DNA of 64,000 nt, taken from positions 1,120,001-1,184,000 of the forward strand of contig CBDETY010000003.1 in NCBI GenBank assembly GCA_965243025.1, written 5' to 3'. The notes under the pieces were generated by a model that did no database searches, was not told where the DNA came from, and saw only the letters and a list, made by a program, of their open reading frames with translations. Shown in pieces: positions 1 to 64,000 of the stretch (positions within the stretch are counted from its first letter, which is position 1; each line of letters begins with the position of its first letter). Position numbers and translations under genes: made by a program. The stretch is from Candidatus Latescibacterota bacterium. GTDB taxonomy: Bacteria; Latescibacterota; UBA2968; UBA8231.

Positions 1-1
1 G

Positions 2-709
2 ATCCCGGTGGGTGAGGAGGTGGTGATTTCCTACGCCATCAGCGCCGGCGTCGAACCGGGTTCCGACGGATTCGACGCCCTGCACATCGCCACTCCCTCG
101 CAACCGAGGTTCCTCAGCTTGATGGCGGGCACTCCCCTGGCCGCCCTCGAGCCGGAGGAAGTGCTCGAGGAGGAGGACGGCCTGACCCTGTTCCTTCCCG
201 AGCGCGTCGAAAGCGACCGGGATCTGCGCATCGATTTCGGAGTGACTCTGTTCACCGTCTCGGCGCAGCTGAACGGAGCGGTGTTCAACCGCGACAAGAG
301 CGACCGCAGGCAGTTCATCGAGGCCGGCGATGCCAGCCAGGAGATCGGCAGCGACCTGCTCCAGCTGGTGGCCGACGACAACTCGGTGCGCCGCACCCTG
401 GGAGACATCGCCATCCGCCCGCGGGTGATCACACCGAACCAGGACGGACGCAACGACCTCCTGCAGATCGACTACACCCTTTTCGGGGTCCTCGGAACGG
501 ACGTCGAGATCCTGGTTTACGACCTGGCAGGACGATTGGTGAGCAGGTTCCCGGCCTCCGGCCGGACCGCGGGCACCCACACGGTGCAGTGGAACGGCAT
601 GGATGAATCGGGGCAGGTTCTTCCCCCCGGTGCCTACCTGTGCGAGATTGCAGCCGAGACCGGTGCCGGCCGTTTCCAGTCCATCAGGCCGATCGCGGTG
701 GCGTACTGA
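2..709 (+). CDS. Surface protein with C-terminal FlgD-Ig/gliding-motility-like sorting domain (5' partial)
   Basis: Frame is open from the window edge. The C-terminus ITPNQDGRND...VYDLAGRLV...WNGMDESGQVLPPGAY is typical of FlgD_ig-like domains and is paralogous to the next gene. Confidence 0.8.
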   Translation: MPVGEEVVISYAISAGVEPGSDGFDALHIATPSQPRFLSLMAGTPLAALEPEEVLEEEDGLTLFLPERVESDRDLRIDFGVTLFTVSAQLNGAVFNRDKSDRRQFIEAGDASQEIGSDLLQLVADDNSVRRTLGDIAIRPRVITPNQDGRNDLLQIDYTLFGVLGTDVEILVYDLAGRLVSRFPASGRTAGTHTVQWNGMDESGQVLPPGAYLCEIAAETGAGRFQSIRPIAVAY

Positions 710-720
710 AAACAAGGCAG

Positions 721-3045
721 ATGGCCATGAAATCGATACGCTGGTGTTCAGCTTTCCTGCTCCTGACCAGTTTCGCCCCTGTCGATACGGGGGGCGATAC
801 CTACCGGGTAAACAGGCAGTCGCAGTGGGAGGAATGGAAGTTCCCCAAGGGGGTCCTGGAATTCGTTCCGGAAGGGCTTACGCTGACCAGGTACGGCCGA
901 AACATCAATGCCGCACTCAACGCTGCCGAATTCACCCACGCCCTGGCTGGAAACAACGAGACGAATGGGGGAGTGTGGGCGGTGGGCTCGAATGCCCGCA
1001 CCGCCGACCGGGTGATCGACGGGGACGCGACCACCTGGTGGCAACCGAGCCAGGGCGACGATCTCGAAGACTGGTGGATCCAGGTCGATCTCGGCCGCGC
1101 CGTGCCGGTAACGAATATCCGTGTCGTTTTTCCCGATGAGGAAGGGGCCAGGCCTCCGCGTCAGTTCCGCCTCTTCGCCAGCGATGGCGAGCGCGTTTCC
1201 CAGGGCGCCGACCTGTTCAGTTTCGAAATGCTCGGGGGTACGTCCCGCTACAACGAAGAGACCGTGGTCGAGTTCGTGCCGGCAACGCTTTCGGCAACCG
1301 CCAACCGCTTTCTCCGCGATGCCACGGTTCCTCCGGACACCACTTTCGGGACGAGCTATCGCTCCCTCCAGTACATCCGCCTGCGCATCGATGAAATGAC
1401 CGAAGACGCCTCCGTCGCCGAGATCGAAGTCTACACTTTCGGCAGCAACATCTCCCTGCAGACAATCGAGCGCGGCGGCAGCGTAGTGGAGGCCTCGGGA
1501 CGCGGAGAGGTGCTGGTCGACGGCGACTTCAACACGGCCTGGTCCCAGTCGATCCGCGGGCAGGACATCATTTTCGTATGGGATCTCGGCGCCACCTTCT
1601 GGATGGAACGCCTGCTCATGCTCGGGGCCTCCGCCGCCGGAACCCTTCACGGCAGCCAGACCCACGTCACGAGGATCAACGATCACTCGCTGCGGGTCTC
1701 CACGGGAGAACGCACCTTTTCGGGGGAATTGAACTGGGAGCTGGTGCGGGATGTCGTCCCCCGCGGTTCATCCTTTCGCGACATTCAGTACCTCTTCGAC
1801 CCCCCCAGGGCGGTCCGGTATTTTGCCGCGGTCTGGCCCAACCGGCCCAACGGCAACATGGCTGACATGGTCGCCATTCCCGCCGGCCACGTCGCCTCGG
1901 TCGAGATGGAATCCAACTTCATCGACCTGGGTGAATTCGCCGGGGACAACCGTTCGAAGCAGATCGAAGGCATCTCCTGGGAGGGAGATATTCCCCCGGG
2001 CTCGAACGTGCAGCTGCGCACCAGGACCGGTCACAAGCTGACCAACGTGGTAACCTACTATCACAAGAACGGCGATCTGCTTTCCGGGGCCGAGGAGTAC
2101 TACGCCCTCAACAAGTTCGTACGCGGCGACACCGTTGCCTTCCTCGACGCCGGTGAGGACTGGAGCCCGTGGAGCTCGCTCTATCAGGAACAGGGACAGT
2201 CGCTGTCTCCCAGCCCGCGGCGGTTTCTGCAGATGAAGCTCGTGGTCAACTCGGAGGAGCCGGATGTCGCGCCCGTGCTCGGCAGTCTCGACGTCGAGTT
2301 CACCGACGCCATCCTGCGCGGCGCCCAGGCGGAGATACACCCGAAAGAGGCGGAACCGGTGGTGCCGGAGGAGTTTACCCTGAAGCTTTGGGGCGATTAC
2401 GGCGAGGGGGGCAGCTTCGACCAGATCCTGATAGAAACCCCCTCTCAGGTCGATCCGGTCGACCTCGAAGTTTCAGTGCGCGGGGTTGAGGTCGAACCCT
2501 CTGCGGTGAGGGCGACACCGGACTCGCTGTTGATTCAGCTGCAGGATGCGGTCAGCGACAACGCCGATACGGTTTCGGTCGACTTCGTCGCGGCAATCGA
2601 CAGGAATCCGACGATTTTCAACTCGTTCATCGGCAGCTCCGAAAGAGGGGAGTTGTGGCAGTTCGTCAACCAGGCCGAAGGGGTTCCTCACGCGACCGAG
2701 GTGTTTTTTCCATCGGTTCCGAAGAGCGGGGAACTGCTCGGCGGTTTCGCCATTGAGCCACCGGTTGCGACGCCGAATGGCGACGGCATTGGAGAAGAAG
2801 CCCGCATCAGCTTTGCGCTCCTGAACGTCGAAGTGGTTCCCGAGGTGACGATTTTCACGATGGGCGGAAACCCGGTCCGGGAGTTGGAAGGCAGCCGCGG
2901 TTCTGCCGGCCGCTACGAGTTCACCTGGTCCGGCCGGGACGGGTCGGGAAAGGTCGTTCCCCCGGGTATATACCTGGTGCGCGTGCGCGTCGCGACCCAG
3001 GCCGAGGAGCAGCAGCTGACCAGGATTGTCGGATTGGCCTACTGA
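721..3045 (+). CDS. Secreted discoidin (F5/8 type C)-like domain protein with C-terminal FlgD-Ig domain
   Basis: Signal-peptide-like start (MAMKSIRWCSAFLLL). Discoidin-like VIDGDATTWW...WIQVDLGR. C-terminal TPNGDG...WSGRDGSGKVVPPGIY. Confidence 0.8.
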   Translation: MAMKSIRWCSAFLLLTSFAPVDTGGDTYRVNRQSQWEEWKFPKGVLEFVPEGLTLTRYGRNINAALNAAEFTHALAGNNETNGGVWAVGSNARTADRVIDGDATTWWQPSQGDDLEDWWIQVDLGRAVPVTNIRVVFPDEEGARPPRQFRLFASDGERVSQGADLFSFEMLGGTSRYNEETVVEFVPATLSATANRFLRDATVPPDTTFGTSYRSLQYIRLRIDEMTEDASVAEIEVYTFGSNISLQTIERGGSVVEASGRGEVLVDGDFNTAWSQSIRGQDIIFVWDLGATFWMERLLMLGASAAGTLHGSQTHVTRINDHSLRVSTGERTFSGELNWELVRDVVPRGSSFRDIQYLFDPPRAVRYFAAVWPNRPNGNMADMVAIPAGHVASVEMESNFIDLGEFAGDNRSKQIEGISWEGDIPPGSNVQLRTRTGHKLTNVVTYYHKNGDLLSGAEEYYALNKFVRGDTVAFLDAGEDWSPWSSLYQEQGQSLSPSPRRFLQMKLVVNSEEPDVAPVLGSLDVEFTDAILRGAQAEIHPKEAEPVVPEEFTLKLWGDYGEGGSFDQILIETPSQVDPVDLEVSVRGVEVEPSAVRATPDSLLIQLQDAVSDNADTVSVDFVAAIDRNPTIFNSFIGSSERGELWQFVNQAEGVPHATEVFFPSVPKSGELLGGFAIEPPVATPNGDGIGEEARISFALLNVEVVPEVTIFTMGGNPVRELEGSRGSAGRYEFTWSGRDGSGKVVPPGIYLVRVRVATQAEEQQLTRIVGLAY

Positions 3046-3070
3046 CGGTAACCGGAGGAGGGGAGAAACC

Positions 3071-5707
3071 ATGCACAGAGGGGTCCGGGACACCCTTGTA
3101 TCGGCACAGTGTGCTGTTCTGCTGTTCCTTTCGGCAGCGCAAGGACAGCTGCCCACGGGACACCGGGAAGTATCCGAGCCCGGCATCGAAGGGGTGCGCA
3201 TCCATACCGGGGCGCTCGCTCCTTCCCTGAGGAAGTGGTACCTCCCTCAGAATCTCTACTACGAATACCGCTGGCGGGGTTGGGAGTACAGCAACTACGC
3301 CAAGGATCCTTACCAGAGGTACGTCGGCATCCTTCTGAACGGAACGCGTCAGTACGACCCCCTGGGGAACTACATCTCCAAGGGGTGGCGCATCTACGAC
3401 TGGACCGAGAACAATCCCCAGGCATTCGGAAGCAGCATCTTCAAGGCCCCGCAATACGGGAGCTGGTTCAGCAGCCTGATCGTTTCCTCGGCCCACAAGG
3501 GCCAGTTCCACACCGCGGTGACGATCGGCGACGGAATCCGCACCACCCTGACTCCCCTGACTTTCTCCAAGCCGGCCTTCAACGGCATGCAGTGGGACTT
3601 TCTCACCGACAGCTACGGTCTGACCCTGATCGCATCGCGGGTCAGCTCTCCCGGAATCCCGGTGCAGGCCATCACCCAGCCGCCGACGACCGCGGTGAAC
3701 TCGACGCGGGCGGTGGGCGGCCGGGGATTCGCCCAGCTCGGCGACTTCGCACAGGTCGGGGCGACCTGGGTGTCGGCCCATCACGCCGACAACGAGCTCG
3801 GGTTGGGCAAGAACTCGTTGAAGGGCATTCTGACGCGGCCCCAGAACCTCGGCAACGTCGAGCAGGTCCTGATCCGGGTCTCCGACGATTCTCCCGAGTC
3901 CCCGGAGACCGGGGCGGTGCTGTTCCTCGAACGGATCCGCATCGATGGGGAACTGCAGCAGATCACCCCCCTGGTTACCGGAGGGGTGCGCGAGGACGGC
4001 GTCCTCAAGGCCCGGGGCACCGACGCCATTCTGCTGACCTACGACATCCGCAACGACTTCATTCCCACCGACGAGACCGAGAGTTTCCGCGACGTCCGCA
4101 AGATCGAGTTCGAGCTGATCGTCGCCAACGACTACCTCGTCGAGGTGTCATCCAACAAGCAGCTCAACCGGCTGGGTGGCGAGGTGTTCCTGCCGGTGTT
4201 CCAGGCGGGGGACAACATAACCGACGGTTCCAACCAGCGATTCCTGCGCTTCGAGTACGGCCTGCCGACCGCAAACGAAGTGGCCGGCATCGATTTCGAG
4301 CTGACAAACATCCACAGCGTCGAGCTCAAGGCGGAATACGTGGTCAACAGCCGCCATCGGCGCTTCCCGAACCAGAACTTCCGCAAGCTTTCTCCCAGCA
4401 CCGACAGGGCGGAAGCGAGCTACGTGACCGCTTCCTGGACCGGATATCCCTGGTACGCCTACGGCGAGGCGTTCTCGATCGACGCCGACTACACGACCTC
4501 GGCGTTCACGGCCAACGCCAGGGGCGACATCGACTACGGCAACGAGCTGCGCCATCTGTTCGAGTTCGTCGAGGACAACGACGACCAGGATCGATTCCCG
4601 GACTGGCTGAGGCAGGGGCAGACCGGACAGATCATCTTCTTCGGAGAACTGGGAGCCATTACGGGCCAGGACTTCGAGATTTTTCCCGGCCTCGACGAGA
4701 ACAACGACTTCGTCTCCGACTTCAACCAGAACCGCAACTCCCAGCCGGACTACGCCGAGCCCTTCCTTCGCTACGCGGTCGATGCCCCCGAGTTCCTGTT
4801 CGGGATGGACATGAACAACAACACCATCATCGACCGCTTCGAGGACGACGTCCTTCCCGATTATCCCTACGAGCGCGACCGGCGGGGGTACAACGCATAC
4901 GGCGGAGTCGCCCTGCAGGAGAACGTCCATCTGACCGCCGGCCGCCTGAATCAGCGGCAGCCCAGCAGCGGGAGAGAGAACCACTCCACCTACGGTCTGC
5001 TGGCCGCACGCTGGAATTACCCCGGGCTGAGGCTCTCGTTCTTCGAACACCCGAAGCGGGTCAGGGACAACATCGCCGAGGACCGCATCCGCTGGATCGA
5101 CCCGCAGGGACTCGTAAGTTTCCGGGACCCTCTCGAGAACCAGGACACCTTCGTAAACACCCTCTACTTCGACGCCCGATACTTCCGCATTCCCAAGCTC
5201 AATCTTTCGACCAAACTCAAGTGGGAGATCTTTCGCCAGCAGGGTGAGGAAGCGGACCTGAAACGAGACCGCTCCTTTTTCGGCTGGATTCACAAGGCGG
5301 ACTACCAGCTCGGCCTGGGTGAATCCTGGACGTTCTGGCCCAAGTGGAAGAGCATCTTCCGACGCGAAGTGCCAACGGAAAAAAGCCTGCGCTCCCAGCG
5401 AGAGATCGAGGAGACCTTCTTCCTGATTACGCGGTACGCATTCCTTCCGGATACCTTTCTCGACCTGGGTTTCGAGTACAGCATCTTCGAAAACCTCAAG
5501 AAAAGCCCGGAGGTTGCCCAGGCAGGCTTCATCGATGACAACCGCAGCCTGATTCTGGCGGCCCTGTTCTCCAACTCGTCCGCATATCTCGGTTACAAGC
5601 TGACGCTTAACGTCGGCCTGCAGTGGGAGCGGCAGAAGTTCAAGGAAGCTACCCTGAAGGAAACGACCGCATTGGTGCGTGTCTTCGCCGCCACGGGAGA
5701 GCTGTAG
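3071..5707 (+). CDS. Large exported hypothetical protein with Asp/Asn-rich Ca-binding-like motifs and a beta-barrel-like C-terminal half
   Basis: GGAG RBS before ATG 3071, signal-like N-terminus, DNDDQD / DENND / DMNNN motifs, aromatic alternating strands, strong GC3 bias. Confidence 0.75.
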   Translation: MHRGVRDTLVSAQCAVLLFLSAAQGQLPTGHREVSEPGIEGVRIHTGALAPSLRKWYLPQNLYYEYRWRGWEYSNYAKDPYQRYVGILLNGTRQYDPLGNYISKGWRIYDWTENNPQAFGSSIFKAPQYGSWFSSLIVSSAHKGQFHTAVTIGDGIRTTLTPLTFSKPAFNGMQWDFLTDSYGLTLIASRVSSPGIPVQAITQPPTTAVNSTRAVGGRGFAQLGDFAQVGATWVSAHHADNELGLGKNSLKGILTRPQNLGNVEQVLIRVSDDSPESPETGAVLFLERIRIDGELQQITPLVTGGVREDGVLKARGTDAILLTYDIRNDFIPTDETESFRDVRKIEFELIVANDYLVEVSSNKQLNRLGGEVFLPVFQAGDNITDGSNQRFLRFEYGLPTANEVAGIDFELTNIHSVELKAEYVVNSRHRRFPNQNFRKLSPSTDRAEASYVTASWTGYPWYAYGEAFSIDADYTTSAFTANARGDIDYGNELRHLFEFVEDNDDQDRFPDWLRQGQTGQIIFFGELGAITGQDFEIFPGLDENNDFVSDFNQNRNSQPDYAEPFLRYAVDAPEFLFGMDMNNNTIIDRFEDDVLPDYPYERDRRGYNAYGGVALQENVHLTAGRLNQRQPSSGRENHSTYGLLAARWNYPGLRLSFFEHPKRVRDNIAEDRIRWIDPQGLVSFRDPLENQDTFVNTLYFDARYFRIPKLNLSTKLKWEIFRQQGEEADLKRDRSFFGWIHKADYQLGLGESWTFWPKWKSIFRREVPTEKSLRSQREIEETFFLITRYAFLPDTFLDLGFEYSIFENLKKSPEVAQAGFIDDNRSLILAALFSNSSAYLGYKLTLNVGLQWERQKFKEATLKETTALVRVFAATGEL

Positions 5708-5713
5708 CGGTAC

Positions 5714-7420
5714 GTGAGGGGACAGGAACCGAACTCGTGGAGAGGCCGGGCCTTTGGGTCCGGCCTTGTCCGTCATGGCCTGATTGCAGGTGCTGCGCTG
5801 GCGTTGCATCCGGGATGCTCGGATGACAATCCCGAGATACTGGCGACCATAGGGGAGGAGGAGGTCACCCTGTCGCAGCTTCTCGAATTCGTCGAACGGA
5901 CCCCCGAGCGTCTGCGCTCGCAAAAGCCGGGCGCCGAGGCGATGCGGGACCACCTTCAGAGCCTCATCGACATGCAGCTGATGGAGCTCGAAGCGCGGGG
6001 TCGGGATTTGCACGAGGATCCCGGTTTTCAGGAGGAGTTCGGAAAGCTTCGCCGCAAACGGCTGATCGCCGAGCTGTTGCGGCGGCATCTGGAAGACCAG
6101 GGGCAGCTCGGTACCGAGGAGTTGAGGAGGCGGTACGTCGAGAGCAAGTGGAGCCGTCAGCTGCAGCTGGCGCACATCGAGCTGGCCGGCGAGGCCGAGG
6201 CGCAGAAAGCTCTCGCCGAGATCCGCGGGGGGCGGTCTTTCGAGGAGGTCGCCCTGGAGATGTCCCGGGACGAAGCGACCTCGGGGAAAGGCGGGGTCAT
6301 CGAGCGGTTTCTGGGCCGGGAGCACATCGAGGACATCGGGCTGCCCCTGAAAGTGGCCGAAGAGCTCTTCGACCTTCCGGTCGGCGAGGTCAGCAGGGCC
6401 TACGAGCTCGGAGACGGGTACGAGATCTTCAAAATCGTCGGGGAGACGGCTTCTCCGAACTGGTACGGGGACGTTTTCGCCAGGAAGGAGCAGCAGGAAC
6501 AGTCCCGGCGCCTGAAGAATCAGCTCGTGCGCGAACTGGCGGAGAAATACCGCTTCCGTCTCGATTCGGAAGGGCTCGCATTTCTCCTTGAAAAGGCGGC
6601 GCACTCCGATGCCGGTTTCCTGCGCATTCCCGACGATGAGCGCGATGTCGTTCTCTGCCGCTTCGACGGCGGCCAGGTGACACTGCAGGACTTTTCCGAC
6701 GCCTACCGGCAGGTATGGTTCTACCGCGAGGTAAGGTTCGACAGCACGGGTATCGCCGAGTTCGTCGACAAGCACATGCTGGAAGAGGCCATCCTTGTCC
6801 ACGAAGCCGAGATGCGGGGACTCGACAGGGACGAGCAGGTAGTCTCCTGGCTTGCCGGGAAAGAGGAGTCGATGCTCGTACACGCCCTCAAGGAAGCCGA
6901 GGTCGACGCCGGAGTCGATACCAGCGAAGCGGAGATACGGCGCTATTTCGAGTCCCATACCGGGCGTTTCATGCTTCCCGAAGAAGCCTGCGTGGTCGAG
7001 GTGCTTGTCGGGACGGAAGAGGAGGCGAACACAATCCTCGAGAGGGCGCGCCGGGGGGAAAGCCTGAAAGAACTGGCCGTGGCTTACAGCATACGCCAGG
7101 GTCTGGAGAGACACGGCGGCCAGTTCTGCCTGCACCCCTACGAGCGCCTGGTCTACGGGCGGATGCTCGAGATCGCCATGAGGGCCGACTACGGGGAGCT
7201 GCAGGGCCCGGTGAAGGTGCGCCACGGGTACTCAGTGTTCACCGTTACGGAGCGTCTGGACGCGCGTCCCGAGACCTTCGAAGAGGCGCGCACGAAGGCG
7301 CGTTGGTGGCTGCGCAAGTCGCAGGAAAAACGGCTCTTCGAGGAGCTGATGGACAGGCTCAGGTCGAAATTCAAGTCGCGGGTGATCGTCTACGAAGACC
7401 GGCTGGCCCCGATATCGTAG
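5714..7420 (+). CDS. Parvulin/PpiC-type peptidyl-prolyl isomerase (PrsA/SurA-like lipoprotein chaperone, two rotamase domains)
   Basis: Lipobox-like LHPGC; rotamase motifs SFEEVALEMSRDEATSGKGG and LKELAVAYS...GG...GPVKVRHGYSVF. Confidence 0.85.
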   Translation: MRGQEPNSWRGRAFGSGLVRHGLIAGAALALHPGCSDDNPEILATIGEEEVTLSQLLEFVERTPERLRSQKPGAEAMRDHLQSLIDMQLMELEARGRDLHEDPGFQEEFGKLRRKRLIAELLRRHLEDQGQLGTEELRRRYVESKWSRQLQLAHIELAGEAEAQKALAEIRGGRSFEEVALEMSRDEATSGKGGVIERFLGREHIEDIGLPLKVAEELFDLPVGEVSRAYELGDGYEIFKIVGETASPNWYGDVFARKEQQEQSRRLKNQLVRELAEKYRFRLDSEGLAFLLEKAAHSDAGFLRIPDDERDVVLCRFDGGQVTLQDFSDAYRQVWFYREVRFDSTGIAEFVDKHMLEEAILVHEAEMRGLDRDEQVVSWLAGKEESMLVHALKEAEVDAGVDTSEAEIRRYFESHTGRFMLPEEACVVEVLVGTEEEANTILERARRGESLKELAVAYSIRQGLERHGGQFCLHPYERLVYGRMLEIAMRADYGELQGPVKVRHGYSVFTVTERLDARPETFEEARTKARWWLRKSQEKRLFEELMDRLRSKFKSRVIVYEDRLAPIS

Positions 7421-8568
7421 TGCGGTGGAGCTGTGCGATCCTGTTGGCCGCGGCGATTTCCGGATGCGGCGGCGACACTCCCGGATCCCGCCGGTCCGGT
7501 GAGGCGGAAAAGGCGTTTGCGCAGGCGAAGGTTCACGCGAAGGCCGGCAGGTACGGCCCCGCTGTCGCCGCCGCGCGTCGGACCTTGCGAGCCGACAGCA
7601 CCCATGTCGATGCGTGGGTACTTCAGGGGATGGTTCTCATGAGGCAGGGGAAGCTGCACGAAGCGGCTCGATCCTTCGAGGAGGTGATCCGGCGGGAACC
7701 CGGTCACTCCGAAGGGTACTCCGCCCTGGGTGACGTCCGCCTGCGGCAGAACCAGCTCGACGAGGCGATCGAGGCCTTCAGCAGTGCGATACGGAACACT
7801 CCGCAGCGCGTCCCCCTCTACAGGAAACTGGCCCAGTCCTATGCCAACCAGAGCCGCTACGTCGAAGCGGCCGATGCCCTGAACAAGGCGCTGGAGCGCG
7901 ACCCGGATGCCGTTGCCACTCATTACAGCCTGGGAATGATCTACGAGCGTCAGACCGAGTACGAGGACGCACTTTCCGCGTTCCGGCGCGCCACCGAGCT
8001 GGATTCGACCTACGCCGACGCTCACTGTCAACTGGGGCGGATTCTTCTGCTTCAAGGGCTGCCCGAACAGGCTGACGCAAGCTTCCGCACCGCCCTCCGG
8101 CAGCGCCCGGGGCATGCCAAGGCAGCCACAGGCAGGGCAAGGGTATTGATCCAGCAGGGCAAATATGCGGAAGGGGAGGCCCTGTTGCGCGGCGTGCTCG
8201 AAGCAGACCCGTTCGAAGCCGAAGCCCGCCACCGGCTGGGGAACCTCTATCTCAGGCAGGGGCGTTCCGAGGAGGGCAAGCAAATCCTCGATGCGTTCGA
8301 GAGATTGCGCGTCGTCAGCCACGAGGTGAACCGCTTCCGACGGATTCTCAATTCCCATCCACGGGATGCCGACGCCCACTACAACCTCGGGGTACTCTAC
8401 GCGGGGCAGGGGCTGTTCCGGGAGGCGGCGGCGTCGTATCGCAGGGCACTGGCGGTCAACCCCGGGGACACGAGCGCCAGGAAAAACCTGGCCAATCTGC
8501 TCCGCAAACACCCCGAGCAGTTCGAAAACAGGAAAACAGCAACAGGTCCGGAAAAGGAGCGACCCTGA
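7420..8568 (+). CDS. Tetratricopeptide-repeat lipoprotein
   Basis: GTG overlaps the previous stop; lipobox AISGC; many TPR motifs (AHYNLGVLYAGQG...A). Confidence 0.85.
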   Translation: MRWSCAILLAAAISGCGGDTPGSRRSGEAEKAFAQAKVHAKAGRYGPAVAAARRTLRADSTHVDAWVLQGMVLMRQGKLHEAARSFEEVIRREPGHSEGYSALGDVRLRQNQLDEAIEAFSSAIRNTPQRVPLYRKLAQSYANQSRYVEAADALNKALERDPDAVATHYSLGMIYERQTEYEDALSAFRRATELDSTYADAHCQLGRILLLQGLPEQADASFRTALRQRPGHAKAATGRARVLIQQGKYAEGEALLRGVLEADPFEAEARHRLGNLYLRQGRSEEGKQILDAFERLRVVSHEVNRFRRILNSHPRDADAHYNLGVLYAGQGLFREAAASYRRALAVNPGDTSARKNLANLLRKHPEQFENRKTATGPEKERP

Positions 8569-8570
8569 TC

Positions 8571-9377
8571 ATGAAATGGTGCTGCAGAAGAACCGTGCTG
8601 ACCCGCCCGAGTCGGACGATCACCCTGCTGTGCGTCGTCGCGGGGTCCTTTTCACTGGCTGGCTGCGGGCTGAAGTTCGGCCACCGCCACTTCGCCGGGC
8701 CGATACTCCCGGTATCGGCGCAGGAGAACGAGTCGTTTACCGTGGGCGATGACCGCAGCATAACCTTCGTCCTCGACCGGCTCGAGATCTCGCTGCGCTC
8801 GGTGACCGCGGAGATGCTCAACCGCCAGTTTGCCCGCAACTCCGAGGTCGACGATGGCTCCGCCTACCGGAACCCCACCCAGATGCAGACCAACCCGTTC
8901 ACTTTCGGCGACTGGGTCCCGCCCGAAGCGGAGCGCGCCCCGACCCGGTTTACGGTTTTCTTCCTGAACGTGAAGAACTACGCCTTCCCCAAGGTCCGGG
9001 TCGATCCGGAAAAGGTCGTGCTGACCGCGGCCAACGGACGCCGCTACCCGGCGCTCAGCCTGCACGCCCTGCTCGAATACTACTGGCCCTATGCGGTAGC
9101 CTACGCCGGCAACACCTACAAGAGCTACGAGGAGCGGCGCGACCTGCTCCGCAAGTCGATGTTCCGGAACGAGAACATCTTCAGCGGCCAGGAGTACGGA
9201 GGCTACGTGGTGTTTCCCGCCCTCGACTACGACGTCGAGGATTTCGAGGTGATGGTCCACGACGCCATCCTCCGGTTCGACTACCGCAACGAGCCGACCG
9301 AGACGGTGAACATTCCGTACCAGTTCAGCCGCGAGGTGTACCAGGCCAAGGCCCCGCGCACCGAAGAGTACTATTAG
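8571..9377 (+). CDS. Hypothetical lipoprotein
   Basis: Lipobox LAGC, operonic spacing, coding-like codon bias. Confidence 0.75.
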   Translation: MKWCCRRTVLTRPSRTITLLCVVAGSFSLAGCGLKFGHRHFAGPILPVSAQENESFTVGDDRSITFVLDRLEISLRSVTAEMLNRQFARNSEVDDGSAYRNPTQMQTNPFTFGDWVPPEAERAPTRFTVFFLNVKNYAFPKVRVDPEKVVLTAANGRRYPALSLHALLEYYWPYAVAYAGNTYKSYEERRDLLRKSMFRNENIFSGQEYGGYVVFPALDYDVEDFEVMVHDAILRFDYRNEPTETVNIPYQFSREVYQAKAPRTEEYY

Positions 9378-11037
9378 CCCCTTTCCCTCCGTCAGGGGCG
9401 CTGGCGCGGCGGTCTGGGGGGGCTGGTTCCCCCGGCGGGCCCTGCTTCTGGCTGTCTCCGGTTTCTTCGCGCCGGACCCGGCAACCCCCGCCCCGGCGGT
9501 TTTCACCGATGTCGCCGGGGCCGCCGGCATCTCCTTCCACCACCGCAACGGCGCCGCCGGCGACAAGCACCCTTTCGAAACGATGGGCTCGGGGGCCGTC
9601 TTCTTCGACTACGACGAAGACGGCCTGATCGACCTGTATTTCGTCAACAGCGACGGACCGGCCGCCCTCTACCGCAACGAGGGGAACGGAACCTTCCGCG
9701 ACCGCGCCGAAGCGTCCGGTGTTTCCGACTCGGGGTTCGGACTCGGGTGCGCCGCGGCCGATTACGACGGCGACGGGGCGATCGACCTGTACGTGACGGG
9801 GAACGGTCCCAACATACTGTATCGCGGCGGGGAAACCGGAGGTTTTTCCGCGGTCACCGAAGCCGCCGGGGTCACCGCCCCCGGCCTCAGCACCGGTGCG
9901 GCGTTCGGCGACCACGACCGGGACGGGGACCTCGACCTCTACGTGGCGACCTACGTCGAGTACGACGCGGCAGGTGATTTCCCGGAGTGTTTCCAGGCGA
10001 GGTACAGGGTGTACTGCGGTCCCCAGATGTACCAACCCGGGGCCGACCTGTTCTTTCGCAACGACGGCGACGGGACTTTTACCGACGCCACCGGCGAGGT
10101 CGGGCTGCTGCCGAAAGCCGCCAAGGAGCTCGGCGCCTTTTTCAGCGACTACGACGACGACGGCGACCTCGACCTCTACGTCGCCGGAGACCGCACCCCC
10201 AACCTGCTCTACCGGAACGACAACGGGCGCTTTGTGGAAGTCGGAATCCTGGCCGGAGCGGCGTACAACGACGCCGGAAAACCCCTTGCCGGCATGGGGG
10301 TGACCTCGGGAGATTACGACAACGACGGCCGCTTCGACCTGTTCGTCACCAACTACCAGCGCGAGACCAACAGCCTGTACCACAACCTCGGTTCAGGTTT
10401 TTTTGCCGACGTGACCTTTCAGCAGGGATTGGGTGTTCCCAGCCTCGGTTTCATGGGCTGGGGGACCATGTTCCTCGACTACGACAACGACGGCGACCGG
10501 GACCTCTTCGTCGCCAACGGCCACCTCGACCCGAACATCAGCCTGTTCGACGACGTCGACTACCCGCAGCAGAACCAGCTGTTCAGGAACGACGGGGAGG
10601 ACCGCTTCTCGGACGTATCGGACGAATCCGGGCCGGGGATGAAGCCGGCTCATGTGAGCCGGGGCGCGGCCAGGGGGGATTACGACAACGACGGGGACCT
10701 CGACATTGCGGTGGCCAACAACGGAGAGCCGGCCAACCTGTTGCGCAACGACGGCGGCAACCGCGGCAACTGGCTGCAACTGCACCTGAAAGGGGGAGGG
10801 GCCAACAGCAGCGCCATAGGGGCCAAGGTGACCGTCAAGTCCGGAAGCCTCGTCCAGGTGGACGAGGTGCGTTCCGGCTCGAGCTACCTGTGCCAGAACG
10901 ACTTGCGGCTCTTCTTCGGACTGGGGGACCGCGAGCTCGTCGACCGGGTGGAGATCCGGTGGCCCCTGGGGCGGAAGCAGACCCTGACAGGACTCGCCGC
11001 CAACCAGATCCTCGCCGTCGAAGAGCCGGCTGACTGA
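9373..11037 (+). CDS. CRTAC1/ASPIC-UnbV family FG-GAP repeat protein (start uncertain; first ATG at 9583)
   Basis: Repeated DYDNDGDLDLYV motifs and the ASPIC/UnbV tail (SGSSYLCQND...FGLG). The family-like FTDVAGAAGI segment lies upstream of the first ATG in the same frame. Confidence 0.85.
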   Translation: MSPFPSVRGAGAAVWGGWFPRRALLLAVSGFFAPDPATPAPAVFTDVAGAAGISFHHRNGAAGDKHPFETMGSGAVFFDYDEDGLIDLYFVNSDGPAALYRNEGNGTFRDRAEASGVSDSGFGLGCAAADYDGDGAIDLYVTGNGPNILYRGGETGGFSAVTEAAGVTAPGLSTGAAFGDHDRDGDLDLYVATYVEYDAAGDFPECFQARYRVYCGPQMYQPGADLFFRNDGDGTFTDATGEVGLLPKAAKELGAFFSDYDDDGDLDLYVAGDRTPNLLYRNDNGRFVEVGILAGAAYNDAGKPLAGMGVTSGDYDNDGRFDLFVTNYQRETNSLYHNLGSGFFADVTFQQGLGVPSLGFMGWGTMFLDYDNDGDRDLFVANGHLDPNISLFDDVDYPQQNQLFRNDGEDRFSDVSDESGPGMKPAHVSRGAARGDYDNDGDLDIAVANNGEPANLLRNDGGNRGNWLQLHLKGGGANSSAIGAKVTVKSGSLVQVDEVRSGSSYLCQNDLRLFFGLGDRELVDRVEIRWPLGRKQTLTGLAANQILAVEEPAD

Positions 11038-11124
11038 CAGTGTCCCGGCCTGCCTCCGGCGGGGGATTCCCTCCGCCTCGGCTGGGAATTTGCGGAAACC
11101 CTCGGGGCGGGTCGGGAAAGGAGC

Positions 11125-12357
11125 TCAGGTTTTTTTCAGGGCGGCGTCGATTTCGTCCTGGTAGGTGCTGAGCTCGCCGCTCTCCACCTCGCTCATCTTC
11201 ACAGTGCGGCCCGCGACGGAGGACTCGAAGACCGCGTAGAGCGCGGCGACGTCCTTCATCCCCTCGACGCCGTCGACCTCGAGCTCGCGCCCGTTGAGGA
11301 TCGCTTCTCCGAGTTCGTAGTACTCCAGGGCCAGCAGCCTGAAGTCGATGTTCCCCCCGGCCAGCTTGTCGGGGAAGAAGTGGGCGGCCAGGGGCTCGAG
11401 CTCCAGCCCCGTGGCCGAGGCCATGAGCTCTTCGTAGGCGACTTCCTCCTCGCCGGTCCTGACCAGGCTGGTGCTTCCCCCCCGGGTTCCGAAGCCGCGC
11501 AGGGCCCCCTCGTCGCCGAAGATCATCTCGCCGCCGCAGCCCCCGTGCCCGCCGATGCCGACCATCCAGCTGACGAAAGCCCGGCTTTCCAGGCGCATGC
11601 TGGCGATGGAGACGTCCTCGGCAGTGGCCGGGTACTGGTCCGCCATTTCCTCGAGGCGCTTGCGGTAGAACTCGTTGTCGACCCCGATCCCCTCCGGTTT
11701 CCTTCTGACAGGTTCGACGAGGCGCACGTCCCCGTAGACCTCGTCGATGTCGCCGAGCTGGTAGCGGATCAGGTCGGTGAAGTGCACGCCGACGTCGAGA
11801 ACCATGCCGCCGCGGTCTTTCAGGTGGCGCCACGGGGTGATGAACACCCTGTCCCCTCCGCTCAGGTGGTGGAAGGTGGCCATGTACGGAGTGCCGATCC
11901 TGCCCTGCCGCAGCAGGTGGTTGACCAGGCGCGCCGAGGGGTCGCGGCGGAAGTTCTCGGCGACCGACAGCAGGCGGCCGTTGCGTTCGGCCGCTTCCAT
12001 CATCGCCAGGCAGCCTTTGACGGTGATCGCCATCGGCTTTTCCACCATGACGTGGAGGCCGAGGTCGAGGGCCTGGCACACCACCTCTTCGTGAAAGCAG
12101 GGATCGACGACGACGTCGACCGCCCGCAGGCCGGGCAGTGCCGCGGCCATCTCTTCGACCGCGGTGAAGACGGGAGGCCTTGACCCCGTCATCCGTTCGA
12201 CCTGGGCGGCCGCCATCTCGGCGTTTTCCCGGTTGACGTCGCACAACCCCGCCAGCTCGATGTTGGCGAAAGGTGTGCCCAACAGCTCGTTCAACCCGCT
12301 CAGGTGGCGGCCGCCCATGCCGCCGCACCCGATCACCGCCAGCTCGACTTTTTCCAC
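11125..12357 (-). CDS. Gfo/Idh/MocA family oxidoreductase
   Basis: IGCGGMG Rossmann motif, VEKPMA, DVGVHFTD. Confidence 0.9.
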   Translation of the reverse strand: MEKVELAVIGCGGMGGRHLSGLNELLGTPFANIELAGLCDVNRENAEMAAAQVERMTGSRPPVFTAVEEMAAALPGLRAVDVVVDPCFHEEVVCQALDLGLHVMVEKPMAITVKGCLAMMEAAERNGRLLSVAENFRRDPSARLVNHLLRQGRIGTPYMATFHHLSGGDRVFITPWRHLKDRGGMVLDVGVHFTDLIRYQLGDIDEVYGDVRLVEPVRRKPEGIGVDNEFYRKRLEEMADQYPATAEDVSIASMRLESRAFVSWMVGIGGHGGCGGEMIFGDEGALRGFGTRGGSTSLVRTGEEEVAYEELMASATGLELEPLAAHFFPDKLAGGNIDFRLLALEYYELGEAILNGRELEVDGVEGMKDVAALYAVFESSVAGRTVKMSEVESGELSTYQDEIDAALKKT

Positions 12358-12509
12358 CGCGAATGCCTCCTGTAATCCCTGTCCTGGATCAGTCCGGCTC
12401 GAAGATCAAGGCTCCCGCCGGCAGTAAGCCTGCATTTTCAGGTCCGGAACCGGACCGCGAACTCCCTCAGGCGTGAGAGGTTCGGCCGCCGCCCTGGCGA
12501 CCTTCAGCA

Positions 12510-13376
12510 CTACACGAGCTCCCTTACTCCGACTCCCTGCTCGAGCTCGGCGACGCTGGCGAAGGCCACCAGGACGCTGGAGACCGCCCGGTTGTCGAGG
12601 ACCCACGAGATCGCCCTCTCGGTCGGGGGCACGACTTCCCCGGGCCCGGCCAGCTCGTGCCAGGGTCCCGAGACGATGGGATATACCAGGGGCAGCTCCT
12701 CGCGGATCCCCTCGCCCCGGGGCGACAGCTCGATCACCCTGGACTCGTCGGCATTCTCCCAGTCGGTGGCCGCCTTGTCCTCCCAGCTGATCCACTGGCC
12801 CCCGAGGGACTTCATGATCAGCACCCCCGTCCCGGCCTCCAAGGACTTCCTCAGCCCCGGCTCCTGCCAGCGGCAGACGTAGTTGTAGACCACCAGGTCG
12901 GCGTCGGCATCCGGGTCGGGGCCGCTGGCGGCGTACTCCTGCTGGGCTTTCAGGTAATGCCGGATCAGGCACAGGGAACGCACCTTACCAGCCTGTTTCA
13001 GCTTCTGTATGCACTCGGCCAGTCCGGGAACCTCCCGGTAGTCGGGATGGTGGACGCGCAGGACGTCGATCCGGTCCCGCCGGATGTTTGCCAGGTGCCT
13101 GTCGACGATGATTTCGAGCTGGTCGGCCGGGGGCCCCCCCACCTTCAGCGAGAAGTGGTGGTCTCCGCCCGGTCCCTTCAACTCGTCCGGGATGTGCACC
13201 TCGTCGCCGTACCCCATGTCGAACAGGTTGACGCCGAGCTCCCTGGCGCGGAGGTAGATGGCCCGCTTCTCTCCGGGGGGCGGATGCCCGGAGAACCCCT
13301 CGTAGTGCGCCAGCAACCCGCCGAGGGCGATGGTGCTCAGCTCCATGTCGGTCTTCCCGAACCGGCGGTATTCCAT
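12510..13376 (-). CDS. Aldo/keto reductase family protein
   Basis: MEYRRFGKTDMELSTIALG start, GVNLFD, IDVLRVH. Confidence 0.8.
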   Translation of the reverse strand: MEYRRFGKTDMELSTIALGGLLAHYEGFSGHPPPGEKRAIYLRARELGVNLFDMGYGDEVHIPDELKGPGGDHHFSLKVGGPPADQLEIIVDRHLANIRRDRIDVLRVHHPDYREVPGLAECIQKLKQAGKVRSLCLIRHYLKAQQEYAASGPDPDADADLVVYNYVCRWQEPGLRKSLEAGTGVLIMKSLGGQWISWEDKAATDWENADESRVIELSPRGEGIREELPLVYPIVSGPWHELAGPGEVVPPTERAISWVLDNRAVSSVLVAFASVAELEQGVGVRELV

Positions 13377-13430
13377 CCTGCCTGCCTTTTTCGTAACGGT
13401 GGTCGAACCGGCGTCAAATGTAGCCACCGG

Positions 13431-15062
13431 TCAATGCCGCGCCAGCCGGTCGCGGGCCCGTCGTACGGCTTCGAGCTCCTGGTCGGCGCCGTTCCAGCGC
13501 TCGAGGAACGCGCGGTAGGCCCGGGCTGCCCGCTCCTGGTCCTCGCCCCGGTCCAGGGCCTGCGCGAGTCCGTAAAGCGCAAACCCGCTGTGCGGCCGTT
13601 TTGTCAGCACCGCCTCGAACAGCTCGGCTGCCTGTTCCCGGTTCCCGGCCTCGAGGTGCGCCTGCGCGAGACTCTCGAGAACCGGCCGCGCGTACAGGGG
13701 CGGCTCGTCGTAGCCAAGGGCTTCCAGGCTGTCGGCGGCCGCCCCCAGAGTCCGGAAGGAGAGATCGTACTCCCCCCGGGCCCGTTGGATGTTCCCCTTC
13801 AGGTCCAGCCTGGCGACGTTGAGCAGGCGCCGGCGGCGGGGAGTGTCGTAGGCGTCATTCCCGGCGCCCGGTCCCGGTTCGTCCGGCGCGGGAAACTGAC
13901 TGAGCCGCTTCTCGGCCGCGGCGACGTCCCCCTCGCCGAGGTGGGCCATCCCGAGGGAGAATGCCTCCATGGCGCGCGCGTACTCCCCGGCGAACGTATC
14001 CCTCACGGTGTCGTTGGCGGCAATCGCGGCCAGCTCGCTCGCCGCCCGCGGCCAGGAACCGAAGCGCATGTGCAGCCGCGGAAGGGCCATTCTGCCCTGG
14101 TAGAAGAAGAAGGGGCGCCGCGGCACCAGGGGAACCTCCTCGAAGCGCCGGGCCCATTCCAGGCCCTCGCGGTAGCGGCCCTCCTCGGCGCAGTTCGCCA
14201 GCAGGTAGTTGAGGTTGTGGACGTAGTTCCAGACCCTGGATACGTGCACCCGCTGGTCGGCCATGTAGGTCGAGTCGACCCGCATCGAAGCGATGAAGGA
14301 CCGGCGCGCCTTTTCGTACTCCCCCAGCCGGTAGTAGACGTGGCCGGGCATGTGGACCAGGTGCCCGGCCGCCCACACCAGCTTCTCCAGCACGGGCACG
14401 CTGGCGAGGCCCCGCTCCGGGTATTCCGCCTCGACGAGGTGGACGTAGTAGTGGTGGGGGGCGAAGTGCTCCGGGTGGGATTCCATCAGGCGGAGAAGCA
14501 TCTGCTCCAGGTCGGGCTCGCCGGGGAACCGCGGGCGCTCGAAGTCGAAACCCGGCATGAGGAAGCGGGCGAGAAACAGGACCGCTTCCACGTCGTCCGG
14601 GAATTCCCAGGCAAGCCTCTGCATCTCGCGCACGAAACCTGCACGGCGCCGCTCGGGCGGCTCGGTTTCCAGCAGGGTCGCGGCCCGGATATACCCCCGC
14701 TCGCGGGGCGTGACGGTCGCGATCAGGTCCTGGGCGCGGCGCAGGGCGCGGTGGCGCGCGGGCCGGTCGCTGTTGTGGCGCACCAGCGACTGGTACATCC
14801 CCCAGTACGCCATGGCGCAGGTGCTGTCGAGCCTGGCGGCCTCGCGGAACGAGCGCCAGGCCTCGTAGTACCAGAATCCGTGGATCATGCAGATCCCCTG
14901 GTTGACGAAGGCCTGGGCGCGCTCGGAAGTGGTGGTCACCGGGAAGGAGCAGTCCCCCACTCCCTCGAGCAGCAGGGGGCGCCCCTCGGGGGGCTCGTCC
15001 TCCGCAGATTCACCCCCGCAGCCGGCCCAGGAGAGCAGGAGGGCCAGCAACCCGGGGATCAT
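13431..15062 (-). CDS. TPR-containing lipoprotein (HYYVH / HMPGHVY family)
   Basis: Lipobox WAGC; AQAFVNQGI...HGFWYYEA, APHHYYVHLVE and GHLVHMPGHVY motifs; TPR-like helices. Confidence 0.8.
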   Translation of the reverse strand: MIPGLLALLLSWAGCGGESAEDEPPEGRPLLLEGVGDCSFPVTTTSERAQAFVNQGICMIHGFWYYEAWRSFREAARLDSTCAMAYWGMYQSLVRHNSDRPARHRALRRAQDLIATVTPRERGYIRAATLLETEPPERRRAGFVREMQRLAWEFPDDVEAVLFLARFLMPGFDFERPRFPGEPDLEQMLLRLMESHPEHFAPHHYYVHLVEAEYPERGLASVPVLEKLVWAAGHLVHMPGHVYYRLGEYEKARRSFIASMRVDSTYMADQRVHVSRVWNYVHNLNYLLANCAEEGRYREGLEWARRFEEVPLVPRRPFFFYQGRMALPRLHMRFGSWPRAASELAAIAANDTVRDTFAGEYARAMEAFSLGMAHLGEGDVAAAEKRLSQFPAPDEPGPGAGNDAYDTPRRRRLLNVARLDLKGNIQRARGEYDLSFRTLGAAADSLEALGYDEPPLYARPVLESLAQAHLEAGNREQAAELFEAVLTKRPHSGFALYGLAQALDRGEDQERAARAYRAFLERWNGADQELEAVRRARDRLARH

Positions 15063-15082
15063 GAGGACAGGGGGTGGCGGCC

Positions 15083-16999
15083 TCACAGTTCGGGGGGAAC
15101 CTCCCAGGCGCCGTCGAAGCCGCCGGCGCCCTCGATGCGGAAGCGGTTCCCGGCGAAATCGAATTCGGCCTCGATGCCGTTGGCGAACCCGGTGCGCTGC
15201 CGGGAGCCCTCCCTGTCGAGGAACTGGTGCGACACCATCTCCGCAAAGGCGACGGTCCGGTGAAATGCGCTCCAGCGGACGAGCCACTGCTGCTTGGCGC
15301 GCTGCTGTTCGCTTCCCCAGTTGACCATCGGCACGACGGGGTAGGGGAGCCAGTTGTACGACGGGGCGGAGGCGAACAACAGCTCGTAGAGACGCGGGGT
15401 GCGGTCCTTCCACCAGTCGTAGCCGCTGGCGTAGGCGCTGTACCCGCCCCCGGAAAAGCCGGCCATGAAGCAGTCGTTGAAGACGAGCTGAAACAGCGGC
15501 ACCGGCAGGCCGGCGGGGGCGGCGCAGCCCCGGGTGGGCTCGTTCGACAGCCGGTCGCTCGCCCAGTCGGTGAAGAAGAAGAAATCGCACTCTCCGACCG
15601 CCCAGAAACGGGCGAGCTCGGCGCCGGGAACGAGACCGCGGCGCCGGGTCTCGGCGAAACAGGCGGTTTCCGCCTCGAGGTTGTCTCGCCTCGTCATCCG
15701 GTGCGAGGGAGAGTAGTCCTCGGGCAGACCACCATGAGCGGCGAAGCCGTCGTAGTACATCGCGTCCAGCCCGAGGCCGTGGTGCTCCAGGGAGTCGAAG
15801 ATCATTCCCATGCGCTCGGCCGCGTCCCAGCCGCTCAGCAGCCGGCCCTGTCCGCCCTCGCGGTCGAGGGGGTACCGTTCGGGGTCGTACGCGAACCCTT
15901 CCGGAACCTGCATTCCCGGATTCACGAACCCCTGTATCAGGCAGCCGAGGTCGTGAAGCCGGCGCTCCAGCCGCACCAGGGTGCCCCAGCCGCCCGGGAC
16001 CGGATCGGGATGCAGGTAGGCCTGCCAGCCGGCGGTGCAGGTGGTCGGAGTTCCCTCCTCGGGGGAGTACCCGGCGGGCGACCACTTGGGAAAGAAGAAG
16101 TTGATGCCGATTCCGTCGCCGCGGAGGCGCTGCACGTCCCCGAGAACGGCCTTTCCGTCGTCGGGGTTCCAGGCAGGCCAGCGGTAGAGGACGTTGCCGG
16201 CGTAGCCGCGAACCGCCGGGGTCTGTTCCGCCTTTTCCGCGAGCGGGTGCACCAGACCGCCGGCGGAAGCGCGGCTGCGGTACCACTTCGCCATGCCGAC
16301 GTAGTCCGTATCCTCGGCGAACCGAAGCAGCAGCCGGCGCGGGTACGCGAGCCGGCCGAGGCTGGCCTCCCAGTTGAAGCTGAGCGCCGAGAATTCACCC
16401 GGAGCGTGATCGGCGGTTGCGTCGCAGTCCCACCAGGTCTCGACGAGGGCGCAGAGCGACCGGTCGCCGGCGGCGAGCGCGAACAGCGGCAGGGCCCAGC
16501 GGGCCCCCACGAAACCGCCCGGTGGAGCCGCCCCAGGCAGCTCGTCCGGGCAGTCGGCCGGTATCAGGTACCCCGATCCGTGGGGCAGCAGCATCCAGCC
16601 GCCGAGCCCGACCGGCTTCTCGATCCGGTAGAGGTCGCGCACGGCGCTGACCGTGTCCGACCCGCCGAGCTGCTCCACCTGCACCAGGAGCTCGCCGGCG
16701 TCCCCGTCGATGCCGAGGAACAGGCCGACGGCCACGTCGGCTCCTTCGTACCCCCCCAGGCGCAGCCGCTGTCCCCGGAAGCGCCCTTCTTCCCATGGTT
16801 CGGCGGAAACGTGTGCAGCAGCGGCGAGGGGGGACTCGGAGGGGCCGCTACCGGTCCCGGCAATCAGTCGGGGTGGCCGCCGGTGGGAGCTCTCCCACAG
16901 CCGCCGTCCGTCGGCCCCGTGGACCGTGATCCGCAACTCGTCGTCGAGGCCGACGCGAATGCGGCTTCCTGTCAGGGTGATTTCAACCGACATGGGCAT
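15083..16999 (-). CDS. Hypothetical protein, possibly a glycoside-hydrolase-like TIM barrel (DUF5696/GH129-like)
   Basis: 638 aa, Trp/Tyr-rich, AMYYDG and PVPLFQLVFND segments. Family assignment is tentative. Confidence 0.6.
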   Translation of the reverse strand: MPMSVEITLTGSRIRVGLDDELRITVHGADGRRLWESSHRRPPRLIAGTGSGPSESPLAAAAHVSAEPWEEGRFRGQRLRLGGYEGADVAVGLFLGIDGDAGELLVQVEQLGGSDTVSAVRDLYRIEKPVGLGGWMLLPHGSGYLIPADCPDELPGAAPPGGFVGARWALPLFALAAGDRSLCALVETWWDCDATADHAPGEFSALSFNWEASLGRLAYPRRLLLRFAEDTDYVGMAKWYRSRASAGGLVHPLAEKAEQTPAVRGYAGNVLYRWPAWNPDDGKAVLGDVQRLRGDGIGINFFFPKWSPAGYSPEEGTPTTCTAGWQAYLHPDPVPGGWGTLVRLERRLHDLGCLIQGFVNPGMQVPEGFAYDPERYPLDREGGQGRLLSGWDAAERMGMIFDSLEHHGLGLDAMYYDGFAAHGGLPEDYSPSHRMTRRDNLEAETACFAETRRRGLVPGAELARFWAVGECDFFFFTDWASDRLSNEPTRGCAAPAGLPVPLFQLVFNDCFMAGFSGGGYSAYASGYDWWKDRTPRLYELLFASAPSYNWLPYPVVPMVNWGSEQQRAKQQWLVRWSAFHRTVAFAEMVSHQFLDREGSRQRTGFANGIEAEFDFAGNRFRIEGAGGFDGAWEVPPEL

Positions 17000-17091
17000 G
17001 ATCTCGAAAGTCGGGGCTTTCGCCCGGATCCTGCTCCGGGCAGTCCCCTGCAGGCAAGTTGCGGTTTCATCATCAAGACTGCGCCCCCTAA

Positions 17092-17250
17092 CAGCCCGTT
17101 GAAAAAGTCCATCCGGGCTGCGGCCGGCCCTGGCGGTCGAATCCGGCGTTGCGCTCCTTCCCCGAATCCCTCGATTCGACTCGGTCGCGCGCCTTGTCTT
17201 CGACCGCCATGACTCGGCCTCCCCTGCAGAGCAACTTTATCAACGGGCTG
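17092..17250. mobile_element. MITE (159 bp) with IS1182/IS5-like terminal inverted repeats
   Basis: Left end CAGCCCGTTGAAAAAGT matches the reverse complement of the right end, CAGCCCGTTGATAAAGT (16/17). Flanks CTAA/CCAA. Internal dyad GGCGGTCGAA...TTCGACCGCC. Confidence 0.75.
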
Positions 17251-17375
17251 CCAAGGGCTTTTCGCCGTTTTTTTCTTCCGGATCATTTTCCTGTCTTGAT
17301 TCCGCGTCGAATATCCGGCCTGTGTCGACGTGATCTGCCCTTGGCCGGCGGGAGAGAACCACATCGGGCAAAGTG

Positions 17376-18650
17376 TCATGGTCTCAGGGAGGCGACAGGT
17401 ATGACGGATACTCCGTCGTCGCGAAGGTATCCAATTCCGGAACTCACGATAACCCCGAGGGTTTTCGGCGCCCCGGTTTTTTCCGGGTCAACACGGTCTC
17501 TGAATTTCACGAGGGTCGAAGCCGCCGCGTCGATCTGCCCTCCCCCCAATTTGATTTCGAAGGCGCACCAGTCTCCCTGGCGGTTTTCCACTACCGCATC
17601 CACTTCGAGACCTGTGCTGTCCCGGTAGTGATACACCGCCGCGTCACATGCCCGGGCATACACGGAGAGTTCGCGGTGGGCCAGCGACTCGAACAGCAGA
17701 CCGAAGACCTCCAGATCGGCAAACAGCCGCTCGGGAGTCGCGCCGAGAGCGGCCGCGGCCAGGGACGGGTCGACGAAATGTCGCTTGGGCGCGCGACGGA
17801 GCAGCGACCTGGAGCGCAGATGGGGCGACCAGGCCGGCTGCTCCTCGTAGACCATCAACCGGCGCAAGGCGTCGAGGTACCCGCGCACTGTGTCGGCGTC
17901 GAGGGGGCCGCCGTCGCCGCCGGCATCCGCGGCGATGGTTCGGGCGCTGACCGGGGTCGCCAGGTTTCGGGCAAGCGAGCGCAGCACCCTGCCGACGTTC
18001 TCCGGGTCGCGCCGGACTCCATCGGGGCGGGAGATGTCGACGCGCCGGATCTCTTCGAGGTAGTCGATGCGGGCCCCCCGGCATGCGGCATCCGAAAGCC
18101 CCAGGTCACCAGGCCAGCCGCCTCGGCAGAGATGTACCGCAACCTCCTGCAGAGTCAGGCCGGGGTCCAGGCAGCTATCGAAATGGCCGGACAGCAGGTT
18201 CCGCAGGGAGACCTCGCCGGTCGATATTCCGGTCTCCAGCAGAGTCATTGTGCGCAACCGGAGCCGGGAGATGCGTCCCGCCCCGGTATGGCGGGTGATG
18301 TCGTCGGCCGGAGCTGCCGAACCGGTCAGGATGAACTGCCCGCGGTCCGTTCTCCTGTCGACGGCCCGTCGAACGTGGTTCCACAGCAGCGGCTCGACCT
18401 GCCATTCGTCGATCAGCCGCGGCCTTTCTCCCGCCAATACCAGGGAGGGGTCAACCGCCGCGGCGTGGCGGGCGTTCTCGTCGACGTCAAGCAACACCTC
18501 GCTTGCCGCTACCTGGCGGGCCATGGCGGTCTTGCCGCAGGCCCTGGGACCCTCGATCAGAACCGCTCCGGCGGACTCCAGTCGACTAACCAACTCCCGG
18601 TCGCCGATGCGTGGGATATAAGCGTCCACCACGGTCGCGCAGCCCTCCAT
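17376..18650 (-). CDS. AAA+ ATPase (AAA_14) with DUF4143 and C-terminal PD-(D/E)xK-like domain
   Basis: Walker A GPRACGKT, Walker B LIDEWQ, ILTGS, KRHFVDPSL, LFESL, YRDSTGLEVDAVV...FEIK. Confidence 0.9.
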   Translation of the reverse strand: MEGCATVVDAYIPRIGDRELVSRLESAGAVLIEGPRACGKTAMARQVAASEVLLDVDENARHAAAVDPSLVLAGERPRLIDEWQVEPLLWNHVRRAVDRRTDRGQFILTGSAAPADDITRHTGAGRISRLRLRTMTLLETGISTGEVSLRNLLSGHFDSCLDPGLTLQEVAVHLCRGGWPGDLGLSDAACRGARIDYLEEIRRVDISRPDGVRRDPENVGRVLRSLARNLATPVSARTIAADAGGDGGPLDADTVRGYLDALRRLMVYEEQPAWSPHLRSRSLLRRAPKRHFVDPSLAAAALGATPERLFADLEVFGLLFESLAHRELSVYARACDAAVYHYRDSTGLEVDAVVENRQGDWCAFEIKLGGGQIDAAASTLVKFRDRVDPEKTGAPKTLGVIVSSGIGYLRDDGVSVIPVASLRP

Positions 18651-18660
18651 TTGCAAGGGT

Positions 18661-18750
18661 CAACCGGCCAAATGCAAGAAATAAAACCGGCCAAATATAA
18701 GAAATACAACCGGCCAAATGAAAGAAATACAACCTGTCGAATGAAACCCA
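18661..18750. repeat. AT-rich 23-bp tandem direct repeat (three good copies plus one degenerate)
   Basis: CAACCGGCCAAATGCAAGAAATA / AAACCGGCCAAATATAAGAAATA / CAACCGGCCAAATGAAAGAAATA / CAACCTGTCGAATGAAACCCA. Confidence 0.9.
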
Positions 18751-19091
18751 TTTCGGCCGGTTTCGACCGGTAACAACCAAAATCCCGGCTATGTGAAGAA
18801 TAACCCCAGGCATCCCGGCACAGCACTTTCCCGGCGCAGACCAACCTCTCGGATCGAAGGCACCATTTCCTGCAAACCGAACCGTTGCGCGCGGTTTCAA
18901 GGGTGGCGGGAATGCAGCTTATCCAGCAGTCCGGCCCTGGCGGTCGCACCTGGGATATGGATGACTGGCGGCCCCGGGCCGCCTCTGTAATCCGGAATTC
19001 CGCGAAAATTCCGGGTCGATGGCCGCAACCGATCTTCCTACATTCCCTGCCGGACCCCGCAAGGAAGCAGGACAGACTCACCGGAGAAAGC

Positions 19092-20354
19092 ATGAACCAG
19101 CTCGCCGACCAGCTGTTCGAGGAAATCAGCCGCATCCCGTGCATCAACTCGCACTCCCACCTGATGCCGGAAGCGAACCGCCTCGAGGCGAACCCCGACA
19201 TCCTCGAGTTCTTCAGCCACGCCTACCCCGGCGCCGACCTGCGCTCGGCAGGCATGCCCGAGGAGGAGATGGAGGCCGCCCTGAAGCCGGGCAGGCCGAT
19301 GGGGGAGCGCTGGCATATCTTCGAACCCTGGTGGAGTTCGATCCGGCTGACCGGGTACTCGCAGGCCATTTGCGAGGGGATCGGCGACCTGCTCGGCTTC
19401 GACGAGCTCTCCGCCGGCACGGTGGAGGGGATCTCGAGCGAGCTCGCGCGGCGCAACAGGCCGGGGCTGTACCGCGAGGTGCTGAAAACGCGGGCGAACA
19501 TCGAACGCTCGATCGTCAACATGAACGACCTGGTCGAGGTCGACCGCGAGTTCTTCCTCGGACTGCCGCGCCTGAACCGGTTCAGCATGCTCAACTCGGC
19601 CGCCGACGTCGAGGCCATCGAGGGCGACTACGGGGCCGCCGTCGGCAGTCTCGACGACCACGTCTCCCTCATCCGCAAGGTGTGCGGCGACTGGAAGGCC
19701 GCGGTGGTTGCCGGGATCAAGCTGTCGCAGTCTTATCACCGGCCGATGGATTTCACCGAGCGCAACCGGGAGGAGGCCGCCGCCGTGTACGACGGACTGC
19801 TGCGGGGGGAGTACCCGGGACTCGATTCCCCGGCGGGCCGGGTGCTCGAGGATTACCTCGTTTTCGAGTGCTGCCGCGCCGCCGGCGAGGCCGGCCTGAC
19901 AATCCAGTTTCACATGGGGATGCGGGCCGGCAACTACGGCGGCATGGAGGGCTGCAGCCCGGCCGGGCTCACCGAGCTGATGCGCAGCTTTCCCGAGGCC
20001 CGCTTCGACCTCTCGCACGCAGGCTACCCATACCTGCGGGAAGGGGCGGTCCTCGGCAAGACCTTCCCAAACTGCTTCCTCAACATGTCCTGGATTCACA
20101 TCATCTCCCCCCAGGGTTCCCGGCACGACCTCAAGGAGTGGCTGCGCATGGTGCCGAGCAACAAGATCATCGCCTTCGGAGACGACGTCATGCACGCGGA
20201 GGTGGTGTACGGCCACCTCAAGATGGCGCGCCGGAACTTCGCCGCAGTCCTGGCGGAGATGATCGAAGAGGGTCTGCTGAGCGACTCGCACGCGCTCGAC
20301 GTGGCGCGCGCCGCTTTCCACGACACCCCGGCGGTCGTGTACGACGTCCAGTGA
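19092..20354 (+). CDS. Amidohydrolase family protein (uronate isomerase-like)
   Basis: NSHSH metal motif, IQFHMG, HAGYPY, FGDD. Confidence 0.85.
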   Translation: MNQLADQLFEEISRIPCINSHSHLMPEANRLEANPDILEFFSHAYPGADLRSAGMPEEEMEAALKPGRPMGERWHIFEPWWSSIRLTGYSQAICEGIGDLLGFDELSAGTVEGISSELARRNRPGLYREVLKTRANIERSIVNMNDLVEVDREFFLGLPRLNRFSMLNSAADVEAIEGDYGAAVGSLDDHVSLIRKVCGDWKAAVVAGIKLSQSYHRPMDFTERNREEAAAVYDGLLRGEYPGLDSPAGRVLEDYLVFECCRAAGEAGLTIQFHMGMRAGNYGGMEGCSPAGLTELMRSFPEARFDLSHAGYPYLREGAVLGKTFPNCFLNMSWIHIISPQGSRHDLKEWLRMVPSNKIIAFGDDVMHAEVVYGHLKMARRNFAAVLAEMIEEGLLSDSHALDVARAAFHDTPAVVYDVQ

Positions 20355-20363
20355 GGTCCGGGC

Positions 20364-21146
20364 ATGCCGCGCAGCCTGACGCAGGGGCAGGTCGATTCCT
20401 TCCGGCGCGACGGCTTCCTCGTCGTCGAGGACGTGTTGTCGGCGGCGGAAATCGCCCTGCTGGCGGAACGGACCGACCTGATCGCCTCGGGGGAGGCGGC
20501 GCACATACCCGGTTCCAGCATCCAGCTCGAGCCGGTTTTCCGCGAGGGCAGGCGGGCGGTCGCCGACCGGGTGCTGGCCGTGCGCAAGCTCTACAACATC
20601 GCCGTGTACGACGACGTGCTGTGGGCTCACGTTACCGACGACAGGATCGTCGACATCGCCGCCGACCTGCTGGGAACCGAGGACATCAAGATGTACGCCG
20701 ATCAGCTGTTCATGAAGGGGCCGGAGACCGGCAGCGCCCAGGCCTGGCACCAGGACTCCGCCTCCTGGCGCGACCTCTTCCCGATGGACCTGGTGACCGC
20801 CTGGACCGCCATCGACGCGGCGACCCGGGAAAACGGCTGCCTCGAGTTCGCCGCCGGCACCCATCGCTGGGGCATGATGAGGCGGGAGCAGCTGGCCCCG
20901 CATGTGCCCCACCTCGGGAGCGAGCCCTGGCCGATCGTTCCGGCCCCTCTCGAACCGGGAAGCATCAGCTTTCACCACAGCCTCACCCTGCACCGCAGCG
21001 GGGCCAATCATTCCGAGGCGCGCCGCCGCGGTTACGCCGTGCACTACATGCGGGCGACGACGGTAAGGGACGAAACGGTCACCGACGCCCCCGAGGTGCC
21101 CCCCTATCGCCAGGTGCGGGGGCGATCGTTTCCCGGCTGCGTGTAG
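20364..21146 (+). CDS. PhyH-family Fe(II)/2OG dioxygenase (H-x-D)
   Basis: WHQD, ENGCL...GTH, HHSLTLHRS...RR. Confidence 0.9.
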   Translation: MPRSLTQGQVDSFRRDGFLVVEDVLSAAEIALLAERTDLIASGEAAHIPGSSIQLEPVFREGRRAVADRVLAVRKLYNIAVYDDVLWAHVTDDRIVDIAADLLGTEDIKMYADQLFMKGPETGSAQAWHQDSASWRDLFPMDLVTAWTAIDAATRENGCLEFAAGTHRWGMMRREQLAPHVPHLGSEPWPIVPAPLEPGSISFHHSLTLHRSGANHSEARRRGYAVHYMRATTVRDETVTDAPEVPPYRQVRGRSFPGCV

Positions 21147-21249
21147 TGTCCCGCAGCAGAGATATGTCCCCATCGCAAAGCCGATCCATTTGGATCCGGG
21201 ATTTCCTCCGGGACGCCGGCGACTATTGCGCCATTCGCTGGACACTGCA

Positions 21250-22500
21250 ATGAGCCGGGACTTCGACTGGCTGATCCGGGGCGGGCGGGTGATCGACCCG
21301 GCCAACGGTGTGGACGGCCCCCTGGATGTGGCGATCTCCAACGGCAGGATCGCCGCGGTAGGCGCCGACCTCGACAGCGGCTCCGCCCGCAACACCTGCG
21401 ATGCCGGCGGCAGGCTCGTGACTCCGGGGCTCGTCGACCTGCACACCCACACCTATCACCTGGCGACCCCCCTCGGCATCGACCCCGACCATTACTGTCT
21501 CGGACGCGGGGTCACCACGGCGGTCGACACCGGCAGCGCCGGCTGCGACACCTTCCCCGGCTTCCGGGCCTTCTCGGTGGAGCGCTTCCGCACCCGGGTC
21601 CTGGCGTTTCTCAACATATCGCGGGCCGGCCTCGCCGTCGGCGGGGCGACGGACAAGGACGCGGCCGGGGAGCTGGAGTCGGCGAAGTTCATCCATGCAG
21701 AAGATTGCGCCGCCTGCATCGAGGCGAACCGCGACGTCCTCGTCGGGGTGAAGGTGCGCCTGTCCGCCTCGATCGCCGACAAAGGCCGCAACGAGGCGCT
21801 GGCCTACCGCGAAGCGCGGGAGGCGGCCGCGGCTGCGGGCACGCCGCTGATGGTCCATCACACCTTCTCCACCGTCCCGTTGGAGGATGCTCCGGGACAG
21901 ATGCTGGGCGGCGACGTGTACACCCACTGCTACCACGGGTACGAAAGCACCATCCTCGACCCGGGAACGCGAGCGATCCACCCCTCCGTAACGGAGGCGC
22001 GCGAACGCGGAGTCCTGTTCGATATCGGGCACGGGATGGGTGCGTTCAACTGGACCGTGGCCGAGATTTGTGCCGCCATGGAATTCTGGCCGGACGCGGT
22101 CAGCACCGACATGCACACCCTCACCTGCGAGGGGCCGGGGTACGACCTGCCCACGGTAATGTCCAAGCTCCTCCATGTGGGCATGCCGCTGGAGGAGGTA
22201 ATTCGCGCCTCCACGGTGAACGCCGCGGCGGCCATAGGCTGGCAGGACCGCGTCGGAACGCTGGGAGTCGGGCGGGAAGCGGACGTTGCGGTGCTCGCTC
22301 TCAACGAAGTGGATGTCGAGCTGGAGGACTGTCAGGGGCAGACGCGGCGCCTCTCCCGGCGCCTCGAGGCCGAGGCGGTCTGGAGGGCGGGGGAGCCGGC
22401 CGCAATCACCAGGCCGGAGCAGTGGCCGAATCCCGGGAACGCCGAGAAGGCCAGGGCCGGGTGGCCGCAGCTTCTGATCCGGGACGACACTCCGCCGTAA
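21250..22500 (+). CDS. Dihydroorotase-like amidohydrolase/deacetylase family metallohydrolase
   Basis: PGLVDLHTH, GVTTAVDTGSAG, GVKVRLS, FDIGHG, STDMH. Confidence 0.9.
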   Translation: MSRDFDWLIRGGRVIDPANGVDGPLDVAISNGRIAAVGADLDSGSARNTCDAGGRLVTPGLVDLHTHTYHLATPLGIDPDHYCLGRGVTTAVDTGSAGCDTFPGFRAFSVERFRTRVLAFLNISRAGLAVGGATDKDAAGELESAKFIHAEDCAACIEANRDVLVGVKVRLSASIADKGRNEALAYREAREAAAAAGTPLMVHHTFSTVPLEDAPGQMLGGDVYTHCYHGYESTILDPGTRAIHPSVTEARERGVLFDIGHGMGAFNWTVAEICAAMEFWPDAVSTDMHTLTCEGPGYDLPTVMSKLLHVGMPLEEVIRASTVNAAAAIGWQDRVGTLGVGREADVAVLALNEVDVELEDCQGQTRRLSRRLEAEAVWRAGEPAAITRPEQWPNPGNAEKARAGWPQLLIRDDTPP

Positions 22501-22602
22501 TGTATGCGCCCCCGCACACCCCGGGACGACCGGCCAGGGCAACCTTGCGCGCCGGGCGCATCGGGGCTCTCGTTTCGCACGCTGACTTTCACGCGCAGGC
22601 AC
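22500..22602. mobile_element. Degenerate, internally deleted copy of the stop-codon-associated MITE-like repeat
   Basis: CCTTGCGCGCCGGGCGCA...CTCGTT...CGCGCAGGCAC matches the right half of 34628-34770; begins at the upstream TAA. Confidence 0.55.
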
Positions 22603-22626
22603 TGACCGCAGCGGAAGGGACCTGAA

Positions 22627-23442
22627 ATGTTCGATTTCGGCGGAAAGAATGCCGTGATAACCGGGGCCGGGGGAGCGATCGGCGGCGAGATCGCCCGCGG
22701 TCTCGCAGGTGCCGGGGCCAGGGTGGCGATCTGGGACATCTCGGAGGAGGCGGGCCGGAACAAGGCGGAGGAGATAAACGGACAGTCCCCGGCCGGAGAG
22801 GTCGCGGCCGTCCGGTGCGACGCCATGTCGAGGGAGAGCGTCGCCGCGGCCCTGGAGGAAACCCTCGACCGGTTCGGCACCGTGCACCAGCTCGTCAACG
22901 GCGCCGGCGGCAGCCATCCCACCACGACCACCTCCCCGGACCTCGAGTTCTTCGACATCGAACCGGAGAACGTCAGGAAGGTGATGGACCTCAACTACCT
23001 GACCGGGGTGATCCCCTCCCAGGCGGTCGGCCGGGTGTTCGCGGAGAACGAGGAGGGGGCGGTGGTCAACATCACCTCGATCGGGGGCGGCCTGCCCCTG
23101 GGGAGGGCGCTCGCCTATTCGAACGGCAAGGCGGCCGCCGACAGCTTCACGCGCTGGCTCGCCGTGCACATGGCCTCGACCTACTCCCCCAACATCCGCG
23201 TCAACGCCATCGCCCCCGGGTTCATGATAACCAACCAGAACCGCTTCCTGCTGCTCGACGAACGGACGCAGCAGCTGACCGAGCGGGGGGAGACGGTGGT
23301 GAAGAACGTGCCGATGGGGCGTTTCGGGGATCCTGTCGAGATAGTGGGCGCGGCCCTGTGGCTGCTGTCGGACCAGGCGACCTTCGTCACCGGGGCGGTC
23401 ATCCCGGTGGACGGCGGGTTCTCCGCCAACTGCGGGGTGTGA
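22627..23442 (+). CDS. SDR oxidoreductase (D-mannonate oxidoreductase-like)
   Basis: TGAGGAIG, NGAGG, YSNGK, NAIAPGF. Confidence 0.9.
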   Translation: MFDFGGKNAVITGAGGAIGGEIARGLAGAGARVAIWDISEEAGRNKAEEINGQSPAGEVAAVRCDAMSRESVAAALEETLDRFGTVHQLVNGAGGSHPTTTTSPDLEFFDIEPENVRKVMDLNYLTGVIPSQAVGRVFAENEEGAVVNITSIGGGLPLGRALAYSNGKAAADSFTRWLAVHMASTYSPNIRVNAIAPGFMITNQNRFLLLDERTQQLTERGETVVKNVPMGRFGDPVEIVGAALWLLSDQATFVTGAVIPVDGGFSANCGV

Positions 23443-24461
23443 TGGCGGCGGGAGAGGCCCGGTCGGTCCCCGGATCGGTGAAGCGCGTCGGGGTGATCAT
23501 CCCGACGCGCCTGCGCCGGGATCTGTTCCGGGCCGCTGACGAGGAGCGGTTGGACCGGTTGGCCGAGGTCACCTGGACCGATTCGGCGGAAAACCTGACG
23601 GTGCCGGAAGCCGTAGCCCTGCTGTCGGGGTGTCACGTCGGGGTCGGTTCCTGGGGGACGCCCTACCCGGATGCCGGGCTGATGGCGGGATGCCCCGATC
23701 TCGAGCTCTGGGTCCACGGGGCGGGTACGGTCAAGCACATGTTCGGCCCGCACCTGGAGGGGCGGCGCCTGACCATTGCCTCGTGCGCCCCGGCGATCGC
23801 CGAAAACGTCGCCGAGATCACCCTGGCGCAGCTGATCGTCGGGCTGCGGCTCACCCTCGAGAACGGCGCGGCGAACCGCGCCGGGCCCGCGCCGCGGCCG
23901 CAGAGCAGCAGGACCCTTGCGCAGTCGACGGTCGGGGTGATCGGGGCCTCGCTGGTGGGCCGCAGGGTCGTCCGCAACCTGCGGCCGTTCTCACCGAGAA
24001 TCCTGCTGTACGACCCTTTTCTCGGCGGCGGGGAGGCGGCGGAGCTCGGGGTCGAGCCGGTCCCGGATCTCGTCGAGCTCTGCTCCCGGTCCGACGCGGT
24101 GACCCTCCATACGCCGGCCCTGCCGGCAACAGCAAAACTGATGGGGGCTTCCCAGTTCCGGGCGATGAGGGACGACGCCCTGTTCATCAACACGTCACGG
24201 GGCATGTGCGTCGATGAAGAGGCCCTCGCCGACGAGCTGGCCAAAGGGCGGCTGTTCGCCTTCCTCGACGTGTCGGATCCGGAGCCGGCCGCCCCCGACA
24301 GCCCGTTGCGGCGCCTTCCCAACGTCGTGTACAACTCCCACCTTGCCGGCGGCAGGGACTGGAAGATCGGCCGTCAGGTGGTCGACGATATCGAGGCGTA
24401 CCTGAACGGCGGCAGCCCCCTGCACCCGGTGACCGCCGACATGCTGGAGCGGATCGCCTGA
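23442..24461 (+). CDS. D-isomer-specific 2-hydroxyacid dehydrogenase family protein
   Basis: VGVIGASLVG, LHTP, FINTSRG, LDVSDPEP, SHLAG. Confidence 0.9.
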   Translation: MAAGEARSVPGSVKRVGVIIPTRLRRDLFRAADEERLDRLAEVTWTDSAENLTVPEAVALLSGCHVGVGSWGTPYPDAGLMAGCPDLELWVHGAGTVKHMFGPHLEGRRLTIASCAPAIAENVAEITLAQLIVGLRLTLENGAANRAGPAPRPQSSRTLAQSTVGVIGASLVGRRVVRNLRPFSPRILLYDPFLGGGEAAELGVEPVPDLVELCSRSDAVTLHTPALPATAKLMGASQFRAMRDDALFINTSRGMCVDEEALADELAKGRLFAFLDVSDPEPAAPDSPLRRLPNVVYNSHLAGGRDWKIGRQVVDDIEAYLNGGSPLHPVTADMLERIA

Positions 24462-24508
24462 GGCGGCCGGCTCTGGTATCCCGAGGTCCGGAAGCGAAAA
24501 CCGCGATC

Positions 24509-25276
24509 ATGATCGATATCGAACATTTCCGGGAAAAAGGGTACCTCACCGGGCTGGAGGCCTTCCGCCCCGGGGAGCGTCCGCACCTGCTCGCCGTGTA
24601 CCGGCGCCTGCGGGCGCTGCTGCCTCCGGGGGTGCCCGCCGACCGCATGGACTGGTGGCACGGGCGCGACCGGGAGTTCTGGGAGATCTGCCGCGCCCCC
24701 CGCATCCTCGACTGGGTGGAGGAGATCCTGGGACCGGACTTCTACCTCTGGGGATCCCAGTTCTTCTGCAAGGACCCCGGGGACGCCCGCACCGTGCCCT
24801 GGCACCAGGACGCCTTCTACTGGCCGCTGTCGCCGCCGCGGTCGCTGACCGTCTGGGTGGCGGTGTCGGATGTCGACGAGGGGAACGGCGCCATGCAGGT
24901 GCTGCCCCGGACCCACGGGGAAAAGCTCCCCCACGCGGCAACCGGCCGGGAAGGGGACGTCCTCGACTCCGGCATCGACCCCGGTGCCATCGACCCCTCC
25001 GGGGCGGTATCGCTGGTGCTCGAGGCCGGGCAGGCGAGCATCCACGACGACCGCATCGCCCACGGCTCCGGGCCGAACCGGTCGGGGCGGCCACGCCTGG
25101 GGCTGACGATCCGGTTTTCGGCCGGGGAAGTCAGGTGCGACACCTCCGTATGGCCTTTCTTCAAGGCTTTCTGGTGCCGCGGACGCGACCGCTGGGGCCA
25201 CAACCCGGCCGGGGCGCCGCCGACGTCCAACATGAGCGAATTCGAGAATGTGACCCCGGGAACCGCCGAGCGCTAG
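24509..25276 (+). CDS. PhyH-family Fe(II)/2OG dioxygenase (H-x-D)
   Basis: PWHQD, GNGAM, HDDRIAHGSGPNRSGRPR. Confidence 0.9.
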   Translation: MIDIEHFREKGYLTGLEAFRPGERPHLLAVYRRLRALLPPGVPADRMDWWHGRDREFWEICRAPRILDWVEEILGPDFYLWGSQFFCKDPGDARTVPWHQDAFYWPLSPPRSLTVWVAVSDVDEGNGAMQVLPRTHGEKLPHAATGREGDVLDSGIDPGAIDPSGAVSLVLEAGQASIHDDRIAHGSGPNRSGRPRLGLTIRFSAGEVRCDTSVWPFFKAFWCRGRDRWGHNPAGAPPTSNMSEFENVTPGTAER

Positions 25277-25305
25277 CAATCTCGGCCTGCAGGAGAGGAG
25301 ATACC

Positions 25306-26118
25306 GTGACTGCGAATACCAATGGCCATGCCGATGTCGTTCCGATGACGGAGGAACAGAAGTTCGTCTTCGATCTCAAGGGCTGGATCGCCATCCCCGG
25401 CGTCCTCGACGACGACGAGATAGAAGCGGTGAAGGCCCACGTCATCGCCCTGAAGGAGGACCCCGATTCGCTCGACCCGCTGGAGCGCTACGCGGTGGGC
25501 GGCCCCTCGCAGATCCTTCTCGACCACCCGGTGGTGGTCGGGGTGCTGCGGGAGATACTCGCCGGGGACCGCGGCGAGGACTGCTACGGCTTCCGCTGCG
25601 AGAACGGCTTCAACATGGTGCGCCGCAGCGATTTCAAGGGACTCGCTCCGCACGGTGGCGGGGTCGGCACCGGCATGTTCGCCTACCAGTGCGTCAACCG
25701 GGCGATCTTCAGCGGCCTGACCCGCGTCGTCTGGGAGCTGAACCCGGTCGAGGAAGGGGACGGGGGCACCCTCTTCATGTCCGGGTCGCACAAGGCGAAC
25801 TTCCCGATTCACCAAGACCACCGGAACCTGGACTCGCCGCTCTTCGAGTCGTACGTCTGCCCGCCCGGGTCGGTGGTGATTTTCTCGGAGAGCGTCTGTC
25901 ACGCCGGTCCGCTCTGGACCAACGAGGAACGGCCGCGCATCGCCGTGTTCAACTGCTACAGCCGCGCCGAGTCCCAGTACCACAAGACCAACCTGCCCCT
26001 CGAGGTCATACGGACCATGCCCCCGAAGCGGCAGACCCTGTTCCGCGGGGTCTGGGTGCACGATTTCTCGCGCGGCCAGCCGAACGACTACTTCGACCCC
26101 GAAAACCTGGCACTGTAG
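25306..26118 (+). CDS. PhyH-like dioxygenase, atypical H-G-G motif
   Basis: RBS AGGAGAGGAG; FDLKGW, PHGGG, GGTLFMSGSHK, FSESVCHAG...R. Confidence 0.85.
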   Translation: MTANTNGHADVVPMTEEQKFVFDLKGWIAIPGVLDDDEIEAVKAHVIALKEDPDSLDPLERYAVGGPSQILLDHPVVVGVLREILAGDRGEDCYGFRCENGFNMVRRSDFKGLAPHGGGVGTGMFAYQCVNRAIFSGLTRVVWELNPVEEGDGGTLFMSGSHKANFPIHQDHRNLDSPLFESYVCPPGSVVIFSESVCHAGPLWTNEERPRIAVFNCYSRAESQYHKTNLPLEVIRTMPPKRQTLFRGVWVHDFSRGQPNDYFDPENLAL

Positions 26119-26277
26119 TGGCTTCCCGCACGAGTCCGAGCAGGTGCGAAGGCGACGATGCCCCCGGCTCGCAAGGGTCTGAGCGAGTCTTACGAGGTGA
26201 GTACGGCCGGGGAATGCAACACCGCGAGCCGGGATGCATCCGGGGGCGAATTCATCCGGACTTGCGCACGCAGGAAC
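26118..26277. mobile_element. MITE-like repeat copy (opposite orientation to 34628-34770)
   Basis: CCCGGCTCGCAAGG...GAGCGAGTC...TACGGCC...CAAC aligns with the reverse complement of 34628-34770; internal dyad CCCGGCTCGC/GCGAGCCGGG; begins at the upstream TAG. Confidence 0.6.
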
Positions 26278-26282
26278 TGACA

Positions 26283-27473
26283 ATGAGCAACCCCAACGTG
26301 GAGCCGCTGGCCCAGGATTTCGTCGTCGCCGCCAGGGTCCCCGACCACACCGGCTTCTTCTTCCACGACCCCAACCTCGGCCGGCTTACCGACGGCACCC
26401 TGCTGATCGCCGCCCCCCAGTGGCCGCGCCCCGGCGTGCGGGCCCGGCGCGAGCTGCGCATTTCCCGCAGCGGCGACGGCGGCCGCAGCTGGCAGGAACT
26501 CGACACGCTGCCGTACCAGGAAGGGATCCCGTTCGAGCTCGACGGCGAGCTGCTGATGTTCGTCCAGGAGGAGAGCCACCGGGACGTCGAGATCGTCGCC
26601 AGCGGCGACCGCGGGGGCACGTGGAGCGAGCCGGTCACCGTGCTGGAAGGTCCGCTGTGGAACATCTCCACGGCGCGGGTGGTGCGCGGCGACCGCATCT
26701 TCTGGGCCGTCGACCGCGACCTGCCGGGAGTCGGGCACGGCGGCAAGACCATGCTGACCTGCGACCGAAGCCGGTCCCCTCTCGACCCGGCGGCCTGGAG
26801 CGTTTCCAACGTCGTCGAACCGCCCGAGTTGCCCGCGGCGCTGACGCGCAATCTCTACCCCCGGGGAGAGGACCCCCGGGTGTTCCCCTACTGGAGCGGC
26901 GACTTCAAATGGCTCGAGCCGAACACCGTCGACGTCGGCGGCCGCATCCGCGTCTTCGCGCGCACCGTCATCGACCAGTACGCCTCCGCCCACCTCGCCG
27001 CGGTCCTCGACTACGACGAGGAGGAGAACCGCCTGAGCTTCACGCAGCTGGCCGCCTGGCCGGGAGGGCAGTGCAAGTTCTTCATCCTTCCGGACGAGGA
27101 ACACCGGCGCTACTGGATGCTCGGCAACCTCGTCACCAACTCCCAGGACCTGCTCGGCTGGGGGCCGCGCCTGCGCGAATCCGGGTTTCACGGCGGTCCG
27201 GGGAACGAGCGGCGCTGGCTGTTCCTCCACTACAGCATCGACTGCCTGAACTGGTTTCCCGCCGGATGCGTGGCGCGCTGGCCCGGCTCGGTCCTGCGCA
27301 GCTTCATGTACCCGAGCGCGGTGATCGACGGCGACGACCTCGTCGTCCTCTCCCGCAGCACCCGCGACTCGGGAGATCAGCACGACGCCGACCTGTGCAC
27401 GATCCACCGGGTGCGCGATTTCCGCTCCCTGGCGATGGACCTCCACCGCGGCGGACTGCACGAAAGGAGCTGA
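26283..27473 (+). CDS. Sialidase-like BNR/Asp-box beta-propeller protein
   Basis: Asp boxes SGDGGRSW and SGDRGGTW. Confidence 0.8.
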   Translation: MSNPNVEPLAQDFVVAARVPDHTGFFFHDPNLGRLTDGTLLIAAPQWPRPGVRARRELRISRSGDGGRSWQELDTLPYQEGIPFELDGELLMFVQEESHRDVEIVASGDRGGTWSEPVTVLEGPLWNISTARVVRGDRIFWAVDRDLPGVGHGGKTMLTCDRSRSPLDPAAWSVSNVVEPPELPAALTRNLYPRGEDPRVFPYWSGDFKWLEPNTVDVGGRIRVFARTVIDQYASAHLAAVLDYDEEENRLSFTQLAAWPGGQCKFFILPDEEHRRYWMLGNLVTNSQDLLGWGPRLRESGFHGGPGNERRWLFLHYSIDCLNWFPAGCVARWPGSVLRSFMYPSAVIDGDDLVVLSRSTRDSGDQHDADLCTIHRVRDFRSLAMDLHRGGLHERS

Positions 27474-27474
27474 G

Positions 27475-28755
27475 GTGTCCGCCGCGACCGGCCTGAAATG
27501 CTACACCGACGACTGGCAGCGGACCGGGCCGGACTGCGTCGTCCATCTGCCGGAGAGGCCGGGCATGTGGGAGTACGCCGACCATGTCCACGTGTTCCAC
27601 ACCCCCGGCGGCGACATGATGTGCATCTGGACCCAGGGCAGCTTCGAGAGCTCTCCCGACACCCGCATCGTCTCGTCCCGCAGCGGCGACGGCGGCCGCA
27701 CCTGGACTCCCTGCGCCCCGATCGCCGAGGCCGAGGGCCCCAACCTGACCCCGGGGCTCGCCTTCCCCCTGGTCAGCCGCTCCGGCCGCCTCTACTGCCT
27801 CTACAACAGGCACCGCGGCGTCGGCGACATGGGGATCTGGGCCGGCCCCATGCGCGTGCTGGTCTCCGACGACGACGGCCGCACCTGGGAGGACAGCGGC
27901 GTCGAGCACCCGTACCGGCGCACCGCGTACGACCACCCCGATCCCGCCGTACCCCCGGAGTGCATCGTCTGGCAGCAGCCGGTCCGCGACGCCGGGGACC
28001 GCCTGGTCACCGGCTTCAGCCGCTGGAGCAGCGTGATGGTCTATCCCAGGCCGATGGGGGGCAACCGCTTCCATTACGACACCCAGTGTGAGCTGATGCG
28101 CTTCGACAACATCGACGAGGGCCCGGACGCGGCCGACATCGAGATCACCTGGCTGCCGGACGAGGAGGGGACCCTGCGGGTATCCTGCGGCATCGAGCCG
28201 GACGCCTCGCGCGGCTACAGCCTGGCCGAGGAGCCGGCCGTCGCCCTGCTGCCGGACGGACGCCTGTGGATGAACATGCGCACCGTCACCGGGCGCATCT
28301 GGTACAGCGTCTCGGAGGACGACGGGCACTCCTGGAGGGAACCGGAGGTGCTGCGCTACCGCGACGGCGGCGCCGAGGTCCTGCACCCGAAGTCGCCCGA
28401 CCCGCTGTACCGCCTCGGGGACGGCCGCTACCTGCTTTTCTACCACAACCGCGACGGCTTCGATCAGAACGACACCGGTCCCTGGGACATGGAGGCGCGG
28501 CGGCCGCTGTGGCTGGCGGTGGGGGAGTTCCGCCCCGGCGCCCGCCAGCCGCTCTGGTTCAGCGAGCCCAGGCTGCTGATGGACACGCAGCGGGTGAAGG
28601 CCGGGGTCACGGCCCTGACCTGGCTCGCCATGTACGCCAGCCTGACCGAGCGGGAGGGCAGGCGGATCTTCTGGTACGCCGACCGCAAGCAGTTCGTGCT
28701 CGGAAAGGAGATCCCCGACGGGCTGCTCGCCGGCATGAGCGTGCCGGAGTCCTGA
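27475..28755 (+). CDS. Sialidase-like BNR/Asp-box beta-propeller protein
   Basis: Asp boxes SGDGGRTW, SDDDGRTW, SEDDGHSW; EEPAV...MRT. Confidence 0.85.
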   Translation: MSAATGLKCYTDDWQRTGPDCVVHLPERPGMWEYADHVHVFHTPGGDMMCIWTQGSFESSPDTRIVSSRSGDGGRTWTPCAPIAEAEGPNLTPGLAFPLVSRSGRLYCLYNRHRGVGDMGIWAGPMRVLVSDDDGRTWEDSGVEHPYRRTAYDHPDPAVPPECIVWQQPVRDAGDRLVTGFSRWSSVMVYPRPMGGNRFHYDTQCELMRFDNIDEGPDAADIEITWLPDEEGTLRVSCGIEPDASRGYSLAEEPAVALLPDGRLWMNMRTVTGRIWYSVSEDDGHSWREPEVLRYRDGGAEVLHPKSPDPLYRLGDGRYLLFYHNRDGFDQNDTGPWDMEARRPLWLAVGEFRPGARQPLWFSEPRLLMDTQRVKAGVTALTWLAMYASLTEREGRRIFWYADRKQFVLGKEIPDGLLAGMSVPES

Positions 28756-28758
28756 GGA

Positions 28759-29256
28759 ATGGCCGTTCCGCAAGCGCCCCGCACCCGCGTCGTCGAGACC
28801 CTGGACCGGCAGGGGATTCCCTACCGCCTGCTGCCCCACGGCAGGGAGGTGTTCACCGTGGAGGAAGCGGCCGGGCAGCGCGACGTGCTCATGGAGGAGA
28901 TGGTCAAGTCGATCCTGCTGCGCGACAGGAAGCGGCGGTTCGTCATGGCCTGCGTGCGCGGCGACATGCGCGTCGACCCGAAGGCGGTGCGCGCCGTCCT
29001 TGCGGACGGATTCGGCCGCCTGCAGTTCGCCTCGGCCGGCGAGATCAGGGAGATTACCGGCAGCGTGCAGGGAGCGGTGGCCCCGGTCGGCCTTCCCGAG
29101 GAAGTCCCGGTGGTCTTCGACGGGGTCATCGCCCGCTGCGAGCGCGTCAACCTCAGCAGCGGAGACCCGGCGATGGGCCTGGAGATGAAGGGGAGCGACC
29201 TGCTCGCGGTCAGCCGCGCGACCATCGCCGCCATCGCCGAGCCGCCGGAGGGATGA
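28759..29256 (+). CDS. YbaK/EbsC family aminoacyl-tRNA deacylase-like protein
   Basis: MVKSILL, TGSVQGAVAPVGL, SSG motif. Confidence 0.85.
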   Translation: MAVPQAPRTRVVETLDRQGIPYRLLPHGREVFTVEEAAGQRDVLMEEMVKSILLRDRKRRFVMACVRGDMRVDPKAVRAVLADGFGRLQFASAGEIREITGSVQGAVAPVGLPEEVPVVFDGVIARCERVNLSSGDPAMGLEMKGSDLLAVSRATIAAIAEPPEG

Positions 29257-29341
29257 ATGCGGGCTCGGCCACCGCTGCAGCAAGGCCCCGTCAGAAACCC
29301 AGGCGCGCCCGCGTCGGAAAATGCAGGAGAGGGAAGAACAG

Positions 29342-30208
29342 ATGACCAACGGATCGAAGCCCCTGCTGTTCGAGCAGAGCAAGGTGGCGTACGTCGACGT
29401 CGACGCCGTCGACCTGCCGCGCACCAACACCGGCGGAGAGCCGGTCGTCGACCTGACCCCTGAGCAGAGGTACCTGTTCGACACCCGGGGCTGGCTGCTG
29501 GTGCCCGGCCTGCTGGGCCGGGAGGATGTCGAGGAGATGCGGGAGTTCTGCTACCGGCTTCACCGCGAGCCGGAATCGCTGCCGGAGCATCAGCGCTGCG
29601 CGGTGGCCGGCCCCCTCGAGCGCCTGACCGACCACCCGTTCATCGTCGGGTTCATGAACGAGTTCCTCGCCCATCCCGACCTGTCGAGCCAGGACTGCTA
29701 CGGCTTCCGCATGGAGTCGACCTCCCTGTGCGTGCGCCGCCGGGGCGAGGGCGCGCCCATGCCGCACAACGGCAACGGCCTCTGGCGCATGCCGGGGGAT
29801 TCCCACAACTACCACTGCGTACCGGGCAAGGCGAACAGCGGCCTGACCTGCGTCGTCTGGGAACTGAACGAGGTCGAGAAGGGGGGCGGCGGCACCCTGC
29901 TGCTGTCCGGCAGCCACAAGGCGGCCTTCCTCGCTCCCGAAAGCCTGCGGGATCCGGACTGCCCCATGTGGACGACCTATTCCTGCCCCGCCGGATCGCT
30001 GCTGATCTTCGCCGAGAGCACGACCCACTCGACCTCACCCTGGCGCAGCGCCGAACGGGACCGCGTCGCCGTCTTCAGCCGCTACAACCACGTCAACAGC
30101 AAGTGGCACAAGTGGCAGCCCCATCCGCAGTACCTCGAGAACCTGCCTTCCAAGCGCCGCACCCTGTTCCGGCCGATCCACGTCGAGGCCAACCTGGTGG
30201 AACCCTGA
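29342..30208 (+). CDS. PhyH-like dioxygenase, atypical H-N-G motif
   Basis: FDTRGW, PHNGNG, GGTLLLSGSHK, FAESTTHS...R; paralog of 25306-26118. Confidence 0.85.
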   Translation: MTNGSKPLLFEQSKVAYVDVDAVDLPRTNTGGEPVVDLTPEQRYLFDTRGWLLVPGLLGREDVEEMREFCYRLHREPESLPEHQRCAVAGPLERLTDHPFIVGFMNEFLAHPDLSSQDCYGFRMESTSLCVRRRGEGAPMPHNGNGLWRMPGDSHNYHCVPGKANSGLTCVVWELNEVEKGGGGTLLLSGSHKAAFLAPESLRDPDCPMWTTYSCPAGSLLIFAESTTHSTSPWRSAERDRVAVFSRYNHVNSKWHKWQPHPQYLENLPSKRRTLFRPIHVEANLVEP

Positions 30209-30502
30209 TGGCGGAGAGCGGGCCGGTGCAAGGCCCCGGAAGTCAACTCTTCGCCGCGGATTTCCCGAGCCCGCGCCCGGGCCGGGAGAGAGTCCGAACT
30301 GCGGGAGACCGCTGGCGCCCCCGGCCCGGTCCAGGCGGCGGCGACCGCAGACCGGCTTGGCGAACCTTCGGGAAAGCCTGAAGCCCCAAGGCCCGCACCG
30401 ATGCCCCTCGCGGCGGCCGTGGATCCACGCGGCGGGAAAATCCGGCAAGCCCGCAGCGGTAAACGGAAACAACCTCTCCCGGATTTGTGTGCAAACGCGG
30501 CA

Positions 30503-30531
30503 GTGACAGGGGTTCCTGTCCGGCATACTAT
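30503..30531 (+). promoter_or_regulatory. Putative sigma70 promoter
   Basis: GTGACA-N17-TACTAT about 50 bp upstream of ATG 30581. Confidence 0.45.
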
Positions 30532-30580
30532 TGTGCGCCGGAAGACCGCCTTCGATCGGCGGCCGCGCGGAGACCGATCC

Positions 30581-31384
30581 ATGGAACTGACCAAAGATCA
30601 GGTGCAGCAGTTCGAAGCCTTCGGGTTTCTGCGGCTGAAACAGCATTTCACCGGCCCCGAGACTGCCGAAATCGCCGCGGCGGCCAACGAGGTCTGGGCC
30701 GTCGAGCTCGGCCGCCCGCCCGGGGAAACCGACTGCATGTCGCTCCCGCGGATCGTCGAGCGCCACCCGCGCCTGACCGAGCTGCTCGTGCTCGACGACC
30801 GCCTGTACCGGCCGTTGCGGCAGCTGCTCGGCGGCGACATGATCTGGTCGGGGTCGGAGGGGAACCGGGGATTCGAGGAAGGCAGGACCTCCCACCACTG
30901 GCACGCCGACCGCCCCGGAAGGCGCGAGCTGGGGTACCTGCGCATCAAGGTGATGATCTACCTCGACCCGATGCGCCGGGAGCAGGGGGCCTTCCGCGTG
31001 ATACCCGGCTCCCACCTTCCCGGTTTCCACGAGCTGCTGCAGCCGATGCAGGAAGCCCACGTCGAGGGTTCCCCCGTTTTCTTCGGGATCGACGGGGCCG
31101 ACGTCCTCTGCCACGCAGTCGAGACCGACCCGGGGGACGCGGTCCTGTTCTCGCAGAACCTGTTCCACGCCGTGTACGGCAAGACCGGGGCGCGGCGCTA
31201 CATCGCCCTCAAGTACGCCTCCCGCCCAAGGGGCGACGCCGACCTCGCCTCGCTGAACGAGTGGTCGCCGTACGCCTTCGAACCGCACGAGGCGTACGCC
31301 GGCAGCGGCGATCGGCGCCTGCGGGAAATGGTGCGCGGCCTCGCCGAACTCGGTTCCCGGGCGGCGGCCCTTCCATACCCATAG
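30581..31384 (+). CDS. PhyH-family Fe(II)/2OG dioxygenase (H-x-D)
   Basis: WHAD, GAFRVIPGSH, FSQNLFHA...RR. Confidence 0.9.
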   Translation: MELTKDQVQQFEAFGFLRLKQHFTGPETAEIAAAANEVWAVELGRPPGETDCMSLPRIVERHPRLTELLVLDDRLYRPLRQLLGGDMIWSGSEGNRGFEEGRTSHHWHADRPGRRELGYLRIKVMIYLDPMRREQGAFRVIPGSHLPGFHELLQPMQEAHVEGSPVFFGIDGADVLCHAVETDPGDAVLFSQNLFHAVYGKTGARRYIALKYASRPRGDADLASLNEWSPYAFEPHEAYAGSGDRRLREMVRGLAELGSRAAALPYP

Positions 31385-31392
31385 GAGCGCCG

Positions 31393-32223
31393 ATGAACGC
31401 TGCGGAGCTGTACGAATTCGACCGGCAGGGGTACCTCGTCATCGAGGGCATGCTGTCCCCCGGTGAAGCCGCCTCCCTGGCGGCGGCGGTCGACCGCCTC
31501 GAGGAGCACGCCGTCGCCCACGTCGACAGGCCGCCGCGCAAGAAGAGCCCGTGGGGGGCGGAGTACCACCGCAACCCCGAGATGGGGTACCACGTGCAGG
31601 GTTCCAACGCCGAGGGCAGGACGATCATCATCGAGGATTACTGGAACGCCGACCCGGCCTTCGACCTGCTGCTCGGCCACGAGCCGACCATGAAGTACGT
31701 GCACGCCGCGGTCCAGGGGCGGCCGACGATCAACAACTCGGAGATCCGCATCCGCTACACCGGCAACCAGAGCCGCAACCACGGCAGCGGCGCGCGCGAG
31801 GCGAACGGCAAGTACCGCTACCACTTCAACAGCCACGGCATCGACTGCATGATGGTGCGCATGGTCTACTTCGTCCACGACGTAAGCAACGAGCAGGGGG
31901 CCTTCTGCGTCGTGCCCGGCACCCACAAGGCGAACTTCCCGTGTCCGTACGACCCCGACCCCGACGTCGAGCCGGGCGTCGTCGGCCTCGAGGTCAAGGC
32001 CGGTGACGCGATCTTCTTCACCGAGAGCCTGAGGCACGGGGGGCTGACCAATCGCACCCCCCAGGTGCGCAAGACCCTGCACGTCGGGTACGGCCCGCAC
32101 TTCATGATGTCGCAGAACATCGCCACCATGGACGAACTGCCGTACATCACCGAGGGCACGAGGGCCCGCCTCAGCGAGGACCAGTACAACCTCTTCCGGC
32201 CGTACCCGGAAAACGGCCGCTAA
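31393..32223 (+). CDS. PhyH-like dioxygenase, atypical H-G-S motif
   Basis: FDRQGY, NHGSG, GAFCVVPGTHK, FTESLRHGG...R. Confidence 0.85.
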   Translation: MNAAELYEFDRQGYLVIEGMLSPGEAASLAAAVDRLEEHAVAHVDRPPRKKSPWGAEYHRNPEMGYHVQGSNAEGRTIIIEDYWNADPAFDLLLGHEPTMKYVHAAVQGRPTINNSEIRIRYTGNQSRNHGSGAREANGKYRYHFNSHGIDCMMVRMVYFVHDVSNEQGAFCVVPGTHKANFPCPYDPDPDVEPGVVGLEVKAGDAIFFTESLRHGGLTNRTPQVRKTLHVGYGPHFMMSQNIATMDELPYITEGTRARLSEDQYNLFRPYPENGR

Positions 32224-32239
32224 CCAGGGAGAAACAAGA

Positions 32240-32974
32240 ATGAACGGCAATGGAGTCCCGCCCAAAGAGGCGGGGGAAACGAGGGTGGTCTACCTCGGCG
32301 GCGACCAGCTGCACAACGGCACGGGCCAGCGCCAGTCGGTTCAACAGGTGTTCGACGAAACCGGGTGGCGGCTGCTGTTCACCCAGGACGCCCGCAACGT
32401 CACGCCCGGGGTCCTCGCCGAAACCGATCTGCTGATGATCACGCGCTGGGGCGGCCCCATCGAGGGGTGGTGCCCCGACCCCTTCCACGAGGGGAAGATG
32501 GAAAACGACGGGTACATGAGCGCCGAGCTCGAGGAGGCGATCGTCGCCAACGTCGTCGAACGCGGCATGGGGTTCATGGCCCTCCACTGCACCTGCTGGT
32601 CGCCGGACCAGGTCAAGTTCAGCGAGATGATGGGGATCGAGGGGATCATGCACGGGCCGGTGCAGGACGTCTCGATGTACAACTTCAACCCCGATCACCC
32701 GGTCAGTGCCGGGATCGAGGATTTCGTCATGCCTGAGGACGAGAACTTCGGGGTCATCCTCAAGCACCCGGACGCGGTCCCGCTCTACGAGACCCTCGGC
32801 GCCAGGGACAAGAGGCACGACATCGCCGGCTGGGCCCTCGAGAACGGCAAGGGCCGCATAGTCGGACTCGTCGCCGGGCACACCTACACCGCCTGGCGCA
32901 ACCCCACCTACCGCAAGCTCTACTGGCGCGGCGCCCACTGGGCGCTGGGACGGGAGATCCCGGATTCCGGATGA
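32240..32974 (+). CDS. ThuA-like domain protein
   Basis: GMGFMALHC, HPV..GI.DF...DENF, GKGRIVGLVAGH. Confidence 0.8.
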   Translation: MNGNGVPPKEAGETRVVYLGGDQLHNGTGQRQSVQQVFDETGWRLLFTQDARNVTPGVLAETDLLMITRWGGPIEGWCPDPFHEGKMENDGYMSAELEEAIVANVVERGMGFMALHCTCWSPDQVKFSEMMGIEGIMHGPVQDVSMYNFNPDHPVSAGIEDFVMPEDENFGVILKHPDAVPLYETLGARDKRHDIAGWALENGKGRIVGLVAGHTYTAWRNPTYRKLYWRGAHWALGREIPDSG

Positions 32975-33023
32975 AGCGCCGCACCGGAACGGCGGGTCTT
33001 TCTCAACGGGGCAGGCGGCGCAG

Positions 33024-34628
33024 GTGAGGGGCGGCGTGCCGGTCCTGTCCGCGGCGGACCACGAGAACTTCCTCGAGCACGGGTACGCAGTCGTGCCCGG
33101 CGCCGTCTCTCCCGAAACGATCGCCGCGGTGCTGCCGGTCCTGGAGAAGGACAACGGCAGGAGCCGCGACCTCCCCGAGATCCGCGCCTGCGCCAGCGAA
33201 CGCCTGATCGCCGCGGTTGCCGAGCTGTTCGGCCCCGGAAACGAACCGGTGCGCATGACCAGCGGGCGGGACATGGTCCGGCCGTACGAGCCGGAGGCGG
33301 AATGGAGCGGGGCGACCGCTCATGTCGACGACGCTTACCCCACCCTGATGCCGAACGGCTGGGCCATCGGCTGCTTCCTCTTCCTGACCCGCGTCAGATC
33401 CGGCGGAGGCGCCTTCATCTTCTTTCCCGGCTCACCCTGGCGCAACCGCGGATTGATGGAAGAGAACTGGCAGGCGGCAAAGGATGCGGTGGCCCTGCCG
33501 GAAAACTCCGGGGCCCCGCGCGAGTTTCTCGCCAGGCCCGGGGACGCCCTCCTGTTCCACCACCTGATGGGGCACTGCGGCTCTCCCAACGTCTCGGACC
33601 CGGAGGTCACCCGCCACGCGATCCTGACGCGGTGGCGCCCGCGGCGGCGCATCGTCCCCGGGATGAAGCCGTTCGCCCGCATGACGACCATCGAGAAGGC
33701 GAACTCCGCCCGCTGCTCCGCCCGCCGCCGCCAATGCCCCGAGCCGTCGCCGACCGTTGCGGACCCCGGGACCTGCGCCCTCCTCGCCGAGGGTCTGCAG
33801 GGGTTGGGCCGGGTGGCCGGCTGCGCCCTGCTTCATCACGGGGACGGGGTTCACCTGTTCTGCGCCGAAGAGCAGGAGGCCGGGCTGAGCCATCTCTTCA
33901 GCCGGGACCTGGTGCGCTGGGAGCGCCGGCCGCTGGAAGGAGTCGCCGCGGCCGGGGTGCGCTCCCTGCAGGTGCACCAGTACGGCCTCGAGGTCATCCT
34001 CGCCGTCGCTTCAGGCGCGGGGCGGGTCGCCCTGCACTCGTCGCGGGACTGCACTGCCTGGAAGGAGGTCGCCGTCGTCGAGGACTGCGAAACCGCGACG
34101 CCCTGGTTCACGTACTTCAAGTACGCGAGCAAGGTGGCGAAGGACCACACCCTGTTCACCGTGCCGGCGGGCAGGCCGGAAGAGATATTCTGCACCTGGG
34201 GGGAGCGCTGGGAGGAGGCCGCGGCCTGGGAGACTCGGTCCCTGGCCGCCCGAGCTCCTGAAGGGCGGCGGATCGCCGACGTCACGGTGGCGGCCCAGTA
34301 CTCGGAGACCGAGTGCGCCTTCGTCGCCGACCTCCGGGATCCCGGGGCGGAGGGGACCCTTCCGCACTATGCCCTGACCCGGGACACGGCCGCCGAGGGG
34401 GTAACCCTGCGGCCGCTGGCGTTTTCCGGAGCCGCGCCCCCGCGCACCGTGCGCGTGCTGAACAGGGCGCAGAGCTACTGGCTGGTGAGCTTCCTGGCGC
34501 GCGCCCCCGGCGGGGAGGACCGCCTGTTCTGGGGGGCGATCGACTGGTCGCCTCCTGACCCGGCGCTGGTCGGGCTGGACAGTCCCGAGGCCCTCGACGA
34601 GGCGCGCGCCATCGTGGGGATGCTGTAG
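33024..34628 (+). CDS. PhyH-like dioxygenase fused to a C-terminal beta-rich (propeller-like) domain
   Basis: N-terminal HVD...PGDALLFHHLMGH; C-terminal about 290 aa with SRDLVRW and SRDCTAW motifs. Confidence 0.75.
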   Translation: MRGGVPVLSAADHENFLEHGYAVVPGAVSPETIAAVLPVLEKDNGRSRDLPEIRACASERLIAAVAELFGPGNEPVRMTSGRDMVRPYEPEAEWSGATAHVDDAYPTLMPNGWAIGCFLFLTRVRSGGGAFIFFPGSPWRNRGLMEENWQAAKDAVALPENSGAPREFLARPGDALLFHHLMGHCGSPNVSDPEVTRHAILTRWRPRRRIVPGMKPFARMTTIEKANSARCSARRRQCPEPSPTVADPGTCALLAEGLQGLGRVAGCALLHHGDGVHLFCAEEQEAGLSHLFSRDLVRWERRPLEGVAAAGVRSLQVHQYGLEVILAVASGAGRVALHSSRDCTAWKEVAVVEDCETATPWFTYFKYASKVAKDHTLFTVPAGRPEEIFCTWGERWEEAAAWETRSLAARAPEGRRIADVTVAAQYSETECAFVADLRDPGAEGTLPHYALTRDTAAEGVTLRPLAFSGAAPPRTVRVLNRAQSYWLVSFLARAPGGEDRLFWGAIDWSPPDPALVGLDSPEALDEARAIVGML

Positions 34629-34770
34629 TGCCTGCGCGCGAAATCCCCCCTGATTCCTGTCGACGCGTTGACTTCGCTGGCCGTAGGCCCCCGGCAGGAC
34701 CCGCTCGGGAGCCTTGCGAGCCGGGCGCACCGCCGCCCTCGTTCGTGCGCTTGCCTGCGCGTGCAGGCAC
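34628..34770. mobile_element. MITE-like element (143 bp) with terminal inverted repeats
   Basis: GTGCCTGCGCGCG matches the reverse complement of the right end, GTGCCTGCACGCG (12/13); starts within the upstream TAG; homologous copies at 22.5 and 26.1 kb. Confidence 0.65.
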
Positions 34771-34818
34771 GAAGATGGCGGAAACGGAGTCCCATCAGAA
34801 CCGACCGGGTACGGGCTG

Positions 34819-35646
34819 ATGGCGGTAATCCTGGTCACCGGCGCCAGCGGATTCATCGGACGCGGCCTGTCCGCGGAACTCGCCGGCCGCCACGACGTCA
34901 TTGCCATGAGCCGCAACGATCCGGGGCTCGACCTGCCCTGGGTGAAGGGGGAGTTCTTCGCCTGGGAGGACCTGCGCCGGCTCGACGGCCGCGGCATAGA
35001 CGTTGCCGTGCACCTGGCCGCGGTGCTGGCGAACGTTCACGAGCGCGAGCAGATGCGGGTCAACGTCGAGGGCACCCGCTGCCTGATGCGCTACCTGATC
35101 GATAACGGCTGCAGGAAGTTCGTCACCGCCAGCTCGATCGCCGCCGTCGGAATCCAGGACACCCGGTTCCGCCCCCTGCGGCTGCCGGTGCCTGACGACC
35201 ATCCCTGCCTCGACCGCTCGGGATACGGGTTCTCCAAGTTCATGATGGAGGAGGTGACCCGGTACTGCCAGCGCCGGAACGAGGAGGTCGACGTCATCAA
35301 CCTGCGGCTCTCCTCCGTGGCCCCCGACGACGGGATGCCGGAGAAGCGCACCGTCTCCCCCTTGCGGACCTGGACCCTGGGGTCGATCACCTTCATGGCC
35401 CTGTCCGACGCCGTCCGCGCCTTCGCGCTCGCCGCGGAGGCCCCTCACCGGGCAGGTGTGCGAACCCTGAACGCCGCCTCTCCCCGGGCCTGGGTGGCCG
35501 ACCCGGTGGCCGACATCCTGCGCGGATGGTGGGGAGACGAGGTCGACGTCAGCTGGTACGAGCAGCCGGGGCGGGAGTTCGACTCGGCGTACGACGTGAC
35601 GGGCATACGGAAGGAGCTCGGATTCGCGGCCGGGATCACGGAGTGA
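34819..35646 (+). CDS. NAD-dependent epimerase/dehydratase
   Basis: VTGASGFIG, HLAA, YGFSK. Confidence 0.9.
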   Translation: MAVILVTGASGFIGRGLSAELAGRHDVIAMSRNDPGLDLPWVKGEFFAWEDLRRLDGRGIDVAVHLAAVLANVHEREQMRVNVEGTRCLMRYLIDNGCRKFVTASSIAAVGIQDTRFRPLRLPVPDDHPCLDRSGYGFSKFMMEEVTRYCQRRNEEVDVINLRLSSVAPDDGMPEKRTVSPLRTWTLGSITFMALSDAVRAFALAAEAPHRAGVRTLNAASPRAWVADPVADILRGWWGDEVDVSWYEQPGREFDSAYDVTGIRKELGFAAGITE

Positions 35647-35683
35647 TCCCAGGTCCGGGGAATCGACGAATGAAAGGACTGAG

Positions 35684-36415
35684 ATGAAAGGTGTAGTCCT
35701 CGCAGGCGGCCTGGGCACGCGGCTGCAGCCGTTGACGCGCATTACCAACAAGCACCTGCTGCCGGTGTACGACAAGCCGATGATCTACTACCCGATGCAG
35801 ACGCTCGTCGACGCCGGCATCACCGACATCATGCTGGTGACCGGGGGCGACTCCGCGGGGGATTTCCTGCGGCTCATAGGCAACGGCGAGGACTTCGGCC
35901 TGTCGCGCATCAACTACGCGTACCAGAAAGGGGAGGGGGGGATCGCCGAGGCGCTCGGCCTCTGCCGGGAGTTCGCCGGCGACGACAAGCTGATCGTCGT
36001 CCTCGGGGACAACATCCTCGAGAAGGGGATCGCCGCCGGCGTCGAGGCCTTCGCCGCCCAGGAAGCCGGGGCCCGCATCTTCCTCAAGCAGGTCGACCAC
36101 CCCTGGGAGTACGGCATCGCCGAGACCGACGGCGACAGGGTAATCCGCATCATCGAGAAACCGCAGGATCCCCCGACCGACCTCGCCGTCATCGGGGTGT
36201 ACATGTATCCCCCCGACGTCTTCGACATCATCCCCGACCTGGAGCCCTCCGGCCGCGGCGAGCTCGAGATCACCGACGTCAACAACGCCTACATCGAGCG
36301 CGGCCGGATGCAGTTCGAGATGCTCGAGGGCTGGTGGATGGACGCCGGCGAGAACCACGAGTCGCTGCTGCAGGCCAACCTGACGGTCGCCCGCCATGCC
36401 GGCGTCGCGATCTGA
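35684..36415 (+). CDS. Sugar-1-phosphate nucleotidyltransferase (glucose-1-phosphate thymidylyltransferase/SpsI-like)
   Basis: LAGGLGTRLQPLT...KHLLPVYDKPMI, LGDN, RGELEITD. Confidence 0.92.
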   Translation: MKGVVLAGGLGTRLQPLTRITNKHLLPVYDKPMIYYPMQTLVDAGITDIMLVTGGDSAGDFLRLIGNGEDFGLSRINYAYQKGEGGIAEALGLCREFAGDDKLIVVLGDNILEKGIAAGVEAFAAQEAGARIFLKQVDHPWEYGIAETDGDRVIRIIEKPQDPPTDLAVIGVYMYPPDVFDIIPDLEPSGRGELEITDVNNAYIERGRMQFEMLEGWWMDAGENHESLLQANLTVARHAGVAI

Positions 36416-36472
36416 GTTCCCGGCCCTGGAAACGGCGGAGTCGCGGAAACCGAATTCCCGAGGAAGGTCGTC

Positions 36473-37144
36473 GTGAGCCTGCCACGGGTTCCGGAGCCTG
36501 AGCTGATGTCGGCAGATGAACAGGCACGGGCCTACGCCGGCGCCGACTTCGAGGAGCCGCACGGCAACTTCATCCGCCTCCTGAAGGAACGGCTTCCCGG
36601 GCTGCCGGAGCAGGGGACCGCCCTCGACCTCGGCTGCGGTCCGGGCGACATCGGCATCCGTTTCGCCCGCGCTTTTGCCGGCTGGAACCTGCACGGCCTC
36701 GACGGCTCGGCGGCCATGCTGGCGCTCGCCCGCGAAGCGGTCGACGCCGCCCGCCTCGCGCACCGCATCGAACTGATCGAAGCGCGGCTGCAGGACGGGC
36801 GGCTGCCCGCGGCGGCCTACGACCTGGTGTTCTCCAACAGCCTTCTCCACCACCTCGAGGACCCGGCGGTCCTGTGGGAGTCCGTCAAGCGCCACGCGCG
36901 GCCCGGAGGCCAGGTTTTCGCGATGGACCTGATGCGCCCCGAAAGCGAGAGCCGGCTTGTAGAGCTCGCCGCGACCTACCGGGACGAGCCGGAGGTGCTG
37001 CAGCGGGACTTCCGCAATTCCCTGCGCGCGGCGTACCGGTTGGGTGAAGTGCGGCTGCAGCTGGAGGAGGCCGGCATGCCCGGGCTTCAGGTGGGGCCCG
37101 GGTCCGACCGCCATCTCATGGTCTGGGGACGGATTCCCGCCTGA
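36473..37144 (+). CDS. Class I SAM-dependent methyltransferase
   Basis: LDLGCGPGD, SNSLLHH. Confidence 0.9.
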   Translation: MSLPRVPEPELMSADEQARAYAGADFEEPHGNFIRLLKERLPGLPEQGTALDLGCGPGDIGIRFARAFAGWNLHGLDGSAAMLALAREAVDAARLAHRIELIEARLQDGRLPAAAYDLVFSNSLLHHLEDPAVLWESVKRHARPGGQVFAMDLMRPESESRLVELAATYRDEPEVLQRDFRNSLRAAYRLGEVRLQLEEAGMPGLQVGPGSDRHLMVWGRIPA

Positions 37145-37259
37145 CCTCGGCTCCGGCCTTTTTTCATCGGGCGGGTGGGCAGGGACTGCGGGGCGGCGTG
37201 AGAACGCCTGTGATCCAGAGGATGTGAAGGATGGTTCAAGGAAGGAAAGGAAGCCGCAG

Positions 37260-38105
37260 GTGAAACAGGAAGATTTCGATTTCTTCAAGGAGAACGGCTA
37301 CCTCCTGCTCGAGCAGTTCCTCAGCGACGAGGAAGTAGCCCGCTATGTGGATGTGTTCGAACGGGAAAGGCGGGACTACGGCCGTTTCTGGACCAACAAC
37401 GGCATCTGGCAGACCCAGTACTGCCAGTCGCTGCTGACAGCGCCCGAGTTCGATGGGATCATCCGCCACCCCAATGTCATGGAGCCCCTCCGGGGCCTGA
37501 TGGGGGGCGAAGCATGCTTCGGACAGATCTGCCTCAACAACATGGAGCCGTACCAGGGGGAACCGGTTCCCGGGATGACGTCGTGGTACGGACCCGTGGG
37601 GCGCCGCTGGCACCGCGACGGGGGGGCGCGGCTGATGTGGCGGGAACACCCGCTGCGCATCGGCTACATGAGGCTGCAGGTCTACCTGACCGGCGTCGAC
37701 GAAACGACTCACAGCTTCGCCATTTCTCCCGAATCGATCGATCAGGAGCTTCTGAGCAAGGACGATCAGCTGGCGCGGGGCGGGGTTCGCGACCTGCAGG
37801 GCCGGGCGGGTGCGGCGATTCTGTTCAACATATCCTGCCTGCACACGGTCTGCATCCGTCCGACGCAGGCGGAAAGAAAAACCGTGGGTATCTACTACGG
37901 TCACCGGCACCGGGAGTACCACAGCGACCATACCTATGTCCCTCCCTCCCTCTGGCGGGACCACCCGGACGGGGAAGTTCGCGGGTTCTACGGCGTTCTC
38001 AACGGAATGACCCGGACCTACCTCGAGCGCACGGCCGGGCGCGGGGAGGTTGCCGCGAACGAGGCGCTGGAGATTCTGGAGGGCATTCCGCCGGCAAGGC
38101 CATGA
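37260..38105 (+). CDS. PhyH-family Fe(II)/2OG dioxygenase (H-x-D)
   Basis: FKENGY, WHRD, ILFNISCLHT...R. Confidence 0.85.
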   Translation: MKQEDFDFFKENGYLLLEQFLSDEEVARYVDVFERERRDYGRFWTNNGIWQTQYCQSLLTAPEFDGIIRHPNVMEPLRGLMGGEACFGQICLNNMEPYQGEPVPGMTSWYGPVGRRWHRDGGARLMWREHPLRIGYMRLQVYLTGVDETTHSFAISPESIDQELLSKDDQLARGGVRDLQGRAGAAILFNISCLHTVCIRPTQAERKTVGIYYGHRHREYHSDHTYVPPSLWRDHPDGEVRGFYGVLNGMTRTYLERTAGRGEVAANEALEILEGIPPARP

Positions 38106-38294
38106 AACCGCCGGAACGTTGGCGAAGCCGCACCCGAGACACCGGGCAAACATCGCGGCGATGGCCTGGGGACGGCTTTCCGGCCTGGAATGGCAGCTTC
38201 CGGTGCCGGCGCGGGTAATTGAGCGTACGAAACGAGCGAGCCGGGATGCGGCGGCGACCGGATTCGCGCGGAATCGGGCAAGCAGGCAGCAGGC

Positions 38295-39377
38295 TTACCG
38301 ATACCTGTCCCGCAGCAGCCGCGCCCCCCGGCACATGGCCGAGAGCTTGAGGAAGGAGCGGTCGAAGTTCGCGCCGTTGCCCGCGGTGGTGGCGAAGCCG
38401 CAATCCGGATTGAGCGAAATCCTCTCCTTGTCGACGAACCGCATCGCCGCCTTCACCCGCCGGACGACCGTCTCCGGCGTCTCCACCTTCGGACTGCCGG
38501 GCGCTATCACCCCCAGTCCCAGCAGCTTGTCGTCGGGAAACCCCTCCAGCGGCTGCAGCTGCCGCGCCACCGGGCTGTTGAACTCCATCGCGAAGCGGTC
38601 CGCCGGCATTCTCCGCACCGCGCCCATGATCAGGTCGCGGGCCTGCGGGATGACCCGGTTCCGGTCCCCGTGGGCGTGGCACAGGTGGACGCTGAGGAAG
38701 GTGCCGTCGAGTCCCTTCGCGACCTCGCCGATCGTCTCCACGGAGAGCTCCACGGCGGCCTGCAGCGAAGCCGTGTCCGCCTCCAGGCCGTAGGTCTCCG
38801 GGTCGGCGAGGCGCGGCAGCAGCGGCTCGTCGAGCTGAACGGCGTCGACGCCGGACCGGGAGAGGGCGAGGATCTCGTCCCGGAGAACCGGCGCGCAGGC
38901 GCGGGCGAAGCTTTCCCTGGAGGGATAAGCCTCTGCCGAGTGCCGCGGATGCCACAGGAGGTCGGCGACGGCGCAGGGAGAGGGCAGGGGAACGATGATC
39001 CTGCGATCGGTAATGCGGCGCAGGAACTCCGCCTCGTCGCTGACGATGGGGCCCCTGGGCTGAAGCTCCTCGACGACGAAGGCGTGCAGCAGCAGGGGGC
39101 CGCGCTGGACTTTCTCCCGGCGGAAGCCGCCCACCTTGTCGGCGAACACGCGGGTGTAGTTCTCGCGGCGGCACTCCCCGTCGGAGAGGTAGTCGAGGCC
39201 GGCGCGCTCCTGCATCAGGACAGACGACCGGACCGCGGCGTCGAGGAGCTTGTCCGCCCCGGGTGCGCTCAGGCGCCCGGCGATGCGGTCGGCGATGACA
39301 TCCTGCACCCATCGCGGGCGGGGGAGGCTGCCGATCACCATGGTGGGAAAAAGGGTATCCAGTGGAGGTGCGGTCAT
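38295..39377 (-). CDS. Cobalamin-independent methionine synthase II family protein (core MetE-like)
   Basis: IGSLPRP, SDGE.RRE, VQLDEP, Zn ligands HLC and PDCGF. Confidence 0.9.
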   Translation of the reverse strand: MTAPPLDTLFPTMVIGSLPRPRWVQDVIADRIAGRLSAPGADKLLDAAVRSSVLMQERAGLDYLSDGECRRENYTRVFADKVGGFRREKVQRGPLLLHAFVVEELQPRGPIVSDEAEFLRRITDRRIIVPLPSPCAVADLLWHPRHSAEAYPSRESFARACAPVLRDEILALSRSGVDAVQLDEPLLPRLADPETYGLEADTASLQAAVELSVETIGEVAKGLDGTFLSVHLCHAHGDRNRVIPQARDLIMGAVRRMPADRFAMEFNSPVARQLQPLEGFPDDKLLGLGVIAPGSPKVETPETVVRRVKAAMRFVDKERISLNPDCGFATTAGNGANFDRSFLKLSAMCRGARLLRDRYR

Positions 39378-39607
39378 TGAAGGGGTGCCCAGGTCATTTC
39401 AGTCATCCCGAGGTTTCGGCCATCCAAGGAGTTTTGGCGGCGGCTTGGAGCCCGGCCGGGTTGTTGGTTGGCGCGGGAAGCAACGGCAGTCCGGACGGGA
39501 GTCAAGGCACGCCGCGGGAGCACAGGAAGCCATGGAGAGAATGCTCTTCGCTATATTGGTCCGCACCGGAGCCGGCCGCTGTCAATCCACCGGACAGGTC
39601 ACCTGAA

Positions 39608-40429
39608 ATGACAACCCGACTCACAGACGCTCACTTCGAGGAATTCCGTGCCAGAGGCTACCTGATCGTGCGCGATTTCATCTCCGAAAGGCAACGCCGG
39701 GAGATGGCGGCCGCCCTGCGCAGGCTGCTCAGACCCTGGGAGGAAATAAAGGATGATGCACCGGAAGACCGCAGCGACCATCGCATCTTTCCCTATCCCG
39801 AACCCTGTCTGAACCGGGCCATCCTCCATCCCGAGGCCCTCGCATTCGCCAGACGCTGGCACCAGACCGACCACATCCACTACCGCCAGGGTGTGGCCAT
39901 GGTCCGCTATCCCGGTTTTGCCGGCGATTCCGGCAAACCCCACATCGACAACGGCAACAACTCCCTGTTGCCCGCCACCGAGTCCGACCGGCGCCACGCG
40001 CAGATCGTCTTCTGGGTCTTCCCCGAGGACGTGGACGAGGACCAGGCTCCGCTCCGCATCATCGCAACCGCGGGCGGCCGCGACCTCGGCAAGTCCGAAG
40101 TGGCGGCCGTGCCCGGCGGATCAGCAGCCATCTTCCACACTTATACCTGGCATTCGGCCGGCAATTACCTGAGGCCGGACGGCCAGCGCTATTCCTGGAG
40201 CTTCGGGTTCGGGCGGGCGGACCATTACTGGGAAGGCGTCAAGCACTACACCGACCAGGGATCCAACCCGGATTTTCGAGCCTTCATCGGGTCCCTGACG
40301 GCGAAAGAGCGGGAGGTCTTCTGGTTTCCGCCGCCGGGCCATTCCTACTACACCGGCCAGACCCTCGCCTCGCTGGAGGAGCAGTACCCGGGTTGGAATG
40401 CCCGCGGGGAGTACCGGCCGAACAGCTGA
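39608..40429 (+). CDS. PhyH-family Fe(II)/2OG dioxygenase (H-x-D)
   Basis: FRARGY, PHID, IFHTYTWHSA...R. Confidence 0.85.
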   Translation: MTTRLTDAHFEEFRARGYLIVRDFISERQRREMAAALRRLLRPWEEIKDDAPEDRSDHRIFPYPEPCLNRAILHPEALAFARRWHQTDHIHYRQGVAMVRYPGFAGDSGKPHIDNGNNSLLPATESDRRHAQIVFWVFPEDVDEDQAPLRIIATAGGRDLGKSEVAAVPGGSAAIFHTYTWHSAGNYLRPDGQRYSWSFGFGRADHYWEGVKHYTDQGSNPDFRAFIGSLTAKEREVFWFPPPGHSYYTGQTLASLEEQYPGWNARGEYRPNS

Positions 40430-40589
40430 AAGTTGCCGACCGGATATCCGGCGGAGAACCGCAGGTGTCAGGGCGGGGCCCGAAACGTACGCGTCCTGCT
40501 CGGAGCGCCGGCCACCTGGGGCGAGCCGGCGCCCCGGGTGTCTGCCCGGCGCCGCCCCCCGGCCGGAACAGCGACTTGTCAACGGGCTG

Positions 40590-41609
40590 TCACAGCCGGC
40601 TCCAGTCGAAGACGGCTCCGAGGTACTCCTCCCGCTTGGAGGTCAGCCCATCGTAGATGCGCTGGCAGTCCGCCGGCGGGGCGAGCTGGTCGAGCAGCGG
40701 CGCCACCCGCAGCTTCCCAGATGCGATCCAGTCGGCGATCTGCCGGTAGTTGGCCGCCAGGTCCCGGGTCCGCTCGCTCTCGTGCATGGGCCAGCGCCAC
40801 TCCAGGGAGCCGATCATGCGGATCGCCTCGAGGTGGAGCCGCAGCAGCATGGGGGTGACGTCGAAGGTCGCCGGCGCCCTCGGGCTCCCGAGCAGGATCA
40901 CCTCCCCGTGGCGGGCGGTCTGGGCGACCGCCTGGCCGACGACTTCGCTGACGCCGATCGCCTCGACGGCGATGCGGGCCTTGCGTCCCTCCGTCCACTC
41001 GTCGACCGCTTCACCGAGATCGTCGGCCGCCGGATTGACGGTCCGCTCGATGCCGCACTCCCGCGCCCGCCGCAGCCGGTAGTCCGACAGGTCGGCGGCC
41101 ATGACGTCGGCCCCGGCCATCCGGAAGAGCTGGGCGGCGAAGTTGCCGACCAGCCCCATCCCCATGACCAGAACCGTGTCGCCCGGCTGCACCGACGACG
41201 AGCGCAGGGCGGCGATGCTGACCCCGGCCATGCGCGAGAAAACCATCTGCTCCCCCGGGGCGTCACGGGGGACCGGAAGGGCGAAGCGGCCTGCGTCCGC
41301 CTTGACGACGCTGGCGTGGCTGGAAAAGCTCAGCACGCGGTCGCCGGGACGGCACATCAGATCCCCGGAACCGACGGCGATCACCTCGCCGAGATTGCCG
41401 TACCCCGTGGGGCGCGGGTACCTGCCGGCATCGCCGAACGGCATCTCCTTCACCAGGCCGGTGAACCCGGCCCCCTCGGTCCCGGCGCTGACGATGGAGT
41501 ACTCTGTGCGCACCAGGGCCTCGTGCGGTGCCAGCTCCTCGTCGAGCGCCGCCGCCTGCAGCTCGATGCTTCCGGGTTCGGTTACGATCAGCCGATGTGT
41601 TTCCAACAC
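40590..41609 (-). CDS. MDR/zinc-binding alcohol dehydrogenase family protein
   Basis: SAGTE, GY...GEVIAVG, GMGLVG. Confidence 0.88.
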   Translation of the reverse strand: MLETHRLIVTEPGSIELQAAALDEELAPHEALVRTEYSIVSAGTEGAGFTGLVKEMPFGDAGRYPRPTGYGNLGEVIAVGSGDLMCRPGDRVLSFSSHASVVKADAGRFALPVPRDAPGEQMVFSRMAGVSIAALRSSSVQPGDTVLVMGMGLVGNFAAQLFRMAGADVMAADLSDYRLRRARECGIERTVNPAADDLGEAVDEWTEGRKARIAVEAIGVSEVVGQAVAQTARHGEVILLGSPRAPATFDVTPMLLRLHLEAIRMIGSLEWRWPMHESERTRDLAANYRQIADWIASGKLRVAPLLDQLAPPADCQRIYDGLTSKREEYLGAVFDWSRL

Positions 41610-41708
41610 TTCATCCTCCGAACAGTTGAACGGCCCCGCGGCGACTGGACATCCCCCGCGGGAGCGCATAAAGTAGTCGCCCCGGTAACCCGGACCAGCA
41701 ATCGGACG

Positions 41709-42485
41709 ATGAGCTACCTCGAGCAGTTGTTCTCCCTGGAAGGGAAGCTGGCGGTCGTAACCGGCGGCAGCCGGGGCCTGGGCCGGGGCATGGCGGAGGC
41801 CCTGCTGGGAGCCGGCGCCGAGGTCGTCCTGGTGAGTGCCGACCGGGATCGGTTGCAGGCGGCAACCGCGGAGCTTCGCGCCTCCGGGCGGAAAGCCTCC
41901 TCCTGCCGCTGCGACCTGCAGTCGGCCGCCGAGATCGACCGCCTGTGCCGCTTCGTCGAGAAGGAGCACGGCGGTCTCGACGTACTCGTCAACGCCGCCG
42001 GGGTCACCACCGGCTGGAACGAGGTGCTCGAGTACCCGGACGAGGCCTGGGAGAAGACCCTGAAGATCAACCTCGAGGCCCCGTTCAGGTTGTGCCGCGG
42101 AATGGCGCGGCTGATGGCGGAGAAGGGCGGGGCCATCGTCAACGTCACCAGCCTGGCGGTTGAACGGGGGGCTCCCGACAACCCCGCTTACGGCGCCGCC
42201 AAGGGGGGACTGCGGTCGATGACGAGGTCCCTGGCGGTGAGCCTGGGGAAGTACGGAATCCGCGTAAACAACATCGGCCCCGGGTACATCCGGACCGACA
42301 TGACCGGCCTCAGCTGGAACGACCCCGGGCTGCGCGAACGGCGCCGGCAGGCGACGATCCTCAAGCGCTGGGGGCGGCCGGAGGACCTCGCCGGAACGGT
42401 GCTCCTGCTGGCATCCGACGCCGGCAGGTACATAACCGGCCAGGACATCTACGTCGACGGCGGCTGGCTGGCAAACTTCGATTGA
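41709..42485 (+). CDS. SDR oxidoreductase (gluconate 5-dehydrogenase-like)
   Basis: [26 protein letters not shown]. Confidence 0.9.
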
Positions 42486-42490
42486 GAGAA

Positions 42491-43528
42491 ATGGCAGACA
42501 GAACAGTAGACCTGAGAAGCGACACCACGACGCGGCCGACCGCGGAGATGCGCGCCGCCATGGAGGCGGCCGAGGTAGGCGACGACGCCTTCGGCGAGGA
42601 TCCGACCGTCAACCTCCTGCAGGAGAAGGCGGCCGCAAGGCTGGGAATGGAGGCGGCCCTGCTGGTGCCCTCCGGGACCATGGGGAACGGCCTCGCCCTG
42701 ATGGTCCACACCGAGCCTGGGGACACCTTCTTCAGCCACGAGCGCGGCCACGTGATGGGGAGGACCCCGTTCCACACCGCCGCCGGAATCGAGCCGCGCA
42801 CCTTCGCCACGGAGTTCGGGGTGATCGCTCCGGACGAGCTGGCCGGCCTCGTGCAACAGGACCGCTCCGCCGGCGGCCACCCCGGCCTGCTGTGCCTGGA
42901 GAACAGCCACAACCACAGCGGCGGCTACGCCTGGCTGCCGGAGGAGGTCGCCGCCGCAGGCGGGGCCGCCCGCGACCTCGGACTGAAGGTCCACATGGAC
43001 GGGGCGCGCATGTTCAACTCCTGCGTCGCCCTCGGCGTCGAGCCGGCCCGGTACGCAGGGCACGTCGACTCGGTGATGTTCTGCGTCTCCAAGGGGCTGA
43101 GCGCCCCGGTCGGCTCGCTCCTGTGCGGAAGCCGCGCCTTCATCGACCGGGCGCGCAAGGTGCGCAGCAGCATCGGGGGGACGATGCGCCAGGCCGGCAC
43201 GGTGGCGGCCGCCGGCATCCTCGCCCTCGACAGGATGGTCGACCGACTGGCCGAGGATCACCTGCACGCGCGCATGCTGTTCGAGGGGCTGAACGGGATC
43301 GCGGGGATTTCCCCGAGGCAGCCGCCGAATCCGACCAACTTCGTAATGGTCGACGCCGCAGGGCTGGGGTGGTCGAGCTCCGACCTCGATGAAAGGGTCG
43401 CCGCGGAGGGGGTGCTGACGATCAGGAGGCCGCCGAAGGATCTCAGGCTGGTGCTGCACCGTCACCTGGGCCCGGAGGACGTCGAGTTCGCCGTCGGGGC
43501 GTTCGCCCGGGCGGCGGCAGCCGCCTGA
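42491..43528 (+). CDS. ltaE: Low-specificity L-threonine aldolase
   Basis: [33 protein letters not shown]. Confidence 0.9.
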
Positions 43529-43687
43529 TTCCGGGGTAGCGGATTCCATTCCGGCCGGCGGGAGCGCACGCGCTTTTCGGACCGCTTTGTCCGAGGGTTC
43601 GGCACGAGTCCGAAGGGCTCGCGGCCGCAAGGGCCGGCCGCAGCCCGGACCTTTCAGCGAATTGCTGATGACGGGAACGAGGAGAGC

Positions 43688-44635
43688 ATGATACGAGTTG
43701 CTGTAATCGGTTGCGGCGGCCGCGGGCGCGGCGAGCTGGAGAACCTGTCCCGGTTCGACGACGTCGAGCTGGCCGCGGTCTGCGATCCGGTGGCGGAGGC
43801 CCGCGACCGGGCTGCCGACGCGCACGGCATCAAGCGCCGCCACGAGTCTATCGAGGAGATGCTGGACGCCGGCGGAATCGACGCCGTCTGGGTGACCACC
43901 CCGGCCCATCTCAACGCCCCGTCCGCCCTGCCCTGTCTCGAGGCAGGGGTGCACACCCTGCTCGAAAAACCGCCCGGCATGTACGTCGAGGAGACGCGCC
44001 GCCTGCGCGATGCGGCGAAGGCCTCCGGAGCCAAGGGGATGGTCGGCTGGCAGCGGCGCTTCGACCCCATGGTGGTCGAGGCTCGCCGGGCGATCCTCGA
44101 GCGCGGACCGATCGTCCAGCTCGTCGGGGAGTTCCACAAGAGCATGTCCGGCTTCGAACGGGACGGGCGCTTCCCGGAGATCGTCATGGAGCGGATGCTG
44201 ATGGAGTCGCCGATCCACGCCATCGACCTGGTGAGGTCCCTGGCCGGATCCGACGTCGCCGAGGTGCACGGCATCGTCAAGCGGCGCTTCTCGAAGTACA
44301 ACGACGTGCACGCGGCCCTGGTGCTGTTCGAGAACGGCTGCGTAGCCCACCTGAGCGCCAACTACACCACCGACGCGCGGCTCGAGCGCTACGAAATCCA
44401 CGGCCGCGAAATCTCCGCCTACCTCGAGGGGATCCGGACCGGCAAGCTGGTCTGCGACGGGCAGGTGCGCGAGCTGACCAAGGATGATTCCGAGACTCAG
44501 CGCGACAAGGACCGCCATTTTCTCGACTGCATCCGCGACGGCCGGCCCGTCGGATTGCCGGGGGCCGACCTCGACGAGGCGGTCAAGACGATGGAGCTGG
44601 CCGAGGCGATCCTCGCGGGGTTGCGCCCGGACTGA
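43688..44635 (+). CDS. Gfo/Idh/MocA family oxidoreductase
   Basis: IGCGGRG, EKPPG, IHAID. Confidence 0.9.
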   Translation: MIRVAVIGCGGRGRGELENLSRFDDVELAAVCDPVAEARDRAADAHGIKRRHESIEEMLDAGGIDAVWVTTPAHLNAPSALPCLEAGVHTLLEKPPGMYVEETRRLRDAAKASGAKGMVGWQRRFDPMVVEARRAILERGPIVQLVGEFHKSMSGFERDGRFPEIVMERMLMESPIHAIDLVRSLAGSDVAEVHGIVKRRFSKYNDVHAALVLFENGCVAHLSANYTTDARLERYEIHGREISAYLEGIRTGKLVCDGQVRELTKDDSETQRDKDRHFLDCIRDGRPVGLPGADLDEAVKTMELAEAILAGLRPD

Positions 44636-44646
44636 GAGGGAACGCC

Positions 44647-44730
44647 GTGAAACTGAGCTTCCACACCTGCGGGCTGGAGCGGTACTCCCTGGAGGGGATA
44701 TTCGACCTGGCGGCCAGGACCGGGCTGTAG
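44647..44730 (+). pseudogene. N-terminal remnant of a sugar-phosphate isomerase/epimerase (xylose-isomerase-like TIM barrel)
   Basis: RBS GAGGG then GTG-KLSFHTCGLERYSLEGIFDLAARTGL-stop; resembles the typical N-terminus of the family but ends after 27 aa. Confidence 0.55.
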
Positions 44731-44732
44731 CG

Positions 44733-45710
44733 ATGGCTGCCGGCGACCTGCCCAAAGTCCGCTTCGGCCGCACCGATCTCATGGTGTCGCGGCTCTGCCA
44801 GGGAACTGCCTTCCGCACGATGGCGCGCAGCGAAGCCAACGAGAGGGGGGTCGAGGTGCTGCGCTACTGTCTCGATGCCGGGGTCAACTTCTTCGATTCC
44901 GCCATCGCCTACGGCTGGGGAGGCGCGGAGAAGGCCCTCGGCAGGGCGGTCGCCGGACGCCGCGACCGGGCGGTAATCTGCACCAAGGTCCCCACCACGC
45001 ATCCCCCGCCCTCCGGCGGGGAGCCGGGGGAGCCGGCGGCGTTCACTCCCGCCAACCTCGAAAGTCAGCTGCACGGGTCCCTGCGCCGGCTCGGGACCGA
45101 CTATCTCGACCTGTTCCTCCTCCACCAGCCGGACGGTGTCACCGGTGCCGGGGATATCTGCGCGGCGATGGACGCCTTCGTGCGGGCCGGCAAGATCCGC
45201 TACTGGGGGATCTCCAACCATTCCGCCGCGGCGGTCTCCGAGCTGCACGAAACCGCCCTGGCGGCAGGAACCAGCCCTCCCGCCGGGATCGAGGATTACT
45301 ACACGGTGGCCGGGGTCACCGTATCGGATGACAACCAGGCACGCACCCGCCTGTTCGAGCGCGAGATGTTCCCGCTGGTCGGCGAGCTGGGCTTGGGGGT
45401 TATGACCTTCAGCCCGATGGACCAGGGGTTCCTGGCCCCGGGAAGGAAGGTCGAGCACGGCCCCCCGATGGAGGGGATCCTCGCCGAGCTCGACGCGGTC
45501 GCCGGGGAGCTGGGGGTATCGCGGGCCGCGGTCTGCGCCGCCTGGGTGCTGGCGCGCCCCGAGGTGACCAGCGTCCTCGCGGGAAGCGAAAGCGAGGAGC
45601 ACGTCGACCAGATGCTGGACGGGACAGCGCTCTGTGTCCCCGCCGAGCTGATGGACCGGCTCGACGCGGCGAGCCACCGTTTCACGAACGAGATGGAGCA
45701 GCGGGCCTGA
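44733..45710 (+). CDS. Aldo/keto reductase
   Basis: GVNFFDSAIAYG, SLRRLGTDYLDLFLLH, GKIRYWGISN. Confidence 0.9.
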   Translation: MAAGDLPKVRFGRTDLMVSRLCQGTAFRTMARSEANERGVEVLRYCLDAGVNFFDSAIAYGWGGAEKALGRAVAGRRDRAVICTKVPTTHPPPSGGEPGEPAAFTPANLESQLHGSLRRLGTDYLDLFLLHQPDGVTGAGDICAAMDAFVRAGKIRYWGISNHSAAAVSELHETALAAGTSPPAGIEDYYTVAGVTVSDDNQARTRLFEREMFPLVGELGLGVMTFSPMDQGFLAPGRKVEHGPPMEGILAELDAVAGELGVSRAAVCAAWVLARPEVTSVLAGSESEEHVDQMLDGTALCVPAELMDRLDAASHRFTNEMEQRA

Positions 45711-45711
45711 C

Positions 45712-46155
45712 ATGAACGCGCCCGGCTCCGTCTCCCTGCGGATCGCCCACAGAACAGCCGCCCAACCGGACGCTGTTTTCGCCGCCTTCACCGATCCGGA
45801 GCAGCTGATGGACTGGTGGGGCCCTCCCGGATTCACCGCCCCGAGCGCCGAGGTCGACCTGAGGGCAGGCGGCGCCTACCGCCTGGAGATGCAGGCCCCG
45901 GACGGGGACCACATGTTCGTCAAGGGGATTTTCCGGGAAATCCTCCCGCCCCGCAGGCTGGTCATGACCTGGGAATGGGAGCAGACCAGCATGGACGGGG
46001 AGGTTTCAACAGTGACCATCGAGTTCCGCCGCAGCGGCAAGGGAACCGCGATCGACCTGCTGCACCAGGGATTCAGCTCCGAGGATGTCGGCGCCCGTCA
46101 CCAGAGCGGCTGGGAAGGATGCCTCGCCTCCCTGGACGCGCACCTGGCCGCGTAG
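45712..46155 (+). CDS. SRPBCC/AHSA1-like domain protein
   Basis: VFAAFTDPEQLMDWWGP, DLRAGGAY, HQSGW. Confidence 0.9.
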   Translation: MNAPGSVSLRIAHRTAAQPDAVFAAFTDPEQLMDWWGPPGFTAPSAEVDLRAGGAYRLEMQAPDGDHMFVKGIFREILPPRRLVMTWEWEQTSMDGEVSTVTIEFRRSGKGTAIDLLHQGFSSEDVGARHQSGWEGCLASLDAHLAA

Positions 46156-46324
46156 CACAGCGACCGGCAGCGGGGGTGACTCCGAGAGCACGGCATCGAC
46201 TGCCTCGATGCCCTCGAGTCCGCCCCGGCCTCGGAAAAGACTCGACCGTGCAAGGCTCGGAGCAACCAGGGAGAAGATCGCCCGCCAACATCGCCGCGCG
46301 GCGGGCTGGAGGAGCAGCTCGCTC

Positions 46325-47326
46325 CTACCTCGGGGACGCGAACAGGAATGACAACAGCGAGAAGCGCTCCCCCGAAGTCACCGGGAGCACCTCGTGCAGA
46401 AGCGAGCTGGAAAAGAGGATGGCCGCCCCTGCCGGTGGGCGGTACAGGTCAGGGCCGTACTCGGGGAAGCGCAGCTCGCCTCCCTCGAAGCCGCCGTTGA
46501 GATTGACGGTGAGCCCGAAACGGCGGTGCGCCGTCGACGGGCTGAGATTGTCCCGGTGGGCGTGGAAGAAACCGCCTTCCTCGGCCCCGTAACAGACGAT
46601 CTTGAACCCCTCGAAACGGCTGGCCCGGTAGGCGAAGGCCTTGTGCAGCTCGGGGATGACCCGGCGCCCGACATGCGAGGTCAGCCGCTGCAGCAGCCCG
46701 GGATCGCCGACCACGTGGTCGCGGCGCCGCTTGCGGTCTCCGGCGACGACACCGACGCGGCGCCCCCCCAGACTCGCCTCCACCCCGGCAGGGGCGGCTC
46801 CCTCCCGCCGCCACACCGAGATCAACTCCGCGCCCCAGGCCCCGTCCAGCACCCTCGGGACCAGGAGCACGGGCGCAGGTGATTCGACGAGCTGTCCTTC
46901 CCGCCGGCTGCAGGCCGCAGCGAGGAGCGCGGCCACTCCAGCTGCCGCCTTGGCCGGGTCGGCGAGACCCCACCACCCGAGGATGCGCAGGTTTTCGTCG
47001 AGGAGACAGGCCGTCGGTTTCGAGGCGACCCCGTACGGCTCGCTGACCGCGGTTCCGGGCTCGGTGAAGGTGTCGAAGGAGAACGGCGTTTCCCCGCTGG
47101 GGCGGCCTCCCCCGGATATGACCCCCAGGATTTCCACCCTGCCCTCGCAGGCGCGGGCAAGGGCGGCGGCGAACTTTTCGACCGCGGCCTCCTGGGAGCG
47201 GTCGGCGAAGATCAGGGCGCACGGCACGCCGCCGGCGCGGCCGTAGAAACGCACCGGGTCCCCGGAAGGGCAGGGCAGGGCGAAGTCCGGGGCGCGCATG
47301 CCCGGCGCCAGGGGGCCGCCGCTCAC
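46325..47326 (-). CDS. Redoxin (AhpC/TSA-like, no CxxC) fused to a 2OG-Fe(II) oxygenase
   Basis: APDFALP N-terminus; HRD, FEGGELRFPEY, LLHEVLPVTSGER. Confidence 0.85.
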   Translation of the reverse strand: MSGGPLAPGMRAPDFALPCPSGDPVRFYGRAGGVPCALIFADRSQEAAVEKFAAALARACEGRVEILGVISGGGRPSGETPFSFDTFTEPGTAVSEPYGVASKPTACLLDENLRILGWWGLADPAKAAAGVAALLAAACSRREGQLVESPAPVLLVPRVLDGAWGAELISVWRREGAAPAGVEASLGGRRVGVVAGDRKRRRDHVVGDPGLLQRLTSHVGRRVIPELHKAFAYRASRFEGFKIVCYGAEEGGFFHAHRDNLSPSTAHRRFGLTVNLNGGFEGGELRFPEYGPDLYRPPAGAAILFSSSLLHEVLPVTSGERFSLLSFLFASPR

Positions 47327-47668
47327 CGGACCCGGTCCCGGGATGGAGGCAGATGGATGAAACGCAGGGAAATCGCTCGTACCGGCCGGCGCTGGATTCG
47401 CATTGCGGGCATTCGAAGATCCACTCGAATTTCTCCCCGGGAACGTTTCGTCCCTCGACGCAGTTGTACCGGTGAAACCTTCCCCCCTCGTGCCTTTCCC
47501 GCGGGCAGACGACCCTGCCCCGGACCCGGGCTGTTGCAGCCGGGGGGCGCAAGCGATGGAGGGGACCCCGTCTCCTTCCTTACTTTCCCGTGACTGGCAG
47601 GGTTGACGGCGCCGCCCGGGTCGCGGTGTTCGAAGGGCATGGCATCTGCTGGGGGGTGAGCGACAAAC

Positions 47669-48898
47669 ATGAAAGGGCCGTTTCCACATGGCAAGCAGAC
47701 TGCGGGGGTCTCCATGCTGCTGGCCTCGGCACTCGTCGGTTGCTACACCCTGTCCGGCCGTTCGGACGACTTCGGCAGTGGGGCCGGCCACCTCGATGAA
47801 CGCTCGCTCGGCCAGACGCGCACGGCCGCGGCGAGGGAGGGTCAGGCCGTCGTCCTCCACCTCGAAAGCCCCGAGGCGGTGAATGCCCACCGCGGCGATA
47901 CGGGAGAGACAGGAACAGACGTGATTCCCTATGTCTTCGAGCGCCGGTCGCGCCGAACCCTGCGCATCGGGAGCTGGGCGCGCGCTTCGAGCCGGGTCGA
48001 GCTTGTCGATGCTGCCGGAGCGGTTCTGCTCACCGTCAGCGGGGCCTCACCGTCGGCCTCGGCCGAGGTTCCCCCCGGGCGCTACCGACTCCGCGTGTCC
48101 AAGGGCGAGGGGCGCAGGGGGGTGGGAACGCTGTTCGTTCGGCCCGACACGATGGTGGTCTCCAAGGACTGCCCCGGCTGCAGCCTTTCCGGGGCCGACC
48201 TCAGGAGGGCGCGGCTGGCGGCGGCGAACCTGACCGGGGCTCGCCTGAGAACCGCGGACCTCAGCCATGCGGACCTGACCGGGGCCAGGCTTTCCGGCGC
48301 CGACCTCCAGGGGGCGGTTGCCAACCGGGCGCGCATGTCCGGGGCGAACCTGAGGGAGGGGGATCTTTCCTCGTCCGACGTGATCGCCTGCGACCTGTCC
48401 GGGGCGGATCTCGGAGGGGCCGTTGCCCGCGACGCCAGCTTCGACAGCACGGCCCTGAAGGAGGCCGTCCTCTCCGGTGCCGACCTGACGCGGGCGACCC
48501 TGCGCGGCGTCGTGCTCAGCGGCGCGGACCTGCGCGGGGCCCGTTTCGTGCGCTCCGAGCTCGACGGGGCGGTCCTGAAGTCCGCACACCTGGGAGATTC
48601 CGATTTCGAGGGTGCGCGGCTGGTGGGGGCCGACCTCGGGGAAACCGTAATCGACAAGGTCAACTTCATCGCCGCCGACCTGCGCCGGGCCAACCTGAAG
48701 GGGGCCCGCCTGCGGCGGGTCAAGTTCCAGGGTTCCAGCCTGATCGGCGCAACGTGGACAGACGGGACGGTTTGCGGATACGGATCGCTGGGGCGCTGTA
48801 TTCCGATGCCCCCGGGAATGCTGCTGCCGGGGCTGATCCGGTCCGTGGTCCCGGCGGATTCGGGGGCTGTCGAGGCTCCGGGGAGGTCAGACAAGTGA
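47669..48898 (+). CDS. Pentapeptide-repeat lipoprotein
   Basis: Lipobox LVGC; long A(D/N)LxG pentapeptide tract flanked by CPGC and WTDGTVC...C. Confidence 0.85.
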   Translation: MKGPFPHGKQTAGVSMLLASALVGCYTLSGRSDDFGSGAGHLDERSLGQTRTAAAREGQAVVLHLESPEAVNAHRGDTGETGTDVIPYVFERRSRRTLRIGSWARASSRVELVDAAGAVLLTVSGASPSASAEVPPGRYRLRVSKGEGRRGVGTLFVRPDTMVVSKDCPGCSLSGADLRRARLAAANLTGARLRTADLSHADLTGARLSGADLQGAVANRARMSGANLREGDLSSSDVIACDLSGADLGGAVARDASFDSTALKEAVLSGADLTRATLRGVVLSGADLRGARFVRSELDGAVLKSAHLGDSDFEGARLVGADLGETVIDKVNFIAADLRRANLKGARLRRVKFQGSSLIGATWTDGTVCGYGSLGRCIPMPPGMLLPGLIRSVVPADSGAVEAPGRSDK

Positions 48899-49455
48899 AG
48901 GGAAATGCCGGAAGGATCGCCGCACGCGGGTTTGCCCGCTCTCGCCGGCTGGCCCTGGCGGCCGGGGCAGGCCTGTTTCTGACTGCCGCCGCCGGCGCGG
49001 CTCCGAAATCGCAGTTCACGCTGCCGACGCTGGGCGGCGGGCAGTTCTCACTGGAGGAGGCGCTGAAGAAGGGTCCGGTGGTCCTCGATTTCTGGGCGAC
49101 CTGGTGCAAGCCCTGCATCAAATCCCTGCCGAAGCTGCAGGAGATCGCCGGGGAGTATGGGGAGCGCGGGGTCGGGGTGTACACCGTGAACACCGACGGG
49201 CCGCGCAACCAGCCCAAGGTGCGGCCGTTCATGAAACGCCACCGGCTCGAGCTTCCGGTCCTTCTCGACCACACGAGACAGGTGATGAAGCAGTTTCAGC
49301 TCTCCGTCCTTCCGGCTTCCTTGATCATTTCGACCGAAGGGGCGGTAGTTTACAGGCACGTGGGGTACAAACCAGGGGACGAGACCGGGCTCCGCGACAA
49401 GCTGGCGGAGCTGCTGGGAGCGCAACCCGATTCGACGGAAGGCAGGAGCGAATGA
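48895..49455 (+). CDS. TlpA-like thiol-disulfide oxidoreductase
   Basis: Signal-like N-terminus; DFWATWCKPC. Confidence 0.92.
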   Translation: MKGNAGRIAARGFARSRRLALAAGAGLFLTAAAGAAPKSQFTLPTLGGGQFSLEEALKKGPVVLDFWATWCKPCIKSLPKLQEIAGEYGERGVGVYTVNTDGPRNQPKVRPFMKRHRLELPVLLDHTRQVMKQFQLSVLPASLIISTEGAVVYRHVGYKPGDETGLRDKLAELLGAQPDSTEGRSE

Positions 49456-50333
49456 AAGCCAGGATCAGGACTCGATGGCGAAAGGCCGCAGCGGTCGCGT
49501 GCGGTGCATTTCTCGTCGGCGGGCCGGGCGGGGCGGCGGGGCAGGTGGTCGCCGGCGACATCGCCCCCGACTTCGAGCTCGAGACCGTGGACGGACAGCT
49601 CGTCTCGCTGAGCGGCTTTCGCGACGAAAAGGTTGTCTTTCTCAACATCCTGGGGAACACCTGACCGTACTGTATCGCGGGGGCCGCGAATTCCGAAGCG
49701 ATATGGCAGGACTACGGGGGGGACCGCTTCGTCGCCCTCGGCATCGACATCTGGAACGCCAGTCCCGCCAACGTCCGGGCGGTGTGGATCGACGACGGGC
49801 TGGCCACCTATCCGATGCTCGTCAACGGGTCCGACGTCGGCAACCAGTACGGCGTGGGACAGGACTACTACTTCGTGATCGATCACGAGGGGTTCGTACG
49901 CTACCGCTCCGGCCCCGGGCCGCTCGGGGAGCGCTTCGTCGACGGGGAGATCCGCGACGCCATCGAGGCCTCCCTCGAGGCCCTCGCCGATTTTCTGGAA
50001 GAAGAGGAAGAGGTGGAGGAGATAACCACGGAGGTGGCGTCATCGCCGCAGCTTCCGGCCCGGTTCGAGGTGGGGAACGCGTATCCGAATCCCTTCAATT
50101 CCGAAACCACCCTTTCGTTCGCGGTAAGCGCGGCCGGTCTCCTCAACCTGACGCTCTTCGACCTTGGAGGCCGGGTGGTGCGGGACTGGTCCGGGCAGTA
50201 CGAGGCCGGCAGGCACTCCCTGACCTGGGACGGCCTGGACGAGGCCGGCAATCCAATGGCCAGCGGGGTGTACATCGCCTCGGCGCGCCAGGGAAGCCGC
50301 GCGATAACCCGGAAGGTCACCCTCCTGAAGTAG
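49452..50333 (+). CDS. Putative selenoprotein: exported redoxin (U-P-Y-C, Sec71) plus C-terminal FlgD/T9SS-like sorting domain
   Basis: In-frame TGA at 49662-49664 at the first redox Cys position (VFLNILGNT-U-PYC); the frame continues without a stop into the 49782-50333 ORF; C-terminal AYPNPFN...WDGLDEAGNPMASGVY...KVTLLK. Confidence 0.85.
49665..49706 (+). promoter_or_regulatory. Candidate bacterial SECIS element
   Basis: Stem TCGCGG(49675-80)/CCGCGA(49684-89) with a G-rich loop about 16 nt after the TGA; alternative longer stem TATCGC/GCGATA. Confidence 0.5.
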
Positions 50334-50372
50334 CCCACCGGCAGGGCCCCGGATCTCCGTACCGGGGCGGAT

Positions 50373-51140
50373 TCACCACCGCCGGACCGGCTGCTCCACG
50401 AGGGCCTCCCTGAGGCTTTCGATCTGCCTGCCGGACAGTCCGGCGGAGCGGGCGAACCCCTCGGCCCCTCCGTACCGGGTCTCGAGGAAGTCGAGGACCT
50501 TGAGCATGCTTTCCGGCGGGCAGAACTCGCGCTGGTAGTCGCGCCAGTCGCGAAGGACCGCTCCCCCTTCGACCTCGGGGGGTGCCGACTGCCAGCGATC
50601 CCACAGGTACCTCCCCGTCAGGCCGTAGTCCTCGGCAATCGTCTCCTTCGCAACACCGGCGAGCTCGAGAAGCAGGGCGCTGATCACCCCGGTCCGGTCC
50701 TTGCCCCCGGCGCAGTGGTACAGGGCCGGAAGGGCTTCCGGCTCGGCCAGGGTCGCCAGCACCTCCCCGACCTGTTCTTCGCGATGCTCGATCCAGGAGG
50801 AGTAGGAGCCGAAGATCCTTTCCGCAGGGGTGCCGTCGGCGATGGAATAAGGGAGGGGCTCGTCGCCGGCGAGGTTGTGGTGGCGGTAGCTGACCTCCGC
50901 CGAGGACGCGAAGACGTTGGGCAGCTCAGCCAGCTCCCGGGTCCGGCGCAGGTCGATGACGGTGCGCAGCCCGAACCCGAGGAGGGTCTGCTGGTCGTCT
51001 GCCGTCAGCCGGTACATGTTGTCGGCCCGGAAGAAGGTTCGCCACCGAACCCGGCGTCCCTCCGTCGTGGGGTAGCCCCCAATGTCCCGGATGTTGAATG
51101 CCCCTTCCATTTCGATTCTCCGGCCGGGTTCTTCGCCCAT
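50373..51140 (-). CDS. Protein tyrosine/serine phosphatase (Y_phosphatase3/IphP-like)
   Basis: NIRDIGGY, IDLR, HCAGGKDRTG, DYGLT. Confidence 0.92.
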   Translation of the reverse strand: MGEEPGRRIEMEGAFNIRDIGGYPTTEGRRVRWRTFFRADNMYRLTADDQQTLLGFGLRTVIDLRRTRELAELPNVFASSAEVSYRHHNLAGDEPLPYSIADGTPAERIFGSYSSWIEHREEQVGEVLATLAEPEALPALYHCAGGKDRTGVISALLLELAGVAKETIAEDYGLTGRYLWDRWQSAPPEVEGGAVLRDWRDYQREFCPPESMLKVLDFLETRYGGAEGFARSAGLSGRQIESLREALVEQPVRRW

Positions 51141-51296
51141 TGCTTTCCTTTCCATTTTTCGGGTTGAATCGTGCCCGCAGTCGGGTCGGTTGGTACCGGG
51201 TTTGTCGACAGGCGGTGGCTTGAGATCGGGCGGCCGGAGGCAGGGACTTTCAGATCAAACAGCCCGCCCCTGTTGCTCCGACCGGTTCGCAATCGA

Positions 51297-52853
51297 TTAC
51301 AGCACTTTGCTCGTAAGGCGAATCTCCAGCCCTTCGAATCCGAGCACCTCGTAGCAGGTTCCCCCGGTGCAGGCGAGACCGGTGCGCCGTTTGCCGGCGA
51401 ACAGGGTTGCGGTATGCGCCTCGCGGAACAGCCAGCTCGTCCCCAGGGCCCACCACCAGGTCGCGCCCGCCTGCGAGGCCCCGGTTTCAAGCGGGTCGTT
51501 GGACCGCTGCAGCTGCAGCGACCAGGTCCAGGCGGGAAAGCGGCTGACCTCGGCCGCCGCCAGCAGGTTCTCGTAGGGGAAGCGCCTGCTGCCGAAACGG
51601 CGGTCGACGTCCTGGAACTGAAGGTCGGCGGCAAGGGCGTACCGGGAGCCCGCGGACCAGTCCCACCGGGTGCCCGCGGTCACCCGCTTCTCGTTCTCCA
51701 GTATGCGGGTGCGCGCGTAATCGAAGAAGACCTGCCCGTACAGCGCCTCCCCCACCGGGGAATCGAGCTGCATGAAGTACTCGCTCAGGGACTTCGCCTC
51801 CTCGCCGGGACGGGGCCCCCGGCGGGTGGCGAGGTTCCAGGCGGCGATCAGCCCGACCTGCCGCGGCAGGGCCCAGGTCAGCTCCGCCTGAAACCCGGTT
51901 TCGTCGTCGGGCAGCAGGGTGTGCGTCTGCCGGTTCAGGAGGAAGGCTTCGTGCTCCCGGATCAGCGTCGGCGGGTTGTTGATGGCGGGGAAGTTGAAGC
52001 CGTCGTAGTCCTTGAACTCGAGGCTCAGCCCCCAGGCGCCCCCCGTGAAGGTGCTTGAAAGGTAGAGCCCCCGCGCGTGCTCGCGGTCGAGGGAGAACCA
52101 GCTGTCGAGAGCCGGATCGATGCGGGCGTACTCGCCGTACAGGTCGCCGTACCAGTCCGGCAGACCGAGCGCCTCCAGCAGCCGTCCGAGACGGACCCGG
52201 GCATGGGTGGTGGCGCCGCGTTCTTCGCCGTCGAAGTCGAGCACTCCCGTCCCGAACTCGAGGCCGGTCCAGGGGCTGGCCCTGAAAGCCCCCCCGGAAA
52301 CGCGGCCGAGGCGGCGGTCGGGGCCCTTCCTGCCGGGGGCGACCTCGCTGTCCACCGGGCGGCCGGTGAGCAGCAGCACCTCGACGTCTCCCCGGCGGTA
52401 GCGGACCTGGAACCCGTCGAGGTCCTGCGTTATCTGGTAGCGTCTCCGGGAGACGCGGTTTTCGGTGATGACCCCGGGAAGCTCGAAGGCGTGCAGCAGC
52501 AGGCCGCTGCCGACCAGGGTGAGGCAGGTCCCCGCGGTCGCCTCGAAGCCTCCCTGCCGGTAGGAGAGGGAGCGCTGGGCGAGATGGAAGTAGTCGCGTC
52601 CGCTTTCGCTGGAGCGGAAGGCCTCGCTGCGCAGGCTGGCGAGGAATCCCGAGGTTTCCAAACCGAAGTTCAGCTGCTGGTACACGGTGCGCAGATCGCG
52701 CGGCTCGGACCCCGGCAGGTTGCCTAGCTGGTACTCGTGGTGGGCGGTGAGCTGCGGCTGGGAGACGGCGGGGGGCGCTGCCAGCATGCCTGCGAGAAAC
52801 AGACGGGCGGCTCGCCGGCGGGGTGATGTAGCTTTATCTGCTTTCTGCGGCAT
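51297..52853 (-). CDS. DUF6029-like outer-membrane beta-barrel protein with C-terminal CxGGxC
   Basis: Signal-like N-terminus; EFKDY...NNPPTL.REH; C-terminal GKRRTGLACTGGTCYEVLGFEG. Confidence 0.7.
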   Translation of the reverse strand: MPQKADKATSPRRRAARLFLAGMLAAPPAVSQPQLTAHHEYQLGNLPGSEPRDLRTVYQQLNFGLETSGFLASLRSEAFRSSESGRDYFHLAQRSLSYRQGGFEATAGTCLTLVGSGLLLHAFELPGVITENRVSRRRYQITQDLDGFQVRYRRGDVEVLLLTGRPVDSEVAPGRKGPDRRLGRVSGGAFRASPWTGLEFGTGVLDFDGEERGATTHARVRLGRLLEALGLPDWYGDLYGEYARIDPALDSWFSLDREHARGLYLSSTFTGGAWGLSLEFKDYDGFNFPAINNPPTLIREHEAFLLNRQTHTLLPDDETGFQAELTWALPRQVGLIAAWNLATRRGPRPGEEAKSLSEYFMQLDSPVGEALYGQVFFDYARTRILENEKRVTAGTRWDWSAGSRYALAADLQFQDVDRRFGSRRFPYENLLAAAEVSRFPAWTWSLQLQRSNDPLETGASQAGATWWWALGTSWLFREAHTATLFAGKRRTGLACTGGTCYEVLGFEGLEIRLTSKVL

Positions 52854-52902
52854 CGTAGTTTCTCGACACAGGGAAAAACAAGCGATTCGGCGGTTAGGCT
52901 CA

Positions 52903-53688
52903 ATGGAGCGATCTGTTTTCGAGGGGCTGGACGGCAAGCAGGGGGCAGAGCGGTCGGAGAAACCGCGGACGGCAGGCCTGACCATGGCGGTCGACTGGGG
53001 CATGGGGCTGAACCGGCAAAGAGACCTGCAGGATTCGAGCGGTCCTTACATTGATTTTGCAAAGGTGGCGGTCGGTGTTTCCCGGCTTCTTTCCGGCTCC
53101 ATGCTGCAGGAAAAGATCGACTCCTATCTCGCCGCGGACATAGAGCCTTTTCCGGGGGGGCAGTACCTCGAGTACGCCGAAAGGGAAGGGAAGCTGGAGC
53201 GCTATTTGGAGGCGGTCGCCGAGGCCGGTTACCGCTGGGTGGAGGTCTCCGACAACCTGCTTCCCGCAACAGCGGCCTGGAAGGAAAGGACCATACGCAG
53301 GGCCCGGGAGGAGTTCGGCCTGAACGTCCTCGGCGAGGTCGGCAGGAAGGAGGGCCTCGAGAACTCCATACCCCTGCCCGACAACGCCGGTATATGCCTC
53401 GGAGCCGGGGCCCGGCTCATCCTTCTGGAAGCCGCCGAGCTGCTGGCAGGCGACGCCGCGACGCCGGCAGCAGTCGAGGAGATCGTCGCGGCCGCCGGCC
53501 TGGAGAAGGTGATGTTCGAGCTTCCCGGGCCGTGGATCGAAGGGGTGACCGACACCGACGTCCACCGCCTTCGGCGCGACCTGATCGACCGCTACGGAAC
53601 CGAGGTCAACATCGGCAACGTCGCTCCCGACGACCTGATGTCGCTCGAAACCTACCGCCGCGGACTCGGAGTCAACGCCGGCAGCTGA
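52903..53688 (+). CDS. comA: Phosphosulfolactate synthase (ComA family)
   Basis: KPRTAGLTMAVDWG, YIDFAK, FPGG, VEVSD, GEVGRK, VNIGNV...LETYRRGL. Confidence 0.85.
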   Translation: MERSVFEGLDGKQGAERSEKPRTAGLTMAVDWGMGLNRQRDLQDSSGPYIDFAKVAVGVSRLLSGSMLQEKIDSYLAADIEPFPGGQYLEYAEREGKLERYLEAVAEAGYRWVEVSDNLLPATAAWKERTIRRAREEFGLNVLGEVGRKEGLENSIPLPDNAGICLGAGARLILLEAAELLAGDAATPAAVEEIVAAAGLEKVMFELPGPWIEGVTDTDVHRLRRDLIDRYGTEVNIGNVAPDDLMSLETYRRGLGVNAGS

Positions 53689-53838
53689 TCTGTCGGCGCA
53701 CTTCGTGACGTTTGTGATTACAAGTTCGCGCCGCGCCTCGAATTGCCGTTCGCCCGCCGGCGAACGGCCACGGAAATCGGTATAAATGACATTCAGCCCG
53801 ACACTGTACAGGACAGCGGTCCCCGCAGGCCGTGCTCC

Positions 53839-54684
53839 ATGAGGTCGGCCACCGCTTTCGCGCCCGGAAGCATTTCCGGTCTCTTCAAGATCATCGCCGA
53901 CGACGACCCGGAGAAGATGCACTCCCTCGGGCTCAGCTTCACCGTTGCCGAGGGGGCCGCGGTCACCGTTTCGGAAGCCTCGCGCACCGCCGTCACCTTC
54001 AACGGCGAGGAGATCCGCTTCCCGACGGTGGCGACCCTCGCCGGGCGGCTGAGCGACGGCGCTTTCGATATCGCCGTCGAGTCGCCCCTGCCGCTGAGCT
54101 GCGGATTCGGCCTGAGCGGGGCCTCCACCCTCGCTGCGGCTTACGCCATCGACCGCCTCCTCGGCCTTGGTATGGCGGCCGAAGAGCTGGCCCTGCACGC
54201 CCACGTGGCCGAGGTGGAGAACCTGACCGGCCTCGGCGACGTCTGCGCCCAGTACCACGGCGGATGCCTGGTCAAGCTGGCCCCCGGGTCCCCGCTGGTC
54301 GCGCAGCGCCTCGCCGTGGCGGAGGGAGAGCCGATCCACTTCCGGTATTTCGGGCCCATAAGCACCAGGGAGGTGCTGTCCGATCCGCGCCGCGCCGCCG
54401 CGGTCAACCGGGCCGCCGACGCCGCCCTGCGGCAGCTGTCCGGGCTGACCGGCCGCGAACAGGTGCCGGTCTCCGAGTGCGTGCGCGTCTCCAGGAGGTT
54501 CGCCGAAGACAGCGGCCTGATGACCGATCCGCGGGTCGGGGAGACGGTCGCCTCGGTGGGTGCGTCCGGCGGGGAGGCCTCGATGATCATGCTCGGGCAC
54601 GCCGTCTTCAGCACTGTCCCGTTCCCGGGCTCGACCGAGACTTCGCTGTCCCTGGTTCCTGCCAGGGTGCTGGACGGACCATGA
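53839..54684 (+). CDS. Archaeal-type pantoate kinase (GHMP kinase, PoK)
   Basis: AFAPGSISGLF, PLSCGFGLSGASTL, AHVAEVENLTGLGDV, SMIMLG; coupled to PPS. Confidence 0.88.
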   Translation: MRSATAFAPGSISGLFKIIADDDPEKMHSLGLSFTVAEGAAVTVSEASRTAVTFNGEEIRFPTVATLAGRLSDGAFDIAVESPLPLSCGFGLSGASTLAAAYAIDRLLGLGMAAEELALHAHVAEVENLTGLGDVCAQYHGGCLVKLAPGSPLVAQRLAVAEGEPIHFRYFGPISTREVLSDPRRAAAVNRAADAALRQLSGLTGREQVPVSECVRVSRRFAEDSGLMTDPRVGETVASVGASGGEASMIMLGHAVFSTVPFPGSTETSLSLVPARVLDGP

Positions 54685-55412
54685 CCGACGTACCGGAAAC
54701 CCACCCGCGCTACGAATCGCTGCGCCTGCGGGACGCCGTGGTCGCCGGCGTCGAACGCGGGGTGACCTCGGTCCACGGGCTGATCGCCCACGGCCGCGGC
54801 GAGGCCTTCGACTACCTGCTCGGAGAGCGCACCCACGACTTCGCCCATGAGGCGGTCGCCGCCGCAGCGGCCATGCTGGCGTCGGCGCAGCGGCCGGTGG
54901 TGTCGGTCAACGGCAACGCCGCGGCCCTGGCGGCCGACGGGCTGGTGGCGCTGGCCGAGGCCCTCTCCTGCCCCCTGGAGGTCAACCTGTTCCACAAATC
55001 GCGGGAGCGCGAGCGTGCCATCGAGGAGCTGCTGGTCGAAAGCGGGGCGGCCCGGGTGCTGCTTCCCGACCCCGGCACCTTCCTCGAGGGGATCGACTCC
55101 AACAGGCGCTACGTCCACCCCGAGGGGATTCACCGGGCGGACGCGGTTTTCGTGCCGCTCGAGGACGGCGACCGCTGCCGGATTCTGCGCGCCGCCGGCA
55201 AGGAAGTGGTGACTGTCGACCTCAATCCCCTGTCGCGCACGGCGAAGCTGGCCAGCATCTCCATAATCGACAACGTCGTCAGGGCGATGCCCCTGCTGGT
55301 CGACGCGGTGTCGGCGGCGGCCTCCGGCCCGCATGGGAGCCGGCGCCTGCTCGAGGAATATGACAACGGCCGCATCCTGGAGGCGGCGGAGCGATGCATG
55401 AGGAACCGATGA
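54681..55412 (+). CDS. Archaeal-type 4-phosphopantoate--beta-alanine ligase (phosphopantothenate synthetase, PPS)
   Basis: HPRYESL, GLIAHGRGEAFDYLLGERT, SVNGN, EVNLF, VPLEDGDR, DLNPLSRTA, DNVVRA. Confidence 0.93.
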   Translation: MTDVPETHPRYESLRLRDAVVAGVERGVTSVHGLIAHGRGEAFDYLLGERTHDFAHEAVAAAAAMLASAQRPVVSVNGNAAALAADGLVALAEALSCPLEVNLFHKSRERERAIEELLVESGAARVLLPDPGTFLEGIDSNRRYVHPEGIHRADAVFVPLEDGDRCRILRAAGKEVVTVDLNPLSRTAKLASISIIDNVVRAMPLLVDAVSAAASGPHGSRRLLEEYDNGRILEAAERCMRNR

Positions 55413-55584
55413 GGTCCCGGTCCCTGCTGACTGTAACAACCGGAGTCGCCCCGCTTGCGTTGCCAGCCGGTTCAGACGCGAGGGAGCGGGGAGCTGTTTC
55501 CGGCTCCGCGGTTCCCGGGGACGACCCCTTTCCCGAACGCCGGTGCGGCCGTCCCCGGCCGGGTCCGGAGGGGAAAAGGGGGGA

Positions 55585-56574
55585 ATGAAGCTGTACCCCG
55601 ACCACGAGCTGCCGACCCGCGACGATGTGGTCGCGGCGCACCGTTTCATCGGCCCCTACCTGCCGCCGACCCCGCTGGTCCGGGCCCACTCCCTGTCGCA
55701 GCAGCTCGGGTTCGACTACTGGGTCAAGTGCGAAAACGCGCAGCCGGTGGGGGCCTTCAAGGTCCGCGGCGGGGTCAACCTGCTGGGCAACCTCGACGGC
55801 GGGGTGAAACGCCTCGGAGTGGTCACCGCGAGCACCGGCAACCACGGACAGTCGATCGCCTATGCCGGCGGCCTCTTCGGAATCCCGGTGATCATCTACG
55901 CCCCCGAGCGGAACGTCAACCCGGTGAAGATGCAGGCGATGCGCGGCCTCGGAGCGGATGTGCGCCTGTTCGGGCGGGACTTCGACGAGGCGCGCGGGGA
56001 GGTGGAGCGGGTAGCCGCGGGCGAGGGCATGCGCTACGTCCACTCGGGCAACGAGCCGCTCCTGATCGCCGGGGTCGGCACCATCGGCCTGGAGATCGCC
56101 GGGGCCCTCCCGGACGTCGAGGTGATCATCGTCCCTGTCGGAGGGGGCAGCGGCGTCTGCGGTACCGCCCTGGCGGTGAAGGAACAGCGGCCGGCGATCC
56201 GCATCATCGGCGTCCAGTCCGCTTCGGCGCCCGCCTGCCGTGAGGCCTGGAAAACCGGAAACCTTCAGGTCGAGTGCGCGATGAACACCGAGCACGAAGG
56301 GCTGGCGACCCGGGTGCCGTTCGCGATGACCATGCAGCTGATGTGGGAGCTGCTCGACGATTTCCTGCTCGTCACGGACGCGGAGATCAACGAGTCCATC
56401 CGCCTGCTGGCGCGGCACACACGGCAGCTGGCGGAGGGGGCCGGGGCGGCGGCCACCGCTGCCGCGCTCAAGCTGAGGGAGGAGCTGCGCGGGAAGAGGG
56501 TCGCCGGAGTGCTGAGCGGGGGCAACCTGCCCCTGGCGCGCCTAGCCGGCCTGTTTGCCGGAAGTGAATCCTGA
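55585..56574 (+). CDS. PLP-dependent threonine/serine dehydratase family protein
   Basis: KCENAQPVGAFKVRG, STGNHG, PVGGGSG, SGGN. Confidence 0.9.
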   Translation: MKLYPDHELPTRDDVVAAHRFIGPYLPPTPLVRAHSLSQQLGFDYWVKCENAQPVGAFKVRGGVNLLGNLDGGVKRLGVVTASTGNHGQSIAYAGGLFGIPVIIYAPERNVNPVKMQAMRGLGADVRLFGRDFDEARGEVERVAAGEGMRYVHSGNEPLLIAGVGTIGLEIAGALPDVEVIIVPVGGGSGVCGTALAVKEQRPAIRIIGVQSASAPACREAWKTGNLQVECAMNTEHEGLATRVPFAMTMQLMWELLDDFLLVTDAEINESIRLLARHTRQLAEGAGAAATAAALKLREELRGKRVAGVLSGGNLPLARLAGLFAGSES

Positions 56575-56686
56575 AGGAGGCTGGCCGGGCTCCCAGGTCG
56601 CTGATTCCCGGAGGGCTCATGGCTCCCGGCCGGCTCAACCGTTTGTTCGATCCCATGTCGACATCTGTGAGTCTTTTTCGAAAGGC

Positions 56687-57787
56687 ATGACCATGGCACC
56701 AGCGACAACCCCCGAGCAGATCAGGGCCAACCTGGCGGAGATTCCCCGCATCAGGTGGTCGCACATCCCCACCCCGTTGGAGGAATGGAAGAGCCTGCGG
56801 AGCAGGATCGGCGGTCCCCGCCTGCTGGCCAAGCGGGACGATACCACCGGGCTGGCCTACGGGGGGAACAAGTCGCGGCACTTCGAGTTCGAGATGGCCC
56901 ACGTCAGGAACCAGGGTTTCGACACCCTGATCTGCGTCAACAACTTCCACTCGAACCACGCCCGGGTCGCCGCCGCCGGATGTGTCAAGGCCGGGATCCG
57001 CTACATCCTGGTTTCGGTGGGAGAGACGGAGCGCCCCATTCAGGGGAACCTGCTGCTGGTAAAGCTGATGGGAGGGGAGATCCACCGCCTGCCCGCGGGG
57101 GAGGATTCCTCGGCTTGCGCCGAAGCCATAGCCTCCAGGGTGCGGGCCGAGGGCGGTAACCCGTACATACTCAACGACGACTGGTTTCCGCAGATCATCG
57201 GGACCATCGGCTTCGTCGAGGCCGGCCTCGAGTTGATGACCCAGCTCGCCGCGTACGGCATCGAGCGCATCCACGTCTGGGGGCTGGTCGGCGCCTCCCT
57301 GCCGGGACTGGCCTTGCTGGCGAAGAACCTCGGGCTCGACTGGAAAGCCACAATGGTCCTCTACAGTCCCGGCGATGTCGGCGCGGTCCGCGCCGGGATG
57401 GTGGACCGGGGCAGGAAGGCGGCGGAGTTCATGAAGCTGCCGCTTTCCCTCGACCCGGAGGACGTCGAGATCGTCGACGGCTTCTCCGGACCGGCGTACG
57501 CGGCCCCGACCGAAGCCGCCTTCGAGGCGATTCACCTCGTGGCCCGGACCGAGGCGGTGATTCTCGACCCCAACTACACCGGCAAGTCGATGTCGGCGCT
57601 GATCGACCGCGTCCGGTCGGGCCGGTTCCCCGAAGACCGGACGGTGCTATTCCTGCACTCGGGCGGACTGCCGCAGGTGTTCGCCTTCAACGAGGAGCTT
57701 GCCGCCTGGAGAGGCCCTGATGAAGACTGGGGCCGCCTGTCCGGGAATGGGGCCGGGCGGCGGGGGACAGGTGGCGGCAGCAGGTAA
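56687..57787 (+). CDS. D-cysteine desulfhydrase/ACC deaminase family PLP enzyme
   Basis: PTPLE, KRDDTTGLAYGGNKSR, SNHAR, LDPNYTGK, LHSGG. Confidence 0.9.
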   Translation: MTMAPATTPEQIRANLAEIPRIRWSHIPTPLEEWKSLRSRIGGPRLLAKRDDTTGLAYGGNKSRHFEFEMAHVRNQGFDTLICVNNFHSNHARVAAAGCVKAGIRYILVSVGETERPIQGNLLLVKLMGGEIHRLPAGEDSSACAEAIASRVRAEGGNPYILNDDWFPQIIGTIGFVEAGLELMTQLAAYGIERIHVWGLVGASLPGLALLAKNLGLDWKATMVLYSPGDVGAVRAGMVDRGRKAAEFMKLPLSLDPEDVEIVDGFSGPAYAAPTEAAFEAIHLVARTEAVILDPNYTGKSMSALIDRVRSGRFPEDRTVLFLHSGGLPQVFAFNEELAAWRGPDEDWGRLSGNGAGRRGTGGGSR

Positions 57788-57823
57788 ATCCCGGGGCGGG
57801 GAGCGGACCCGCCGGATTCCCGA

Positions 57824-59776
57824 ATGTTATCCGTAGACAACGTAGCCAAGATTTTCGGAGACCAGGTCCTTTTCCGGAACGCGAGCTTCGCCGTGGGCGC
57901 CGGCGAACGCATAGGAGTAGTAGGACCGAACGGCGCCGGCAAGACGACCTTTTTCCGCATGCTCGCCGGTGAACTGCTTGCCGACGAGGGGGAGATCCGG
58001 TCGCCGAAGAACTACAGCGTGGTCCAGCTTCGGCAGGAGTGGCTGCCGCTCCAGGGGGATACCGTGCTCGAGGCGGCGCTGCGGGAGTTCGCTCCCTGGT
58101 TCGAAGCGCGCGCCGGGATGGACCGGATCGAGCGGCAGCTGTCCGAATCCTCTGACGAGAAGCTCGTCGGGCGCTACCGGGAGATCGAGCACCGGTTCAG
58201 CATGCTCGGCGGCCACCAGGTCGAGCAGACGGCGAGGGAGCTGCTCGCCGGCCTCGGCTTCGCTTCCGGTCAGTTCGGCGAGCCCGCGGTGCAGCTCAGC
58301 GGCGGCTGGCGGATCCGCTGCCACCTCGCCGGCCTGCTGCTGCAGGAGGCGGATCTGCTGCTCCTCGACGAGCCGACCAACCACCTCGACATCCGTTCGG
58401 TCAAGTGGTTCGAGGAGTTCCTCGGGCAGTACCGCCAGTCGTTCATGCTGATCAGCCACGACCGCCGGCTGGTGCAGCGTCTCGCCCGCGGCATTCTCGA
58501 GTTCGCGCCTCCGCAGCTCACCCTGTGGCCCGGGTCGCTCCGGCAGTACGAGACCCTCAAGCAGCAGCGTATCGACCAGCTGGAAGCGACGATCGCCAAC
58601 AGGCAGAAGGAGGTGGAACGGCTCGAGGATTTCGCCCGGCGCTTCCGCGCCAAGGCGACGAAAGCGCGCCAGGCCCAGAACCGGCTCAAGACCGCCGGCC
58701 GCTACCAGGAGCAGATCGAGGAGCTGCAGAAGTCGATGCCGGTGATTTCCAGGCGTCCGGCCAGCTTCCGGCTGGAGCTGGAGCGGCGCCTGCCGAGCCG
58801 GGTGCTGGAGTTCGAGAAGGCGGTTTTCGGGTACCGCGCCGACAGGCCGCTGTTCGAGCTGCCGCGTTGCGTCATCGAAGGGGGCAGGAAGATCGGCATC
58901 GTCGGCGTCAACGGCGCCGGCAAGTCGACCTTCCTCAAGTGCTGCGCCGGAGAGCTGCCGCTGCTTTCGGGCAGCAGGCAGCGGAGCGACCAGGTCGCCA
59001 CCGGCTTCTTCGCCCAGCACCGCATGGAGGAGCTGCCCCTGCCCAGCGTCGCCCTCGATTATCTCGCCGAGCAGAGCTTCGGCAACCCTCCGGCGCGGGT
59101 GCGCTCCCTCGCCGCCAGCCTCGGGCTCTCGGGAGGGGATCTCGAGAAGCGGATCGAAGTGCTGTCTGGCGGTGAGAAGGCCCGCGTCAGTCTGGCCCGC
59201 ATCCTGTTGTCGAGGCCGGGCATGCTGCTGCTCGACGAGCCGACGAACCACCTCGACCTCGAAGCCTGCGACGCTCTCAAGCGCGGACTGGCCACGTACG
59301 AGGGAACCTTGCTGATCGTTTCCCACAACCGCGACTTCCTCGATTCCCTCGTCGACTCGATTCTCGAGATCCGGCCGGGAGAGGCGGTCCTGCATCACGG
59401 CAACTACAGCGAGTGGCTCGAGCGCCTCGAAGCCCGGGAGCAGGATGGGCTCCAGATGGCAGATCAGCCGAAGAAGCCGGCGGGGAAGGGGAGGAAGACG
59501 GCGGAGATGAAACGGCGCGAGGCCGAGCAGCGGCAGCAGCGCTCGAACCGTCTGAAGAAGATCCGCGGGGAGGTGTACGCGGCGGAGGCGAGGCTCAGAA
59601 AGTGCACCGCCGAGCTCGCCGATCTCGACCGCAGGCTGTGCCTGCCGGAAAGCCCCCGGGAGCCTTTGTTTCCCGAGTGGCTGAGGCGGCACGCCGAGCT
59701 GACCGCAGACCTTCCCCGACACGAGCAGCGCTGGCTGGAGGCGTCGGAGGAGCTCGAGCGCTTCGAGGGTCAGTAA
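57824..59776 (+). CDS. ABC-F family ATP-binding protein
   Basis: Two NBDs (GPNGAGKT, LSGGW, LDEPTNHLD; GVNGAGKS, LSGGE), no TM segments, C-terminal coiled coil. Confidence 0.93.
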   Translation: MLSVDNVAKIFGDQVLFRNASFAVGAGERIGVVGPNGAGKTTFFRMLAGELLADEGEIRSPKNYSVVQLRQEWLPLQGDTVLEAALREFAPWFEARAGMDRIERQLSESSDEKLVGRYREIEHRFSMLGGHQVEQTARELLAGLGFASGQFGEPAVQLSGGWRIRCHLAGLLLQEADLLLLDEPTNHLDIRSVKWFEEFLGQYRQSFMLISHDRRLVQRLARGILEFAPPQLTLWPGSLRQYETLKQQRIDQLEATIANRQKEVERLEDFARRFRAKATKARQAQNRLKTAGRYQEQIEELQKSMPVISRRPASFRLELERRLPSRVLEFEKAVFGYRADRPLFELPRCVIEGGRKIGIVGVNGAGKSTFLKCCAGELPLLSGSRQRSDQVATGFFAQHRMEELPLPSVALDYLAEQSFGNPPARVRSLAASLGLSGGDLEKRIEVLSGGEKARVSLARILLSRPGMLLLDEPTNHLDLEACDALKRGLATYEGTLLIVSHNRDFLDSLVDSILEIRPGEAVLHHGNYSEWLERLEAREQDGLQMADQPKKPAGKGRKTAEMKRREAEQRQQRSNRLKKIRGEVYAAEARLRKCTAELADLDRRLCLPESPREPLFPEWLRRHAELTADLPRHEQRWLEASEELERFEGQ

Positions 59777-59894
59777 GGTTCGGAGTGTCTCCCCGGGGAG
59801 GCAGCGAGTCACCGATCGGCCACGGTGGGACCGCCGCATTCCTCCCGCCGGCAGCCGGGGGAACCGGAAAAAGGCGCGGCACGATTCTTGCGGA

Positions 59895-59923
59895 TTGCCT
59901 ACCGCCGAGCCCCGGGCTATACT
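59895..59923 (+). promoter_or_regulatory. Putative sigma70 promoter
   Basis: TTGCCT-N17-TATACT, 17 bp upstream of GTG 59941. Confidence 0.55.
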
Positions 59924-59940
59924 CGCGAAAGGGATTTGCC

Positions 59941-60744
59941 GTGTCCGATGATCTCACAACCCGCGACGTGTTCCAGCAGGTCGACAGCCGTCTCACCCGC
60001 GTCGAGGAGGATTTGCGCCAGCTGAGGGCCGATACGACCGCCGGATTCGCCCGCCTCGATCTGCGGATCGACCAGTTTCAGCTGGGGCTCACCAAGCGCA
60101 TGGATCAGTGGCAGCAGGGCCTCAGCCAACGCATGGACGAGGGTCAACGGAGTCTTTCCCAGCGCATGAACGAGGGGGACCAGGGGCTTATCCAGCGTAT
60201 GGACGAGGGTCACCAGGAGCTGGCGCAACGCATGGACGAGGGCCAACGGAGTCTTACCCAGCGCATGGACCAGGGCGACCAGGGGCTTATCCAGCGTATG
60301 GACGAGGGTCAACGGAGTCTTACCCAGCGCATGGACGAGGGTCACCAGGAGCTTGTGCAACGCATGGACGAGGGCCAACGGAGTCTTACCCAGCGCATGG
60401 ACCAGGGCGACCAGGGGCTTATCCAGCGTATGGACGAGGGTCAACGGAGTCTTACCCAGCGCATGGACCAGGGCGACCAGGGGCTTATCCAGCGTATGGA
60501 CGAGGGTCAACGGAGTCTTACCCAGCGCATGGATGAGGGTCACCAGGAGCTGGCGCAACGCATGGACGAGGGTCAACGGAGTCTTACCCAGCGCATGGAC
60601 CAGGGCGACCAGGTACTTGTGCAACGCATGGACCAGGGCCAACGCGGGCTTTCCCAACGCATGGATCAGCTGCAGTGGCGGATGGTCGGTCTCTTCGTCG
60701 TCACCTGGGTCACGGTGGTCGGATCCATCTGGCTGAAATCCTGA
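59941..60744 (+). CDS. Membrane-anchored hendecad coiled-coil repeat protein (CCDC90/DUF1640/Bdr-like architecture)
   Basis: 18 x 11-aa L-x-QRMD-x-G-x-x-x repeats followed by a C-terminal TM helix MVGLFVVTWVTVVGSIW. Confidence 0.8.
   Translation: MSDDLTTRDVFQQVDSRLTRVEEDLRQLRADTTAGFARLDLRIDQFQLGLTKRMDQWQQGLSQRMDEGQRSLSQRMNEGDQGLIQRMDEGHQELAQRMDEGQRSLTQRMDQGDQGLIQRMDEGQRSLTQRMDEGHQELVQRMDEGQRSLTQRMDQGDQGLIQRMDEGQRSLTQRMDQGDQGLIQRMDEGQRSLTQRMDEGHQELAQRMDEGQRSLTQRMDQGDQVLVQRMDQGQRGLSQRMDQLQWRMVGLFVVTWVTVVGSIWLKS
60088..60681 (+). repeat. Coding 33-bp tandem repeat, 18 units
   Basis: Units such as CTTACCCAGCGCATGGACCAGGGCGACCAGGGG and CTTATCCAGCGTATGGACGAGGGTCAACGGAGT. Confidence 0.92.
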
Positions 60745-60755
60745 CGAATCCGGTC

Positions 60756-60998
60756 ATGTCGGAAGATCTCACCACCCGGGACGTTTTCCAGCATGCCGAC
60801 AGCCGCCTGACCCGCGTCGAGGAGGATCTGCGCCAGTTCCGCAGGGAAATGAACGCGGGATTCGACCGCCTCGATCTGCGGATCGACCAGTCTCAGCAAG
60901 GGCTTACCCAGCGCATGGATCGGCAGCAGTGGCGCATGGTCGGTCTCTTCGTCGCCATATGGATCACCGTGGTGGGCTCCATCTGGTTGAAGCAGTAG
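60756..60998 (+). CDS. Short paralog (80 aa) of the upstream coiled-coil protein, single repeat unit
   Basis: MSEDLTTRDVFQ.ADSRLTRVEEDLRQ...LDLRIDQ...WRMVGLFV.IWITVVGSIWLK is nearly identical to both ends of 59941-60744. Confidence 0.8.
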   Translation: MSEDLTTRDVFQHADSRLTRVEEDLRQFRREMNAGFDRLDLRIDQSQQGLTQRMDRQQWRMVGLFVAIWITVVGSIWLKQ

Positions 60999-61745
60999 CT
61001 ACCGGTCCTCCGGCGGCCTGCGGAAGTACTCCTCCACCTTCTCTCCGACCTCGTACCCGAGAATACGCCGCGCCTTGTCGACGGGGTACTTCCCGTGCTC
61101 GAGGTAGCTGTTGAGGTTGAACCACTGGTAATGCTCCGGCAGGTCTTCGACCTCGAAGGCCAGGCGGCAGGCGTTGACGAGATCTTCCCAGACGATGGTG
61201 AAGGGCGGATGGCTGGTCCGCCCGCCCGGCTCCCGCGGCTTCGGGCCCAACCCGTTGAACAGGAACCAGACCGTGTCGATGCCGTGCTGCCGCGCGTAGG
61301 CACGGGAGATCTCCATGCCGAGGAACTTCGTCACGCAGTAGTGCCCGGTCCCCGGCGCCGGGGGAACGTCGTCGACGCCGAAGTCGTGGTCGTACCAAAG
61401 GCGAACCAGCTGCGGACCGGTGTGCAGGACGCGCCGGATGCCGTGCTCGACAAGGGCGCGGCTGATGTTCTCGACCCCGCGGGTGTTCACCTCCCAGCTC
61501 AGCACCGGGTCGTCGCGCACCACACACAGGTTGAAGACCGCGTCCTGCCCCTCGCAGGCGCGGCTCACCGCCTCCGGGTCGCGGATATCGACAGTGGATA
61601 CCGGGTGGCTGTCCGGATGCGGGACTATGTCGGTCAGGGTCAGCTCGTACTCCTCCGACAGCCCCGGCGTGATGAAGGGGCCGATGTTGCCGCACGCCCC
61701 GAAGACGACGACCCGCTTCGCTTTCCTTCCGGATTCAGCGGTCAT
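60999..61745 (-). CDS. NAD-dependent epimerase/dehydratase
   Basis: VFGACGNIG, YCVTK. Confidence 0.85.
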   Translation of the reverse strand: MTAESGRKAKRVVVFGACGNIGPFITPGLSEEYELTLTDIVPHPDSHPVSTVDIRDPEAVSRACEGQDAVFNLCVVRDDPVLSWEVNTRGVENISRALVEHGIRRVLHTGPQLVRLWYDHDFGVDDVPPAPGTGHYCVTKFLGMEISRAYARQHGIDTVWFLFNGLGPKPREPGGRTSHPPFTIVWEDLVNACRLAFEVEDLPEHYQWFNLNSYLEHGKYPVDKARRILGYEVGEKVEEYFRRPPEDR

Positions 61746-62494
61746 GGGCCACCCCCTTTCCTGGCAGTGGCGAAGTCGTGCTCGAATCCCTCCCTGATCG
61801 CATCGTCGATCAGGAAACGCGGGTTCGGAGGATCGGCGCAGACGTGGCGGACCTGCCAGCGTCTCGCCCAGTTGAGCTCGGAGCCGGAGTCGCGGCCCAG
61901 GGCGGTTCGCACCGCGCGCGCCGCATCGCGGGGATCGAGCCAGCAATGGTCGGGGGCCGCCGCGTCCGCCTCCTCCTCGAAGGTCAGCGTGCCCAGGCGC
62001 AGGGAGGTGCCGGTTATCGCGTGATCGCGGGTGAACTCCCGCACCGTGAGCTCGGCGAGATAGCGCCACATGGTCTGGCCGGAAGGGGGCGGAAAAGGCT
62101 CGTGCAGCTCGCTGATGTAGACGTCGCCGGGGTAGCGGTCGAACAGGTCGAGGGTGCCGCAGTACACGAAGCGCAGGGCGCCGGCGGCGACCGCGGCAGC
62201 CATCAGGTCGTAGGTTCCGCGGGTGTACCAGTCGAGCTTGCCGCCGTCGCCGGGGGGCGGTGTCAGCGGCAGCTCCCCCGTATGGACGACGGCGTCGGTC
62301 CCGGCGACCGCCCGCTCCAGGCTGGCGAGGTCGAGGTGATCTGCCCCCACGGATTCGCAGCCCGCCGGCGGGTCGAAGGCTTCGCTCTCCAGCAGGCGCA
62401 GATCATCCCCCGTTCCGGCGAGTTCGTCGGTTATGGCGCGCCCCAGCCAACTCCGCGCCGAAGTAATGAGTACTCTCACGATCGGGTCCTCCAA
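61742..62494 (-). CDS. NAD-dependent epimerase/dehydratase-like protein (degenerate catalytic motifs)
   Basis: VLITSARSWLG Rossmann-like start, DAVVH, SLRLG; no canonical YxxxK. Confidence 0.75.
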   Translation of the reverse strand: MEDPIVRVLITSARSWLGRAITDELAGTGDDLRLLESEAFDPPAGCESVGADHLDLASLERAVAGTDAVVHTGELPLTPPPGDGGKLDWYTRGTYDLMAAAVAAGALRFVYCGTLDLFDRYPGDVYISELHEPFPPPSGQTMWRYLAELTVREFTRDHAITGTSLRLGTLTFEEEADAAAPDHCWLDPRDAARAVRTALGRDSGSELNWARRWQVRHVCADPPNPRFLIDDAIREGFEHDFATARKGGGP

Positions 62495-62562
62495 CGGTCT
62501 GGAATGAGCCGGCGGGAAATCCGGCTCAGCGTTCTTCCTTTTTCAGGGCTTCCCGGCCCGGA

Positions 62563-63615
62563 TCACACCGAAACCGAGGCGAGATAGATGTTGGAGCCTG
62601 GCGATTCGCCGTACTCGTGGCTCGAGTAGTAGGCGATCAGGGCCTCGCTGTCTCCATGCGGCAGGATGGCGGCATACCCGGTGTCCCCGCCGCTTTCAAG
62701 CAGCCCCTCGACAGTCAGGTCGCCCCTGTCGCTGTCGTAGAGGAATACCCCGGTCGCCAGCCCCTGCTTGCCGAACTTGCCGGTGAGGGAGCGCTGCCCC
62801 TCGTTGTCGAAGCTGCGACCGGTGACGACGATCCGGCCGCCCACCCGGGCGACGTCGGCCCCGTAGCAGCGGGACTCCCGGCTGCGGCGGTACTCCCACT
62901 CCCGGTAGGGAGGGGATGACGTGGCCAGCACCGCGCAGTGTCCGCGGGCGCGCACGATGGCCAACAGGCGCTCGTCGTCGAGAAAGAGGAGGGCGGCTTC
63001 GGAGGGAGAGGGGGTCCCGAACCATTCGCCGTCGACGGCGTCCACAAGGTCTGCTTCCCCGGCCGCCGAACCGCGGATGATCTCCGAAACCCACGCCCAC
63101 TGCTCGCCGTCCTCGGAGGTCAGCAGGTCGACTTTGGCGTCGGCTCCCGGCGGCACCCGGCCGGCGTTGTCCGCGGTGAGGAAGTAGCGGCCGTTGTGCT
63201 CGACCGGGTGCCAGAAGTCGTGGTTCACGGCGTAGCACCGCCTCGGCCTGCTCCAGGTTTCCCCGTCCCCGGTGGCGGCCATCAGCATCCAGGAGCGGGC
63301 GACCCGGTCCCCCGCCATTACCGCTTGAGTGTCGGCGGCCCCGGCGTACATCAGCAACCGCCCGCCGGAGACGAGCAGCTGCGGTTCGGCGACGTACCCG
63401 CCGGCCGCCTCCTGCGAGATGGCGACCCGGCAGCTCCAGTTCTCCAGGTCCGTTGAGGAGAGCACCGCGCACTGGGTATCGGGCGAGTTGTGCCCCGAGC
63501 CGTCGCAGAAGGCGATGTGCCAGGCGCCGTTCCAGTGCACCATGTCGCCGACGTGCCAGCCCCTGCCGTTGGCGAAGATCCTCCTGGTCCAGTTGACGTT
63601 CATGTCAGCTCCCAT
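62563..63615 (-). CDS. BNR/Asp-box beta-propeller hypothetical protein
   Basis: STDLENW, TGDGETW, SEDGEQW; C-terminal SGGDTGY...YYSSHE. Confidence 0.8.
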   Translation of the reverse strand: MGADMNVNWTRRIFANGRGWHVGDMVHWNGAWHIAFCDGSGHNSPDTQCAVLSSTDLENWSCRVAISQEAAGGYVAEPQLLVSGGRLLMYAGAADTQAVMAGDRVARSWMLMAATGDGETWSRPRRCYAVNHDFWHPVEHNGRYFLTADNAGRVPPGADAKVDLLTSEDGEQWAWVSEIIRGSAAGEADLVDAVDGEWFGTPSPSEAALLFLDDERLLAIVRARGHCAVLATSSPPYREWEYRRSRESRCYGADVARVGGRIVVTGRSFDNEGQRSLTGKFGKQGLATGVFLYDSDRGDLTVEGLLESGGDTGYAAILPHGDSEALIAYYSSHEYGESPGSNIYLASVSV

Positions 63616-63627
63616 GGCTGTTGGCCG

Positions 63628-63999
63628 CTATTGCAGCCGGTTTCCCGTGACTCCCGCCAGCGCGTCGACGATCCAGAAAAGGCCGTACACGGCCGTATGG
63701 CCGAGTATCATTCCCATGAAGAAGGAGCGCGCTGTCAAGTGCGAACGCTGTCCCCCGAAGCGCTTGACCAGGGTTTGCATCCCCCAGGCGATGAAGGCGT
63801 TGATCGTCAGCTTGCCGAAAACCGAGCAGACCGGGAAACCGAGCGGATGAAGCGGCCACCACGGGTAGCGCCAGCGCGCCGCCATCAGGGCGCTCATCAC
63901 CAGGCCGCCGATTCCGGTATGCATCCAGCCGCCCGCCTCGGGAGCTGACGGCCGCTGGATCAGGGAGACGGCGTAGTCGCATACCGCCTGCGGCAGCCA
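63628..63999 (-). CDS. DUF6784/DUF6785-like polytopic membrane protein (5' partial)
   Basis: RWRYPWWPLHPLGFP and FFMGMILG; frame is open to the window edge. Confidence 0.7.
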   Translation of the reverse strand, partial: WLPQAVCDYAVSLIQRPSAPEAGGWMHTGIGGLVMSALMAARWRYPWWPLHPLGFPVCSVFGKLTINAFIAWGMQTLVKRFGGQRSHLTARSFFMGMILGHTAVYGLFWIVDALAGVTGNRLQ

Positions 64000-64000
64000 G

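Follow-up and report, generated by a model that had tools for sequence, protein, structure and literature searches.

The single in-frame TGA of a 293-codon gene in the window (the whole 64,000-nt stretch of DNA that was analysed) almost certainly encodes selenocysteine (Sec), as judged from the comparison of homologous sequences. The product is probably an exported thiol-disulfide oxidoreductase that carries Sec in its active site and a C-terminal sorting tail of the type IX secretion system (T9SS), a reading in which the insertion of Sec, the export of the protein, its dependence on T9SS, its substrate and the part played by the neighboring gene are all deduced from sequence. The gene extends an already known class of bacterial selenoproteins by a mis-annotated member and does not represent a new principle. 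The positions of the gene, of its parts and of the two genes upstream of it are summarized in Table 1.

Table 1. Features of the Sec redoxin gene and its upstream neighbors, in positions of the window
Feature	Positions	Strand	Remarks
Pentapeptide-repeat protein gene, first of an overlapping three-gene string	47669..48898	+	Pfam PF00805, 174 bits
Cys-type TlpA-like thiol-disulfide oxidoreductase gene, FWATWCKPC, signal/anchor-like N-terminus	48895..49455	+	directly upstream of the Sec gene
Selenoprotein ORF, 293 codons	49452..50333	+	ATG 49452, Sec-UGA 49662-49664, stop TAG 50331-50333
Signal-peptide-like N-terminus, aa 1-30: basic n-region, hydrophobic AAAVACGAFLVGG, small residues before Q31	49452..49541	+	predicted from sequence
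AhpC/TSA-Redoxin (TlpA-like) thioredoxin-fold domain, aa 35-151	49554..49904	+	Pfam, AF2, Foldseek, PDB profile search
Predicted selenocysteine U71 (UGA), first residue of U-P-Y-C74	49662..49664	+	TGA column conserved; stop-free homologs with Cys; Sec machinery in the genome
Cys74 codon TGT, predicted resolving Cys of UxxC	49671..49673	+	invariant in two homolog alignments
SECIS-like hairpin: stem 49675-49680 / 49684-49689, loop GGG 49681-49683	49675..49689	+	conservation
Acidic disordered linker, aa 189-217, EEEEEVEE...	50016..50102	+	AF2 pLDDT <50; length differs among homologs
C-terminal beta-sandwich sorting domain (T9SS type A CTD / FlgD-Ig-like), aa 211-289	50082..50318	+	TIGR04183, PF13860, AF2

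The open-reading-frame list contains two separate ORFs in this region (49104..49664 and 49782..50333, forward strand), which the first-pass annotation had proposed to be pieces of one gene. Indeed, both share a single frame with the ATG at 49452, and translation of 49452-50333 with TGA read as U yields 293 residues, the TGA being the sole in-frame stop before the terminal TAG. All peptide strings quoted in support of the proposal (APDFELETVDG, VFLNILGNT-U-PYC, FVIDHEGFVRY, YPNPFN, WDG, ASGVY and TLLK) are present in this translation, and the orthologs have the same Met start and the same ending (...TLLK/LLLR).

The gene overlaps its upstream neighbor: the TGA stop of the TlpA-like gene and the ATG of the selenoprotein gene form an ATGA, and the likely GTG start of the TlpA-like gene at 48895 overlaps the stop of the preceding gene in the same way (GTGA). 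Because of the overlap of stop and start codons, the Sec gene and the TlpA-like gene are probably co-transcribed. Of 36 distinct loci, 24 have a TlpA-like homolog (54-92% identity) immediately in front of the Sec gene. A conserved place in the operon was rejected for the pentapeptide-repeat gene, as tblastn found this gene upstream solely in the three genomes of the genus (L026, L038 and L039).

In all 17 rows of the alignment, a basic-hydrophobic-AxA pattern was recognized by eye at the N-terminus, and in orthologs AEA, AQA or ASA directly precedes Q at the matching position, likewise by eye; residues 1-29 have a pLDDT below 50 in the AF2 model. At the other end, NCBIfam TIGR04183 (T9SS type A sorting domain) matches residues 211-289 of 293 with 33.1 bits (cut-off 23), and the Pfam family FlgD_ig (PF13860) matches residues 217-278 with 37.2 bits (cut-off 27), whereas Por_Secre_tail (PF18962) remains at 22.4 bits, below its cut-off of 27. 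Thus, a type A sorting domain at the extreme C-terminus is recognized by TIGR04183, but not by PF18962. The AF2 model folds this tail into a sandwich of seven strands (pLDDT 80-92). The genome encodes two copies of PorU (621 and 615 bits, cut-off 420), SprA (470 and 119 bits, cut-off 200) and, adjoining one of the PorU copies, a PorV-like gene that scores 95.6 + 49.4 bits in two pieces, below the cut-off of 250; in addition, 140 other ORFs have a matching tail. The sorting domain noted in the first-pass annotation can therefore be specified, by the NCBIfam threshold, as a T9SS type A domain, and the genome that encodes it also has PorU, SprA and a PorV-like gene. Given these components and the 140 other tails, surface display or secretion is plausible, and T9SS-dependent export of the Sec redoxin appears likely from the sequence features. 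The most likely route would lead from the N-terminal signal peptide through SecYEG, followed by folding in the periplasm; the tail would then be recognized by the T9SS translocon (SprA/PorV), and its cleavage by PorU would result in surface anchoring or release.

The signal peptide and the T9SS tail together would make the protein an extracellular or surface-exposed bacterial selenoprotein, which raises the questions why Sec should be employed in an extracellular protein and what its reductant is at that site. An obvious electron donor is lacking for an extracellular Sec redoxin, a point against it. DsbD/CcdA-type reductant relays are periplasmic, not extracellular. The availability of reductants in the periplasm, and not outside the cell, would suit a genuine selenoprotein that remains periplasmic, with the FlgD-Ig-like sandwich as a binding or scaffolding domain instead of a working T9SS signal, a reading that we regard as unlikely. 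Such a protein would act together with the TlpA-like neighbor, for example by reducing or isomerizing disulfide bonds in envelope proteins or in cargo of the T9SS, and it would fit the conserved partner gene, which encodes a periplasm-facing TlpA-like protein, as well as the scores of the tail, which exceed the cut-off for FlgD_ig and not for Por_Secre_tail. It would also fit the variation within the family: the tail is absent in three members of about 200 aa (L050, L070 and L082) and replaced by EF-hand-like repeats in two others (L052 and L053). However, the tail exceeds the TIGR04183 cut-off, that of the homolog L083 passes even Por_Secre_tail (29 bits versus 27), the domain follows a flexible linker at the extreme C-terminus, which is also its place in the other 140 ORFs with this tail, and PorU and SprA are present. 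On the preferred reading, an exported Sec redoxin with a T9SS tail, the Cys-type TlpA-like neighbor may set the redox state of the Sec redoxin while the latter is in the periplasm.

The catalytic half of the protein had been described as a thioredoxin-fold redoxin with a UxxC motif, and four lines of evidence agree with this description. In Pfam, AhpC-TSA (PF00578) matches residues 35-151 with 48.9 bits (cut-off 26, E 7.7e-13), and Redoxin (PF08534) scores 42.2 bits (cut-off 26.6). Residues 31-188 are modeled by AF2 with a pLDDT of 84-97; a strand (61-67) is followed by U71 and a helix (72-76/78-88), all with pLDDT >84, so that the first long helix of the thioredoxin fold carries the (C/U)xxC motif at its N-terminus. 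Foldseek retrieves AhpE, ResA and CcmG with E-values from 1e-10 to 1e-8, and a profile search of PDB sequences retrieves the TlpA-like protein 3kcm (E 9e-20) and ResA 4nmu (2.9e-14). The position of the TGA, which had been placed at the first residue of the redox CxxC, was confirmed by two alignments: UxxC aligns with the CxxC of 3kcm, 2ls5, 3hdc and 4nmu, with U71 on the first Cys of WCPPC, and U71 also aligns with the first Cys of WCxxC in the neighboring TlpA-like protein. U71 would therefore replace the attacking N-terminal Cys of a CxxC motif, C74 would be the resolving residue, and the protein would be an extracytoplasmic thiol-disulfide (selenol/selenenylsulfide) oxidoreductase. Two selenoprotein families were rejected as assignments, namely the deiodinase-related family NF038285 (35.1 bits, cut-off 250) and the WAxxUGC_long family NF041054 (19.3 bits, cut-off 300).

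The best Pfam family of this domain is AhpC/TSA and its best structural match in Foldseek is the 1-Cys peroxiredoxin AhpE (E 1.5e-10, TM 0.80 on the target). In addition, reduction of peroxides is a reaction to which Sec in a thioredoxin fold lends itself well (GPx, Sec-Prx), and the sequence occurs in sponge and marine metagenome runs. A selenoprotein that is mainly a peroxidase, with a peroxiredoxin-like selenenic-acid chemistry that would guard the cell surface against peroxides where conditions are oxic and a host is present, would be in line with these observations; nevertheless, we consider it rather improbable. Peroxiredoxins have the signature PxxxTxxC together with a conserved catalytic Arg. 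In contrast, the motif found here is G-x-x-U-x-x-C, the residue preceding U varies in the alignment (T, S, N, I or G), and no conserved Arg was seen by eye in the 17-row alignment at the strand where it is expected for peroxiredoxins. The Sec form of the signature, as given in a 2026 review (PMC13188914), is PxxxTxxU. Moreover, the strongest profile-to-sequence matches are the TlpA/ResA-like CxxC proteins, in which U71 falls on the first Cys, in favor of the thiol-disulfide oxidoreductase.

The assignment of the TGA to Sec is carried by its conservation. When the redoxin domain alone was searched against 168 genomes of the phylum (E <= 1e-10), 110 matches were obtained in 86 genomes. Exactly one in-frame TGA was present in 105 of these (one of them with an additional TAG), and no stop codon in the other five. 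The TGA occupied the U71 column in all 17 loci first inspected as well as in all eight distant TGA-bearing homologs, and a single TGA is retained down to about 30% identity. A scan of genome contigs, based on an 8-row alignment and two search patterns, yielded 18 loci, with TGA at this column in 13 and Cys in five; because one of the patterns spans the Sec codon as Cys, Sec forms were caught solely by the other, and the count of 18 loci is a minimum. Cys was also found in the four stop-free matches of the phylum search that were fetched, and in a full-length form (P0019, GYGCPHC) that has kept the redoxin-plus-tail architecture; the Cys-bearing loci include L090-L093 and L115-L119. In L051, a Cys paralog (GYSCKYC) directly adjoins a Sec paralog (GYTUTYC). 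Thus, all mapped homologs have TGA or Cys at position 71, and neither Trp nor another residue, which the first-pass annotation had named as a refutation, occurred.

The codons on both sides of the TGA are under purifying constraint: in five orthologue pairs, dN/dS ranged from 0.09 to 0.52 for the 36 codons upstream and from 0.23 to 0.36 for the 95 codons downstream. The base directly before the UGA is an invariant C. In the genome as a whole, TGA is the commonest terminator of long frames (3540 of the 5342 open frames of at least 400 aa), and it also terminates 13 of the 29 complete family members; therefore, TGA is not reassigned genome-wide. In G010, a copy of the family contains an additional in-frame TAG, two codons ahead of the TGA, and may for this reason be decaying. 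A sequencing error, which the first-pass annotation had named as a possible objection, does not account for the TGA. Contigs from three other studies have the same TGA; one piece is identical (0 differences), another differs at 1 position along its length, and none of the listed differences affects the TGA, which is not an assembly error. Contigs of a metatranscriptome library (X20) that are 90-97% alike match 49541-49680 and 49668-49952 and represent a relative; as the TGA is not bridged by 31 letters in any of them and carry-over of DNA may be involved, they were set aside as evidence for expression.

The machinery for Sec insertion, for which a search had been suggested, is complete in the same genome. 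Profile searches identified selB (320 bits), selA (534 bits) and selD (362 bits), all above their cut-offs, and selD contains an in-frame TGA of its own. The tRNA-Sec scores 69.7 bits, above the cut-off, and ARAGORN assigns it the anticodon tca (UCA); it is encoded elsewhere in the genome, as a tRNA scan of the window found no tRNA.

A hairpin with a G-rich loop, which the first-pass annotation had also proposed, was found downstream of the TGA (UCGCGG-GGG-CCGCGA). Its stem of 6 bp starts 11 nt past the UGA, so that a stem-loop with G in the apical loop follows the codon at the place of a bacterial SECIS element. In the homologs, the hairpin occupies nt 14-28 counted from the UGA, and the loop is GGG or AGG. 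Among 32 distinct homologs, which as related genomes are non-independent samples, 92.5% of the stem cells are paired, compared with 30-51% when the partner strand is slid; two of the six stem pairs show compensatory changes, with a covariation score matched by none of 500 shuffles. Third positions of Ala codons within the stem are frozen (G in 32, C in 30 and G in 31 of 32 sequences), whereas all four bases are used at the third position of a nearby invariant Gly codon. The hairpin falls within a conserved peptide (C-[ILV]-A-[GE]-A-A), and homologs with other residues in this stretch keep a hairpin beginning at nt 14.

In the proposed RNA-folding check, the folding energy of the hairpin did not exceed that of shuffled sequences. 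For 39 nt the z-score was +0.94, and 162 of 200 shuffles equaled or surpassed the native sequence; for 81 nt the z-score was -0.13. As stability is uninformative in such GC-rich sequence, folding energy was dropped as evidence, and the weight of the hairpin rests on its conservation. An Rfam scan of 49400-50400 (E <= 10) returned six chance-level matches, none of them at the hairpin. Similar hairpins are seen in the L051 Cys paralog and, less clearly, in the L090 Cys form; therefore, either constraint on the encoded peptide or a recent conversion of Sec to Cys could account for part of the conservation. We suggest that SelB and Sec-tRNA(Sec) would be recruited by this short GC-rich hairpin and that UGA codon 71 would thereby be decoded as Sec; the module of UGA, 11 nt and hairpin could serve as a compact SECIS for the lineage.

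That the protein is not a selenoprotein, with the TGA being a real stop (a nonsense mutation or the border between two small genes) or another amino acid under a variant code, is extremely improbable: public annotation of the homologs as C-terminal proteins of 168-219 aa, the possibly decaying copy with the extra TAG and the unremarkable stability of the hairpin would be compatible with it, but it is already contradicted by the comparative data, namely a single TGA at one column in 105 of the 110 phylum matches even at low identity, dN/dS values below 1 on both sides and Cys as the only alternative residue, while a stop would split the thioredoxin fold in the middle of the active site, TGA is an ordinary stop genome-wide, and tRNA-Sec and selA/B/D are present.

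Among the known redox proteins, the best solved-structure profile matches are TlpA, ResA and CcmG/DsbE (3kcm, 4nmu, 1st9, 2b1k and others), with TM-scores of about 0.8 on the target. These resemble the Sec redoxin in their extracytoplasmic location, which is predicted here, and in the spacing of the active-site dipeptide, but they are membrane-anchored or periplasmic, have a W-C-x-x-C motif with Cys instead of G-x-x-U-x-x-C, and lack a sorting tail. ResA-type proteins have a cis-Pro before the strand that is equivalent to FVID; in contrast, no Pro was seen by eye at this place in the alignment of the Sec redoxin. With respect to architecture, the likeness is to HBP35, in which a redox domain of the thioredoxin type is joined to a T9SS C-terminal domain responsible for its secretion and for its attachment to the surface, but HBP35 uses Cys and is from Bacteroidota. 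It is the only experimentally studied precedent that we found for a T9SS-exported redoxin.

Selenoproteins that work outside the cytoplasm include periplasmic formate dehydrogenase and [NiFeSe] hydrogenase. These are loaded with their cofactors and exported in the folded state via Tat to the periplasm, whereas the small redoxin would pass the Sec translocon unfolded and then cross the outer membrane via T9SS. FdhA and hydrogenase family names are included in the 2026 review, of which the passages searched do not contain the words 'secret', 'signal peptide' or 'periplasm' (PMC13188914). Redoxin selenoproteins with UxxC have already been catalogued, in Table 1 of the same review (PMC13188914) and, under the names 'Prx-like 1' and 'Prx-like 3', in Table 2 of the GOS study (PMC2398784). 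Compared by description, these and the present protein share the Pfam families, Sec at the position of the attacking Cys, common Cys homologs and a SECIS-like hairpin directly 3' of the UGA. The present redoxin differs by the addition of a predicted signal peptide, an acidic linker and a T9SS type A tail, and by its pairing with a conserved Cys-type TlpA-like gene. Neither a T9SS-tailed form of UxxC selenoproteins nor a link between Sec and T9SS was found in the literature searched.

As a tentative generalization, it is possible that T9SS carries a whole class of bacterial selenoproteins to the cell surface or into the medium, in which Sec would have been recruited because a selenol stays active and can be re-reduced in an oxidizing milieu where a thiol is lost, and in which the TlpA-like neighbor would charge the enzyme in the periplasm before export. 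If so, bacteria of the FCB group (here a sponge- or marine-associated lineage that submitters assign to Gemmatimonadota or Latescibacterota) would spend selenium on extracellular redox chemistry, which is outside the current picture of prokaryotic selenoproteomes.

The first-pass annotation had predicted that automatic annotation misses such genes, and the databases bear this out: 16 of 17 relatives are deposited as fragments of 168-219 aa, and the three fragments that were read all begin after the TGA. Thus, the public entries of a whole Sec family are truncated; they bear the name 'T9SS type A sorting domain-containing protein' and lack the catalytic half. The scale is at least 105 such genes in the 168 genomes of the phylum. 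Because the genes are stored in this truncated form, the size of the selenoproteome and the redox capacity of uncultured lineages are underestimated. A genome-wide UxxC/CxxU read-through screen with narrow ad hoc filters (GC3, open flanks), which is not a selenoproteome count, kept 12 of 1153 candidates.

On the + strand, a single frame runs from the ATG at 49452 to the TAG at 50331-50333, and its sole interruption is the TGA at 49662-49664. The mechanical ORF list divides this frame into 49104..49664 and 49782..50333, the two pieces that the first-pass annotation had joined into one hidden exported redoxin with a sorting tail. The frame, the single TGA and the Pfam and NCBIfam matches listed in the table bear out this joining. 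With the TGA read as U, the product comprises 293 aa. Its N-terminus has a basic n-region and a hydrophobic core, to which orthologues add AxA ahead of Gln, and, read by eye, it looks like a Sec-type signal peptide.

Features of the selenoprotein gene, its neighbourhood and the host genome
Feature	Location	Strand	Remarks
2OG-Fe(II) oxygenase domain protein	window 46325-47890	-	
Pentapeptide-repeat gene	47669-48898	+	409-aa product; lipoprotein-like N-terminus
Cys-type TlpA-like redoxin	48895-49455	+	FWATWCKPC; AhpC-TSA 83 bits; signal-/anchor-like N-terminus
Sec redoxin gene	49452-50333	+	
AhpC-TSA	aa 35-151		Pfam, E 7.7e-13, over cut-off
Redoxin			Pfam, over cut-off
FlgD_ig	aa 217-278		Pfam, over cut-off
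Por_Secre_tail			Pfam, 22.4 bits, under cut-off of 27
T9SS type A sorting domain (TIGR04183)			NCBIfam, 33.1 bits, cut-off 23
Hairpin UCGCGG-GGG-CCGCGA	49675-49689	+	10 nt between UGA and stem
Y_phosphatase3-family tyrosine phosphatase	window 50373-51155	-	194 bits
ComA-like phosphosulfolactate synthase	window 52687-53688	+	170 bits
selA	host genome		534 bits, over curated cut-off
selB	host genome		320 bits, over curated cut-off
selD (L016)	G000:C3:31883-32806, outside window		362 bits, over curated cut-off
tRNA-Sec	host genome		69.7 bits; anticodon tca by ARAGORN
PorU sortases, two copies	host genome		621 and 615 bits, cut-off 420
PorV-like protein	host genome, adjoins one PorU copy		below cut-off
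SprA	host genome		over cut-off

In the AlphaFold2 model, which was built on 17 homologs, residues 31-188 adopt a thioredoxin fold (pLDDT 84-97) with U71 just ahead of helix 72-76, and the C-terminus forms a seven-strand beta-sandwich (219-291, pLDDT 80-92); no ordered structure is predicted for residues 1-29 or for the acidic linker 189-217. Among solved structures, Foldseek placed AhpE, a 1-Cys peroxiredoxin, first, followed by ResA, CcmG and the pneumococcal surface thioredoxin Etrx2. In the sequence profile search of solved proteins, TlpA/ResA-like proteins were closest (3kcm, E 9e-20), and U71 aligns with the leading Cys of the WCPPC motif in these proteins. The proposed assignment to the thioredoxin-fold U-x-x-C redoxins is thus upheld by the confident fold and by this alignment. 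Because the peroxiredoxin signature is absent from the family alignment, as read by eye, the domain is grouped among the TlpA-like or 'Prx-like thiol:disulfide oxidoreductase' redoxins rather than the true peroxiredoxins.

The survey of the host genome (6.8 Mb, 3 contigs) recovered the complete Sec machinery (selA, selB, selD and tRNA-Sec) for which the first-pass annotation had proposed a search. The selD product, that is, the selenophosphate synthetase, is probably a selenoprotein itself because its gene contains one in-frame TGA. A genome-wide reassignment of TGA is ruled out by its use as an ordinary terminator, which ends 3540 of the 5342 open frames of at least 400 aa in the host genome and is the true stop in 13 of 29 complete members of the Sec-redoxin family. 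These 13 genes (L042, L044-L046, L048, L049, L053, L066, L068, L069, L071, L072 and L076) each contain two TGAs, the first being the putative Sec codon with its hairpin and the second the stop directly after ...LLLR. The sequencing error considered in the first-pass annotation is ruled out as well: Logan contigs from the runs of three other studies cover the Sec codon, with 0 differences in one piece (49560-49793) and 1 difference in another (49541-49735), and no difference falls at 49662-49664 among the Logan matches listed. A single 6.3-kb Logan contig covers the entire stretch. The stretch itself occurs in sponge and marine metagenome runs that belong to 10 studies.

With only the redoxin domain as query, a search (E <= 1e-10) across 168 genomes of the phylum yielded 110 matches in 86 genomes. 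Exactly one in-frame TGA is present in 105 of the 110 (one of these also has a TAG), although, as with all such counts of the conserved TGA, the number of independent events is overstated because related genomes are not independent. The other 5 matches contain no stop, and the 4 of them that were fetched all have Cys at the Sec column. The TGA occupies the U71 column in every one of the 17 loci that the first search gave and in all 8 distant homologs (~30% identity); a scan of one genome per species, with at least 18 loci, gave U in 13 of 18 and Cys in 5 of 18. In one genome, a Cys paralog (GYSCKYC) adjoins a Sec paralog (GYTUTYC), and P0019 (GYGCPHC), a relative in a public protein collection, is a full-length Cys form that retains the redoxin-plus-tail architecture. 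No residue besides Sec or Cys was seen at this column in the homologs mapped, so that the Trp or other non-Cys residue expected from a simple nonsense change is absent. Across 5 orthologue pairs, dN/dS was 0.09-0.52 in the 36 codons upstream of the TGA and 0.23-0.36 in the 95 downstream codons. Comparison of these sequences makes a strong case for selenocysteine, and the UGA of 49452-50333 almost certainly encodes Sec.

All 32 distinct homologs have C as the base just 5' of the Sec-UGA (codon at window 49659-49661), despite variation of the residue preceding U (N, T, S, I, G); Sec decoding in this lineage may require this context. In another genome, a paralog (L043/L079, G010:C1:4136423-4137226) has an in-frame TAG two codons ahead of the Sec-TGA (NFFG*DUHFC), probably through decay of this copy or through an assembly error.

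Over the 39 nt after the UGA, folding gave this hairpin as the minimum-energy structure, but with no gain in energy over shuffled sequence, and the energy is therefore not counted as evidence; the case for a functional hairpin is its conservation across the aligned homologs. Across the 32 distinct homologs aligned, 92.5% of the cells for the six stem pairs are paired, compared with 30-51% in a control with the 3' strand slid. Compensatory changes occur at two pairs (C-G to G-C and G-C to U-A), and 0 of 500 shuffles reached the observed covariation score. Four paired positions are third codon positions, all frozen; the third bases of Ala codons +5, +7 and +8 are G in 32/32, C in 30/32 and G in 31/32 homologs, and an invariant Gly codon nearby uses all four third bases (entropy 1.93 bits). 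In homologs whose peptides differ here (LSRAES, KDGPSVE, RAAGPS), a hairpin likewise starts at nt 14 and has G in its loop. The picture is made less clean by a Cys paralog that shares the DGPS peptide and retains the hairpin, so that part of the conservation comes from protein constraint or from a recent Sec-to-Cys conversion. At the site of the hairpin, Rfam gave no relevant match.

The host genome contains 140 further matches to the C-terminal domain, nearly all ending long open frames; together with PorU and SprA, these mark the tail as the organism's standard cargo tag for the type IX secretion system (T9SS). Judged from these sequence matches, T9SS export would be the most economical reading, and the selenoprotein rather likely leaves the periplasm by this route. 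Two of the 140 lie at window 503-646 and 2785-3021 (G000:C3:1120503-1120646 and 1122785-1123021), and the organism's predicted T9SS cargo set is unusually large.

The ATG of the Sec gene overlaps the TGA stop of the TlpA-like gene (ATGA), whose likely GTG start in turn overlaps the stop of the pentapeptide-repeat gene (GTGA), so that three successive + strand genes are chained by stop/start overlaps. Of 36 distinct loci from several genera, 24 have a TlpA-like homolog (54-92% identity) as the gene immediately preceding the Sec gene, and the Cys-type/Sec-type redoxin pair is therefore a conserved unit. This upstream protein is more conserved than the selenoprotein; the pentapeptide gene is kept at the locus only within the genus. 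We infer that electrons might be handed over between the two redoxins in the periplasm. The tyrosine phosphatase, 2OG-Fe(II) oxygenase and ComA-like neighbours showed no connection with the selenoprotein.

UxxC redoxin-type selenoproteins are already well catalogued, and the chemistry is that of a known selenoprotein kind; 'Prx-like 1' and 'Prx-like 3' appear among the selenoproteins in the accessible part of the GOS study (PMC2398784). In the literature searched, no link of selenoproteins or selenocysteine to type IX secretion was found, and the terms 'secret', 'signal peptide' and 'periplasm' are all absent from the available main text of a selenoprotein review (PMC13188914). The nearest experimental precedent found for a T9SS-exported redoxin, HBP35 of P. 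gingivalis, is a Cys protein according to the available excerpts. Within that kind, the present gene is set apart by its secretion-tagged architecture, its conserved TlpA-like partner and its systematic mis-annotation. Automatic annotation does miss the Sec redoxin, as had been anticipated: 16 of 17 relatives in a 5.8-billion-protein collection are 168-219 aa long, and the three of these fragments that were read all start downstream of the TGA. One fragment is titled 'T9SS type A sorting domain-containing protein [Gemmatimonadetes bacterium]'. The records of related loci are labelled Candidatus Latescibacterota, Gemmatimonadota or Gemmatimonadaceae, with one Planctomycetota, and one locus with U and tail lies in a Calditrichia MAG.

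Most family members are Sec redoxins of 270-300 aa with a T9SS tail; a tailless form has ~200 aa, and another form has Ig-like and EF-hand-like repeats. A signal-like N-terminus is common to all forms, and the module would therefore be consistently extracytoplasmic. A 639-aa variant, predicted to be a secreted two-domain selenoprotein, combines the redoxin and the T9SS tail with a beta-lactamase-fold domain (PF00144, 217 bits in the Pfam run, which covered L048); this serine beta-lactamase-fold variant is found at L048, L069, L105 and L110. In L051-L053, from another family of the class, C-terminal DFDGDG...FDDFFLFA repeats with weak EF-hand matches replace the tail and, in L053, are preceded by ASH/Ig-like domains.

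A narrow ad hoc screen, as distinct from a full selenoproteome count, gave two further candidate exported UxxC selenoproteins in the host genome, outside the window: L120 (G000:C3:3790964-3791683, FYRGGW-U-GYC) and L121 (G000:C3:5085615-5086232, FYRGFF-U-GGC), whose read-through products match PF00578 at 75.7 and 97.5 bits. Both are of the AhpC/TSA type, with a signal- or lipoprotein-like N-terminus, and in both a CCAGCU-loop-AGCUGG hairpin follows the TGA at a distance of 14 nt.
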